DNA of 64,000 nt from Squalus acanthias. Taxonomy: Eukaryota. The translations under genes were made by a program, and so were the position numbers. Where the stretch lies: positions 94,986,001 through 95,050,000 of the forward strand of contig CM059432.1 of NCBI GenBank assembly GCA_030390025.1, given 5' to 3'. This document shows positions 1 through 64,000 of this stretch, piece by piece (positions within the stretch are counted from its first letter, which is position 1; each line of letters starts with the position of its first letter). The notes beneath the pieces are model-generated. The model searched no databases and was not told the origin of the DNA. It saw only the letters and a list, made by a program, of their open reading frames with translations.

Positions 1-529
1 GATTGTCATGTGTGCAAAATGACTGGTATTTTTGCCTGTATAAGTTACTACACTTCAAATTAATTCATCGTATGTGAAGCACTTTGAGAACATTTGAAAC
101 AAGTGATGAGATGCTATATAAACACAATTCTTGTCTTTGTTTCATCACTTTTCATACATATTAGTTGATCTCCTGTGGTGTCAACACAGTAACCAAGACC
201 AAGTGCTATTTTCAGTTCCAAGAGCGTTAGAGGGCAGGGGGGCTAATTGCATCGGGGGGGAGGAGGATAGGGAAAGGGCAGGGGCCCATGGAAGATTGGG
301 TGGGTGGGGAAAACAACATCAGGTGGTGGAGAGGAAAAATAGAAGATGTACCGTGGGGAGAAACTATCTTAGTGTGGGAAGGTGCCCCAATTTTCTTTTT
401 TTTAATAAATTCTGATTTTTTTTCGATGTATAAGGATGCCCCAATATTTGAAACAGCAAATGATCTGATATTTCAAGTTTGAAGAGGTCCTGATTTTTTT
501 TTTATATATAGAAAAAACAGATGAAATAC

Positions 530-1790
530 TGTGCTGGCAAGATAATTGGCTCAGTGGCAGAAAGCAAAGGGTAATGGTCGGGTGTTTTTGTGACTGGAAG
601 GCTGTTTCCAGTGGGGTTCTGCAGGGCTCAGTACTAGGTCCCTTGCTTTTTGTGGTATATGTCAATGATTTAGACTTCAGTGTAAGGGGCATGCAACATT
701 CCCACTAAGCTGTGTAGCCGCACAGCGGTCTGGAGGTTCTGCGCAGACCACTCACCAGCTTTTCAGTGGAGGAAACAGCGCACGTGCGAAAATTTGAATG
801 GGCCACGCAGCCAGTTAAAGGGACTGCACATGAAAAAAAAATTAGAGGGAACATTGGGGCATGATTAAGAAGTTTGCAGATGATACAAGAATTGGCTGTG
901 TGGTTGATAGTGAGGAAGAAAGCTGTAGACTGCGTGAAAATATTAATGGACTGGTCAGGTGGGCAGAAAAGTGGCAAATGAAATTCAATCTAGAAAAGTG
1001 TGAGGTAATGTATTTGGGATGGGTTAACAAGGCAAGGGAATAAACAATAAATGGTAGGATACTGAAGTGTAAAGGAATGGAGGGACCTTAGCGTGCATAT
1101 CCACAGATCCCTGAGGGTAGCAGGACTGGTAGATAAGGTAGTTAAGGCATATGGGATACTTTCCTTTATTAGCCGATGCATAGAATATAAGAGCAGGGAG
1201 GTTATACCTGAACACTGTAAAACACTAGTTAGGCCACAGCTAGAGTACTGTTTACAGTTCTGGTCACCCCATTACAGAAAGGGATGTGATTGCACGAGAG
1301 AGGATACAGAGGAGATTTACGAGGATGTTGCCAGAACTGGAGAATTTTAGCTATGAGGAAAGATTGGACAGGCTGGTGCTTTATTCTTTGGAACAAAGGA
1401 GGCTGGGGAGATTTAATTGAGGTGTATAAAATTGAGGGGCCTAGATAGAGTGGACAGGAAGGACCTATTTCCCTTAGCAGAGAGGTTAATAACCAGGAGG
1501 CATAAATTTAAAGTAATTGGTAAAGGATTAGAGAGAAGTTGAGGAGAAATATTTTCACCCAGAGGGTGGTGGGGGTCTGGATGGCACTGCCTGAAAGGTA
1601 GAGACAGGAACCCTCGTCGCATTTAAAAAGTACTTGGATATGCACTTGAGGTGCCGTAACCTGCAAGGCTACGAATCAAGAGTTGGAAAGTGGGATTAGG
1701 CTGGATACCTCTTTTTCGGCTGGCACTGGCACAGGCACGTTGGGCCGAATGGCCTCTTTCTGTGCTGTGAATTTCTATGATTCTATGATT
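530..1790 (+). mobile_element. 5'-truncated CR1-clade LINE (RT C-terminus and 3' tail), interrupted by a hAT MITE
   Basis: ORF fragments with KFADDTRIG (861-1043) and LVRPQLEYCLQFWSP (1093-1350); ends in GGCCGAATGGCCT...(TTCTATGA)n tail. Confidence 0.9.
694..856. mobile_element. Non-autonomous hAT-type MITE nested in CR1
   Basis: Termini CAACATTCCCACTAA / TTAGAGGGAACATTG; flanked by GGGGCATG (686-693) and GGGCATG (857-863); homologous inverted copy at 36934-37108. Confidence 0.8.
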
Positions 1791-2867
1791 TCTTCACTAC
1801 TGAATAAGCACCAATTTATCCAAGTTTGTTCCTGTGTTACGGTGCAAAGCATGATAATCTTAGAAAAGCTTAATATTGAAAACTCCTATCACAACACCAC
1901 CTGGAGTTATTGTAGGTACATATGAACATTTTTATAATGGCATTTTCAATACCACCAAGTTTATATAGGAAGTTTGCAATGCATTTTGAAATGAAATTTT
2001 GTGACACGTCTACTGTTTTTAATGTACAATAGATGTTTTATGCAATGGTTTGTGCACAAGGCTGCTAGTTTCTTTGTCTCTGCTATTCTTCTTGTAGTAT
2101 GTCTTTTAAGGTTATCTTATTTATTAACAAGAGTTGGCCCCAATTAAAGCCCAGTACCTGTATTTCCTTTTGAAGGAAAGACATTTTGGTGGGATCATCT
2201 TTTGTTTTAACTAACACGATGAAGGATACAATTTTGGTAGTCTACTCAGTGGACAAGCTGCCTTTGTTCTTTTTAACCGGATATGATATTGGCTAGGTTT
2301 TTGTGAGGCAATTTCAAGTTCCTAAAAGTATATTAAAGCATTTTTCCCCACAGAGATAGGAATAGTAATATGAATAGCTTTACATTGCAGATATCTTATT
2401 CGAGTTGGGTATACAAATCATACTGAAATGCTCTTCTAGCATCTTTCAGTAATGAACGATCTTAGTTTACAATTACTTGGGTGGTGAAACAGCAACACTG
2501 TTGAATATAAATGTACATTATTTCAGACAAATTAATTAATAGCTGAATGGACCCACATCAAATTTTTATATGCACAACTGAATTTTCTTTGAACTTAAAT
2601 GGGAGGTTATGCCATATCTTGTATTTTAGTTTGAGGAGATTTCCTTTAACAGGAGCCCGCAAACTTATCAAATGATAAATTGGTGGGGTATAGCTGTTCA
2701 AATATGGTATGATTGTTACATTGAGTTGATATTAAAGCTATAGGAAATTATTGTAATTTATGTGTAATGCAAGACAAAATTAGATCTATCTGTGATTTAC
2801 TCTTCAAAATAATAATCCTGCAAGTTAAAAGTGGAAAGATTTATTTTGTCTGCAGTTTTTTTAATAA

Positions 2868-3140
<273 letters not shown>

Positions 3141-3867
3141 TAGTTTGGCATAGTAGCAGTCACAAAATAAATTAATTTTGCCAACTCGCTATGTAGTAAT
3201 TTTAAATGTTTGTGAAGCTTAGCTTTTTTAAAAAAACAAATTAACATTAACCTTTTGATAATTTTTATTGTTGGTAGTAAGGTTATAGTATGTTTAGAGA
3301 ACCAGACAAACCATTAAAAATATTGGGTGGTGGTCGGTTAAGTACTCAGTAATAAAGATAAAGACTTGTCATTGTACCAACAAATGTTGCAAGGTTGTTG
3401 CCCTTGTACAGTAATAAAATTTTATTTGTTGGGTTTTGTGGACACATCCTTATATTGCATATAATGAAACCTATAAAGGCGTCTCCTTGGCGCGAAGAAT
3501 TTATGTACCTGTGGGCTCTGCCACAGAGGAGTGGTGGGATAAAGGTTTGTGTCTGATTCGCTGCACAACAAAGTTACAATCTTGCACAGATTATGTGGGG
3601 AAAGACTACATTGTTTTGGAATATGTAGGTTTTTTTCTTTTAAATATGTTTACTGTGCAAGCAGTGATAGTGCATTGGCATGATGTGATCGAGCACCAAT
3701 GCCTCATGCCATAACAGCACAGGATGCAGACAGCATTTCAAATGCTTTTAAGCTCCTAACACCAGTAGCAATTTCTGATCTCTCAGCCACAGTTGGTACA
3801 TGCCTTGGAGAGACCATGGGAAGAAAATAGTGATTTTGTGTACGTTCAATATTTTTTTTAAAGGAGT

Positions 3868-4170
3868 AGGCTCAATGAGTTGATGCAGTGACTAGCTGAG
3901 CCATGCAGACCTGGAAGGTCCCAGATTTGATCTGTTGTCTGTGCTGAATTTGCTAATCTCAGCAGGCGCTAGAAGTGCTACAGGTGCCCTTAGTGCCCCT
4001 CAGTTAGAGAGTGGAAAATTAGCCAGCATTTCCAGTCCTGATTACTATCCTGCTGGAAGTGTGCATGTCAAGGTTCACAAATAAATAACTACTTGGCAAA
4101 GTACCTACGGGCAAATTTGGCCTTGGATACATACCCTGTCTAAGGAGAGTAGGGGGAGCAAGCTTTGAAG
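3868..4170 (+). mobile_element. Old, degenerate tRNA-like SINE; related fragments near 26990-27200, 62080-62290 and on the minus strand at 51310-51590
   Basis: Shared motifs GCTGAGCCATGCAGACC..GGTCCCAG.TT and CACTTGG.AAAGTAC recur at these sites. Confidence 0.45.
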
Positions 4171-4277
4171 GATTGTTGGAAAACATCTACCCTATATTTG
4201 TGTGCTTGATATGACTTGAATTTGAGGATTTGATTTTAATATTTGATCTCAGCAGGGAGCTGATACAATTATAATAG

Positions 4278-4490
<213 letters not shown>

Positions 4491-5186
4491 TAAAAGAAAT
4501 GAGTGCAACTTTCCTGTGTCTGTCTTTTTCTGTCTAACCCACCTCATTTGGCTCCTGAGGGTAGTGCCCTTTTTCTCGCCACTCCTTTCTCAATTAGATC
4601 TCCCTGCACTGTCTACATTTGAGAGGGCAAGGGCTACGAAGTCCCACAAGTGCTACTCTGAAATCAACCTCGGTGGCGGGAGGGGTGGGGGATAGTACAT
4701 GGGGGTGGATTGATATCTGTCCATCCTCTCCTGTACACTTACTCATTTTAGCCTTTTTTCTCTCCTCACCCTCCCTCTACCCCAGTCCCACTCCATACTT
4801 TCTTTCCCTTGATGTGAATCAAGTTGAATTTTGTTAGTATTGAGGATGCAGGAACAATCCCTATTCTTGGTGGTTTAGCATGCTGCACCGCTTGAATTGT
4901 CTGTTGTTAATGAATCTTATCTACATTAAGTAGGTATATATACTTTTGCACCTAATTGTGCTTTTATGTTTTTTATCACATAAGTAGATGATGAGGTTGT
5001 TACACGAGTTAGTTAAGAACTGTCATATTTTGCCCCCTTTTCCTGATGCAAACATTAACCCTATTAAAATCTAGTAACTTTCAATCTGATTATATACTGC
5101 AAAAGTTTGAACTAATTCACAATGGGTGAATTACCAGTTAAATCTTAATTTCCAGACTAACATGAAGTGTGTTCGATTACCCACAG

Positions 5187-5265
5187 ATTGAGGAATGCGT
5201 GGTATGTTCCGATAAGAAGGCAGCAGTGCTTTTTCAGCCTTGTGGTCACATGTGCGCCTGTGAGA
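5187..5265 (+). CDS. MIB1: MIB1 coding exon (RING2, N-terminal part)
   Basis: AG at 5185-5186, GTGAGT donor at 5266; [26 protein letters not shown]. Confidence 0.97.
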
Positions 5266-5589
5266 GTGAGTGTAATGGGTTTAATTCACAATGCTGTGAA
5301 TTGACATTTTCCAATATTTACATGTTTCTGTGAATGTAAACTAAGCAATAGCTGGAACATTCTGTCTTTTCACTGAAGTTTTAACTCGCTAAATACCTGT
5401 TTTTGATGTGATAATCACTATTTATGCCTAACTTTCATTTAAAGCTCAAGTTTGATTTGCTATAGTGAAGATGTGCTTTAAATGTAACTCAGTTCCAGGT
5501 TTATGTTATGTGCAGATGTTTATGCAACTATTTCAGTGCAAAGCAGCAGAATAATGTAGTAACAAATATTCTGAGTGCATGCCTACTCT

Positions 5590-5885
5590 TAAACCTAACC
5601 CGAAACCCTAACCCTAAAATACTCTCCAAACCCAAAAATAAACTGTAATCCTTGTCCTGATCCTAACCACCCCAAGCCTGGACCCAGACTCTAACCCAAA
5701 ACCCTAACCCTAAAATACACCACCCCTAAAAACACTCCAACCCTAACCACCCCAGACCATGTCCTGGACCCTAACCCAAAGCTCTAATGCTAAAATACCC
5801 CCTAATCCTAATCCTGACCCTAATCCTAATCATTTTGAACCCTGAGGACCAGGGCCAGGACCAACCTCACTACCATAACCCAAGC
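5590..5885 (+). repeat. Degenerate telomere-like (CCCTAA/CCTAAT) low-complexity tract
   Basis: Repeated AACCCTAACCCTAAAAT, CCCTAACCACCCC, CCTAATCCTAATCC units. Confidence 0.7.
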
Positions 5886-6895
5886 CAGGGGTAAGAAAAA
5901 CAACCAGATATTGGCAAGAAAAACAGGACAAGCAGTAATTAAAAGTGTGAGCCAAATAGAATTGGCAGACTCCAGTGCAACAGAAACTCCAGCACTTTCT
6001 GACCACATGAACACAAGAATGTACCCCACCAACTACCCTCTGCCCAGACTACCTAACCTAATTTTAACCCGAAAGGAGAAGGATAAACTCTTAAGCTTAT
6101 GTTTTTTGAGAATTGTAATACCGATACCTAAATTGTCAGAGGATAGTACACGTGGATTCCAGACCAAGTATAGTCTTCAGGTGAAGCAAAACTGGATGTT
6201 GGGGATAATTGAACCCGACAACACAGACTAATTCAGTACCCACTTTAAAATCATATGTTTTGTCCCTATTTTTATATATTTTCATTATAAATTCCCATGT
6301 CCACATTTATATAATTGAAACTAGCTATGTAAACTTGTCATTGTGTAATTGTACCCTCCTGCCAGTGATGGCACTACATTAAAAATTATAGTGGTCCTGT
6401 CACCAGACATTTAAAGCTCATCAGGTTTGATTTGCTATAGTGAAGATGTGCTTTAAATGTAACTCAGTTCCAGGTTTATGTGCAGCACAAAACTGTGTGA
6501 ATAATTTGGGATTTTTATGCAATTTGGGCTGTTTGACTTGCTATCTAAACTGTGGCTTCTATGTCTTGGCAATCTGGTCCTTAAAGTCCAACCACTCAGT
6601 CATATTTGTGTTTATTTATTCTTCTTCACTGAATATTGTGAGCCTGGAATTTTCTTAGCTTTATTGGTGGATAAGTCCTTAAGCAGAACGCCTAGATCTG
6701 TTGGTATCAACTTCTTGAGACATATGCGATTAATGGGAAGGTGGATTTAAACTTTCTGTGTGGTCCCCAAGGTGCCATGGTAAGTGCCCATGTGGCCCAA
6801 TACGACCAGCTTTGATTAAGCTGGTCTAAACCTTTAAATTTTTGGAACCCCCTTGTGCAAAAGTTGAACAAATCTGAGAATCAATCATTCCTAGT

Positions 6896-7918
6896 GCTTC
6901 CGATATGTCTTCCTTTTTCTTCAACCGAGGATTCCCCTCGACCGTGGTTGACATGGCCCTCGATTGTGTCCGTTCCATTTCCAGCACTTCTGCTCTCACC
7001 CCATCCCCTCCCTCCCTCCCAGAACCACGATAGGGTTCCCCTTGTCCTCACCTTTCACCCACCAGCCTCCACATTCAACGGATCATTTTCCGCCACCTCC
7101 AGCGTGATCCCACCACCAAACGCATCTTCCCCTCCCCTCCCCTTTCAGCATTCCGAAGGGACCACCCCCTCCGCAACACCCTGGTCCACTCCTCAATCAC
7201 CCCCAACAGCCCCTCCCCTCCCCACGGCACCTTCCCGTGCAAGCGCAGGAGATGCAGTACCTGCCCTTTTACCTTCTCCCTTCCCACTGTCCAGGGCCCC
7301 AAACACCCCTTCCAGGTGAAACAACGATTTACTTGTACGTCTTGCAATTTAGTATACTGTATTCGCTGCTCACGATGCGGTCTCCTCTACATTGGGGAGA
7401 CCAAACACAGATTGGGTGACCACTTTGCGGAACACCTCTGTTCAGTCCGTAAGGGTGACCCTGAGCTTCCGGTCACCTGTCACTTTAATTCTTCACTCCA
7501 CTCCCACTCTGACCTCTCTGTCCTCGGCCTCTTACACTGTTCCAATGAAGCTCAACGTAAGCTCGAGGAACAGCACCTCATCTTTCGATTAGGCACTTTA
7601 CAGCCTTCTGGACTCAACATTGAGTTCAACAATTTCAGACTATAACCCCTGCCCCTGTTTTTCAGGCGGCAGGTGTTGATGATTCTGCTATCCCCATTTG
7701 CAACATTTAACCACTCCCGCCTTCCACCCTATTACAGACCGTCCCTTTTGTTCTTTCCTCCCCTCCCCCTTTCCATGCCTCTGCACCTGCTTAAAACCTG
7801 TCACATCTCTAACTTTTTCCAGTTCTGACGAAGGGTCACAGACCTGAAATGTTAACTCTGTTTCTCTCTCCCCGTTTGCTGCCTGACCTGCTGAGTATTT
7901 CCAGCATTTTCTGTTGTT
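6896..7918 (+). mobile_element. 5'-truncated Penelope-like retroelement (GIY-YIG endonuclease and pLTR)
   Basis: ORF 7316-7645 FTCTSCNLVYCIRCSRCGLLYIGETKHRL...EH; flanking 9-bp direct repeat ATTCCTAGT (6887-6895, 7919-7927); hammerhead motif at 7821-7857. Confidence 0.92.
7821..7857 (+). ncRNA. Minimal type I hammerhead ribozyme motif in Penelope pLTR
   Basis: AGTT-CTGACGA-AGGGTC-ACA-GACCT-GAAA-TGTT-AACT: CUGANGA and GAAA core, stem II GGTC/GACC, stem I AGTT/AACT. Confidence 0.7.
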
Positions 7919-8616
7919 ATTCCTAGTACCATACCAGTTCACGTCAGTATACCTGCATGGATAGACTGGCATGGTAATCCATCTCATCTCATATAGTAAG
8001 GTGGCCCAGACTGAACTGAATCAGCATCACCATTTCCCCAATAGACTTCCGCTAATATCCCATGGCTTATAAACTTTACTGACAACGTTCATTATAGATA
8101 TGGTGTCTTCCACAGAAGTTAAAGGACTAAAACTTTTGCGGCACCATTGCACTACTGGAAGTGGAGCAGGGCAGTACTTCATGACCCCGTCCCAAATCAG
8201 TATGTAAATAGCAAGCCAGATTTGTTAATTTGTATTGCATTTAGTTTTTAAACCGAAATAGATAATTATGCAAATCAAATACATGCATGCATAAATCTAG
8301 CTTTGAGTAAATTGAAATCTAGTTTTTGGTCATTCTCCTTATGGTAGCTAAAAGTTTACATTTTGCATGTAGTATTTTTTTTAATGCCCCATTATGAGCA
8401 GGTGTCAACAGTGTGATACTTCCAGACCCTGTCAATGTAACAAACATTTATTATTGATAAAAATCCTTTAGAATACCATTATTATTTATTGACAGAAGCA
8501 GATAAATATGATATTTTAGAAAATGCTCTTGAAACACAAGTACAATATGTAATAAATTTGGGATTAATGAATATTCAACTGAATTCAATGCAAGTGTAAA
8601 TTCAATCAACATCTAA

Positions 8617-8800
8617 AACAGATTATCTGGTCATTACTACATTGCTGTTTGTGGGAGCTTGCTGTGCACAAATTGGCTGCCACATTTCATACATTACAAC
8701 AGTGACTATACTTCAAAAAAGTACTTAATTGGCTGTAAAGTGCTTTGGGACGTCCGGTGGTCGTGAAAGGCGCTATATAAATGCAAGTCTGTCTTTCTTT
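8617..8800 (+). mobile_element. 3' part of a Deu-domain SINE (SacSINE1-like) with L2-type tail
   Basis: ATTATCTGGTCATT..CATTGCTGTTTGTGGGAGCTTGCTGTG..AAATTGGCTGC and tail GAAAGGCGCTATATAAATGCAAG; same family as 31684-32217. Confidence 0.75.
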
Positions 8801-9062
8801 GAATTAAGTAAGCTTAAAATTGTAAATTGTTTCATTCGTTGTCGGCAACAAAAATGCCAAAATTATGAAATTTATTTATTTGTAGTAGATCAATTTAAAA
8901 TATGATCCTTTGATCCATTTTATGCAACTTACTTTCCCTGTGATCAATGCCCTGCACTTTACCAAGTGCAACTAAACTTACTTTCAATAGCACAGGCATT
9001 GAGAATTGTTCTTTTGAAAAGAAGTATATGTAGTTAAATGGCTAATTTTTAAATATTCTCAG

Positions 9063-9176
9063 ATTGTGCGAGCCTAATGAAAAAGTGTGTACAGTGCCGG
9101 GCTGTCGTGGAGCGAAGAGTGCCTTTTATCATGTGTTGTGGTGGGAAAGGTACGGAAGATTCCAATGATGATCTTA
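9063..9176 (+). CDS. MIB1: MIB1 coding exon (RING2, C-terminal part)
   Basis: AG at 9061-9062, GTGAGT at 9177; (N)[37 protein letters not shown]; phase 1 at both ends. Confidence 0.97.
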
Positions 9177-9530
9177 GTGAGTGACTTCTTACCACAATCC
9201 ATTTTTTATTTTCTTATGATTTTCATTGCATTTAAATCTAGATTTTGTTTCTTTCAGCCCAGTTTATACATGACTCTTAATTTGTACAATTAATCCCATT
9301 TTCACTTGTGTGGCATCCTGTATTAATGTGTATGTGACATCAACTTGGTTACAATTTTATCAAAAGGTGAAAAAATCAATCCAATTTAGAAAAGCAAAAT
9401 TAAAAAATTTTTGTAACAAGAATACAAAACTGGAATTGGCTTGTTTGCATACACAATATGGTCAAGTGAAAGGGTTTACCAAATTAAAAAAAAAAAAAAG
9501 TTTTCTGCAGATTTGTGACTGTTTGTTTGT

Positions 9531-12500
9531 GACCATGCTGGGACCAGAGTTCTAGCGAATCGAATAACTAGGGAGGTAGATAGGGCTTTAAACTAAATAA
9601 GGGTGGGGAGAGGGCCCCGGTGAAGAGAAATCTAGAATGCTAAAGAGAAAAGACAAGGAAGCAGTGCAGGAAAGTGATTGGGGTAAGGATAACCAGATTG
9701 TGTCAGGAAGGGACAGAGCGTACAAACAAAGGAGTGCACTAACAAATAGGGTCCGGGTAAGAAAAAATGGTAAGGCAAATAGGGCCATATTACAAAAAAT
9801 GTTAAGATGTCTAAAAATGTTAAAGACAAATTTAAAGGCACTGTATCTGAATGCAAGAAGCATTTGTAATAAGGTAGACGAATTAACAGCGCAAATAGAT
9901 GTAAACGGATACGATATAATTGCAATTGCGGAGACATGGCTACAGGGTGACCAAGACTGGGAGCTGAATATCCAAAGATATTCGATATTTAGGAAGGTCA
10001 GGCAAAAAGGAAAAGGAAGTGGGGTGGCGTTGTTAGTAAAGGATGAAATCAGAGCAATAGTGAGAAAGGATATTGGCTCAGAAAATCAAGATGTAGAATC
10101 AATCTGGGCGGAGCTAAAAAGCACCATGGGGCAGAAAACATTGGTGGGAGTTGTCTATAGGCCTCCAAACAGTAGTGGTAATGTATCAAACAGGAAATTA
10201 GAGATGCATGTAACAAGGGTACTACAGTAATCATGGGTGACTTTAATCTGCATATAGACTGGCCAAACCAAATTAGCAATAATACTGTGGAGGATAAATT
10301 CCTGGAGAGTGTACGAAATGGATTTTTAGACCAGTACGTTGAGGAGCCAACTAGGAACAGGCTATCCTAGATTGGGAATTGTGCAATGAGAAGGGGTTAA
10401 TTAATAATCTTGTTGTGCGGGGTCCTTTAGGGAAGAGTAACCATAACATGATAGAATTCTTCATTAAGATGGAAAGTGAAGTAGTCCAATCCGAAACTAG
10501 GGTCCTAAATCTAAACAAAGGAAACTACGAAGGTATGAGGAGTGAGTTGGCTATGATAGATTGGGGAGCTCATTAAAAGGCTTGACGGTGGATAAGCAAT
10601 GGCTAACATTTAAGGAATGAATGCATGAATTGCAACAGTTATACATTCCTTTCTGGAGCATAAACAAAAGGAAAAGCGGCTTAACCATGGCTAACAAAAG
10701 AAATTAAGGATAGTATTAGATCCAAAGAGGAGTCATATAAAGTTGCCAGAAAAAGTAGCAAGCCTGAGGATTGGAAGCAGTTTAGAATTCAGCAAAAAAG
10801 GACCAAGAGATTGATGAAGAGGGGAAAAATAGAGTACGAGAGTAAACTTGCAAGAAACATAAAAGCGGACTGTAAAAGCTTCCACAAGTATGTAAAAAGA
10901 AAAAATTAGTGAAAACAAATGTAGGTCCCTTACAGTCAGAAACAGGAGAATTTATAATGGGGAACAAGGAAATGGCAGAGCAATTAAACAAATACTTTGG
11001 TTCTGTCTTCACGGAAGAGGACACAAATAATTCCCAGAAATGCTAGGGAACCAAGGGCTAGTGAGAAGGAGGAATTAAAGGAAATTAGTATTAGTAAAAA
11101 AATAGTGCTGGAGAAATTAATGGGACTAAAAAACGATAAATCCCCAGGGCCTGATAATCTGCATCCCAGAGTACTAAAAGAGGTAGCCATGGAAATAGTG
11201 GATGCACTGGTTGTCATCTTCCAAAATTCTATAAATTATGGAACAGTTCCTGCAGATTGGAGGGTGGCAAATGTAACCCCACTATTTAAAAAAGGAGGGA
11301 GAGAGGAAACAGGGAACTACAGACCTAACATCAGTAGTAGGGAAAATGCTAGAGTCTATTATAAAGGATGTGATAACAGGACACTTAGAAAATATCAATG
11401 GGATTAGACAAAGTCAGCATGGATTTATGAAAGGGAAATAGTGTTTGACAAACCTACTGGAGTTTTTTGATGATGTAACTGGTAGAATAGATAAGGGAGA
11501 ACCAGTGGATGTGGTGCATTTGGATTTTCAGAAGGCCTTTGATAAAGTGCCACATAAGAGGTTAGTGTGCAAAATTAAAGCAAATGGGATTAGGGGTAAT
11601 ATACTGGCATGGATTGAAAATTGGTTAACAGACAGGAAACAGAGTAGGAATAAATGGGTCTCTTTCGGGGTGGCAGGCGGTGACTAGTGGGGTACCGCAG
11701 GGATCAGTGCTTGGGCCCCAGCTATTCACAATATATATCAATGATTTGGATGAGGGAACCAAATGTAATATTTCCAAGTTTGCTGACGACACAAAACTAG
11801 GTGGGATTGTGAGTTGTGAGAAGGATGCAAAGAGGCTTCAAGGCGAATTAGACAAGTTGAGTGAGTGGGCAAATACATGGCAGATGCAGTATAACGTGGA
11901 TAAATGTGAAGTTATCCACTTCAGTAGGAAAAATAGAAAGGCAGAGTATTATTTAAATTGTGATAGATTGGGAAATGTTGATGTACAGAGGGACCTGGGT
12001 GTCCTTGTACACCAGTCACTGAAAGCAAACATGCAGGTGCAGCAAGCAGTTAGGAAGGCAAATGGTATATTGGCCTTCATTGCAAGAGGATTTGAGTGCA
12101 GGAGCAAGGATGTCTTACTACAGTTATACAGGGCCTTGGTGAGACCACACCTGGAGTACTGTGTGCAGTTTTGGTCTCCTTACCTAAGAAACGATATACT
12201 TGCCATAGAGGGAGTGCAGCGAAGGTTCACCAGACTGATTCCTGGGATGGCAGGACTGTCATATGAGGAAAGATTGGGTCGACTAGGCCTGTATTCACTA
12301 GAGTTTAGAAGAATGAGAGGGGATCTCATTGAAACGTATAAAATTCTGACAGTGCTAGACAGACTGGATGCAGGGAGCATGTTTCCCCTGGCTCGGGGGT
12401 CTAGAACGAGGGGTCACAGTCTCAGGATACGGGGTAAGACATTTAGGACTGAGATGAGGAGAAATTTCTTCACTCAGAGGGTGGTGAACCTGTGGAATTC

Positions 12501-12698
12501 TGTACCACAGAAGGCTGTGGAGGCCAAGTCACTGAATATATTTAAGAAGGAGATAGATAGATTGATTTCTTAACACAAAAAGCATCAAGGGGTATGGAGA
12601 GAGAGCAGGAAGATGGTATTGAGATAGAGGATCAGCCATGATCGTGTTGAATGGCGGAGCAGGCTCGAAGGGCTGAATGGCCTACTCTTTTTTCTATA
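9531..12698 (+). mobile_element. CR1-clade LINE: end of ORF1, nearly complete but disrupted ORF2 (APE endonuclease and RT), 3' UTR
   Basis: ORF1-like C-terminus HAGTRVLANRITREVDRALN* (9531-9596); endonuclease LYLNARSI..ETWL..GVVYRPP; RT SPGPD, DFQKAFDKVPH, SGVPQGSVLGP, FADDTK; several frameshifts and stops. Confidence 0.95.
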
Positions 12699-12874
12699 AG
12701 GGTGCCATGTGAGTCTGATAACAATACAAATTCTTTTGCTGCCTTTCCTGAAGGTTGTAATTTGATGCTCATGATTGAGCCTAGATAGTGAGTGTCAATG
12801 GATTATTCAGTTGTATTGGGCATCAGAACTGAGCTTAAACTGTACTCCTCCATCACCCACAAATGTACATTTCC

Positions 12875-12946
12875 TAAATATTCTCAGATTGTGCGAGCTT
12901 AATGAAAAAGTGTGTACAGTGCCAGGCTGTCGTGGAGCGAAGAGTG
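12875..12946 (+). pseudogene. Partial duplicate of the MIB1 acceptor and first 59 nt of exon 9063-9176
   Basis: Matches 9050-9121 with only two substitutions. Confidence 0.9.
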
Positions 12947-13981
12947 TTGGCAGTCAAGAATGCGAACCTGGGCAGATTCCCCCCCCCCCCCCCCCCCCTC
13001 CTCCCTTAGCCATGATTCTGTGTTGTATTTTATACCTACATGTTGAGTCTTAAATCTACTCACGATGAGTAGCAAAATGTGGTCTAGCTTTGCTAATGTT
13101 TAAGTTGTTGGAAGTATCAAAGATAAGGGGTAATTTTCTGCTTTTATGCTCATGGTGTGGCGCAGCGTATGCCAGGTGTGCCCATCAGAATATGGTATGT
13201 GAGAATAGTGTGCCCTTTAATAGATGGAAATGAGGCAGGCTGTGTAATGTTAATGTGCAATATCCTTTACACCAAGATATTCTGACATCCTGGTGTGTGC
13301 TACTCTGCACCTGGAATAGTGGATAAGTAATTTGAGAAAAAGTTTTTGTAACACCCTATCACAACCACTAGATGTCACTAATCATTTAGAAATATGCTGT
13401 CATACAATATTTTAAAATATATCTGTAGTGTCTGCACAACATTAATAGGGATTGAATCGCAATGGGACCTGTACATTAAAGGGGATTGTAACTATATACG
13501 CCAATGTACTCCTGACAATTTACGGTAATTTTCTGCTACATGGGTAGCTGTCAAATAGTCTGATAAAAGGTAAAAGCACGTTCAATAATATTGATTGCTT
13601 AACATCATCATAGTTTGGACTGTTCTTTATGTGCCACTCCCTGTGAAAGTTGTGCTCTTGATCTCCCTAGTCCCTTCCATCGCCTTTGGGCAGACCTCAG
13701 CCTGGCCTTCTCCTTGACTACATTGCCCAGTTTGGCCTTAGTACTGTTTTGCCATAAATCACAAACTAGTACTATTTCTACAAAGAATTGCATGACGTAC
13801 TATATAGTATGGGTCTTGTGATACAGTCATCCATGCCTCTGTAGGATTTTCACTGTTATTGGATTCATTCCCCGTACATTTCATTTAACTACTCATTGGC
13901 CGCATATCATTGTACAATTGCACTTCTGTGAAGTGCTTTGGGAAGTCTTTGTACATAATGGCACTATATAAATGTAAGTTA

Positions 13982-14410
13982 CATAATAAATAGGAGCAGG
14001 AGTAGGCCATTTGGCCCCTCGAGCCTGCTCTGCCATTCAATAAGATCATGGCTGATCATCTTCCTCATCTCCAATTTCCTGCACTATCCCCATATCCCTT
14101 GGTTCCCTTAATATTCAAAAATCTATTGCGCTCTGTCTTGAATATACTCAATGACTGAGCCTCCACAGCCCTCTGGGGTAGAGAATTCCAAAGATTCACC
14201 ACCCTCTCGAGTGAAGAAATTTCTCCTCATCTCAGTCCTAAATGGCCAACCCCTTATTCTGAGACACTGACCCCCTGGTTCTAGACTCCCCAGCCAGGGG
14301 AAACATCCTCCCTGCATCTACCCTGTCAAGCCCTGTAAGAATTTTGTATGTTTCAATGAGATCACCTCTCATTCTTCTAAACTCGAGAGAATATAGGCCT
14401 AGTCTACTCA
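13982..14410 (-). mobile_element. CR1 LINE 3' fragment
   Basis: Minus-strand LRIRGWPFRTEMRRNFF; tail matches 12600-12690. Confidence 0.9.
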
Positions 14411-15488
14411 CGTTGTTAACTCTTCACTCAAGTGCCACCTCTGATTCGACAGCAACTTGCATTTGTATAGCACCCTTAACATTGTAAAACGCCTCACAGA
14501 AAAGTCTTCTATTCTGAACTGAGGTTTTCTTCCTCTCCCTGAGTTGGCTCCTTGTTATGTGCTGTTATGTGGCAGGGTTTTTTTTTTTAAATTTCAATCC
14601 GTCTCAACAAAGAATAATCATCGATATGATATCAATGTCCTCTCCATCTCTTGCATAAATGGGTCTTTCAAAAGTAACCAACAATTTTTTTTTTAGGAGA
14701 AAACTGTTTGTCCAACAGTTGGAAAATCACTAGTTATGTATGACATGCTCACAACTTTATCACTTAAGTTTTCCAGTCAGCCTTCTCATGGAAGAAAACG
14801 TATCACACTGATAGCTTTAGCATATCCTTCATTTGGAAATAGTTTTGGCATATAAAAGTTTTAAATAACTCGATTACCTGTTCCATTAAATTGATTTTGG
14901 ACAACTTCCTCAGATATTTTGCTATATTTATAAAGACTTTACCTGCCAAAAATGTTCATTTATTGTTTTAAAATGATAGTCTGGGGATCTAGATATCAGA
15001 TGCTTTCACCCCTGGGGCCTGAATTTATGTCCAGATTAATTTCTACTCAGCTGTAAGTATCTTGGTTTGCAAAATTCAACCCGTTCCTAGTAGATGCAGT
15101 ACAGGCTCATTGCACAAAACTGTCCTCAATTAAGCTTTCATTTGCTTATTGGGAGATAAGTGACGGTAATGAGGATCTTTGAACCCATGACAAGAGACTT
15201 CTTTAACAGCACTGCAAGATGAAAGTAAATAGCAGGATATACTTGAAGATGAGAGAAACCTTTATAAACACAGTTGGATGAAGTCCTTCATCAATACTGT
15301 GAAATATTAGGCAACCCATGAAAAAATCAAATTTCAATATTTTTGTTGTTACCAAATAATGTTCTTTGTAGATGATACTGCATTTGATCATTGTCAGTCA
15401 TATGTGTCCATAGGTGTTAAACCATTGAAAAGCCATATTCAAAATCTTTGAGCAAAATGGGCTCTTTAGGAGTTTACTTGTATTGCAG

Positions 15489-15589
15489 GTAGTGGAAATA
15501 TTACTCCTCTTCAGCGAGACAAGGACAATACCAACGTCAATGCAGATGTGCAGAAGCTCCAGCAACAGTTACAGGATATCAAGGAACAG
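15489..15589 (+). CDS. MIB1: MIB1 coding exon (coiled coil before RING3)
   Basis: AG at 15487-15488, GT at 15590; (S)[33 protein letters not shown]. Confidence 0.97.
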
Positions 15590-18065
15590 GTAAAATGCTA
15601 CAGAAAATGAAACAATGATTTAGATGCAATTTCTGCTTTGAGAACTCGAGGAAACCAAACACTAGGGAGATGAGGACTAACTGTGAGAGTGGGATTGCTG
15701 TGACAGACTTAAAATGTACTTTTATTATGCTCAGATATATAATTTTGTAAAATATACAAATAAAGTGGATTAGGAAGTTGTGCAGTCAGAGGGGATTCTG
15801 ACACTACCAGCAATCTATTCTGAGTTCAACTTGGGTCTTCATTTAATTTAAAAATAACTCTTGGGGATTTCTACAGGTTAGCCTTTCTTCTAAATTGATA
15901 GCCTTGAAGGAACATAGCAGTATTTTCATTTGCATAGAATTTACAGCACAGAAACAAACCATTTGGCCCAACTGGTTATAATACTAAAGTGTTACTGGAG
16001 TATACTGATGACCAATGGAATTGTAGGGCACTGGTTTATACCTAATTATTCATGTTGTATATAACGAATCTTTGCTAGGTCTTTTGTTGGAGATAGAAGA
16101 GAAAAAGGCCAAATCAATGTGTTGTGCTTTTCTGTGAAGAGGGAAAAGTGAAAATTCTGTGTCCATGATTACTTTTTTCACAACTTAATGACCAATATGG
16201 AAGCAACATTATAATGGTCTGGGAGCAGGTTGGTTATCCATCATCTTGACTAGATAATGGTGTAAGGAGCTAGGAAAAAATAGATGGAGAAACTAACTTG
16301 AATGTTAAAAATATGTTTACATTGCAAAATGTAATCAGGGTCTTAAAAGCTATATGCCTGTAATGTCTAAGTTACATTGCAAACTTAGATCTGGAGTGTA
16401 ACTCTTATGGATTTAACTCCAGAGAAAATGTTTTCAACAAATGAATTTTTATATTGACACGACCAAGGGTTTGTATATCCAAAGTTCGGTTCTTAACAAC
16501 ATTGGGTTTCAGAGAGATGACAAATGAAGATTTGTATTTCCAACTAGTGGAAACACCATTCAGTGTGTTAATCTTTAGGTCATGGAAATGATTGCATTAC
16601 ATCATGCATTTTATGGTGAGCTGTACTAGTTGTATGCAGCTCATGAGTTCCTTGTAACTGCCTAGCAAGGGCTCAAACCTGTGCTCACTAGTTGTATAAT
16701 AACCAACTAATGACTTGCCACATGGATGAGGGGACAGTAATTGGAGCCTAGTTGGCTCCAAGGTGACACTTCTGGCAATGAAAGATTAGACCCGAGTCAA
16801 TACTCCTGCCCTGTGCATTCTCAGTAGTTCAGTAACTGATCCAGGAAAATCTGCATTACTCCAGGACACTTGATGTTTGATCCACCAGGCCTAGCTCATT
16901 ATTGGGACCTGGATGGGGTAGTCCTGTCAATGGGGACTGGATTATTCCCAGTGAACTCTAGATAACCCTGCAAGGCAGTGCCCCAATGGGTAGCTTGGTC
17001 TTAGCTGGACAAGCAGCACAAAGCTTACTAGTGCTATATAAAAAGCTGTGTCGTATTAACTTGTTAACCGCTAATGGTACCTCTGTATACACTGAGGAGG
17101 AGTCCCTACAATATGGCTGTTGCCACCCTGCACCTGAGCTAATAGGAACTAAATGGAGTGTGTCCCTAATGAGTGAGAGTATGCACTCCAATTCAGGCAA
17201 ACAGAAACTTTACCTGTGCGGATTCCTCTATAACTTAGTTTGAAGATACTCAAGCATGGTGACAGATATCTGTGCATGTCAAAATACCTAGTTGACCAAA
17301 AGAATAGCTGAGTTTGATATTAAAACTTACAGAATTGTAAAATTGAAGCATTTATTGGCCTCATAAGTAGTAAATGACCACCAGTTATATAGCTAAATGT
17401 GTTTAAATGATTTCTCTAGAATGTTTCTACTGCAATCGTGTATATTGATATCAAATGTGAAGTAAATATCCCCACCCACCCCAAAATTTGTATCGGGTTA
17501 TGCATCTCTGAGAAACTGTGGGACTAGAGCGATGCAAGAGTCCTCTTTTAATATACACCTCTGATGTAACTACTGCATGTCCAGTGGTTCATTAAGGGTC
17601 TTTAAGCTGCTGTAGTATAAAGTAATATTGTCCCTTTTTTACTACAATACCATCATTGAGTAATTTCCGCCCAATTGTTTGTGGCAGACAGGTTCTGCTG
17701 CTTTGGCTACAAATTGCATGGGATTAATTTAGCTGACTGAGAACATCTTGCCTATGTGAAGTAGTTGCATATTTTTTTGTTTTGATGCAGTTCAGACAGA
17801 ATGAACAGTAGAAAGTACATTTATTAAATTTATGTTACGCTGTAAGAAAAGAATGAGGAAGGTATTGAGTTCAAACCATGGGTGAATACCTCGTTCAGCC
17901 TTCATAGTTATAAATTTTTCACATATGCAACAGAATTCCCGTTGTGCACAATCCCAGTACGTACCAATAAATGGGGTGTTGTACAAGACCAAACCTTCAG
18001 AGTAATGTTATGTCAAAATGCTCACAATGTATTTGATGTTCTGAAATACAGATAGCTATCAGTGA

Positions 18066-18230
<165 letters not shown>

Positions 18231-21200
18231 ACTAAGAGAGTATTGTCTGAATACAAAACAGCACGACAACAACCACACCTGTATCATATTTGCAAATAAA
18301 TTATTTTGGGTAGTTCTTTTCTGTATGTGCTATGGCAGTTTGATCATAAACTCTGGAGCCTTTTCCATTTTATATAGTACGGAAGATCTTGCATTTATAT
18401 GCATAGTTCTTTACCACCAGTCATCAAAAAGCTTTATTGATGAGACCTGTTTGGAGCGATGCTACCAGCTCTAAGCTTAGCTCCTGATGCATTTGATTGC
18501 ATTCCTATGGCAGATAAAAGGGCTCTGTAGGCTACAACAAGAAAGCAGCAAATAAATGTATTTTTCTTCTGAGAAAGTACATACAACAGAAGCTAGCCCT
18601 TTAAACTTATTATTTTAACAACTTCAAAAAGTATGCATGACTTCCTGAAAATTTACTTCAGTTTTAAACACATTTCTGTCCAGTCTTGCATACTTACTTT
18701 TCTGCAGTTATTGAGCTTAACACATCCCTATATGTGGCAGTTTAGAACTCATCAGCTAAGACTAATTTTCTGCAGTTAATCACTTATTCACATAGGCAAC
18801 AGATCCTCCTCTGCGGAGCTCCGCTGCCCAGGTGAAAAGCTTTTGAAGTTAAATTGGCTTTACTATTTAGAATTTGCCGGTTCAGTTAATCTTTCCATTA
18901 CCGTATCTTGCATACAGGTGTTTAAAGTGTGTTGTTTTAGCCTGAATAATACCTCAGCAAATTAATTGGGTGCTACCTTGTATAGTATGGGGAATTTTAA
19001 ACAGTTAAAATGGACTTTGTATATGCTGTGGAATTTAATACTGCAGAGTATTCTCATCAATTTTACTACATAAAACTGGCATCCATTATAAAATGTCTTT
19101 ATTTCGTGTTTCTGACGCATTTCATAGAGTCTATCCTCCAAAGGAACATGATCGGCTGCATTAGAATACCTAGCTTTAGTAGCCCCTTGGGTTGGTAAGT
19201 TGGCATTTATCAAAATTTGGAACAGATGTTAACGTAGTAGTGCTTTAGACTAAGTTTAAATGCAGTAAAGACTATAAGAGGGCTTGCAACAGTGTGTGCT
19301 GCAAAAGTAAGAAAATAAATCTGAGGGTATAGTAATTGCAACTTGAAAGGGGTTGAAAATTTTGCTATTCTAAGATCCAGAGTTTAAGATGTTTAGGGGG
19401 TCTAGAGCAACAGGAAATAATTTGAAATCCACAAGTTAGTGGAAATGCTAAATTATACTGTTAATTTCTGGAGGCAAGTAATCCCATATATTTTTGCATG
19501 TTCAGATGCATTAACGTGCACTAGTTTGAATTCTAATCATGCATACATTGATCATCATAGAGCCATTTTGATGTTTGACATTTTTACAGGCTTTGGGCAC
19601 GTGCAGGTGTGCAAGAGCAGATTTTCTTCTCTCTGAAAGTGCCTAGTCTGTGCTCAGCAGCACCTCTACATGACCTGACTAAAATCAGGAGCTCACTGTA
19701 GAATTATAGTTGGCAGTCCAAATTCCAGCTATCAGTGGTGTAATGCATTCATGCACCAATACATTTGCACCACTGGGCTGCTCAAGGATGGTACAAACCA
19801 TCTTATCTGTGCCGTCAGTTCACTGTGGCTCTGACTTTTAAGGAAGAAATTAATTTTTTTAGACATGTTGGAATATATTGTATGAAATTTAGCTGGAGAT
19901 GAATAACTGATGTCCACACTTGCTTGTTGGCATGTTTTGTATGTGGTTTCCTAATGCCATTTCTACATTTTGGCTCCAAACCAACTGGATATTTATCCTT
20001 CTACAATGCATTATTGCACCAACAACCCATTGTCTTACATGGACTGTTATATTTGATTTCTGTCACGTAAAGCTGCTATTACATTCATACAGCTTGATTA
20101 TCACTTTTCTGCTGAAATAGAATGTTGCATCTTGGAGATCCAACACAGTGGGCTTCTAGGCTTCATTTACGTGGAACGGAGCAATTTTGAAGTTCCAGGT
20201 TATATTTGAATCAAAATGGCAGCTGGCAGAGAAAGCAATGCACAGTTGAGGAAAATGAATCAGGAAAAGGATCTGAAACAGAATTAAAAGCTATTTACAG
20301 TTAAATAAGCTGGCATTTTATATATAAAATTGCTAAAGAATTTCTACCTTGAAATCTCTGGAGTGTGCAAACCTCCATAGTTTGGCAGATCATGACACAG
20401 GATGCACATTGATAGCATTGCTAGATTTATTTTTTTGAATTTATTTTGAAATCAAAAGCTTTCTCCAACCACCACAATAATTCTAAATGGTCACTGAATG
20501 CCTAGCAGCAGATTGCACAGCTTATCAGTGTTGTGATTTCTGAAATGCAAGATTAAGCTTTTTCCATTTTACTGCAGCTAGTCTGGGTATGTGTCTTGTT
20601 CATGTTTAAGCTGATTTTTTTTACTGCTTTGTGGTATGAGAATTTAGCAATTTGCATGATACTGATTTTTTCAAGTTTAAATTTATGGCTAAATCAGTTT
20701 TATTTTTAGGATTATACTGTATTGCAACTTAAATATTTTATAATAGTATTAAAATGGTTGAATAATTTTAACTAACTCTTTAGGAGTTAGTTTTATCGTA
20801 CTAATATTTTGCATTTAAAAATATTAGTTGGAAATTAAGTTAGTGGTAACAAGAGGATTTGTACAATAACATTTCTTGTCAAATTGCAATTCATAATTAA
20901 AATTAATAATTTCAGATGCCAATTCTAAACTCTTGGCTCTGCTTGGTAACCTGAAGACAAGGAAGCCTCGCAGCTTTCTAATAGTCTCTGATAGTCTGTG
21001 ACTGCCTCTTGCTGGTTGATTACAGTTCTGCATTTATTGCCATTGAAAGATTGGCAACATTCCAATCATTATCCACACTATTTGGAGGGGTTCCTGTGAA
21101 TGTTGAATTGGGAAAAATAGCCCATTATCGTGACTATTGAGTCTAAATGTCTGACTGCGGTAAGGGGGGAAAAGGAAGAGGACAGAGTAAAGAGGGAAAT

Positions 21201-22270
21201 CCCAGTTTTTACTCAGAATCTTGCTGTAAGTAATAGAGCCAATCAAATGATTGGTTCAAATTGAGATGAGATACATTTCACAAACTATAAGCTTTTTATT
21301 AATTTTGCCTTTGCTTTGTGCAGCTTGAGCTGTATTAGATGTACCTGCAAGTTTGCTTTGCCTCTTGTGTAGGTGATTCATCAACAGTGAAACTGGCTGT
21401 AGAACAAGATTAGTTGCCTTGTATTTATCTTATTTATTTAGTATTTTGCTTTAACAGACAGTGATATCTTTTTCTGTTGGGTGCTTATTCTCCAACAATA
21501 AGTTTCTTACACTTATCAACATACATTACTTTACTCTTGTGATAGAATGAACCTGTGTGTAAAGTTGGTGAGTCATTCTTAACTTACTGGCTATTCATCA
21601 TAGTGTCGTAGTAGTAAGTAGGGTTGCTTATAATTATATAATGAAGTTTTTGTAATGTTCATGCTAATTGAATTGAAAGTACTCTTGTTTTATCAAATCA
21701 CTTCATATTTTGTCATTCAAATGCTGGTTACTAATGGATAAGTGGACATTTTGAATTCAATTTTCCCCCTTTTGAGATAAATATTTTGCTGCCTTTGTTT
21801 TAAAGGGAAAATTGTCCCCTTTTAACTATTAGTACTTCTTACAGTCAATGGGGCGGGGGGAAATCTGCAAACCTGCTCATTAAAGGGGGTGATTTCTGAC
21901 CAAACTGTCCACTCATCTTTTTGCTACGCTGTATAGTGTCTGAACGCAGCAGTACTGTGCTTTGTCAATGAAAATTGCACAACCAAGTCAAAGCTTTAGA
22001 AATAAAGACTCATTTATATTCTTTGGTTAACCTGCCTGACATGATTTAAAATCTAAGAGAACAATGGAAACCTTTCAAAACTATGGAGGCATGACCAACA
22101 CTGCTACATCACCAGTGCAGAATCTGTAAGTGGCCTTGAAGTTCAGCTAAACCTATAGGAAGAATACAAAAAGTGTTGAAGATCATGACATTGAGGACAA
22201 GTGATGCTTCTCTTCACATGGGATGTACTTGTGTATTATCTGAATAAAAGTAGGATGTTTGTATCAACAG
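18231..22270 (+). other. MIB1: Putative long MIB1 3' UTR; end uncertain
   Basis: About 4 kb with no recognisable repeat, unlike the rest of the window; AATAAA at 22001 and 22243. Confidence 0.5.
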
Positions 22271-23095
22271 GATTTTTTTAGACTTTATGCCGTGCAACAT
22301 GCTTCAACTTTATATGATTACAATCATTTCCTCTTGTGTGAGACTCCCACATTTATTCAGTCTGCATTTATGAACACTGCATTAAATCACTTTTTTTTTA
22401 AACATAAAACAAATGTGAATGCCCCAGTTTTAAGCCTTCGATATGGCATAATTGTGTTAGAAGATTACAGCACGTCAAAAAAGGAAACAACATTAGACCA
22501 TTTTTTTCTCTAATAAGGTAGAGATGTTTTACTATGCCTTTTCTGATTACCCACTATAGTCAGCATTTTTTAATTGAGGGCTAAAATGACCCACTTTTAA
22601 ACTTATCCTTTGTTTATGTTCTGTATATCAGTTTGACTATTTGCATATTAAGTGAATTAGCTGAATACTTACCTGATGTAAGTACTGTAAATATAATTTT
22701 GGTTTTGACGTACTTTTAATAAGTTAGAACGATGCTTAAAATTTATGTAATTCAGTACATGCTTCGTTCATTACAGAGTAGTATAGCAAATTTGAGTATT
22801 ACTGTTTGCATTGAGCCCACATTATTGGGATGAAATCTCTTCCCTTTAACAGCTGTAAAGGTCCCACATGAAATGAATTTGACCGGTCAGCTCCTTTCTT
22901 ATGGGCACAATTCCACAGCACAAAATGATCTACAGTTCAGAACCAAATTATCATTTTTACTTACCAAGGTCATATTGATGAATGATGTGGGAAAAAATCA
23001 CACTGGTGCAACAGGATATGTTTTTCACAAGGTTACGTGGCTATATCTGACCTGGGAGTACTTGATGTTATACGTGGTGCTCAAAGTAGAATATT

Positions 23096-23611
23096 GACCT
23101 GGAATTTGCGGTCAGTGGCGATGCGGAGGCGTCGCCGCTGGCCCCAAAGAAAGATGTCCACAAAGATCTTGCGATCTCTGTGGCGTAAAGTTTGCCTTTC
23201 TTGACGCGCAAGTCAGATCAGTGTAGAATAGTGGGGAATTCCTAGTGCGATGCTGCTGTGATGTCAACAAGCTGTCTAAGCAGCCAATCACAATGCAAAA
23301 TTCTCAGACGGGGAGCCAGGAAGTGAAGAAGTTGCTTTTATTCAGACTTTTAAAAAATGTTAGAGAGCAAAACAAATATGAACAAACCGCAGGTAGGCCC
23401 CCCTGACCCCGTCGGACATAGCGTCTGGCAGTAAGTCAGGTGGTGCTACCGAAAATCGCGAGCGGGGCGCTGCGCAGGGCGATGACATCATCGCCGGCGC
23501 CGCTAACTTTTAGCGCCGCCGCTAACCTCTCGCTGAATTTTGCGGTTGGCGGTGCCGCGCCCGGGCGCTAGTTGCTTTGCGGGAGTTGCAAAGCAACTGA
23601 ATTTTTCCCCC
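23096..23611. mobile_element. GC-rich non-autonomous PIF/Harbinger-type element
   Basis: CpG-rich block with termini GACCTGGAATTT... and ...AATTTTTCCCCC resembling other Harbinger ends here; TSD not clean. Confidence 0.55.
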
Positions 23612-24091
23612 TTTGTCTCTCTACCTTCCTTTTCTTCTTACACCCACCTGTTGGATTGAGGGTGAGCTTTGGCCACCTCCTAATCTTTCCTCCTTTGGCT
23701 CAGATTTTTTCCCCCACACCAATGTGATGCATCTTGGGATGTTTTCTACATTAAAGGTGTCAAATAAATGCAAGTTATTCTTTGCTGAACTGACAAGGTG
23801 ATGTATGTTCCTGGACTGGACGGCTTAGATGATGCAGGGTCACTAAAACTACAATTACAAGACTTAAAACTGATCTTGAGCAATACATAAAAATATTTGA
23901 AATAATTGACAATCAAGAGATTCATAAATTGTAGAAACCAAAGTGGAGCGAGAGGAGTAAATAGTTTGCATTTATTGTAGCATGTTTAACATCAGGAAGA
24001 CTTTACACTGGAGAAGGAAAAAAATGTAGAAGAAATTTTAGGGTTTTTTTATGTATGTTGGAGCATTCTCCCTCCAGTAGTAAAACTTGTA

Positions 24092-24766
24092 AGTCTAAAA
24101 ATTCAGCTTACTGAGGTCCCGATATGGAGGACAGGAAGCGTGTGCTGGAAGTGTGGTTCTCGCCATATTGGGCAAGGTGGATGCACTGGCCTCGAGCGCA
24201 CGTCGAGATTACTTAAAGGATAGAATATTTAATTTGAATTGGGATGCTGCGCTTCTTGCAGGACCTGTTTTCAATTTTTGAATGTCCCAACGTTTCACTC
24301 GCCACGTGCTGAACATGCTCAGCAACCCGTGGTGCTAACCGGCAGGAAGACCCCATCCCTCACCATCAATATTTAAAACGATCATGCAGTACTTGCAGGT
24401 TAGTTGCTGGTTTATCATTTCAGGCTGTTAGTTAACTTTTTTTTGGTGTGTTTCATCACTCTGGAAAGTTCACTTTGTCTAGACAGAGCAAGATTTTGCT
24501 GGTCTTACATTTTTTGGGCTGCCTCGCAGATAATTTGGCTGAAACCGTCTGGTAGGGATGCCTTGGGCTGGAGGATTAGGGGGAGCAGCAAGAAAGACAC
24601 CAGAGAGCAGTAGCAGCTGCCAGAAAGGGAGGAGGAGGAGAGCCCTACGCAGGAGACCATATCTCCTTCCAAAAGTGTTTCTCTGGTGTGTCTGCAGCCA
24701 GAATGCACCTCCCCTTTAAGAGGTGCTGGCTGCCTTTAATTGGCGTCAGACATCCAATTTCCACCC
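24092..24766 (+). mobile_element. Internally deleted Harbinger remnant
   Basis: Sequence near 24630-24680 (RRRRALRRRPY) resembles the transposase N-terminus at 34680; right end CAATTTCCACCC. Confidence 0.45.
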
Positions 24767-27700
24767 TCACAGCCCCCGCCTTTACAGGTGTGCAGCGAAT
24801 GAGTAATGCAGGTAGCAGTAACAAAAATTACATCCGGCCCTGGATCCAATTGCAACAGGCGCGTGCAGTGTGCACCCTGGGTGTGATCAGATTTCTAGAC
24901 CATAGTGTACAGACTAGATTTTTGCACAATACAAGAAGAAAATGGTTTAAGATATTTTCAGAGGAACTTGTGGGAAAATAATTAATCTTCCATATACAGT
25001 GAACAAGCAATCAGTCGAGTAGATTGATCTTTCTAAGAATTATTCCGACAGTGGTAATGTGTGTCACATGATCTCTCTAGCACACACTGCATGCAAAGCC
25101 TTATTTTGGATTTGCACTTCAGTTTGTTATTGTTTCGTCAGACCAAGAAGGATTATTCAACCACGTAGTTATTTTTACAAAGTTTGTCTAATTTTCTCTC
25201 CTAAAGCTACTGACGTGCTAGGCCACAATTCCATGGGTCCTGGCAGGCTTCAGGTAACTCAAGTTTTTCATTTTTCATGTGTAGTGCCTGACGGTGAATG
25301 CTGTTTAACCAATGAGAGGGACCACAGCCAAGCCTGTCCTTGCCCAAAATCCATACGCATGGGGAGGGTGGTATTTTTGTCTTCAGCACTTGGGCAGTAA
25401 ACCTGTGGGCTGGATTGTCCACCCATTGTAGAAATCGCCCAACTTTCTACCGATTTCAGTGGAAATTAAAATCAGGCAGTTTAATAACAGGCAGGTGATC
25501 CTCCCCAGCCCGCCAATTTATTGCTCAAGTGGTGATGATGAAAATTACCCCCGTGTGCTTCCATTGGATCGCAATTGGGAATGGGGAATACTGGCTGGTT
25601 TATTAGCAGACTCCTCTCCAGTCAAAATTATAGTACAACTAATGCTATCCTTGCTGAAAGCTGATCAGTAAATATAGACCACAAATGAAACCTTGGATTT
25701 ACCTGCTCAGTATGGCCTTTTACCAAAGCCAGACCGAGTTTACCCATAGGGCCATTGGGGGAATTATAACCTGGTGTTTCAGTTATTTGCTTACATTCCG
25801 TTGCACGAGTTATCACTAGTAGCTTATTTGTTTTGCAGTTTCTTTCATTGTTGATGTTCTGGTCCTGGTGCCATAAAATGCGTCATCATGCTTTGAAATG
25901 CTTTAAAAGCTTTGAATTTGGACTCTTAACATTTTGTATTTAGTCAGTGCCTGTAGTTACTTGGCTTTCCAGCATTTGGCATCCATAAGTAGTACTTAGT
26001 GTTTCTACATCACATAACTTGCAGTATATGGCCTATCAAAATTCTTAAAGAACTTGAAATGTTTCAAATTGATCCTGGAAGAAGTGGCAACACAAGATCC
26101 TTGGTGTAATACCAAATTATCACATTCAAGAAGCAAAAATGGCACCAAATGTCCCATGTTGCAGAATAAAGTGTATAACATCATAGTTGATCCTTGCACC
26201 AAATTACCCCCATTCCCAAAACATAAATGGAGGCAGATGATTGGAGCTCCTCACCCAACTTGTGATTGACTCAAATAACCACTATCTGTTTGCTTTGTAT
26301 TTAGTTAATGGGCTATTTTAGCCAATTCAGATAAGTAGGAAAGCTTCCAGTCAGTAATGAGCAAGCACAGTATAGCCATTAAATCAAATTTCCCATTTTT
26401 CAAACTCAGTAGAATGGATCCCGCAGCTCCAACCCAATGAACCAATCAAAATACTCAACTGTCTTCACGTTTTTGGTTGCTATTTTCCTGCTTCACTTTC
26501 ATTCATTGTATACAGATAAAAATTAATATAACTTAAATGCATTAAAAAAATTACTCTTTGGGGTGGGGGAATAAACTTAAAATTTGCCATTTAGCTTTAG
26601 AAATGCTAATGAGAATTTTTCCGTGTTCAGGCCTGTGCTTCTGGGGCTTGAATTCTGCTTCAGTTCTAGAGTTGTAAATTGTTCCAGAGTTGGATATTTT
26701 ACCTGGGTTTTAGGTGTTGGAATTTGTGTGTGTGGGGTGGGGAAAGAGAGAGAGAGAGATAATCCTGTGGCAACCAGATGCAAGAGGCAGAAGAAAAAAA
26801 ATCAACATTGAAATTTTGTGTGTGTGTGCTACGAAATATTAATTTTGAGGTATTTTGGATGAGGGTTTTTTTGTTTGTGCAGAGGCCAGAGGGGCTTGTT
26901 TAGCTGAGTACGCACACTGCAGTGAGAGTTCATTAGTCAGTCAGTCAGGCCCAACCTGTATGTATAATTACATTGCGTAAACCTAGTTTCTACAGCTCCC
27001 TAGTTGAGTCATGCTGACCATGCAGGTCCCAGATTTAATACCCTTGGATTATGCAAAGTAAAATCAGCCAGAGATTCTGTTCCTAATTCCTATCCAATCC
27101 AATAGCTCTTCACACAAGAAAAATGGTCACTTTGGCAAAGTATGGGAGGATGACCAGTACGCTTGAACCCAGCAAGAAGTCAATGCCCTCTGGAGAGGGG
27201 AGGGGAGGAAGGAGAAAAAAATGGTCTCAGTAGCTGTTGTTTCATCCATCAAAAAGATAAAGTGAAAATCCAGAATGAGACTTTGTAGTAGGCTGGAGGA
27301 GATCACATGGATTGTGACAACTGCAAGGATGAAGCAATTTCAAAGCAAGTATATTCTAATTTTTGAAGAATGTCTCAATCATTTATATATGGATGATGAA
27401 TGAACTATATAAAAAGAATGAGGAAAAATACATGGGGTAGATGATCCAAAAAAAGTTCTTTTGAAAAACTCTACGAAAATTTATTAAAAGTGGTTAATTT
27501 TCCATTACATAAAATAATATGCGCCCACAAATATTCAAAAGATCAACCTAGGGCTGCATCTTACTAAATATTACAACTGAAATGGTTTTTCTCATGCTAA
27601 GTTTGCTTTAACATAGACAAACCACGTTTATGCTTTCCTGATGGCAGTAATGCTAGAGAATAAGTAAGAGGATAGTTCAGTTGAAAATGGAATAATTATG

Positions 27701-27829
27701 TATGAATTTTTCTTTCCTTTCTCACCTTAAAAGATGAAATGGATTTGTTTAAATGATACTAGTATTAAAACGTCACAATAGGCTCAAGGGTTAAGTTTTT
27801 TTAATAAAAAAAGTAGTAGGGGTGACAAA

Positions 27830-28085
27830 GTTGAGAGATTCAGTTCTTTTCGCCTCTGGGAGCCAAGTTCAAATCCTGCCCAGACTGATTGAATGAAAAT
27901 TCCTTCTCTCTCCCAACCTTCAGCGTCTTGCATGAAATAACCTTTGGCATTTCCGAGTGGGCATGGATTTAAACGCAGTGGTCAATAATTCTGCACAAGC
28001 TGACACGAAGATAGAAAATCTCTGTGGCTTAAGAGGACTGAAGTTGCAAGAACTCAGTGATACAATAGGAGGCACTCTTCAAAGG
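27830..28085 (+). mobile_element. Ancient tRNA-headed SINE, possibly LF-SINE-related; similar fragment near 14980-15170
   Basis: CTTTTCGCCTCTGGGAGCCAAGTTCAAATCCTGCCCAG has a B-box and resembles the LF-SINE 5' end as I recall it. Confidence 0.35.
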
Positions 28086-28195
28086 CTGATATTAAGACAT
28101 GTTGGTGTAGTGTAGTAGAAGTTTTGCACTGCACTTAACCTGTGGTTTTTGCTGCACTGGGTTCAGAAATTGGGAAAATGCATTGATATTTCTTA

Positions 28196-28420
28196 AATAA
28201 CAACAGAAAACGCTGGAAAAACTCAGCAGGCCAGGCAGCATCCGTGGAGAGAGAAACAGAGTTAACATTTCAGGTCGAAGACCTTTCGTCAGAACTCTGA
28301 CGAAAGGTCTTCGACCTGAAACGTTAACTCTGTTTCTCTCTCCACGGATGCTGCCTGGCCTGCTGAGTTTTTCCAGCGTTTTCTGTTGTTTCGGATTTCC
28401 AGCATCTGCAGTATTTTGAT
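28196..28420. mobile_element. Palindromic Penelope pLTR mini-element, family A
   Basis: 95-bp inverted arms (28199-28293 / 28296-28390), one mismatch; flanking repeat ATTGATATTTCTTA (28182-28195, 28421-28434); hammerhead cores on both strands. Confidence 0.9.
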
Positions 28421-29884
28421 ATTGATATTTCTTACCTTGATGAAATTGGTGTTTTATCAATCTTACAACTTTTGCATGTATTCTATTTGTGCTGATAGAA
28501 TCAAGAATATCTGCCAATCTAAGTAGGTTTTTGTTTTGTTTTGGTCACAATGTTAAGTAAACCATTATTAACCAGTAGAATATATTTCTTTGTGTTATGT
28601 TTTAGCTATGCATCTGATGTCTAATTCTGCTCTGGTGGTTGCATTATAATAGCCAGAGTAATAGTGCTACTGCCAAGCGTTTCCCCTTTACATCACAGCC
28701 ATATAAAATTTGTCTATTAGTTCTGGGTTGCACTACAGGGCAAAAAAAACCCTGCTTTTGTTTCCCTGTTGAAAAACAGTGCATTTGCATTTTGAGAGTA
28801 CTGTTGAGTAGTACAATATTTTTGTGAAAAGTCGGCTAGAGTGCACAGTTGGGAATTACTTACGGGACGGGATGCCAAAAATTTGTGGAGGATGGGGTGA
28901 GATTTTTAAAAATTGAATAGTAATCTGTGAGAAATAGTGATATGCGAAATCAAAGAAAATCATTTTTAGACTGCAGAATAGCTGTTCTCTAAACTTTCAA
29001 CAATGGACATTAAGGTACCCACAAATACTCATTGTATACCCCTGAAAATGTTTTCTTTTTGATACTTTCTTCATAAAATATTCATTTTGGTTGCCCTTTT
29101 GCCCCATCTTGAGGAATGATGCCATTTACATAGAAACCAGTTGACTAGTGTATGTGCTTATTTACTCCAGCCACCTGCTGGTTAAATTCCGGGTACATTT
29201 TCTTGCAAAAAAGCTACCACGTAAAGTAAGAAGCAAGACTATTTGTGGAATTTCCTACTGATGACAGAATAACCAAATATGGCACACTATTTACAACACT
29301 ATTTATAACCCAATACATGGTGCCTACTGTTCAGTTTAATCCCACCCTTCAGCAGAGTTGTTACTGTGTAGTATTAAATGCATAAATGTACAAATTTATT
29401 ATCCCTAAATCTCTTCTCCCCTCCCCCTCCCCCTCCCAATCCCTGCCTTTCAATCTTCAAGTCACCCACCATTATTTCAAATGAGTGAGTAGTTCATTTG
29501 ATCTCTGTCCTTTTCTCTGTATCTGTACAGTAGGTGGTGTGTAAAAGTGCTGTGCATTAACTTGCATTCCAGTTTTCTTTCCCTTTCCCTTCCCTTTGTG
29601 GGGACTTGCTTCGCCTGCTGGACTAATGTAGATCGTGAACTCTCCATATGGGGAATTATGGACATGGGCCATAATCCTATAAATCTGATATTGCACCATG
29701 CTGTGGGATAACCTGACTGTCAACAGTACCATAAAACCGGCAGTACTTGTACGTATCCAAAAATAATGATTGAAGTGTATTGTATTCACTAAATTCTGTA
29801 AGATGTAATGGAGACAGTTTTCCTGGATTTAGCATCCAAATACCACCTGAAAAAGTGGTGCTAATCCTTCTACTCTATTTTGGG

Positions 29885-31103
29885 TAGGAGAGATAAACAG
29901 GGAAATTATAGGCCTATTATTCTAACATCAGTTATGGGAAAGTTACTTGAATCTGTTATTAGGGACAGTGTGACTGAGCATTTGGACAAATATGAGCAGG
30001 TCAGAGAGAGTCGGCATGGATTTGTAAAGGGTAAGTCATGTCTAATGAACCTAGTTGAATTTTTTGAGGTAACAAACATGTTAAAAATGAGAGCACATGG
30101 AATTGGAAGCAACCTATTGGCTTGGATAGGGAATTGGATAGGAGACAGAGTAGGGATAATGGGTATGTACTCAAATTAGTAGGATGTGTCTGGTGGTGTC
30201 CCCCAGGGATCTGTACTGGAGCCTCAGCTTTTCACTATATTTATAAATGACTTGGATGAAGGAATAGAAAGCCGTATATCTAAGTTTGCTGATGACGCTA
30301 AGTTAGGTGGCACAGTAAATAGTGTAGATGGCAGCAGAAAGTTGCAACGGGACATTGATAGATTAAGTGAGTGGGCAAAACTGTGGCAGATGGAGTTCAA
30401 TGTAGGAAAGTGTGAGGTCATCCACTTTGCACCCAGGAAAGATGGATCAGTGTATTTTCTAAATGACGAGAAGCTAGGAACTGTGGATGAGCAGAGAGAT
30501 TTATGGGTTCAGGTACAGAAATCACTGAAAGCTAGCGGACAGGTACAAAAAATAATTTAAAAAGCTAATAAAATGTTGGCCTTTACCGCAAGAGGGCTGG
30601 AATACAAAGGAGTAAAAGTTATGTTACAGGTGTACAGAGCTCTGGTTTGATCCTATCTGGAGCACTGTATTCAGTTCTGGGTACCACACCTCAAGAAGGA
30701 TATATTGGCCTTGGAGGGGGTGCAGCGCAGACTTACCAGAATGGTACCGGGGCTAAAAGGGTTAAATTATGAGGCCAGGTTGCACAGACTAAGCTTGTAT
30801 TCCCTTGAGTATAGATGATTAAGGGGTGATCTAATTGAAGTGTTTAAGATGATTAAAGTATTTGATAGGGTAGATAAAGACAAACTATTTCTTCTGGTGG
30901 GGGGGGGGGGGGTGGTTGCGAGGGAAGTCCAGAAAAAGGGGGCAAAACCGTAAAATTAGAGCTAGGCCATTCAGGGGCGATGTCAGAAAGCAGTTCTTCA
31001 CACAAAGGGTAGTGGAAGTGTGGAGTTAAGATACAGATCAGCCATGATCTAATTGAATGGCAGAACAGGCTTGAAGGGCTGAAATACCTACTCCTGTTCC
31101 TAT
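29885..31103 (+). mobile_element. Degenerate 5'-truncated CR1 LINE
   Basis: GNYRPIILTSVMGKLLES, GVPQGSVL, FADDAK; CR1 tail GCCTACTCCTGTTCCTATG-like at the end. Confidence 0.9.
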
Positions 31104-31683
31104 GCACAAGAATATCACTAGCTGAATTTTGTCAATGATTTTTCAGGTAGTTGCACCTAAGTAGGGTGTGCCAGTGTAAATTGTATGCAAATAAGTGTCA
31201 GAGATCTGTGCACTCAGATTTCCTGATGCATCGAAGCTCTGCAGTCCACCATGGAGCGCATGGTCACTTCATGGCCATCTGCAGCAGAGCTCCTGACACA
31301 GCCTATAATGCCAGTAACAGCATCTCAGGAATGCTCATACTGTTGTTATGGCTTGGAGATTGTGTGGATACTGGCTTCAGCCAACTCCGTTCTCTTGTTG
31401 AGTCTCCCACAGATCAGGGGATGTCTGGATGACAACATTTGTAAATCAACCAATGCTGGTACAGCTGGCATAAAGTGTGCGGTGCCAGGCTGCCCTGTCA
31501 ACTGCTGAAGTGGAGCAGCCTGCAGCTGGACCTTCTCAGGTCTGTACTCGCGATCGACTACCACCATTTCAAATGCATTTGACTGGTGCACAGTGGTCAG
31601 CCATCTCCCATGCTCCAAACACGAGGAGCAGCAATTAAAAGCACCACTGCAAGCAGGCACCACTGGAAAACACTGGTGAATAA

Positions 31684-32217
31684 AAGGAAAAAAAAGACTT
31701 GCATTTATATAGCGCCGTTCACGACCACCGGACGTCTTTTTTATTAATTCATGGGATGTGGGCATCACTGGCAAGGCCAGCATTTATTGCCCATCCCTAA
31801 TTGCCCTTGTCTCAAAGCGCTTTACAGCCATTTAAGTACTTTTGGAGTATAGTCACTGTTATGTGGGAAACGCGGCAGCCAATTTGTGCACAGCAAGCTC
31901 CCACAAACAGCAATGTGATAATGACCAGATAATTTGTTTTTTGGTATGTTGATTGAGGGACAAATATTGTCCAGGACACCGGGGATAACTCCCTGCTCTT
32001 CTTTGAAATAGTGCCATGGAATCTTTTACGTCCACCTGAGAGAGCAGACAGGGCTTCAGTTTAACGTCCCATCCAAAAGACAGCACCTCCAACAGTGCAG
32101 CACCCCCTCAGTACTGCACTGGAGTATCAACCTAGATTTATGTGCTCAAGTGCCTGGAGTGGGACTTGAACCCACAACCTTCTGACTCAGGCGATTATGC
32201 TACCCACTGAGCCACAG
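31684..32217 (-). mobile_element. Near full-length tRNA-derived Deu-domain SINE (SacSINE1-like) with a nested ~70-bp LINE tail at about 31738-31808
   Basis: Minus strand: A-box TGGCTCAGTGG, B-box GGTTCAAGTCC, Deu-like core, L2-type tail; insert matches 45670-45745. Confidence 0.8.
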
Positions 32218-32559
32218 TTGAGTAGAAAAGATAAAGGATGATGAGTATTGGAGCATAGGCATTAATGAGGGTAGAGTACCTGAAGGCAGAGAAAGAAAAG
32301 GAGGCATGAAGGCCAGGGGCGGGTAAAAGGAAAAAGGGAGAGATACAAGTGATGAACTCAGGTGTGGAACGACAGTCAAAACGTGCATGAGGATGGACAT
32401 GGGGATCAAGCTACAAAGGCATGATTGAATGCTAGATTATAAAGCATGATTTGAATTAGCCTGAAAAAGTTGATGTAGTCAGTGCCCCATAGACGTGGAG
32501 CTGAGACAAATGATTTAAAGTATTTCTTGAGGCCGAGTAAACACAGTTATTGTCAGTTG

Positions 32560-33143
32560 ATTTACAAAAATGGTTCCAGGAATGAGGGACTTCAGTTACG
32601 TGAATAGACTGGAGAAGCTGGAGTTGTTCTCCGTAGAGCAGAGAAGGTTGAGAGGAGATTTGATAGAGGTGTTCAAAATCATATGGGGTCTAGACAGAGT
32701 AGATAGAGAGAAACTGTTTCCATTGGCGGAAGGGTCGAGAACCAGAGGACACAGATTTAAGGTGATTGTCAGAAGAACCAAAGGTGACATGAGGAAAAAG
32801 ATAGATTTAGATGAGGAAAGACGGGAGATGGCTCGAGTGGAGCATAAACCTCGGCATAGACTAGTTGCGCCGAATGGCCTGTTTCTGTGCTGTATAGCCT
32901 ATGTAAAAACTTTTTTACGCAGCGAGTGGTTAGGATCTGGAATGCACTGCCTGCAAGGGTGGTGGAGGCGGATATAATCGTGGCTTTCAAAAGGGAATTG
33001 GATAAGTACCTGAAGGGAAAAAATTTGCAGGGCTATGGGAAAGGGTGGGTGAGTAGGACTAGCTGAAGTGCTCTTGCAGAGAGCCGGCACGCGCTCGACG
33101 GGCTGAATGACCTCCTTCTGTGCTGTAACCATTCTATGATTCT
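32560..33143 (+). mobile_element. CR1 3' fragment containing a nested tail of a second CR1 subfamily (about 32800-32905)
   Basis: RRLRGDLIEVFKI...TRGHRFK; insert resembles 55840-55945. Confidence 0.85.
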
Positions 33144-33373
33144 AGTTGTCAATGGCAGTTGGTCAAAAGATGCAGTAAGAAATCACCATTCCAATCAATG
33201 TTGTTCCGACTGTCAATAAAATATTGCCCTTGTGAAGATTTTATAAAGAGACAGTCTGGGGGGAAAAAAAATTAAAGCAAGTTTCTCAGAAACAAACCAA
33301 AATTCCCTCCACATCTATGGAAGAATGCAGAAATCGACAGGAGCCGAGGAGCAGATCAATATCAATAGCGATA

Positions 33374-34208
33374 GCAAAATACTGCAGATGCTGGAAATCC
33401 GAAATAACAACAGAAAACGCTGGAAAAACTCAGCAGGCGAGGCAGCATCCGTGGAGAGAGAAACAGAGTTAACGTTTCAGGTCGAGACCTTTCGTTAGAA
33501 CTGGAAACAGCAGGAAATCAAATAGATTTAAGGCAAGGATAAAGCTGGGAAAAGGGGGGAGGGGATGAAAGAACAAAAGGAGAGATTAAGAGATATTCAA
33601 GGCAAGAGGTGGTGTTAATGTGACAGGTTAAGGCTAAAAGAAGTGTGAAATGCACTGGCAGAATGAAGGACAGCTGCCAGCTTCTAGGAGGGGGAAAAAA
33701 AGGGGGGGCAAACAAAAGGGTGGATGAAAAAATAAAATATAAATGTGATTGGGGCTGAGGTTATGATCTAAAATTGTTGAACTCGATATTGAGTCCAGAG
33801 GGCTGTAGCGTGCCTAAACGAAAGATGAGGTGCTGTTCCTCGAGCTTACGCTGCGCTTCCGTGGAACAGTGTAATAGGCCGAGGACGGTGAGGTCAGAGT
33901 GGGAGTGAAGCAGTGAATTAAAGTGACAGGTGACCGGGAGCTCGGGGTCCCCCTGACGGACTGAACGGAGGTGTTCCGCAAAGCGGTCACCCAATCTGTG
34001 TTTGGTCTCCCCAATATAGAGGAGACCACATCGTGAGCAGCGAATACAGTATTATAAATTGCAGGAAGTACAAGTAAATCGCTGTTTCAGCTGGAAGGGG
34101 TGTTTGGGGCCCTGGACAGTGGGAAGAGGGGAGGTATAAGGGCATATGTTGCATCTCCTGCGCTTGCACGGGAAGGTGCCGGGCGAAGGGGAAGGGGTGC
34201 TGGGGATG
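33374..34208 (-). mobile_element. 5'-truncated Penelope-like element, family A
   Basis: Minus-strand ORFs FPCKRRRCNICP and GDRFAEHLRSV...LEEQHLIFRLGTLQPSGLN; pLTR nearly identical to 28196-28420; hammerhead at 33467-33502 has a mutated core (CTAACGA). Confidence 0.92.
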
Positions 34209-34329
34209 TCAGTTTCAAAGAGATACAGCAACAGCCGAGGTGAAAGCAATTAATGACAGTGCTCCCATTAAATAACTGATAGAAAAAGTTGGTCTTTTTC
34301 TTCTGGATCCCTTTACCTGACGAACCCTT

Positions 34330-36270
34330 TCCTGGGGGATGCATGTGGTGGGCTGGGGGAACCTGGCAACGATAACCTCCCGACACCATTCAGCCATTGA
34401 AATCTAAAGTAACGTAGGGTCCCCTCAACATCAAAGTCGATTTCTGCAGTCTGTTCCATCTGAATAAAAGCTCACTTATTTCAGCTGATGCCTCAGTTCC
34501 TTCTGGTAAACGTTTGGCAGAGAGTTTTTTTCATCCTTGGAGGATTTCAAATTAGCACGATCAGCATGGGAGGCGCCTTGGATGTGTTTGACAACACATC
34601 AGAAGAGGAAGACCATCACCATCCACAGCAGCAACGACGTGCTGGGGTGGGATCAGCACGTGCACTGGAGAGGGGCCGAGTTCACAGGAGGCACTACCCA
34701 CGTTATAGGGTTTACAGACAGAAGCTCAGCTTCCTTGACCTCTCGGAAGACCAGTGCTTCCGCAGGCTGAGGTCGTCACATCAGGTGGTGGTCGACAACT
34801 GCAGCCTCCTAGAAGAAGACCTGGACCTGGTGGCCACGCATTAGCAGTAGCTGTGAAAGTGACCACTGCCCTCAACTTTTTGCCTCCGTGACATATCTAG
34901 GATCTCCCAGTCAGCTGCACATAAATGCATAAGGCAGGTCACTGATGGCTTGTTTATCAGGCCTGACAACTATTTAAATTTCCCTTATAATAACAGTAGC
35001 CAAACGGAGTGGGCACACGGCTTTGCCTCCCGGCCTGGATTCCCACAGGTACAGGGTGCCATTGGCTGCACACACGTGGCAACCTGAGCACCGCCACAGC
35101 ACCCAGGAGTGTTTATGGTGTGGTGTGCTGTGCTGTGCTGTGTTCTGCACAACATTGCGCAGCAAAGTGGATTGCAGGTGGAGGAGGACGGAGGGGCTCA
35201 TCACTTATCTTCAGATGAGAACATAGAGAAGGAGGAAGATGGGGCACCCATTGCCAGACCAGCAGCTTACATTGCTGCCAGGGATAATATCGCGAAGGTT
35301 CACCTAATGTAACATGGAAGAAATGAATTCCTGCGGTCCACCCCCACCCCCCTCCACACACACACTTTTTGCACTAAACAGTCCTTCAACCATTCATCCA
35401 CTTATTGCATCTGCTCAATGGGTCCCGTCATATAATGACATTCATCATGAGACAAGTGAAAGGGCGAGTTGACACTCGAAATGCGATAATGGACAAGATG
35501 TGGAAGTGGTGCTAATCAACAAATTTTATGTGCCATTATAAAAGAAGGAAACAACACAAGATTTTGTCAAACACCCATGTGCATACCCTTGCTGACTTGC
35601 AATTTCTTCAACTTATGCTTCCTCCTGCTTCTATGTGATGCATCCTGTGTGGCTTCAACAGAGGTAGATCCCTGCACTGACTGAGATGCTTTTAGCCTAC
35701 ACCATGTGGGTTTTGGAGTCCTTGATGACCCCCGCCAAAGACTGCTCCACTTGCACCTGTGCAGGGGCAGACTTGGCCATCAGGAGACTCGGCAGCATGT
35801 TGGGTACTAGCTCGGTGGGGGCAACAGGAGAGAAATGGGAGCACTTTGAGTGGAGTTCCCACTTCCATGTCCCCTTTCACCATTGTCCTTCTCCTGGGCC
35901 AGCACCATATCATTCCTACCACTTTGCTGCAGACCAGCTTGGTGGAGACCAGTGACGAGTTGTAAGGCCACGGATAAGGTATCTGTCATCCTGTTTAAGG
36001 CGGCAGACAAGTTGGCATCCAAAGTGTGGTCACGGCCTGCATGGATTCATTTGAGAGCCGAGCTTGAAGCTTTATGGAGGTGGCCACTCTCTCCATGGCA
36101 GACATTCTCACAATTCCTTGCACCACCAATCCACAGCTATCGAGTTGGACTCCTCCATCTTCTCCGCTATTGTGGAGAGTGAGCATGGCATATCTGTCAG
36201 TACCTGGCTAAGTTGCTGATGCACCTCTATTATTCTCCTTCTCAACGATAGACCCCGGGGTTCAGCATCA
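34330..36270. mobile_element. Decayed PIF/Harbinger transposon: transposase remnant (+, about 34560-35310) convergent with Myb/SANT gene remnant (-, about 35570-36270)
   Basis: RVYRQKLSFLDLSEDQCFRRLR, AVKVTTALNF, ISQSAAHKCIRQVTD, GFPQVQGAIGCTHVA, CCVLHNIA; minus part similar to 48030-48790. Confidence 0.85.
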
Positions 36271-36933
36271 GCAATGTCCAAATTGGCTAATTTTTTGGTA
36301 AACCAGTGATCAGAAACTATTTGGTGTTGTCATGTGATTTAGTGAAATTAATAAGTTCTAGCATGATGTTTTCTGAGAAAAGTAGATGACCACACATGAT
36401 TCTAAATGAGTTGACAGTTGTACAAGTAGTTCCTGGAACCCCCACTCTTACCGGTTGTCCTTGAGATTGTCCAAATGGGAGTTTAAATGGCAAACAGGGA
36501 GCACTTGTACACAGCAGAATATTGTACTGTTGCAGGAATGGCTGAACCCAATCAATTGAAACTGACTTTGAACTCAGCCATTTGACATTGAAGATGTATG
36601 AACTGATAACTGCCTATTACATTGTTTAAAGCTCAGGGACAGCAGGTGGAAGCTTTATTTGTGAGTCTCACTTTGTTTCTTTTTAAGGAGTTATTTATCA
36701 TTGTCCATCTGTAGGAGGTAAGGAGTTGTGGGCTGAGTTCATGGAACACATAGATGCATTGTCATGAGGAATACTTGACTGACAAACAGTTGTCAATGTT
36801 GCCTTTATCAAAGATGGCACCATACTTGAAATTTTGGGGTTGATATTAAACACTTTAAAAAATGAAGACCGCGTCCCCAACACGCCACATATGTACCCGT
36901 TGCCATTTTTACAACAGTGGATGTGCCTGTGTC

Positions 36934-37108
36934 CAATGTTCCCTTTAGGCTGCACTATGTTCTGCCTGGCCTGTTTCTTTCAATGCGCGGTCCCTTTAAA
37001 TTTCTGCGCATGCGCAGTATTTCCACTGTAAAAGCTGGCGAACGGCTTGCGTGGGACCTTGCAGATTACAGCCCAGCCACGCATGTGCGCAGCTTAGAGG
37101 GAACATTG
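36934..37108. mobile_element. hAT-type MITE, 175 bp
   Basis: TIR CAATGTTCCCTTTA / TAGAGGGAACATTG; perfect 8-bp TSD CCTGTGTC (36926-36933, 37109-37116). Confidence 0.9.
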
Positions 37109-37127
37109 CCTGTGTCCTATCTTGGAG

Positions 37128-37850
37128 AGGTGGGACACTTCATTATCATATTTAAATCAGGCTCCCGGAGTGCAAATGGGAACCTGATTTAAATTTAACA
37201 ACTGCTGGCAGGGTTTCCCAGAGCTCGGAAAACCCGGCAGCGAAAAGGAGGCAAAAGCTGCCGGCTCAAGAAGGTAAGTGCTTTTAATAGCACTCCTTGT
37301 GTACCAGGAGGAGCAGGTGTGCTTCCCCCAGCCCCCTCAAGCAAACCTTCGGCCTTTCTGCTGATCGCGGCCTCTCTCGCCCCCTGTCATGATTGATGAC
37401 CTCCCCCACAACCCCCAATCTCCGGCCTGCCCCACGATCATGATTCCCGGGGACCATCCCAAAGCGTCCCCGGCTGCAGCATCCTGCCACTGGTTTTCCT
37501 GGCCAGCCTGTCAATTTCATCATAGAATCATATGGCACAGAAGGAGGCCATTCGGCCCATCGTGTCTGTGCCAGCCGAAAAGGAGCTATCCAGCCTAATC
37601 CCACTTTCCAGCTCTTGGTCCGTAGCTTTGTAGGTTTCGGCACTTCAAGTACATATCCAAGTACTTTTTAAATGCGATGAAGGTTTCTGCATCTACCACC
37701 CTTTCAGGCAGTGAGTTCCAGACCCTTTGGCTGGTTGCCGAACGGGAAACTGAAGAAAACAATTGAGTTCCTGTCGTTAAATTCCTCAGCATCCCCAGTC
37801 TTGCCGGGTTTACCACCCTTCCTCCACGCCTCCCCGTAAATATCTGGGCC
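37128..37850. mobile_element. Harbinger-like MITE remnant with nested minus-strand CR1 tail (about 37520-37725)
   Basis: GC-rich flanks with GGGTTTCCC/GGGTTTACC motifs, right end AATATCTGGGCC; insert encodes RVWNSLPERVV..FKKYLD. Confidence 0.55.
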
Positions 37851-37875
37851 TTTGCCTCAGTTTTATAAACACAAT

Positions 37876-38233
37876 GGAGTAGAATTTCATCTGGGCCTAT
37901 TACGGGCCCAAACTCCGCGCTGCACCCAAACCAAGAGGCCCGACGATGAATGTGGAGGGCCACTGAAGAATCCTGACTAGGACAGGTCCAATGCAGATTG
38001 GAAACTATTTTTGCAGAGGGGTCTTTCAACAGGTGTTAGCCCCCAACTTAACATATGCCAGGGGCCTAACGCTTGTGGCCGCCAATGAATTAGGCCCAGC
38101 AAATTTAGCAGTGGGACGATCACCTACACAGATTGGTCGCAGGCCGTCCCAGTGCTAAACTGGTTAGCATTGCCCCTGCTTTTTGCCCATTTTACACCCA
38201 AAAAACAGGCACAACGCAATCAATTTCTACCTC
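37876..38233. mobile_element. Harbinger-like MITE
   Basis: Imperfect TIRs GGAGTAGAATTTC / CAATTTCTACCTC; TSD not clean. Confidence 0.5.
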
Positions 38234-39514
38234 CTATATTTTGGTTCGTATAAAAAGAATGGTTTGCAAAAGTTTAATTTGTGATTGTCATGACTTGAAA
38301 CTGCCCAGAAAAAGAACTTAATATTGCACTTGTTGACAAAGTTAGGGTTTGGTTAAGGAGGTATGCAGGTTTCTGATTTGAACCCCCCACTGCTGTCTTA
38401 CTCTGATTAGTATACCAGTACATGCATTGGGAATGTGAAATTTGATACTGTGTAAGTATTTTAAAAGGTAACAGAGGTGTAAAAATGTTAATTTTCTCTT
38501 TTGAGACAAGGCAGTGTTGGTTTCATAAAGTAAAATAAACACAAAACTTACTTACAGGATACCTAAATAATGAAATGTAGCACATTCTGGTTAAAGAGTC
38601 AGTCTCAACATCAGCAACCCTTCTTTAAAAAAATCAGCTTGTTGCATCATAACATTTTATGTGTTTCTATTTCTGTTGTTTTTTTTTAGAGTAGTTTTGT
38701 TTAAGCAGTGACTAATGACATCACTGGGGAAAACTCAGGCTCGATAACTCCTCAGAGCCAAATGATATGAGAAAGCTGAGTCAACATCAGTAGAGATACT
38801 TTCATTAAGCTGGAATGCTTAACTATGTATTCAACCCACTCATACTGTCCAAGTTAGGTCATCTGCTACTAACACTTACTGGTACAGATATTTTAAAGCA
38901 TAAGTGAATGAGGAGGGAGGGGTGGGGTTAGGGTGCAATATATGTACAGGTTAACAATTCATAGTAAAGTACGTAACTTTAAACGGCTTCTTATAATGAA
39001 ACAACAACTGAGATCTAACAGTGAAAATGTTAACGCTATATCACCCACTTTTGATGTTTTTCTTGAAATGTGGTACTTTGCACAGGCTACTGGTATTAAA
39101 CAGAATTATTTATGTGTGACAGAATGATACCTAAAGGCTATATTTAATTCAGTAAACTATAGGTGTAGACTTGATTTATGTGATATATACCATAGGAAGT
39201 AAATTTGGATCAACAGTGGCCCTTCCTATATTCTCCATGCTTGCTAAAAATAGCAATGTTTCTGAGTCTTGAGTTAAAGGTTTATTTTGTTCACCAAATT
39301 TACATTGCATCCATTATTTGTATTGCAACCATGCTCTCCAAGTGGGACTTGTGTTTGAGATGTAAGAAAACTATACTTTCTAATTAATATGTAATTTGAG
39401 TTAATTAGCATAATCTGTCACTGAATGGCCCATTGTTACTGTATTACTCGTTAATAACTATAAATATTAAAAGCAGATGATACAAAATAATATGATAAGC
39501 TAAACTGTTAAAGC

Positions 39515-39645
39515 AAGAAATAAAAACAGAAAATGCTGGAAATACACAATGGGTCAGACAGCATCTGTAAAGAGAAAAGACAGGTTAAGACATTTTGGGT
39601 GTGTACCCTTCATCAGACTTTCAGCATTCGCAGCTTTTCCTTTTT
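39515..39645 (-). mobile_element. Older degenerate Penelope pLTR fragment
   Basis: AACAGAAAATGCTGGAAATAC...GCATCTGT...CTTCATCAGA similar to family A pLTR. Confidence 0.65.
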
Positions 39646-40790
39646 AATTTACTGTGAAAGCAAGAGCTGATTCCTCTTAGGATTGGGTGTTTTTTTTAAA
39701 TGTGACTGCTTCTAATGTGTATAACTCCAAGGGTGAATGGACTCTGGGTTATATGGGTTACGAACTGCAGTGTAACTGGGCATGTCAATGAAATCATATT
39801 GCATTTGGATTCAGTTCAACTGAAGAGAGATTTATAACTTCTTATACTCTATAATGAATTGAGGTTGCAAATTATTGCTAAATCCAAAACCAGATGGGAT
39901 AGAGCTGTGGGTGGGATCATTGAAAACCTTATAGCACCTTTATATTACACACAACCAATTCAAATAGCAGCAATTCTGTTTTGATTGACAGACAGGCCCT
40001 AGTATCTACATCATTTATATTGCAGATACCAATAACACAAAAACACCTATGACTTTCATTTTCTAGCTGCAGTTTCTCCAACAGTTGGAAAATAGTCCTT
40101 GCAGCACAAAAGCCACTCCAAGCTAGAAAAAGTAGTGACCAGTATCAATAGCTTTCTAAGGTGGTGCTCTGATTCTGCTCATGGTGTCAGGTGAGTAAAA
40201 CCACCTTTTGAGATGGCCATTTACATTACGACTGAAGTTAGGGCTACTTCTATTGGTAGCGTTATAGGGTAAATGCAGCATTTATATAAGCAACATTTCT
40301 GTGTCTTGCACTTTTTTTTTAAACAATACTTAACTCACTCTAATCTCAATATATTGTCGCCTTCACTTTCTTTTTCTGAAACAGCGCTTCTTGGTAATTT
40401 TTCGAGTTCAAAATTCCAACCTGTTGTAGAAAGAAGTAACAAACAGTTTAAAACAGGATTTATGCTGACTTGCAGGAAAGGGAGTTGTACTTTAGATAGC
40501 AACCAGCAGCAGAAACCTTGGAAATTCTACTCCTCCCTAATGCAAGAGGAGTGACACCGATTGAGAAAAGAAAAACAGAAAGACTTAGATTAAATAGTGC
40601 CTTATCATGTCTCTCAGAAATGTCTCCAAGCTTTTCACATTCAATGAGCTATTTTAAAATCAGGTGACAATTGTTATGTAGAAAACTGTGGTGGCCATTT
40701 TCCACACAGCAAGATCCCCCAAAATAGCAATAAAATGAATGACCAGTTAGTTTATCAGTCTTGGTTGTGTTGGACTGCTGAATTGTCAAC

Positions 40791-41615
40791 TGTCACATTT
40801 CAGGATTTTTTTGACCATTTTTCCACAGACAAGTTTTTAATGGAAGATAGTTACTTTTAAGTATTGGGTTTTAAAATATAATAGAGTTGCCCATGTTTAA
40901 AAAGGAAGGCTGGAGACATTTGTAGAATGTGTATTGAAGTCAAACATTGATATGATCAGTAACAATGGGGAATTCTTCTCATTCCAGAGGCTCTGAACAA
41001 ACGGTCACACCATAGAAATGGATCCTTGCATGAAGCCAGTTTCGGGTATGGTAGCAGGTTCTGGCCCACCCTGGACAGGAGGACAGGAGGATAGGTCAGA
41101 GACCAAACTCCAACTTCTTGTGGGGATAGGAAAGAGGGGAACAAAGACCTACATGTTAGCAGTGAGGTTGAAAAAGAAAAACACTGGAAGATAATAAGAA
41201 GACCTCTTGTTAAAGTCAAGTAGGACCCAATGATGTGGGGAAGCATGTGTGCGCTTTATTTTGTATAATTACGCAAAAATAAGTTATACTAATTGAACTA
41301 AGTGAATCTGATTATAACTCTTGCTCTGTATGTTCATGTTACTGTGAAATAAAACGGCTCAATGATGTATATCCAGCCTTGCCTCATCTAATGTTAACTC
41401 TTTCTGCTTTTGGATAGATCGAAAAAGTATACATGTGAAAGACATGATTCAGGTCACAAGGAATTAGTGCTGCACCTCCAATTACATTGTCATACAAGCA
41501 CATATAGGGCAGTGTAAGTCAACTCCACAAAAAGTAAGATGGCCAGACCACTTAAAGGAGTGACTGAGGCCACTGAATCTGAGAAGGTATCTACAGAAGG
41601 CCTGAATTTGTAACA
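40791..41615 (+). mobile_element. Solo-LTR-like repeat
   Basis: TGTCACATTTCAGG...CCTGAATTTGTAACA inverted ends, internal AATAAA (41348), flanks TCAAC / CCAAC; shares three blocks with 43889-44670. Confidence 0.6.
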
Positions 41616-42683
41616 CCAACCTTGCTAAGATTGGCAGACTAATGGCAGAACAGAATTTTAACCTGGCACATTTCTGGTCTATGTGGTCCAATGCCTCACC
41701 ACATGGTGCATATACCCACTACCACAGTCCCTCTCTTCTCACAGAATTTATACTTAGTACGTCAACTTCCCAAATAGGGAAATTATCTGAGGCCACCAGG
41801 TATGGGCCTGATTTCATCAAATGCAGATAGTCGTACATATGTTGATGTGTGTGTTTGTAAACGGCGAGTTGCTGCACTTGATTGACTTTTCTAGGAGAGC
41901 TACGAAATAGAGGAGACGTTTCACAACAGGAAGGGAGAGAAAATCTACTTGAGATATCCCTGGCCAGAGTCGCACATCCTAGTGATAACTTACAAATTTG
42001 TATCACCAGAGATCTGGGAGCAAATTCTCTGCCTTTCCTCTTTACTTGCGAAATTGTGCATAGAGCGAGTGGGCTGACCTAAAACAGTGGAAAATCCTTT
42101 CAAGTCCAGAATAAAATCAATAAAAAGGCTCAAAGCATGTGTATGTGTCTATAAAGCATCTCTTAATAATGCAATTATAGATATATTTAAATAAAAGGCA
42201 TTTCATATTTTTTTAAATGATTCAAATTTATTTCTCATTTATTTGTTACAGTAAATGGGGGAAAGCATTGAGGATAACCTTTTTATTGCTAATACAACTG
42301 TCTCAGCAGTAACTCGTTATGGATTGATAAACTTATTAATCACTTCAATAAAAAAAATAGCTGGCCTTGCTGTCATATGCTTGATTCACACGCATTTCTA
42401 ATACAGGCTGTTTGCTGTGGCTTCCACATGGTGGCAGTAAAGTCAATCCTACTGGGAACTTTCAAGCAGTTGTGACTTTACCTTTTTTTGCATGTGAGGT
42501 AGGATTAAAGTGACAATAAAGACCTGGATAGGATTTAAGCATCATCTTTATCTGAAAATGTGTTCAGTTCACCTTAATATGGCTTACGCAGGTTTGGATT
42601 CCACGATTGGAGCTTGAACCTGTGACAGTTGGCACCTGTACTTCATTTTAAGGCTCCCACGATCCTGTGCATTTATTACATAG

Positions 42684-42770
42684 ATGAGAAGTCGCACAAC
42701 ACCAGGTTATAGTCCAACAGATTTATTTAATTTTACAAGCTTTCGGAGCTATCGCTCCTTCGTCAGGTAA
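42684..42770 (-). mobile_element. Penelope-type pLTR fragment, family B, with intact hammerhead motif at 42733-42770
   Basis: Minus strand TTAC-CTGACGA-AGGAGC-GATA-GCTCC-GAAA-GCTT-GTAA; homologous to 50387-50596. Confidence 0.8.
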
Positions 42771-43888
42771 GTTAGCAATATAGGGCAGAGTTCCAAACAG
42801 CTAATTGCTATCGGCTCCAACAACTTACCAGCTAACTGATAAGAGAGTCTGGGGGGAGGGGGGGGAAGGTGGCATAAATTTGTTGTTCTACACCCTTTAC
42901 AGATACAATTTTAAAATAAGCACGGATAAGTGTCTTTGACATATAATCCACTTGGGTTTCCAGGTGAAAGCAATTATCTGCATGATAAACCAAATGCATT
43001 AACTCTTTGAAGGACAAAAGGAAATCAAAAATATAAAGTTAATTTAAAAAAAGTTAACATTGCAAAAGGAGAAAGTTCATCTTGTACGGTAAAGCTTCAT
43101 CACAGTTAATTTCAGAATTCAATGCAAATCCTTTTTTGCAGATGTTTGATAGGGAGTGAAAGATAAATGATGGGGATCAGTTATTTATCAGAGAAGAATG
43201 TGACTTTATGTGGCATTGTAACATTGCCCAAGTCACAAGTTGCTTATTTTTCAATAATTTTGTCATTTATTTGATTTATGCATATCTTTTATTCAAATTG
43301 ATATCCTTATGAAATGTTATACATTGAAGGTAAGAATAGTTACCTGGAATACTGGACATTTTAAAGTATAAAATGATAGCTGAGCGCTGTAATCAATTCA
43401 CCAGTCCTTATTCTTACAATAGCAATATTTGACGGTGTAGATTTTCTCGGCAAAGCAATATAGCACATTGGAAAACCATTGTACAACCTCACAGAATGGT
43501 AACATTCTGGTTAGATCTACCATACTGCTGTAGAAAAGTTCTACGTGGAGGCCAGATATTACTGCTCTCCTACACTTCCTGGGACCAGATAACTTGCTTC
43601 CAATCGCACTGCCATAGGAGAGCAGAAAAATGGGGATGGGGGCAGAGTGAATTTTGATGAATAAATTAGTTTGCAAGAATTAAGAAGCGTTTTACATTTG
43701 CTTCTGCTGAATGGTCAGTTGCATTTCTCAGTTGTTAACTTAACAAACCACAAACAAGGCTTGAAATTGGAAGGATTTCCCCCCCCCCCCCCCCCCCCCA
43801 AACCATTGTATAGTTTATACATGGAACATCTATTTTAAACTAGGAATGGACTGAGGGTGATGAGGATATGCACAGATAAAGATGGCCA

Positions 43889-44670
43889 TGTATAAGGATT
43901 TTTGACCATTTTTCCACAGAAAGGATTTGAAAATGGATTACTTTTCATGCTTTTTTAAGCAAAGTGTATTTTCACAAGTTTCAATTTTCACTAGATGAAG
44001 TGGTTAATATACTAAATGGAAGTTGTTTTCCCCAGTACTGAACAATAAACAATTTGTTAGCTTGTCTAGAAAATCAGAAAACACCTCACATCCATTGTGT
44101 CAAAGTCCTTTGACCCATCAGTCTTGTGAAGAGGGAAATGAAAAGAGACCAGGTTTTTTTTAAATAGGAAGACAACAGGGGCAACCAGGTTTGTTAAAGA
44201 GAAAGTTGTGAGGTGAAGAGGTTAGAAATGCTGGAGGATTGTTAGAAGTCTTTAGTCAAGTAAAATAACCCACTCGTGCTCTAGCGTGGCATGTTGTTTA
44301 TTTTGTATTCTGATGCGAAGATGCGTTTTATGTTTGAATTAAATGAGCCTGATCATAATGGTTGTTCTGTTTGCCTTACTGTGAAATAAAACGGCTTATT
44401 GATTTGTATCAAACTACATTTCACCAAATGCTTGCTCAGTCTGCCTTCGGAGAGATTGAAGAAGCATACGTGCAAAAGGCACAAATATCCAGTCCAGATC
44501 ACAAGCGGACACTATTGTTACACCCCTGGGTTACATTATGGTGCAAATAGATAAAGGAAAATGTGAGTCAACTTTTTTTAAAAGTAATACACTCAAAAAT
44601 AACATAGCAGAATGACTGAACCCCCCACTGAACCTGAGAAGGTATCTACAGCAGACGTGAATTTGTAATA
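43889..44670 (+). mobile_element. Second, diverged solo-LTR-like repeat
   Basis: Shares GGATTTTTGACCATTTTTCCACAGA, CTGTGAAATAAAACGGCT and CTGAGAAGGTATCTACAG...GAATTTGTAA with 40791-41615. Confidence 0.55.
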
Positions 44671-45339
44671 GATAATCAAATGATGTGTGCAACATGATGG
44701 GATACTGATTTTCTGCCTGGGCCCTTGGAAATGTTGTGCAAATGGAAGGCAACCCATCAAGGATATTCATTATATAATGTAAGGTTGGATAGATATTCTG
44801 CAGTTTTGTTTGATTCACCATTGGATAAAGTGGATGGAAGGGAAAAGCTTTGCAGAATATTTTCTCAGGAGATTTAGGGTGCATTTACGCAGCACCTTTA
44901 GTGTCACAACAAAGTGTTTCTGTTTTGCTGCAACACTAAAGACGGTGTGTAAACAGGGACTTTTACTGGTGATCGGACTACAGATTCAACTAGAATATTG
45001 TAAATGAAGTCTAGGTGTTTGCACATGAATTTCAGATTCCAGATCATATTATTCTGATCCAGAAGTGCACTGTACTACTGGGGCCTCTCTAAAACATGAT
45101 GCTAGCACATCAGAAGGCTTGGAAATGATTTCAAAACCAGTAATTAAGATTAGATTTGGAAGAGCTAGTGGAAGTTGGCTCTCAAACCGCAGTAAATTTG
45201 AGAATGATTTGCACACTGTTCGCACAGTGTAAATGTTGGATAGATTCCTTGATGAGATAAATTGTACATGGGCTGGATGGTCTATTCTTGTTCTCACTTA
45301 TAATTATTTAAACTTAAATAATTGAGCAACCAGGACAAA

Positions 45340-45745
45340 GCTTGAGTGGCACCCCATCCACCACCTTAAACATTTACTCCCTCCACCACCGGCGCACCAT
45401 GGCTGCAGTGTGTACCATCTACAAGATGCACTGCAGCAACTCGCCAAGGTTTCTTCAACAACACCTCCCAAACCCAGAGAAGGACAAGGGCAGTAGGCAC
45501 ATGGGAACACCATCACCTCCAAGTTCCTCTCCAAGTCACACACCATCCTGACTTGGAAATGTATCACCGTTCCTTCATCGTCCTGGAACTCCCTCCCTAA
45601 CAGCACTGTGGGAGTACCTTTACCACACGGACTGCAGTTGTTCAAAAAGGCGGCTCACCACCACCTTCTCAAGGGCAATTAGGGATGAGCAATAAATGCT
45701 GGCCTTGCCAGTGGCGCCCACGTCCCATGAATGAATAAAAAAAAG
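45340..45745 (+). mobile_element. 3' end of a non-LTR retrotransposon, clade uncertain
   Basis: SLHHRRTMAAVCTIYKMH ORF2-like C-terminus; tail ATGAATGAATAAAAAAA; same tail inserted at about 31738-31808. Confidence 0.65.
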
Positions 45746-46087
45746 ATTAATTACCTATTAGTTTTCTGCAGGGGGCTCAACCTGTGTTCAACATTCAGAA
45801 TAGATAGGAGAAAGTGAATATAAAGTTAAGATTTCTATTCAATCAAAGAGTTGGAGTTTGTAATTTCTTGGTTATTTAAAACACTACAGTATACATAATA
45901 GTGTTTAGTTCACAATAATCCAGTACAGGTTATGTTTCTGTAATTTTGTGGTGATATCCCAAATTTCATACTTTGGTGGGGATCACATCAAATTTTAAAT
46001 ACAGTGCCTTGGTTGTTGATGTTAGTCGTGACATCCACCTGCAAAAGAGTGCCTTCCACAGACAATAGCAGCAACCATAGGCCTGAC

Positions 46088-46782
46088 CAACAACTTGCAT
46101 TTATATAACGCCTTTAATATTGTAAAAAGTACCAAAGCGCTTCACAGGAGCAATTATCAAACAAATATTTGACACCGAGCCACATAAGGAGATATTAGGA
46201 TAGATGACCAAAGGCTTGGTCAAAAAGATAGGTTTTAAGGAGCATTTTAAAGGAGGAGAGGTAGACAGGCAGAGAGGTTTTGAGGGTGGGGGTATTTCAG
46301 AGCTTAGGGCCTAGGCAGCTGAAGGCATAGCTGCCAGTGGTGGAGCGAAGAAAATCGGAGATGCACAAGAGACCAGAATTTGAGGAGCGCAGAGATCTCG
46401 GAGGGCTGGAGGAGGTTACAGAGATGGCGAGGGGCGAGGCCATGGCAGGATTTGAAAACAAGGATGAGAATTTTTTAATTGAGGCGTTGCTGAACCAGGA
46501 GCCAATATAGGTCAGTGAGCACAAGGGTGATGTGTGAACGAGACTTGGCGCGAGTTAGGATACGGGCAGCAGAGTTTTGGATGAGCTCAAGTTTATGCAG
46601 GGTGCAAGGTGAGAGGCCAGCCAGGAGGGCATTGGAATAGTTGAGTCTAGAGATAACAAAGGTATGGATGAGGGTTTCAGTAGCAGTTGAGCTGGGACGG
46701 GGTGGAGACGGGTGATATTTACGGAGGTGGAAGGACGCGATCTTGGTGATGGAGAGGATATAGGGTCAGAAGCTGGGCTCAA
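46088..46782 (-). mobile_element. L2-clade LINE 3' fragment
   Basis: Minus-strand LRSSNSGLL..AFSCLGPKL; tail GGCGTTATATAAATGCAAGTTGTTG. Confidence 0.85.
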
Positions 46783-47428
46783 ATAACATACGTTATTTAT
46801 GTCCAAATAACTTAACTAAGTGAAAGCAATTACAGTACCAAATTAATCTCATCTGAATGTTCAAATTACAAATACTACAGCAGAAATGATTTTTACTATG
46901 TTATGCTGTTATCTTTGTCCCAAAATGCGATTGCTTTCTTGTGTATATACTCCCACCCATCCATTTTTCTCTGCTCAACATTGTAGTGAGACTTTTCAAT
47001 ATCTCTAAATTTAGCATGAATAATTTGACACTTAAGCACCTAGCATGCTTGACAAATAGTGGAAATTGGTCATTACAACCCATTTGTGTACGTCGGGTGA
47101 AGTAAGCTGAACAAACCAATTTGCTGTCAAACCTCTTCCGTAACACAACTTTGTGAACAAGTTTCTCTGTCCTATAACTTAGAGTACACTCATTAGTTTC
47201 TCTCCACCTGTGTTCCACTTATTGCCCAGGTCCCCTTAAACTGTTTCCTGCTTTTACCAGCATGTGCAATTGTGCCAGCAGAGGTTTGACTTTTTATTTT
47301 TCTATTGTGATGACAAAACTATTCTGTAATCATAGATAGATACAAAAATGCACCCAGAGACTCAGATAGAACACGATTAAAGAAGTTCACAAAATGAAAT
47401 CATTAAAAACAGCAAATTAGATTATATG

Positions 47429-50204
47429 GGCCGGAATTTTGCCGGCGCTCAGAGGGCGGGATTGGAGGCGAGTCAGATGTTAAACTCGCGATGATTGACA
47501 GAACCCGCCGTGATCCCGCCTCCACACATCTTTCCCGAATGTCGGGTCTCCGAATAGCAAACGGATCCAACACCAAGCGGTGCGAAAGGGATTAAAGGCA
47601 CTTAACTGCCTATTAGGTGGTACTTTAGAGCTGTTTTCACAGGGTTTTTAGATTTTCCAGCTTCTGAATCGGGTTTCACGACGTTCCAACAACACGCCAG
47701 GTAAGTGTGGCATGAACACCAGCAAGCTGGAGACTTCACAGCTGCAACTGCAGTGTAAAAGCTGCACTCTCAAATCTGGTCATTTAGAAATCTGTGAGGT
47801 TGCTGATTGAATAATTTGGGGGCATATTCTGTGTTTAGGCTGCAAGTATGTGTTGTGCACAATAGATCCACTGTAACCTGCATTGCTGGATTTTAAAGGC
47901 GCCCTTACCCTAAACTGTGCCACCTCAAATTGTCAGCACACAGATGGCAACGATGCCAAACCTTCGTTCTACATCAATTTATTACAATATTGGCAAAGAA
48001 CATAAACTTTACAAATAAATCTATCATAACACCCAAGTGAGAACCCTTGTGATTATTAACGTGACATCTTCCTCTTACGCATGCTTCTACATTGTGAGAC
48101 TCCTGTGGCTTCAGCATATGCGGTGGCAGCCTGCTCACTTCCCTGCTGCTCCTGCTTAGACGCCTTTGGAGGCCGTCCTCTGGTTTTGGGAGCCTTGGAG
48201 GGCCCTGCCAAAGTCTGCTCCTCCTGCGGCTGTGCAGGGGCAGACTCGGCCATCTCTGTTGGCTCAGGCAGATGGGGCTCTGACCGAGGGTTCAGCAGTG
48301 GCAAGGGAGTGTGAGCGCTTGGAGCGGAGCCCCCACTTCCTTGTGCTCGAACATCACCGTCCCTCTCATGGGTCACCTGCACTTCACTGCTAGCAAGTTG
48401 CTGGAGAGCACCTTGCTGCACATCGATGGAGCCACATGGACCCGTCTCTGTACTGACATTCCTCATAACTGGGACGTCCATGTACCTCTGGTTCCTCTCT
48501 TCAATAGATGCCCATCTATCCTCCATAGCTGGCCATCTATCTAGAAGAGCCACCATGTTGGCTTGTGTCTGGCGAGTTAGGTCCTCCATGGAGGTTGCCA
48601 TCCTTTTCATGGCGGCACCTAGATTGCCCACAGCGTTCACCACGGCACTGCTAATGTTTAAGATGGACTCCTCCATTCTCTGTACACTTGCAGTTACCGT
48701 GGAAGCAAACCCACTCAGAGCCTCCTGCACTTGTTCCTGAAGTTCCAGCACTGCTCTCTTTCTGGATGGCCCCAGAGGCTCGGCATCTACATGCAGCTGA
48801 GCAGAGCTAGGAGCGCCCTGCGTCCTCTGACGAGGTCTCTCCACTGCTGTCCCTGTCGCCAACATCTGCTCCTGCTCACTTGTGAGCTGTGATACACCAG
48901 GTGACAACACTACTCTATCTCGCAAAAAAAACACCGAGGTGTGCGCCTCTGCGCTGGTGCTGGGTGCGCTGAATGCTGGTGACGCTGCTCCCTCAGAGGC
49001 TAGTGGTTCCTCTGAGGAGTGCTCCTGCTCTTCCTCCTGGACAGTGGGGAGCGGGGCTCTCGATGGTCCTGTGGGGGAGTAAAGGCATGAGTTAGACAAG
49101 TGAAATGTATGTTGCAGACACATCCCATTGTGCAGATGCTTAGCACTCAATCTCTATGAACATCATATCCCATATTAGTCACTCATGAATGCTAAATCAG
49201 AGGGTTGGAAATCAATTCTGTCACCAGCTTGCTCTTCTACGCCCGTCTCTCTGTCCCCCACTTCCAGCTCCTCTGCACCTCTAACTATCTCCAGGGCTGC
49301 CTCCTCAGTGCTCGTTAGGTGCACCAGGGATGGTGGGTCTCCTCCTGTCCTCCCCCTCTCCCTTTTATTGTGGGACACAAGTGGAGTTTGAGAGAGATTG
49401 ATGGAGTGAGGGTAAAGAATGGATGACATAGATGTTTAGAAGGAGACTATGAAGGAGTGAGGTGCACAAACCAAGTTCCCTCCCTGTGCGTTGTTAGTTG
49501 TTGGCATTGCATAAGAGTGTGAGTGGTGCATAGTAAGATGGTGACATGATTCTCTACAGAGAAAGAGAGTGATGGGTGAGGGTGCAAGGGATGTTAGTGA
49601 GTTGGCATGTGAAGGGGAAGGTTGCCAATGCAGAGCGATGGGGATGAGAAGAGATGGGAGACAGATGGAAGGTAAGTGTGATGTTATGCTCACTTTTGCT
49701 GATCGCAACAGATCATTAAATCTCTTGCGACACTGCACCCAGGTGCGTATACAGACCGACCTCGAACTGACCTCCTCAGCAATTTGCAGCCAAGCTGCCT
49801 TGGTATGCTGAGGAGGCCTCCTCCATCCATCTCCAGGGAAGAGGACCTCCTTACATCCTCTTACTCCCTCCACAAGAGCATGGAGGGAGTCCTGATCGAA
49901 GCGGGGAGCAGCCTTAGGTTTTTGTGCTGCCATACCTACAGCAGCCAGCACTTCAGGGAACAAAATAGAAATGAATCTGCAGAGGGGACATGGCCCCTTT
50001 AAATAATCAGTCCAACATCGCTTCATCAGACGCGAGCAGCTGACCCGCGCCCAGCAATTGCCTTGGAGAACCTGCACGTCGGCCTTAATGAGGCCAATCA
50101 ATGCAAAATTTAAACTGCAGGGCGGCCGGAACCGCGACCAGGTTTGGAACCCGCTGACCGGCGGACCCGCCTGCCATCCCGCCTCCAGGCGCAAAATCGC
50201 GGCC
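47429..50204. mobile_element. Non-autonomous PIF/Harbinger element retaining the Myb/SANT gene
   Basis: Imperfect TIRs GGCCGGAATTTTGC / GCAAAATCGCGGCC; 3-bp TSD ATG (47426-47428, 50205-50207); no transposase motifs seen. Confidence 0.85.
48056..49933 (-). CDS. Harbinger Myb/SANT-like (trihelix) DNA-binding protein, three exons: 49933-49694, about 49375-49225, 49068-48056
   Basis: Exon 1 APRFDQDSLHALVEGV..LFP..AWLQIAEEV..RTWVQCRKRFNDL with GTGAGC donor; exon 2 HNKRERGRTGG..LTSTEE with phase-1 donor; exon 3 pyrimidine-tract CAG acceptor, open for about 336 codons; exon 2 acceptor not identifiable. Confidence 0.7.
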
Positions 50205-50386
50205 ATGGTGTGTCCCCAATATCAACATTATTCTTTATTTTTAATTCTAGTTGTGATCAGATTTTAAAAACTGATAGCATTGATATTGTAAATTAATTTA
50301 TAATTTTGGATAGTGTATAATGTCAGAGAACATTTAATTGCTTTTTATCTTTTCCATTTTCTCTTTTCCTCTCCTCTCTTGAAGAT

Positions 50387-50596
50387 GAGAAGTCGCACAA
50401 CACCAGGTTATAGTCCAACAGTTTTATTTAAAATTACGAGCTTTTGAAGCTGCTGCCCCTTCGTCCTTTACCTGACGAAGGGGCAGCAGCTCCGAAAACT
50501 CGTAATTTTAAATAAAACTGTTGGACTATAACCTGGTGTTGTGCGACTTCTCATTTTTGTCCACCCCAGTCCAACACCGGCATCTCCGCATCATGA
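50387..50596. mobile_element. Palindromic Penelope-type pLTR mini-element, family B
   Basis: About 81-bp inverted arms (50385-50465 / 50474-50554); flanking repeat CCTCTCTTGAAGAT (50373-50386, 50597-50610); hammerhead core CTGACGA (50472) ... GAAA (50494). Confidence 0.85.
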
Positions 50597-50613
50597 CCTC
50601 TCTTGAAGATAAT

Positions 50614-51305
50614 AGACCTGAATTTCCGATCGGAGGCTTCCAGCGGGCGGATGCCTCCGATCGGGAAAAAATGTACAAACCTACCTGCTGGTTCCGTAGA
50701 TCCCGAGGCTTCCGCTCCTGGACCACTCCTGTTGGAAATGCGCAGAGGCCCAGGGATCCTGGGATCATGTGGGCCAGGAAAACCAATCAAAGAAGGGAAT
50801 CCCCCTTCATACTTTTGACAGTTCTCTATGGACAGAACTGTCAAAAGTATGAATGGGGATCACATTTAAAAACACACTAAAACATTAAATATATATATTT
50901 CTTAACTACATAATTAAAATTAATTAAAATTCCATTTAATTAAAAAATATTTAATTAAATTTTTTGAAAAATAAACTTACCTTTTTGAAGAGTATTTTAA
51001 ATTTATAAATGAGTTATCAAATTTAATTTTTCTATTTTTCAACACTCTTAAGCTGCTAAAAGCCGGCCGTACGCCAGCTTTTACCAGGTGTAAGAATTCT
51101 ATGGCCTTTCAGTGGGCGGAAGTTGTGCAGAAAGCGGAACTCTCCACCCGCGGAGGCCCTTTTCCCGGGCAGGCGGATGATCTGTCAAGAGAATTCTTGA
51201 CAGATCGCAAGTGCTGGCTTTCAGCGCATGAAACCGGCACTTGCGCGGCCCCTATGGGTGCGTACACACCTCGTACGCACCCGTGGGGGTCGGAAAATCC
51301 GGCCC
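50614..51305. mobile_element. Harbinger-type MITE with GC-rich ends and AT-rich centre
   Basis: TIRs AGACCTGAATTTCCGA / TCGGAAAATCCGGCCC; 3-bp TSD AAT. Confidence 0.75.
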
Positions 51306-52261
51306 AATAACTTCCTGTGGCTGCCTTCCAGGACCTTTCCCTAGTGGCCATTATTCACATGTGAGCCTTGATGGTAAGTTTTGGCCGGCTATTTTACTGT
51401 GAGGCTTCGGAACAGAGTCCAATCCCCATCACTGAATGTCCACATGTGGCAAAAGCTATTGCATAGTAATTTTCTTGCCCTTAGCCCAGGGTTCTGAGAG
51501 CAAGTGCAGCACCCGGCTGTGATCAGCTATATCAGCATAGCTTGGGCGTCATACCTGGGATCTTCCTGGTCTGTGTGGCTGAGTTACTTATGGGTTAACT
51601 CACTGAGGCTTCAGAGGAGTGGTTGTTTGTTTCCTGTGTGATTTCATTAATCTTACAGGTTAGTGCATCATGTCTGCATATATTGCAATTTATTGGCTTA
51701 AATTTTATGTTCATAAAATAGCAAAAAAGGCAGGGAATGGGCAAATCAAAAATTTGGAAAATGAATAGAAAAGAAGAAACTATTGGGGATGTGTGAAGCA
51801 ATGAGGGATGAATGAAAGAAACATCTAGAGCATAAACAGACAGCAAAACCTACCAATAAAAGAAAAAAGAAGCTGGGGAACCAATGAAATTGCTCCAAGT
51901 ATTTTTCCAAAATCCTTTCATCGACCATGTTGTTCACTCACAAAACTGATCATTTACTCCTGAAAATAAGGTAACGTAAGAAATGCATAATTTACAACAT
52001 TTACAAAAAATGATTTGAATTTTCTATACAACAGCATTTTCTGTATTTGAAATGCTGGTTAAAACTTTTTCCCATGCAAGAAGATTTATTGCTATCAACT
52101 GAAGAGACTCAACAGGTAACAGGCTACAGTTTCTTGCATGCACTTGTACATATAGGTTCTAGAAATTTTTGATTGACAGCAAGACTGACTATGCACAGAG
52201 CAGGCCAAGACTTTACGATTGTAACCTCTGCCCCCTCCATGTTTAACATCAGTGAAAGTGT

Positions 52262-52490
52262 AAACAACAACAGCTTGCAGTTACATAGAACCTTTAACTT
52301 AGAAAAATGTCCCAAAGTGCTTCACAGTGATGTAATCAAAAAATGGACACAGAGCCAAAGACGGAGATATTAGGCAGAGTAACCAAAAGCTTGGTAAAAG
52401 AGGTGGGCTTTAAGTCGGGTCTTAAAGGAGGGAAGATAGGTGAAGAGGCAGCAGGGTTTAGCTAAGGAATTCCTAGACGATTGAAGGCAC
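52262..52490 (-). mobile_element. Degenerate L2 3' tail
   Basis: Similar to 46088-46330. Confidence 0.7.
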
Positions 52491-53634
52491 AAGGTGGGTA
52501 AAAGATCTTTTTTTAATGGATGGTAAGAATTAGTGGGAAACAGAAAGAAAATCTTTTTCTTTTAAATAAATGTCTTTTTTTTAAAGAATATTATTTTTTA
52601 GAATGGAAATGACAATTAGGAGAAAGGATTGATTGGGTAAACGGGTTTAAAGCAATTTCATTTTTAATTAAAATTGTGTTTATGTTCCCTTTTTAGCATT
52701 AATATTACAGTAACACTGATTCCTGACATTTTGAGTAGCTTTATTACTGGAATTGCAGGTAAGCTAAGGGTAAAAGCCTTATTCCTGCGTAGCAAAATTG
52801 ACAGTACTCAAACTTTGAAAATCTGCATGCTCTTCAAAATCTAACAAATCTAGATGAAAATTGGTGTGCCCCTTGCTTGAAGCAGGAAAACAGGTTCCTA
52901 ACAGAAGGGCAAGTTAATGTGGCACATATACACATTTTTTAAACCCCTTTACAATTAACATTATTACCTGGTGCACTCATTATGTACCTAAAGATCAAAT
53001 AACATTTATACCCTTGTATCCAATGGAATATGAGGCCAGATTTGAATGCGTTAACATGTCACAATTTAATTAAGTGATTCAGACTCATTTGTTTCCAATA
53101 GCTCTAGTAGCAGAGTACTAGATTCTCACCCGGAGGACATTTACTCTTCACTCAATAGGTAACTGTTGTCCAGTCTTGGGTGAGCTGCCAGAAGATGTGC
53201 TTACAGCAGCATCAACCTAGCTCTGCAGAAGCACATCTGTCTGCTGTTGAAGGCTGGAACTTTTTAGGAGGCATGAAGATGACGACAGTCAAGAAGACCA
53301 TAACTGAAGGCAGCAGGAGAGAGCAGAAGGAGTTTAAAATGTACAAGGACATTTTTAACACAGTTCTGGTGTACTTGCCAAAATTCTATTGCAATAGTGC
53401 ATTCACTTTTCAATCTGAAATATACAGCTATGCTGAATTTGTGATTGGATGTCTTTAAACAGATAAGCTACTGATTAAGATCCTCTTATAGGTTATATCA
53501 AACAAGGCTCGTAATCATCTCTATTGCACAACCCTTGCTAACCACCCGCAGAGTGGCACTAAAGGATGTGCAGGAGTCTGCAATTTTATGTCCAAACAGA
53601 ATAATCTTTTTAACCAGAAAAGCACAAAATCATT

Positions 53635-54371
53635 GGCTGTGAAATTCGGCTTCTTTGCACCTGCTGTTAGCGCCTCCGGGGGGGTGCTAATGGGCGCAAA
53701 TGGATTATCGCCTGGGCGGGGAGTGTATCCCGAGAAATTTGGCGGGACGCTATTGAAGCGCTAGCCGATAGTGCCGCTCCCCCGCCAGTAGCGCCCTGGG
53801 CCGTGCGCCGTGACCCCTTACCGCCCTGCAGCAGAAATTTGGTTGCGCCCCATGAGGCTGCCGCAGGCGGTGTCAGCGCCAGCCTCACGGGTCGCGAGCT
53901 GGGCCGAACTCCGCTCGTGGGGCGCTAATTAAAGGGAGGTGCGGCCACGACCTGCGCCGCCATTTTATCTTTTTGGGCTGACCTCCAGGTCGGCCCTCCG
54001 TGGCGTCCCTTGGCGTGGTCCGTGGCTGCCATCGCGCAGCCCGGCACCGCGTCTCAGTGCCGGGCTACAGCCACGGCACCATGCCGCTCTAGTGGGTTAG
54101 TGTGGGTCATCGGAGGCCCTGCAGAGCTCGCAGTGTCCCTCCCCTTTAACGGAAGTGGAGGGGCATTGAAACGCGTCAGCGCTACGCGGAGCGGCCGTGT
54201 AGCGCTCTGGTGCTACTGCAGTTTGCTCCGCCGACACTGCCTAAGAAAGCGCTCACTTCTTCACTGGGGCGGTAAGCCGAATTTAGCAGCCGGGGCGGTA
54301 ATCCTGCGCCGGGCGCTAAATCTCCGGCGATAATTCGGTTGCCACCCGGGCAGTAACCAAATTTTGTCCCC
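53635..54371. mobile_element. CpG-rich Harbinger-type MITE
   Basis: TIRs GGCTGTGAAATTCGG / CCAAATTTTGTCCCC; 3-bp TSD ATT (53632-53634, 54372-54374). Confidence 0.75.
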
Positions 54372-55504
54372 ATTCTGTTTACTGAGCAGGTTTTTCTTGG
54401 AATTGTGCTGGAAATTTACAGCAGTTTGAAAATGTCAGACAGAAAAAAACCTGATAATAGCAGCCAAAGCGTTTTTGTTTGTGAAATTACAGAACCCCGA
54501 TTTCTTAATCCATCCTTGAACTAACCAAGAAGTTGAAGCGGAGCGAAGTTTTACACATTTGCTGGTGTTTTGGTCAGTCTTGAAGTTAAATCCACTGGGG
54601 TTATGTCTAATCCAACCTCAGTTGCATATCTCTATTGCCAAGTTTTCGCAACAAAATAAAGCTAAAATAATTTGTCCAAGCCCAAAATATTTACAATTAT
54701 TTGATTAAAACAGTCTGTATCATGTGAAGATCAATAAGATCTGGCCTCTCTCTTGCTGATAGCCGTGAAGAGTGTGCTTGTGCATCATATTAATGAAGGT
54801 AGCCTTGATTTTTTATGCAGCTCTTCCTAGCTCTCATATTTTAAACCAAATATTAGTTGTGGTTGAGAGGTGTAGTAATAAAATGTTGCCCAGAGAGTGA
54901 TTGAGCATGTACTATGCTTTGCAACTTGCATATAAATCAAGAAATAATAATCTATTATTTACAGCTCCAAAGTTGCAATCTGTGTTTGTATTATTATATC
55001 CCTTGAGCTTATGGAGAATAGAAAAATCCCACTGCCAACAGACAAAACTGTTGCATTCAATGTCAATAGATTGGTCAAATAGTGCATAAGAAAACTTACT
55101 GAGCTATGTGAGAAGTGTTCTTTCACAAGGTGAACTTCGAAGCACAAACTAATTCTGCAGCAAAACGTTTTGCTTAAATATCATCAATTTAACCCTATAG
55201 GTCATTGAAACAATTGCAATGGTACAAGAAGAGTCTTTATTAAATATATAGCACTCCGCAGCGTAGCATGTTTTGCATTGAAGCTAGGTTGATTCAATAA
55301 GAATAGCCCAGTAACACCCACTTTCCAGCCTTCTGATAACACCATTCTTAACCCCCTGGTCAAGATTGTGTATTTTCCATGCATGCACACTTCTAAATTT
55401 TCCACCAAAGCAGATATGGACTGTGACATCTACAGTCCATTCGAAATAAGGACAAAGCACTCAGTGCTTCAGTATATTATTTAATCATACTAAGTATGAT
55501 TAAA

Positions 55505-55965
55505 GCTGGTACCAGAACTGAGAGGTTATACCTATCAGGAAAGATTAAAGAGAAGGCTGAGGGGTGACCTGATAGAGGTCTTTAAGATTATAAAAGGGAT
55601 TGATAGAGTAGACGTAGAGAAGATGTTGCCACTTGCGGGGGAAACCAGAACTAGAGGTCATGAGTATAAGATAGTCACTAATAAATCCAATAAGGAATTC
55701 AGGAGAAACTTCTTTACCCAAAGAGTGATTAGAATGTGGACCTCGCTAGCACATGGAGTAGTTGAGGCAACTGGCATAGGTGCATTTAAAGAGAAGCTAG
55801 ATAAACACATGAGGGCGAAAGGAATAGAAAGGATATGTTGATGGGGTTAGATGAGGAAGGATGGGAGGAGGGTTGTGTGGAGCATAAACACCAGCATTGG
55901 ACCTGTTGGGCCGAATGGCCTGTTTCTGTGCTGTAAATACTATGTGATACAATGTAATACTATGT
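55505..55965 (+). mobile_element. CR1 3' fragment
   Basis: GETRTRGHEYK..RRNFFTQRVIRMW; tail GGCCGAATGGCCTGTTTCTGTGCTG. Confidence 0.9.
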
Positions 55966-57221
55966 GAGTACCAGCATAGTATAGCATATTAATACACCTT
56001 GTTAGTAGCAATGTTGCATCTGAGTCAGATGATGGTGGGTTTAAGGCCTAATCTAGGATTTGAGCACATAATCTGATATTCTCACAATAGTGAGTGAGGG
56101 ACACTTCCATTGTTACAGATGTCTTTACCTTCATGCCTACTGCTTCTGATTTATTTTTATGCTAATTGTTTTTCCGTTGATTTACAGTATGTGTTAGATT
56201 GACTGCATTTAGATAACTTATGCTCCTGTTGCAACGAGTGTCTGGAAGATTCATTGTGTCTATTTACAAGATGGACTTCAATAGACCTTTCGGACCTTGT
56301 ATGTTTCTGTATTCTTAAATGTAAAATACATCATGGAATTTCCACAATAAATGTTACATTTAATTTAAGTGGGGAACCTTTTAACTTATTTTGGTCAGGT
56401 TGTAACTTGTCCTCGATGATGTCACTAGGCAATGGCCTCTGTTATTCCCTACTGATAGTTTCCACCATTGCTGGCTGTTTACTATTTTCCTCACATACGA
56501 TAGCTCTTCAGTGTCTCTGTTTTGACATTTAATCCTAAAAGTAAAATAACTCATTGTGCACATTTTAACTACCGGTTATTCAATAGAAATTCAGGCAAGA
56601 TAAGGATTCCGGAAAACAATGTGTGCTTCCTGTGTCCTCGTCACAACCAGTTCCTCCAGACTTGCTGGTCGTTTTTCCTGAAATACTGCGAGGAACATGC
56701 ACAAAGGAGACCCATAGCCCAGTCAGACCGGTTACACTTTCTCGGGGACACTAGGACTAACAAATTGAAGTGTTGTTATACTAAGCACATCTCTTCTCTC
56801 TCCCCACCCACCCCACCCCAAGAGTTGGCAATTCCTTTTATACTCCTTGACATGATTGTTCTTGCTATAGCTTGGGAAATTCTGGTACCAGGAAATGAGA
56901 GCAATTTTTATCTCAGACCCTAGGTGAACCTAATTCCAGGGATCACAGTGGCTTCTTCAGCATATGATCAGGCAGTCTCTAGCCAAGGATTTCTTTCATC
57001 CAATGCACGTATTCTTGATTGATCATCTTTGTGATTCCATTATTATGTTACGTTGTTGTTCTTATCAAAAACAGTTAATACTAATTTAACCACGAAGGCT
57101 TAGACAAACAAAGCGTGTTTTTGACACTAAAGTTCAGTTTTCAGTCTTCACCCCTCAGTGTTTAGTTTAGTGTTCTCTCCTGCTGCCTTCAGTTAGGATC
57201 CTTTAGTAATACTTTGTTTAG

Positions 57222-58950
57222 TATATAGTCGGTGCCTAGGGAACGGAGTTTGTGGCGGGGACCGAAGACAATGGCTTCGGTCTTCCCAATATTTAGTTGG
57301 AGGAAATTTCTGCTCATCCAGTACTGGATGTCGGACAAGCAGTCAGACAATTTAGAGACAGGGGCTGGGTCGAGAGAGGTGGTGGTGAGGTAGAGCTGGG
57401 TGTCGTCAACATGGAACATGACGTGTGTTTTCAGATGATGTCTCGGGGCAGCATATAGATAAGAAATAGGAGGGGGCCAAGGATAGATCCTTGGGGGACA
57501 CCAGAGGTAACGGTGCGGGAGTGGGAAGAGAAGCCACTGCAGGTGATTCTCTGGCTACGACTGGATAGATCAGAATAGAACCAGGCGAGGGCAGTCCCAC
57601 CCAGCTGGACGACGGTGGAGAGGCGTTGGAGGAGGCATGGAGTGGTCAACCGTGTCAAAGGCTGAAGACAGGTCAAAAAGGTCGAGGAGCGATAGCTTAC
57701 CATGGTAACAGTCACATAGGATGTCATTTGTGACTTTGATAAGAGTGATTTCGGTACTGTGGCAAGGCGGATATCTGATTGGAGGGATTCAAACTTGGAG
57801 TTCCGGGAAAGATGGGCATGGATTTGGGAGACGACTAAAAGTTCAAGGACTTTGGAGAGGAAAGGGAGGTTGGCAATGGGACAATAGTTTGCAAGGACAG
57901 ATGGGTCAAGGGTTGTTTTTTTGAGGAGAGGGGTGATGATGGCAGATTTGAGGGAGAGGGGGCAGTACCTGAGGAGAGAGAACCGTTAACATCAGCTAAC
58001 ATGGGAGCCAGGAAAGGAAGTTGGGTGGTCAGCAGTTTGGTGGGAATAGGGTCGAGTGAGCAGGAGGTGGGTCTCATGGACAAGATCAGCTTGGAGAGGG
58101 CATGAGGGGAGATAGGAGAGAAACTGGAGAAAGATGTGAGTTCAGAGCTTGGGCAGGGGGAACCTTAGAAGCAGTTTGGTCCGGTGAGCTAGGGGAATGG
58201 AGGGAAGTGGCAGAGGTAGCTGATCGGATGGTCTCAATCTTAGTGACAAAGAAGTCCATGAGCTCCTCGCACTTGTTGTTGAAGGTGAAGGGGGAGGAGA
58301 CAGAGGAGCGGGGTTTAAGAAGACGGTTTGCAGTAGAGAAAAGAAGCCGGGGGTTATATTTGCATTCCAGGATGATCCCGGAATAGTGAGCAGTTTTGGC
58401 AGACAAGAGTACAACCCAATCGATAGTGCTTTATGTAGTCCAGCCAGATCTGGTGGTGAATGGCTAAACCAGTTGTCTGCCATAAACGTTCAAGTCTGCA
58501 TCCTTGGCCTTAAGGGAGCAGAAATGAGGGCCGTACCAGGGTGAGAGAGAGTAATGTTTTTAATGGGGACTAGGGCATCAAAGGTGGAGGTGAGAGTGTG
58601 GTTGAGCAGATCGGTAGCTGCAGAATTGTTGTGAATGGAGGGCCAAAGGCTAAACAGTTGGGCTTTTGAAAGTGCAGTTGTAAGTGAATTGGGAGAGTTT
58701 TTTTTCCCAGGGGAAGACACAGAAGGAAGTAGGGTTGGGAGGGAAGGGGGATGTGGGTGGAGAGCGATACAAGGAAGTGATCAGGGATGGCCTTATCTGT
58801 GATTGATGCGATGGGAGTAGCGAGGCCACTTGAGATGGCAAGGTCAAGGGGGTGACCATGAATATGGGTAGGAGAGTTTACATGGCGGGAGAGATTAAGG
58901 GAGGAAGGGAGGGCAGTGAACTCAGGAGAGAGAGAGCATGATGAGTTGAG
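57222..58950 (-). mobile_element. L2-clade LINE internal fragment (endonuclease end to RT)
   Basis: Minus-strand TSCSLDPIPTKLL, SGVPQGSILGPLLFLIYM, DDTQLYL, WMSRNFLQLNIGKTE. Confidence 0.92.
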
Positions 58951-59919
58951 ATCAGTTTCACTGAGTTGCAGGGGGGGTGAGATTTAAGGCAGCTCGTCCA
59001 GATACAGCCACTAGTTGGAGAAGTGTTTTTTTCTCCCATTTCCGCTCAAACTCATTTGCATATCGGCAAACGCAAAATCTACCATGAACCAGCGCAATTG
59101 GACAACGTTTTATAATGTAATTTAAAAAAAAATTGCTGTAAAAAATATTCCTTGATATATTTAAGAGTGGTAACTTGGTGCAGCTTTATTAATACACCTG
59201 CAAATAGGCTTATCACAAAAAATAAGCATTTTAATCAGTGTCTAGTCCACCATCTGTGAGTAATCCGATTTTAAATAACTGAAAATGACGTTAACAAATA
59301 AACAGAACCATTTTGTAGTTATATTGGTGTATAGTAGTCAGTTTCTTAGTCAATTAAAAAAAATTATATTCAAAAGCTTTTAAAATGTGCATATTAGTGT
59401 CCTTGCGCCCAAAAGAACCAGCTTAATTTTTAGAGCCTCCTACGAAGGCAATTAGCAGAAACTCCCAATGGTAATTAATTTGATCAGGCTGCATGGCCAG
59501 TTTTGTGGGTGGAGCCAGCTTCTAGCAGATGGTTTTTAAACAAACGCAAAAGATTGTGGAAACTCGATTAATGCTGGACGTAATTTGCGATCTTTTGCGC
59601 CTGTTACGCCGAAAAAACCAATGCAACCAAGCGGAAGTTCTGTCTTCCAAAGTCATGTATGTTATATTAACATATGTTGTTGTAGCAGAGAATGTCATGA
59701 ACATAGTGTTGACAATAAAACTCAATATGATGAGTTTATCACTGTTGCACTACACAGAATCTGGGGGCCCAAGTAACTTTCATTCAGAGGATTGTCACTA
59801 AAGCTTGAGTCCTAAAGGAAAGAATGACAAATTATATTATCCCTCATCTATCTCTCAGAAATGTCTCTAAGCGCTTCACATATAACAAATTACCCTCAAG
59901 TGCAGTAATTGGGGATAAA

Positions 59920-61150
59920 TCTTGGGAATGGATAAGAAATTGGTTAATGGGTTAAAAAAAGCAGCAGGTGTTCGAGGATTTATGTTAGAATGGGAGGGGA
60001 GAAGTAAGTACTGAGTCGGGTGCTCCAGGACTTGATGTTGGAACCATTACTGTTTCTAATTTAGATTAATGATTTGGATTCAGAAATTAGCAGATGATAC
60101 CAAACTAGGAGGAACAGTGGAATCAGAAGAGGCTGCTCAGAAATTATAGAATGAGCTGGATGAAATATGCATGTGAGTTGAACAATGCCAGATGATGAAA
60201 TGTGAAGTACTGCATGTAGGAATGATAAAATAAATGAGCGACATACGTACTTTGTGAATGGTTTTGAAATAGCTAAGGATGAAGATGAAAATGACCTCGG
60301 TGTCTTAGTAGTCTCGACACTCAACATGTTCAACCAATGCAGAGCAGCAATCAAGAAGGCCAATATAATGTTGAACTACATAGCTAAAACAATAGAATAT
60401 AAGTTGGGGGAAGTAGTGATCAAACTGTACAGAGTTTTGGTCACACCGCACCTTGAGTATTGTGTCCAGTTCTGGTCACCAAGAAAAACATTCAGATACT
60501 GGAAGCAATGAAGAGAAGAGCCACAAGGCTGATCCCTGTCAATGGTCTGAGTTAGGAGGAAAGAATAAAGAAACCAATTTTCAACCTGGCAAGGAGATGT
60601 TAGATTAGAGGGGAGTTGAGGAGAACTTTTTTCACCCAGAGGGTGGTGGGGGTCTGGAACTCACTGCCTGAAAGAGTGGTAGAGGCAGAAACCCTCACCA
60701 CATTTAAAAAGTACTTGGATATGTACTTGAAGTGCCGTAACCTACAGGGCTACGGATCAAGAGCTGGAAAGTGGGATTCGGCTGGATAGCTCTTTTTCGG
60801 CTGGCACAGACACGATGGGCTGATTGGCCTCCTGTGTCGTAAATTTCCATGATTCTATGTCTAAAAGGTTATCTTCTAGAGGTATATATGGTAGTCGAGG
60901 AAATGGGAAAAGTAAATCTGTAATACTACTTTAAATTAAATTGTGGCAGTAGAACAATGAGACACGGATTCAAACTAGTAAAAGGCAAATTTAGATTGAA
61001 ATCAAGAAGTTCTTCTTCCCACAAAGAGTGATCACTCACATAGAGTAATGGAGGCAACAACTTTGGAATCACCAGAAGAAATGAGATGGTACAGTGGTGG
61101 GACTGTAAGGTTTTTCTGGATGGATGGACAGAAAGGCCTTCGTCATGCAT
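59920..61150 (+). mobile_element. Old CR1 fragment with a younger CR1 tail nested at about 60600-60860
   Basis: DLGVLV..LVTPHLEYCVQFWSP; insert nearly identical to 1525-1790. Confidence 0.85.
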
Positions 61151-62577
61151 AATTATCTTGTGAATCCAAAAGGAGCTGAACTGATATAATCTGCTTACAA
61201 TCAATCTGTGACTTTTGCCAGTTCTTAGTTTGACTGCTAGATGGAGCACTTTGCAATGCCAGTACGTTCCTCCTTAGGAAAGGGCATAAATAAAGCGCTA
61301 TTCAGTGTTCGCGCCTGTTATAAATATGCAGCTCTTGATGACTAATTATAGAATGAGCAGTGATGGTGACTGCGCCAAAGTCCGTCACTCAAATCCCACT
61401 ACCCCCGAACTGCAGAGAATTGTGTTGAAAGGCTTCTGTGAAACGCCTTGCGACGTTTTACTACGTTAAAGGTGCTATATAAATACAAGTTGTTGTTGTT
61501 GTTGTTCTGTTATATTTGATACTGTAACTAGTTCAGGATTGTTGAGATTTGAGGTTGAGCTTCTCATGTTTTTATTGAAAAATTAGCGTTTTAATAAAAA
61601 CTTTTCTGCTGAAGTTCATACACATGCAGAAATAAAAGGTAAACCAAGCTCATTTTGAATTAATAGTCCTATATTTTGCAATAATGTATAATCATTTTAT
61701 TTTATGGAATAGCTTTGTTTGCCAGCGACCTGGCTGATAATTACCTGAATAAGTATTATTTGTACATTTGGAAGTTTCTAGCAACATGTTATACAACATA
61801 TTTCAAGTTTGCATCTCTTTTGGCCTACTTTTTTTTTATTATCACCAACAAAGGCTTTTTCTCGTGACTAAAACAGATATGAGTTGAAGGGCACAATATG
61901 TGCCTGGTCCTGTGAGTCATGCCGTCATTAGCTGGAGCAGAATTCTGGCTTGGAGGATTCAAATGAGGGAATTCCTAATTCCTGTCAGATTTTCTTACAT
62001 AACAGAAATCAGTGTATTTAAACAATTAAAATGAATAATATGTTACTAACTTGATGTCTCACTAATCTGTGACTTTTCTTAGTCAGCCAGGTTTCCTGCT
62101 CCTGATTAAACTTACAAAATAGCCTGTGTTGCCAGGTGGTGGATAAGAATAGGATCAGGCGTGGCTGTGATGCCTTCTATGGTTGAATAATGAGCTGATA
62201 CTAACTGTCAAAACTTACACATGAAGAATAGCCACTTGGACAAGGTACTGGAGAGCAGAGGTGCCGGTATTCCAGCCTTATGAACCGTCCATCTGATGTG
62301 GCACCCATTCTTAGTGGTTGCAATCACAGACACTGAGCTGTGTTTTCCCTCACAGCACCAAACTTCCATCATTTCACAAACCTGAGGTACTAGCCAGACA
62401 AATTAAATTTGATTAGGTTTTAGTTATTAACAATAATACAAACAGAGGTGGTGTCTGTAGCAGATGGGGGAAAAACTCCACAATTCTTTTAAAAAGTTGT
62501 TACTGATCTATTTTCTCATTAATATTTCCAGGGTCACTGTTTTGGGATCAGGGCCCAATCAGCCAGCCAATTATATT

Positions 62578-63861
62578 AAAAATAAAAACAGAAATGCTGG
62601 AAATATTCAGCAGGTCAGGCAGCATCTGTGGAGAGAGAAACAGAGTTAACATTTCAGGTCGATGACCTTTCGTCAGAACTGGAAGAAGTTAGAGATTTAA
62701 CAATTTATAAGCAAGTACAGAGCCAGGGAAAAGAGAGGGGGGAGGGGAGGAAAGAACAAACGGGAAGGATGTGATAGGGTGGAGGGCAGGAGAGATTAAA
62801 TGATAAAAGGGATGATAGTGCAAGGCAAAAGAAGATGGTAATGGACATGCAAAGATAGTGCCTTTCACAACCTCAGGGTGTCCCAAAGTACTTTTGTCAC
62901 TGTTGAAATGTAGGAAACGCAGCAGCCAATTTGCACACAGCAAGCTCCCACAAACAGCAATGTGATAATGACCAGATAATCTGTTTTTGTGATGTTGATT
63001 GAGGGATAAATATTGGCCAGGACACCGGGGATAATTCCCCTGCTCTTCTTCGAAATAGTGCCATGGGATCATTTGCGTCCACCTGAGAGAGCAGATTAAG
63101 AAAATAAGAACATAAGAATTAGGAGGCCATATGCTCCCTCGAGCCTGCTCTGCCATTCAATAAGAGCATGGCTGATCTTCGATCTCAACTTTACTTTCCC
63201 GCCTGATCTCCATATCTCTTGATTCCCCTAGTCTAAAAATCTATCGATCTCAGCCTTGAATATACTCAACGACTCCACATCCACAGCCCTTTGGGGTAGA
63301 GAATTCCAAAGATTCACAACCCTCTGAGTGAAGAAATTCCTCTTCATCTCAGTCCTAAATGGCCGACCCCTTATCCTGAGACTATGCCCCCTAGTTCTAG
63401 ACTCTCCAGCCAGGAGAAACAATCTCTCAACATCTACCCAGTCAATCCCCCTCAGAATCTTATTATTTCACTGAGATCACCTCTCATTCTTCTGAACTCC
63501 AGAGCGTATAGGCCCAATCTTCTCATAGGACAACCCTCTCATCTCCGGAATCAATCTAGTTTAACATCTCATCTAAAAGACAACATATCCAACATTCTGC
63601 ACTGGAGTGTCAGCTTAGATTTTTGTGTTCAAGTCCCATGGAGTGGGATTTGAACCCACAACTTTCTACGTCAAAGGTGAGAGTGCTACCAACTGAGCCA
63701 CGGCTGACACTGCTGGCTACTGCTAACAGCAGAATCATTACCAACAGCTGCTGTTCAAGAAAATGGTTATGATCTAAAGTTATTGAACTCAGTGTTGAGG
63801 CTGGAAGGCTGTAAAGTGCCTAATTGAAAATGAGGTGCTGTTCCTCGAGCTTCGGTTGAGC
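62578..63861 (-). mobile_element. Nested cluster: Penelope (62578-62850 and 63765-63861), Deu SINE (about 62852-63096 and 63558-63708), CR1 3' fragment (about 63097-63557)
   Basis: pLTR with hammerhead at 62644-62680; GIY-YIG C-terminus at 63765-63861; SINE halves are collinear with 31684-32217; CR1 TRGHSLRIRG..FFTQRVV. Confidence 0.85.
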
Positions 63862-64000
63862 CAATTATATTATGTGACTGATTGGTACAACTTGGATTTA
63901 TAATTTTAAAAAATAAAACGATGCTAAATTGAAATTAATTTTGGTGCTGAAAAATACCACAGGGAGCAGTAGAAAACTATCATACTGTTATTCAGGTTTA

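Follow-up and report, generated by a model that had tools for sequence, protein, structure and literature searches.

The 225-nt palindrome at 28196-28420 of the window (the whole 64,000-nt stretch of Squalus acanthias DNA analysed here) is a genuine and young insertion which, judged by its sequence, is built from the pLTR end of an EN+ Penelope-like element (PLE) of cartilaginous fish. Its origin in PLE integration, by whatever route, is close to certain. It is probably a one-off, dead-on-arrival product of such a retrotransposon, primed from both strands of the target. The layout is already known for PLEs, and a 2014 study (PMC4209133) had noted paired hammerheads on opposite strands; the value of the insertion is a testable mechanistic reading, not a new element. 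Two accounts of these elements (PMC8557442, PMC11167929) treat the way in which PLEs come by their inverted repeats and one-sided tails as an unsettled question, and an insertion with a proven empty site provides a clean minimal case for PLE integration.

The arms of the palindrome (28199-28293 and 28296-28390) are each 95 nt long and contain a single mismatch, at a CpG position where 28267 is A instead of the expected G; they are separated by the 2-nt loop AC. Compared with each other, the arms differ at 1 of 94 positions (93/94 identical). The left arm has three nucleotides more than the family sequence at its outer end (28196-28198), and the right arm lacks three nucleotides at 28390/91 that are present in the left arm and in a related copy at 33.4 kb. 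A tail of about 27-30 nt follows the right arm only, and the whole insert is flanked by an exact 14-bp direct repeat. An exact 14-mer near both ends was shared by none of 20,000 random pairs of places, and none of 200 shuffles equalled the fold of the palindrome (z = -27). At the junction between the arms, four upstream bases fit the long family copies on the minus strand and one fits on the plus strand, giving an overlap of 1 nt with the plus copy, at its position -1 (positions are relative to C3 of the hammerhead motif). Three frames of at least 62 amino acids overlap the insert, none of which matches Pfam above the cut-off (one match, to DUF7727, 18.8 bits against a cut-off of 27). The first-pass annotation had described 95-bp arms with one mismatch, a 2-nt loop, a 30-nt tail, a perfect 14-bp repeat and no coding sequence, and the coordinates and frames bear this out. 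All features are listed in Table 1.

Table 1. Features of the palindromic insertion and of related copies in the window
Feature	Position	Strand	Remarks
Target-site duplication, left copy, 14 bp	28182..28195	+	Single copy at the empty site in X9
Inverted tail-less PLE pLTR 3′ end	28196..28296	-	5′ end -4 from hammerhead C3; 3′ end TTATT
Minimal type I hammerhead, minus copy	28260..28296	-	Stem I intact, stem II 5 bp, stem III ATGT
Head-to-head junction, 4 nt	28293..28296	.	Family positions -4..-1, minus strand
Direct pLTR 3′ end copy	28296..28390	+	Begins at -1/0
Minimal hammerhead, plus copy	28297..28329	+	Core, stem II and ACGT stem III; 5′ strand of stem I missing
PLE tail, one end only	28391..28420	+	30/30 identity (28389-28418) to tail of 33.4-kb copy
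Target-site duplication, right copy, 14 bp	28421..28434	+	
Long tail-less family A copy, 9-11-bp TSD	6896..7921	+	GIY-YIG frame 7034-7645
Long tailed copy, same subfamily, with end of GIY-YIG ORF	33364..34208	-	Closest relative of the arms in the window
Older family A insertion, 15-bp TSD (1 mismatch)	39504..39665	.	Inverted tail-less arm (ends -1) and direct tail-only piece
Solo tail-less family B copy	42682..42770	-	5′ end cannot be placed
Family B palindrome	50373..50610	.	14-bp TSD; inverted arm without tail, 5′ end at +2; direct arm, 5′ end at -4 to -7, with tail
Family A tail-less copy	62580..62851	-	At least 170 nt of natural upstream sequence

Public sequencing runs were compared with the interval 27700-28900, and the results given here come from the four listed (X1, X5, X6 and X9) of 24. 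A 3,761-nt contig from X9, which derives from organism C, joins 27701-28181 directly to 28421-28900 (record 25, record positions 2230/2231). It thus represents the empty site, with the 14-mer present once. Between the flanks of this contig and the window there are 37 differences in 961 bases (3.9%), while between the two arms there is 1 in 94, which agrees with an insertion later than the split of the two species. In X1, from organism A, single-copy contigs span both the left junction (record 1, 27700-28217) and the right junction (record 8, 28395-28900), with the arms in head-to-head orientation. In X5, from a second individual of organism A (55% of the run covered), and in X6, a putative RNA run, the junctions are not represented. 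Among the X1 pieces listed (32 of 86,443), none bridges the center of the palindrome by 31 nt on both sides, the one observation that would suit a fold-back artefact of sequencing or assembly, or an ordinary copy rearranged after its insertion. Such an origin is very improbable given the coverage of both outer junctions, the exact target-site duplication (TSD) proven by the empty site, flanks that are not inverted, and arms that are distinguished by one substitution and a 3-nt gap.

Four further places in the window match the arms, making five insertions of this family (family A) in total. The closest relative in the window, about 5 kb away, is 97-98% identical to the arms, with 91 and 90 matches over the 94-nt body. 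This copy and the long copy at 7 kb both contain frames with a weak GIY-YIG match upstream of the repeat (E = 0.0013 and E = 0.005 respectively, both below the curated Pfam cut-off), which share 94% amino acid identity. When relatives of the EN frame were sought among 383 candidates, seven matches were obtained; six of these are proteins named from sharks or rays, with identities of 52-66%. Within the window, none of the family A copies was seen to extend as far as the RT core. A fragment of the EN 3′ end at 63765-63861 and the pLTR at 62580-62851 may belong to a single element into which other repeats later inserted. The family is very abundant, with 26,023 contigs in X1 and 38,602 in X9 at 90% likeness or more; these are counts of contigs and not of copies, and summed depths were not taken as copy numbers. 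A second palindrome in the window, at 50373-50610, has 84-bp arms and an 8-nt loop and belongs to a hammerhead family unrelated to A (family B).

The insert shows several of the features by which an EN+ PLE insertion is recognized: a GIY-YIG-linked repeat, a pLTR hammerhead, a tail at one end, and an inverted 5′-truncated copy, all within a TSD. Complex insertions of EN+ PLEs have been described as containing an inverted 5′-truncated copy, an optional tail of 30-40 bp and a TSD (Arkhipova et al. 2013, PMC3846280; Craig et al. 2021, PMC8557442; Schostak et al. 2008, PMC2377424). The 225-nt insert resembles the described cases in its head-to-head inverted copy, one-end tail, TSD, and hammerhead within the repeat, and differs from them in that its halves are cut to about 100-125 nt, the ORF is absent and the hairpin is near-perfect. 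Its TSD is 14 bp, compared with 8-10 bp in the rotifer cases described, and its tail is about 27-30 nt. The inverted pLTR segments that the first-pass annotation named as a frequent feature of Penelope insertions correspond to a published layout, an inverted copy with a one-sided tail and a TSD. Shark mini-palindromes, and twin or dual priming applied to PLEs, were not found in the literature searched, which covered few subscription journals.

Two other classes of element were considered and rejected. The animal non-LTR retrozymes described by Li et al. (2026, bioRxiv 10.64898/2026.07.22.740005) are likewise non-coding, derived from pLTRs and hammerhead-bearing. They are, as described there, head-to-tail tandems in which dimeric active ribozymes are possible, whereas the shark insert is head-to-head and cannot form them; the head-to-head order, the lack of a tandem array and a plus copy without stem I rule out a retrozyme. 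A MITE or DNA transposon has symmetric terminal inverted repeats lying directly against a short TSD. This class is excluded by the one-sided 30-nt tail, the 14-bp TSD and the retroelement-end sequence.

The first-pass annotation had placed a hammerhead core on each strand, with the minus copy keeping stem I (AGTT/AACT) and the plus copy keeping the ACGT stem III, and the motif scan agreed with this. The motif is that of a minimal type I hammerhead, with stem I AGTT/AACT, a core at 28297-28303, a 5-bp stem II, GAAA and a palindromic ACGT. C3 lies at 28297 on the plus strand and 28292 on the minus strand, and the cores are 4 nt apart; the predicted cuts are at 28325/28326 (plus, 29 nt downstream of C3) and 28264/28263 (minus). 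The core, stem II and GAAA were found by the scan in five family A arms or copies and two of family B. The hammerheads of the two families have the same layout and differ in stem sequence with pairing kept; their MAFFT alignment is one column out of register after stem II. Because of the position of the junction, stem I of the minus copy reaches 7 bp (28257-28299) through mirror symmetry. The 7 nt that directly follow the predicted cleavage site are also repeated at the junction (28290-28299). No Rfam hammerhead family matches the insert, and the assignment therefore rests on the motif and on published descriptions (PMC4209133). Like the minimal type I motifs that Cervera and De la Pena (2014) describe there from PLEs of metazoans, the shark motif has a short stem I, an extra base before stem II, and a palindromic stem III of the kind associated with dimers. 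The same account places opposite-strand motif pairs 100-700 bp apart in Schistosoma. The shark cores differ from these in being 4 nt apart and mutually sequestered, one of them without stem I.

When a transcript of the whole insert was folded, both cores were paired, the probability of stem II was approximately zero, and opening one of the cores was calculated to cost 42-45 kcal/mol. The predicted structure has a 4-nt apex loop and 93 pairs around one mismatch, close to the roughly 95 bp of dsRNA that had been anticipated for any transcript. As the arms pair and bury both cores, computation points to a dsRNA hairpin rather than a working ribozyme, and the back-to-back ribozymes are, on this modelling, most likely inert. 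For the host, the insert would be one among many potential dsRNA hairpins. The only Rfam matches on the insert were to mir-14 (31.8 and 30.1 bits against a threshold of 53); a microRNA precursor was rejected since these scores fall under the gathering threshold and indicate no more than a long hairpin. The Rfam scan also gave a sub-threshold match to Plastid-ycf2.

The outer ends of the insertions are fixed. All four tail-less family A ends lie at TTATT, and both family B ends lie at one motif. Each of the three TSD-flanked head-to-head insertions in the window has one tail-less end and one tailed end, and each consists of two opposed pieces, one starting from either end of the TSD, which is the layout of twin or dual priming. 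Within the palindrome at 28196-28420 it is the tail-less arm that supplies the loop bases and the opposite arm that bears the tail. The insertion at 39.5 kb comprises non-overlapping pieces, an arm and a tail only, as in classic twin priming; its tail match was equalled by 7 of 2000 random window segments. Arm and tail-only piece overlap there by a few bases at the hammerhead edge, an arrangement that is itself twin-priming-like. Joints between an arm and a tail alone are also among those listed from public contigs (28294 to 28389 in X1 and X5, and 28296 to 28397 in X5).

Biochemical work on PAc, the Poseidon element of Anolis carolinensis, provides a parallel (Frangieh et al. 2024, PMC11167929). 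The Anolis protein is reported to cleave and extend both target strands and to begin reverse transcription at either of two sites, one on each side of the tail, and it is predicted to be a dimer. In the shark insert, likewise, the tail lies between two ends separated by about 30 nt, a hammerhead is present just upstream, and the target is AT-rich. Its TSD begins with ATT, the motif reported as most often cut by PAc in vitro, and the two other TSDs do not. The ribozyme was dispensable for PAc insertion in vitro, and the available part of that report does not deal with the inverted copy. The fixed ends, the pairing of mixed ends and the Anolis biochemistry together make it the simplest reading that each nick primes its own cDNA.

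We suggest the following sequence of events. The protein of the element would cut both strands 14 nt apart, in keeping with the observed TSD and empty site. The nick in the bottom strand would then prime cDNA synthesis at the start site at the tail end of the RNA, and the nick in the top strand would prime another at the tail-less start site, which lies some 30 nt further inward. Both cDNAs would halt at a length of about 100-125 nt, close to the hammerhead's 5′ edge, where the observed ends lie; candidate causes are the 5′ end of the RNA, a splice boundary, or stalling at the folded ribozyme. The 3′ ends of the two cDNAs would finally be joined head-to-head with a 1-nt overlap, and the second strands filled in. 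In dual priming, the templates would have been a pair of RNAs or pLTRs; alternatively, a single RNA may have served twice. L1 twin priming, described by Meyer et al. (2010, PMC2837659) along with a proposed dual priming, yields non-overlapping pieces with no fixed internal site. The shark insert differs in its fixed second priming site and in the near-complete overlap of its pieces, which is as expected of dual priming or of one RNA re-copied. A 6-nt repeat is common to the end of the tail and the start of the TSD (28413-28426), and in the 33.4-kb copy, at 33358-33375, the tail likewise passes into a similar short repeat. During priming, the tail may thus have base-paired with its target.

Junction palindromes of this type have been interpreted as the result of self-priming (Arkhipova et al. 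2013, PMC3846280), and the tail has been ascribed to endonuclease-mediated resolution (Craig et al. 2021, PMC8557442). In such a scheme a single cDNA folds back near the hammerhead and copies itself, with processing by the endonuclease or by repair that leaves the tail on one side. A version with antisense RNA in place of cDNA was proposed by Arkhipova et al. (PMC3846280), and in a possible hybrid variant the fold-back would turn one cDNA to the sense direction, allowing it to anneal with a short second cDNA. Taken with its variants, this explanation has the published interpretation behind it (PMC3846280, Discussion). It predicts arm ends within 4 nt of each other, as observed, and is also favored by the near identity of the arms (93/94) and by the family B palindrome, which fits an 8-nt loop on the tailed strand. 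For the palindrome at 28196-28420, however, it requires a single base pair closing a 2-nt loop. When the end of the top-strand cDNA (28250-28296) was folded as DNA, its last two bases were predicted to be unpaired, and the stability was no better than that of shuffled sequences. A top-strand cDNA cannot template the tail, and a bottom-strand cDNA cannot template the loop. Fold-back also leaves unexplained why the inverted arm stops where solo tail-less copies stop, and does not account for insertions made of an arm and a tail only. A fold in which stem I of the cDNA would self-prime a 3-nt extension was formed, weakly, by one natural copy (z = -0.47) and not by the cDNA end of the palindrome; an origin of the junction in such an extension is speculation.

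Priming from both target strands is preferred over a single fold-back because the loop and the tail come from different arms, and because arm and tail-only insertions exist; we regard fold-back as a serious but rather unlikely explanation. Against the two-primer reading, its mechanistic steps are all read off end products. The loop argument concerns two informative bases, which would agree by chance in 1 of 16 cases if untemplated, and the three discordant pairs of ends out of three give p = 0.125 when taken alone. In the family B palindrome the loop belongs to the tailed arm, and a single fold-back fits equally well.

The first-pass annotation had offered two readings of the palindrome. One was a stereotyped minimal product of Penelope integration whose boundary is set by the ribozyme. 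The family link, tail, TSD and empty site uphold a minimal Penelope-like integration product, but the junction lies at -4 on the minus arm and -1 on the plus arm, about 30 nt upstream of the predicted cut, and cleavage is therefore not what sets the boundary. As for the stereotyped junction, loose clustering is all that was recovered. No junction is shared between any two of the three head-to-head insertions with a TSD in the window: they are -4 | -1 at 28196-28420, -1 with a tail-only piece at 39504-39665, and +2 | -4 to -7 at 50373-50610. Among the ten 5′ ends of seven window insertions, five lie within -7 to +2, three run 170-930 nt upstream, one belongs to a tail-only piece and one cannot be placed. 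With the insertion at 28196-28420 excluded, two of the six others stop within -7 to +2 (p = 0.015 for an assumed span of 300 nt, or 0.067 for 135 nt). These figures are suggestive of a loose clustering of 5′ ends at the 5′ edge of the ribozyme, beside a motif that resembles a splice acceptor.

This motif occurs in the three long family A copies, where a pyrimidine run followed by CAG ends at -3 and resembles a 3′ splice site. Its coordinates are 7813-7824 on the plus strand, and 33499-33510 and 62677-62688 on the minus strand. No such AG was found upstream of the hammerhead in family B. In Drosophila virilis the PLE intron is reported to end at the 5′ edge of helix I (PMC4209133). About 50 nt downstream of C3, the 62.6-kb copy has another acceptor-like motif with an ATG after it; this motif is mutated in the subfamily of the palindrome.

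Joints in public contigs were examined for further junctions; 15 of 126 joints and 12 of 95 rows of letters between joined segments were listed, and 17 joints were converted to family positions. The nominal ends of the inverted arm in these range from -4 to +73, each supported at low depth by one or two contigs per run. They fall variously at the ribozyme's 5′ edge, near the cut site (+28 to +35) and in the body. Letters between the joined segments shift some of the joints, that of 28219/28301, for example, becoming approximately -3 | +4. The sample is a selected one in which ends upstream of -4 are seen only via short inserted letters and copies identical to the palindrome are invisible. These sequences support the view that junctions would form anew at each insertion, at most with a preference for the edge of the ribozyme. 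Many contigs run past -4 into natural upstream sequence (loose ends at 28296), so that a stop near the ribozyme is not obligatory.

Several joints and loose ends were set aside. The 'go back' joints 28276/28249 and 28263/28233 and a tandem-like joint 28341/28311 were not converted, and the joint from 27886 to 28199 was rejected as a chance match to the flank. Loose ends at 28295 and 28298 were not counted as a truncation hot spot, as their consensus resembles the natural upstream sequence with one base changed. A cluster of joints at 28310-28315 is likely to reflect clipping at the variable loop II. The joint from 28219 to 28301, which belongs to a related subfamily, was present in both X5 (organism A) and X9 (organism C); it represents either an insertion predating the split of organisms A and C or a recurrent junction.

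The other reading offered at first was a non-autonomous hairpin element with its own lineage, in which a master palindrome is transcribed and re-inserted whole by Penelope protein. The great abundance of the family noted above would suit this, PLE proteins are reported to mobilize other sequences between pLTRs in trans (PMC3846280), and copies with exactly the same junction would not appear as contig joints. The differing junctions argue against it. That of the palindrome is not repeated among the five family A insertions in the window, and the joints listed (15 of 126) all differ, each occurring in one or two contigs per run at depths of 12-168, compared with 9-16 for the single-copy flanks. 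Furthermore, the left end is an RT start site, which is not required of the 5′ end of a copied hairpin, and the hairpin would bury the pLTR sequence needed for recognition by the protein. A hairpin lineage is accordingly quite improbable.

A stronger form of the two-primer reading can be put forward tentatively, although we think it unlikely to hold in full: Penelope integration would be a programmed two-primer reaction, in which a protein dimer uses the two target nicks to prime one cDNA at each of the two start sites, and short cDNAs run off at a defined RNA boundary at the 5′ edge of the hammerhead. That boundary might, just as tentatively, be a splice acceptor, a transcript start or the folded stem I, and the short cDNAs would then resemble a strong-stop product. 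If this is correct, mini-palindromes would account for both the inverted pLTR and the one-sided tail, and the genomes of sharks would contain thousands of natural read-outs of the reaction. The abundance of the family in sharks is sufficient for a genome-wide count of junctions to separate two-primer synthesis from fold-back.

The surroundings of the insertion were examined for other features. No host gene around the insertion emerged from a scan of 147 of the 290 window frames of at least 62 amino acids (those starting at 12-46 kb), a length that leaves the scan blind to short exons. Five of these frames had a Pfam match, of which three are retroelement pieces and two are matches below the cut-off. 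Pattern scans of microbial and viral collections gave no matches, apart from two of 21 nt with no wider similarity that were taken as chance. Decayed fragments of LINE-type endonuclease or RT are present at 9601-12573, 29865-30850 and 57431-57985; Pfam RVT_1 was matched at 29865-30557, and the fragments at 9601-12573 and 57431-57985 were judged by eye. A palindrome with 27-bp arms that lacks a hammerhead is located at 50799-50860, near two long frames (48056-49153 and 49436-50221) that by eye appear Harbinger-like.
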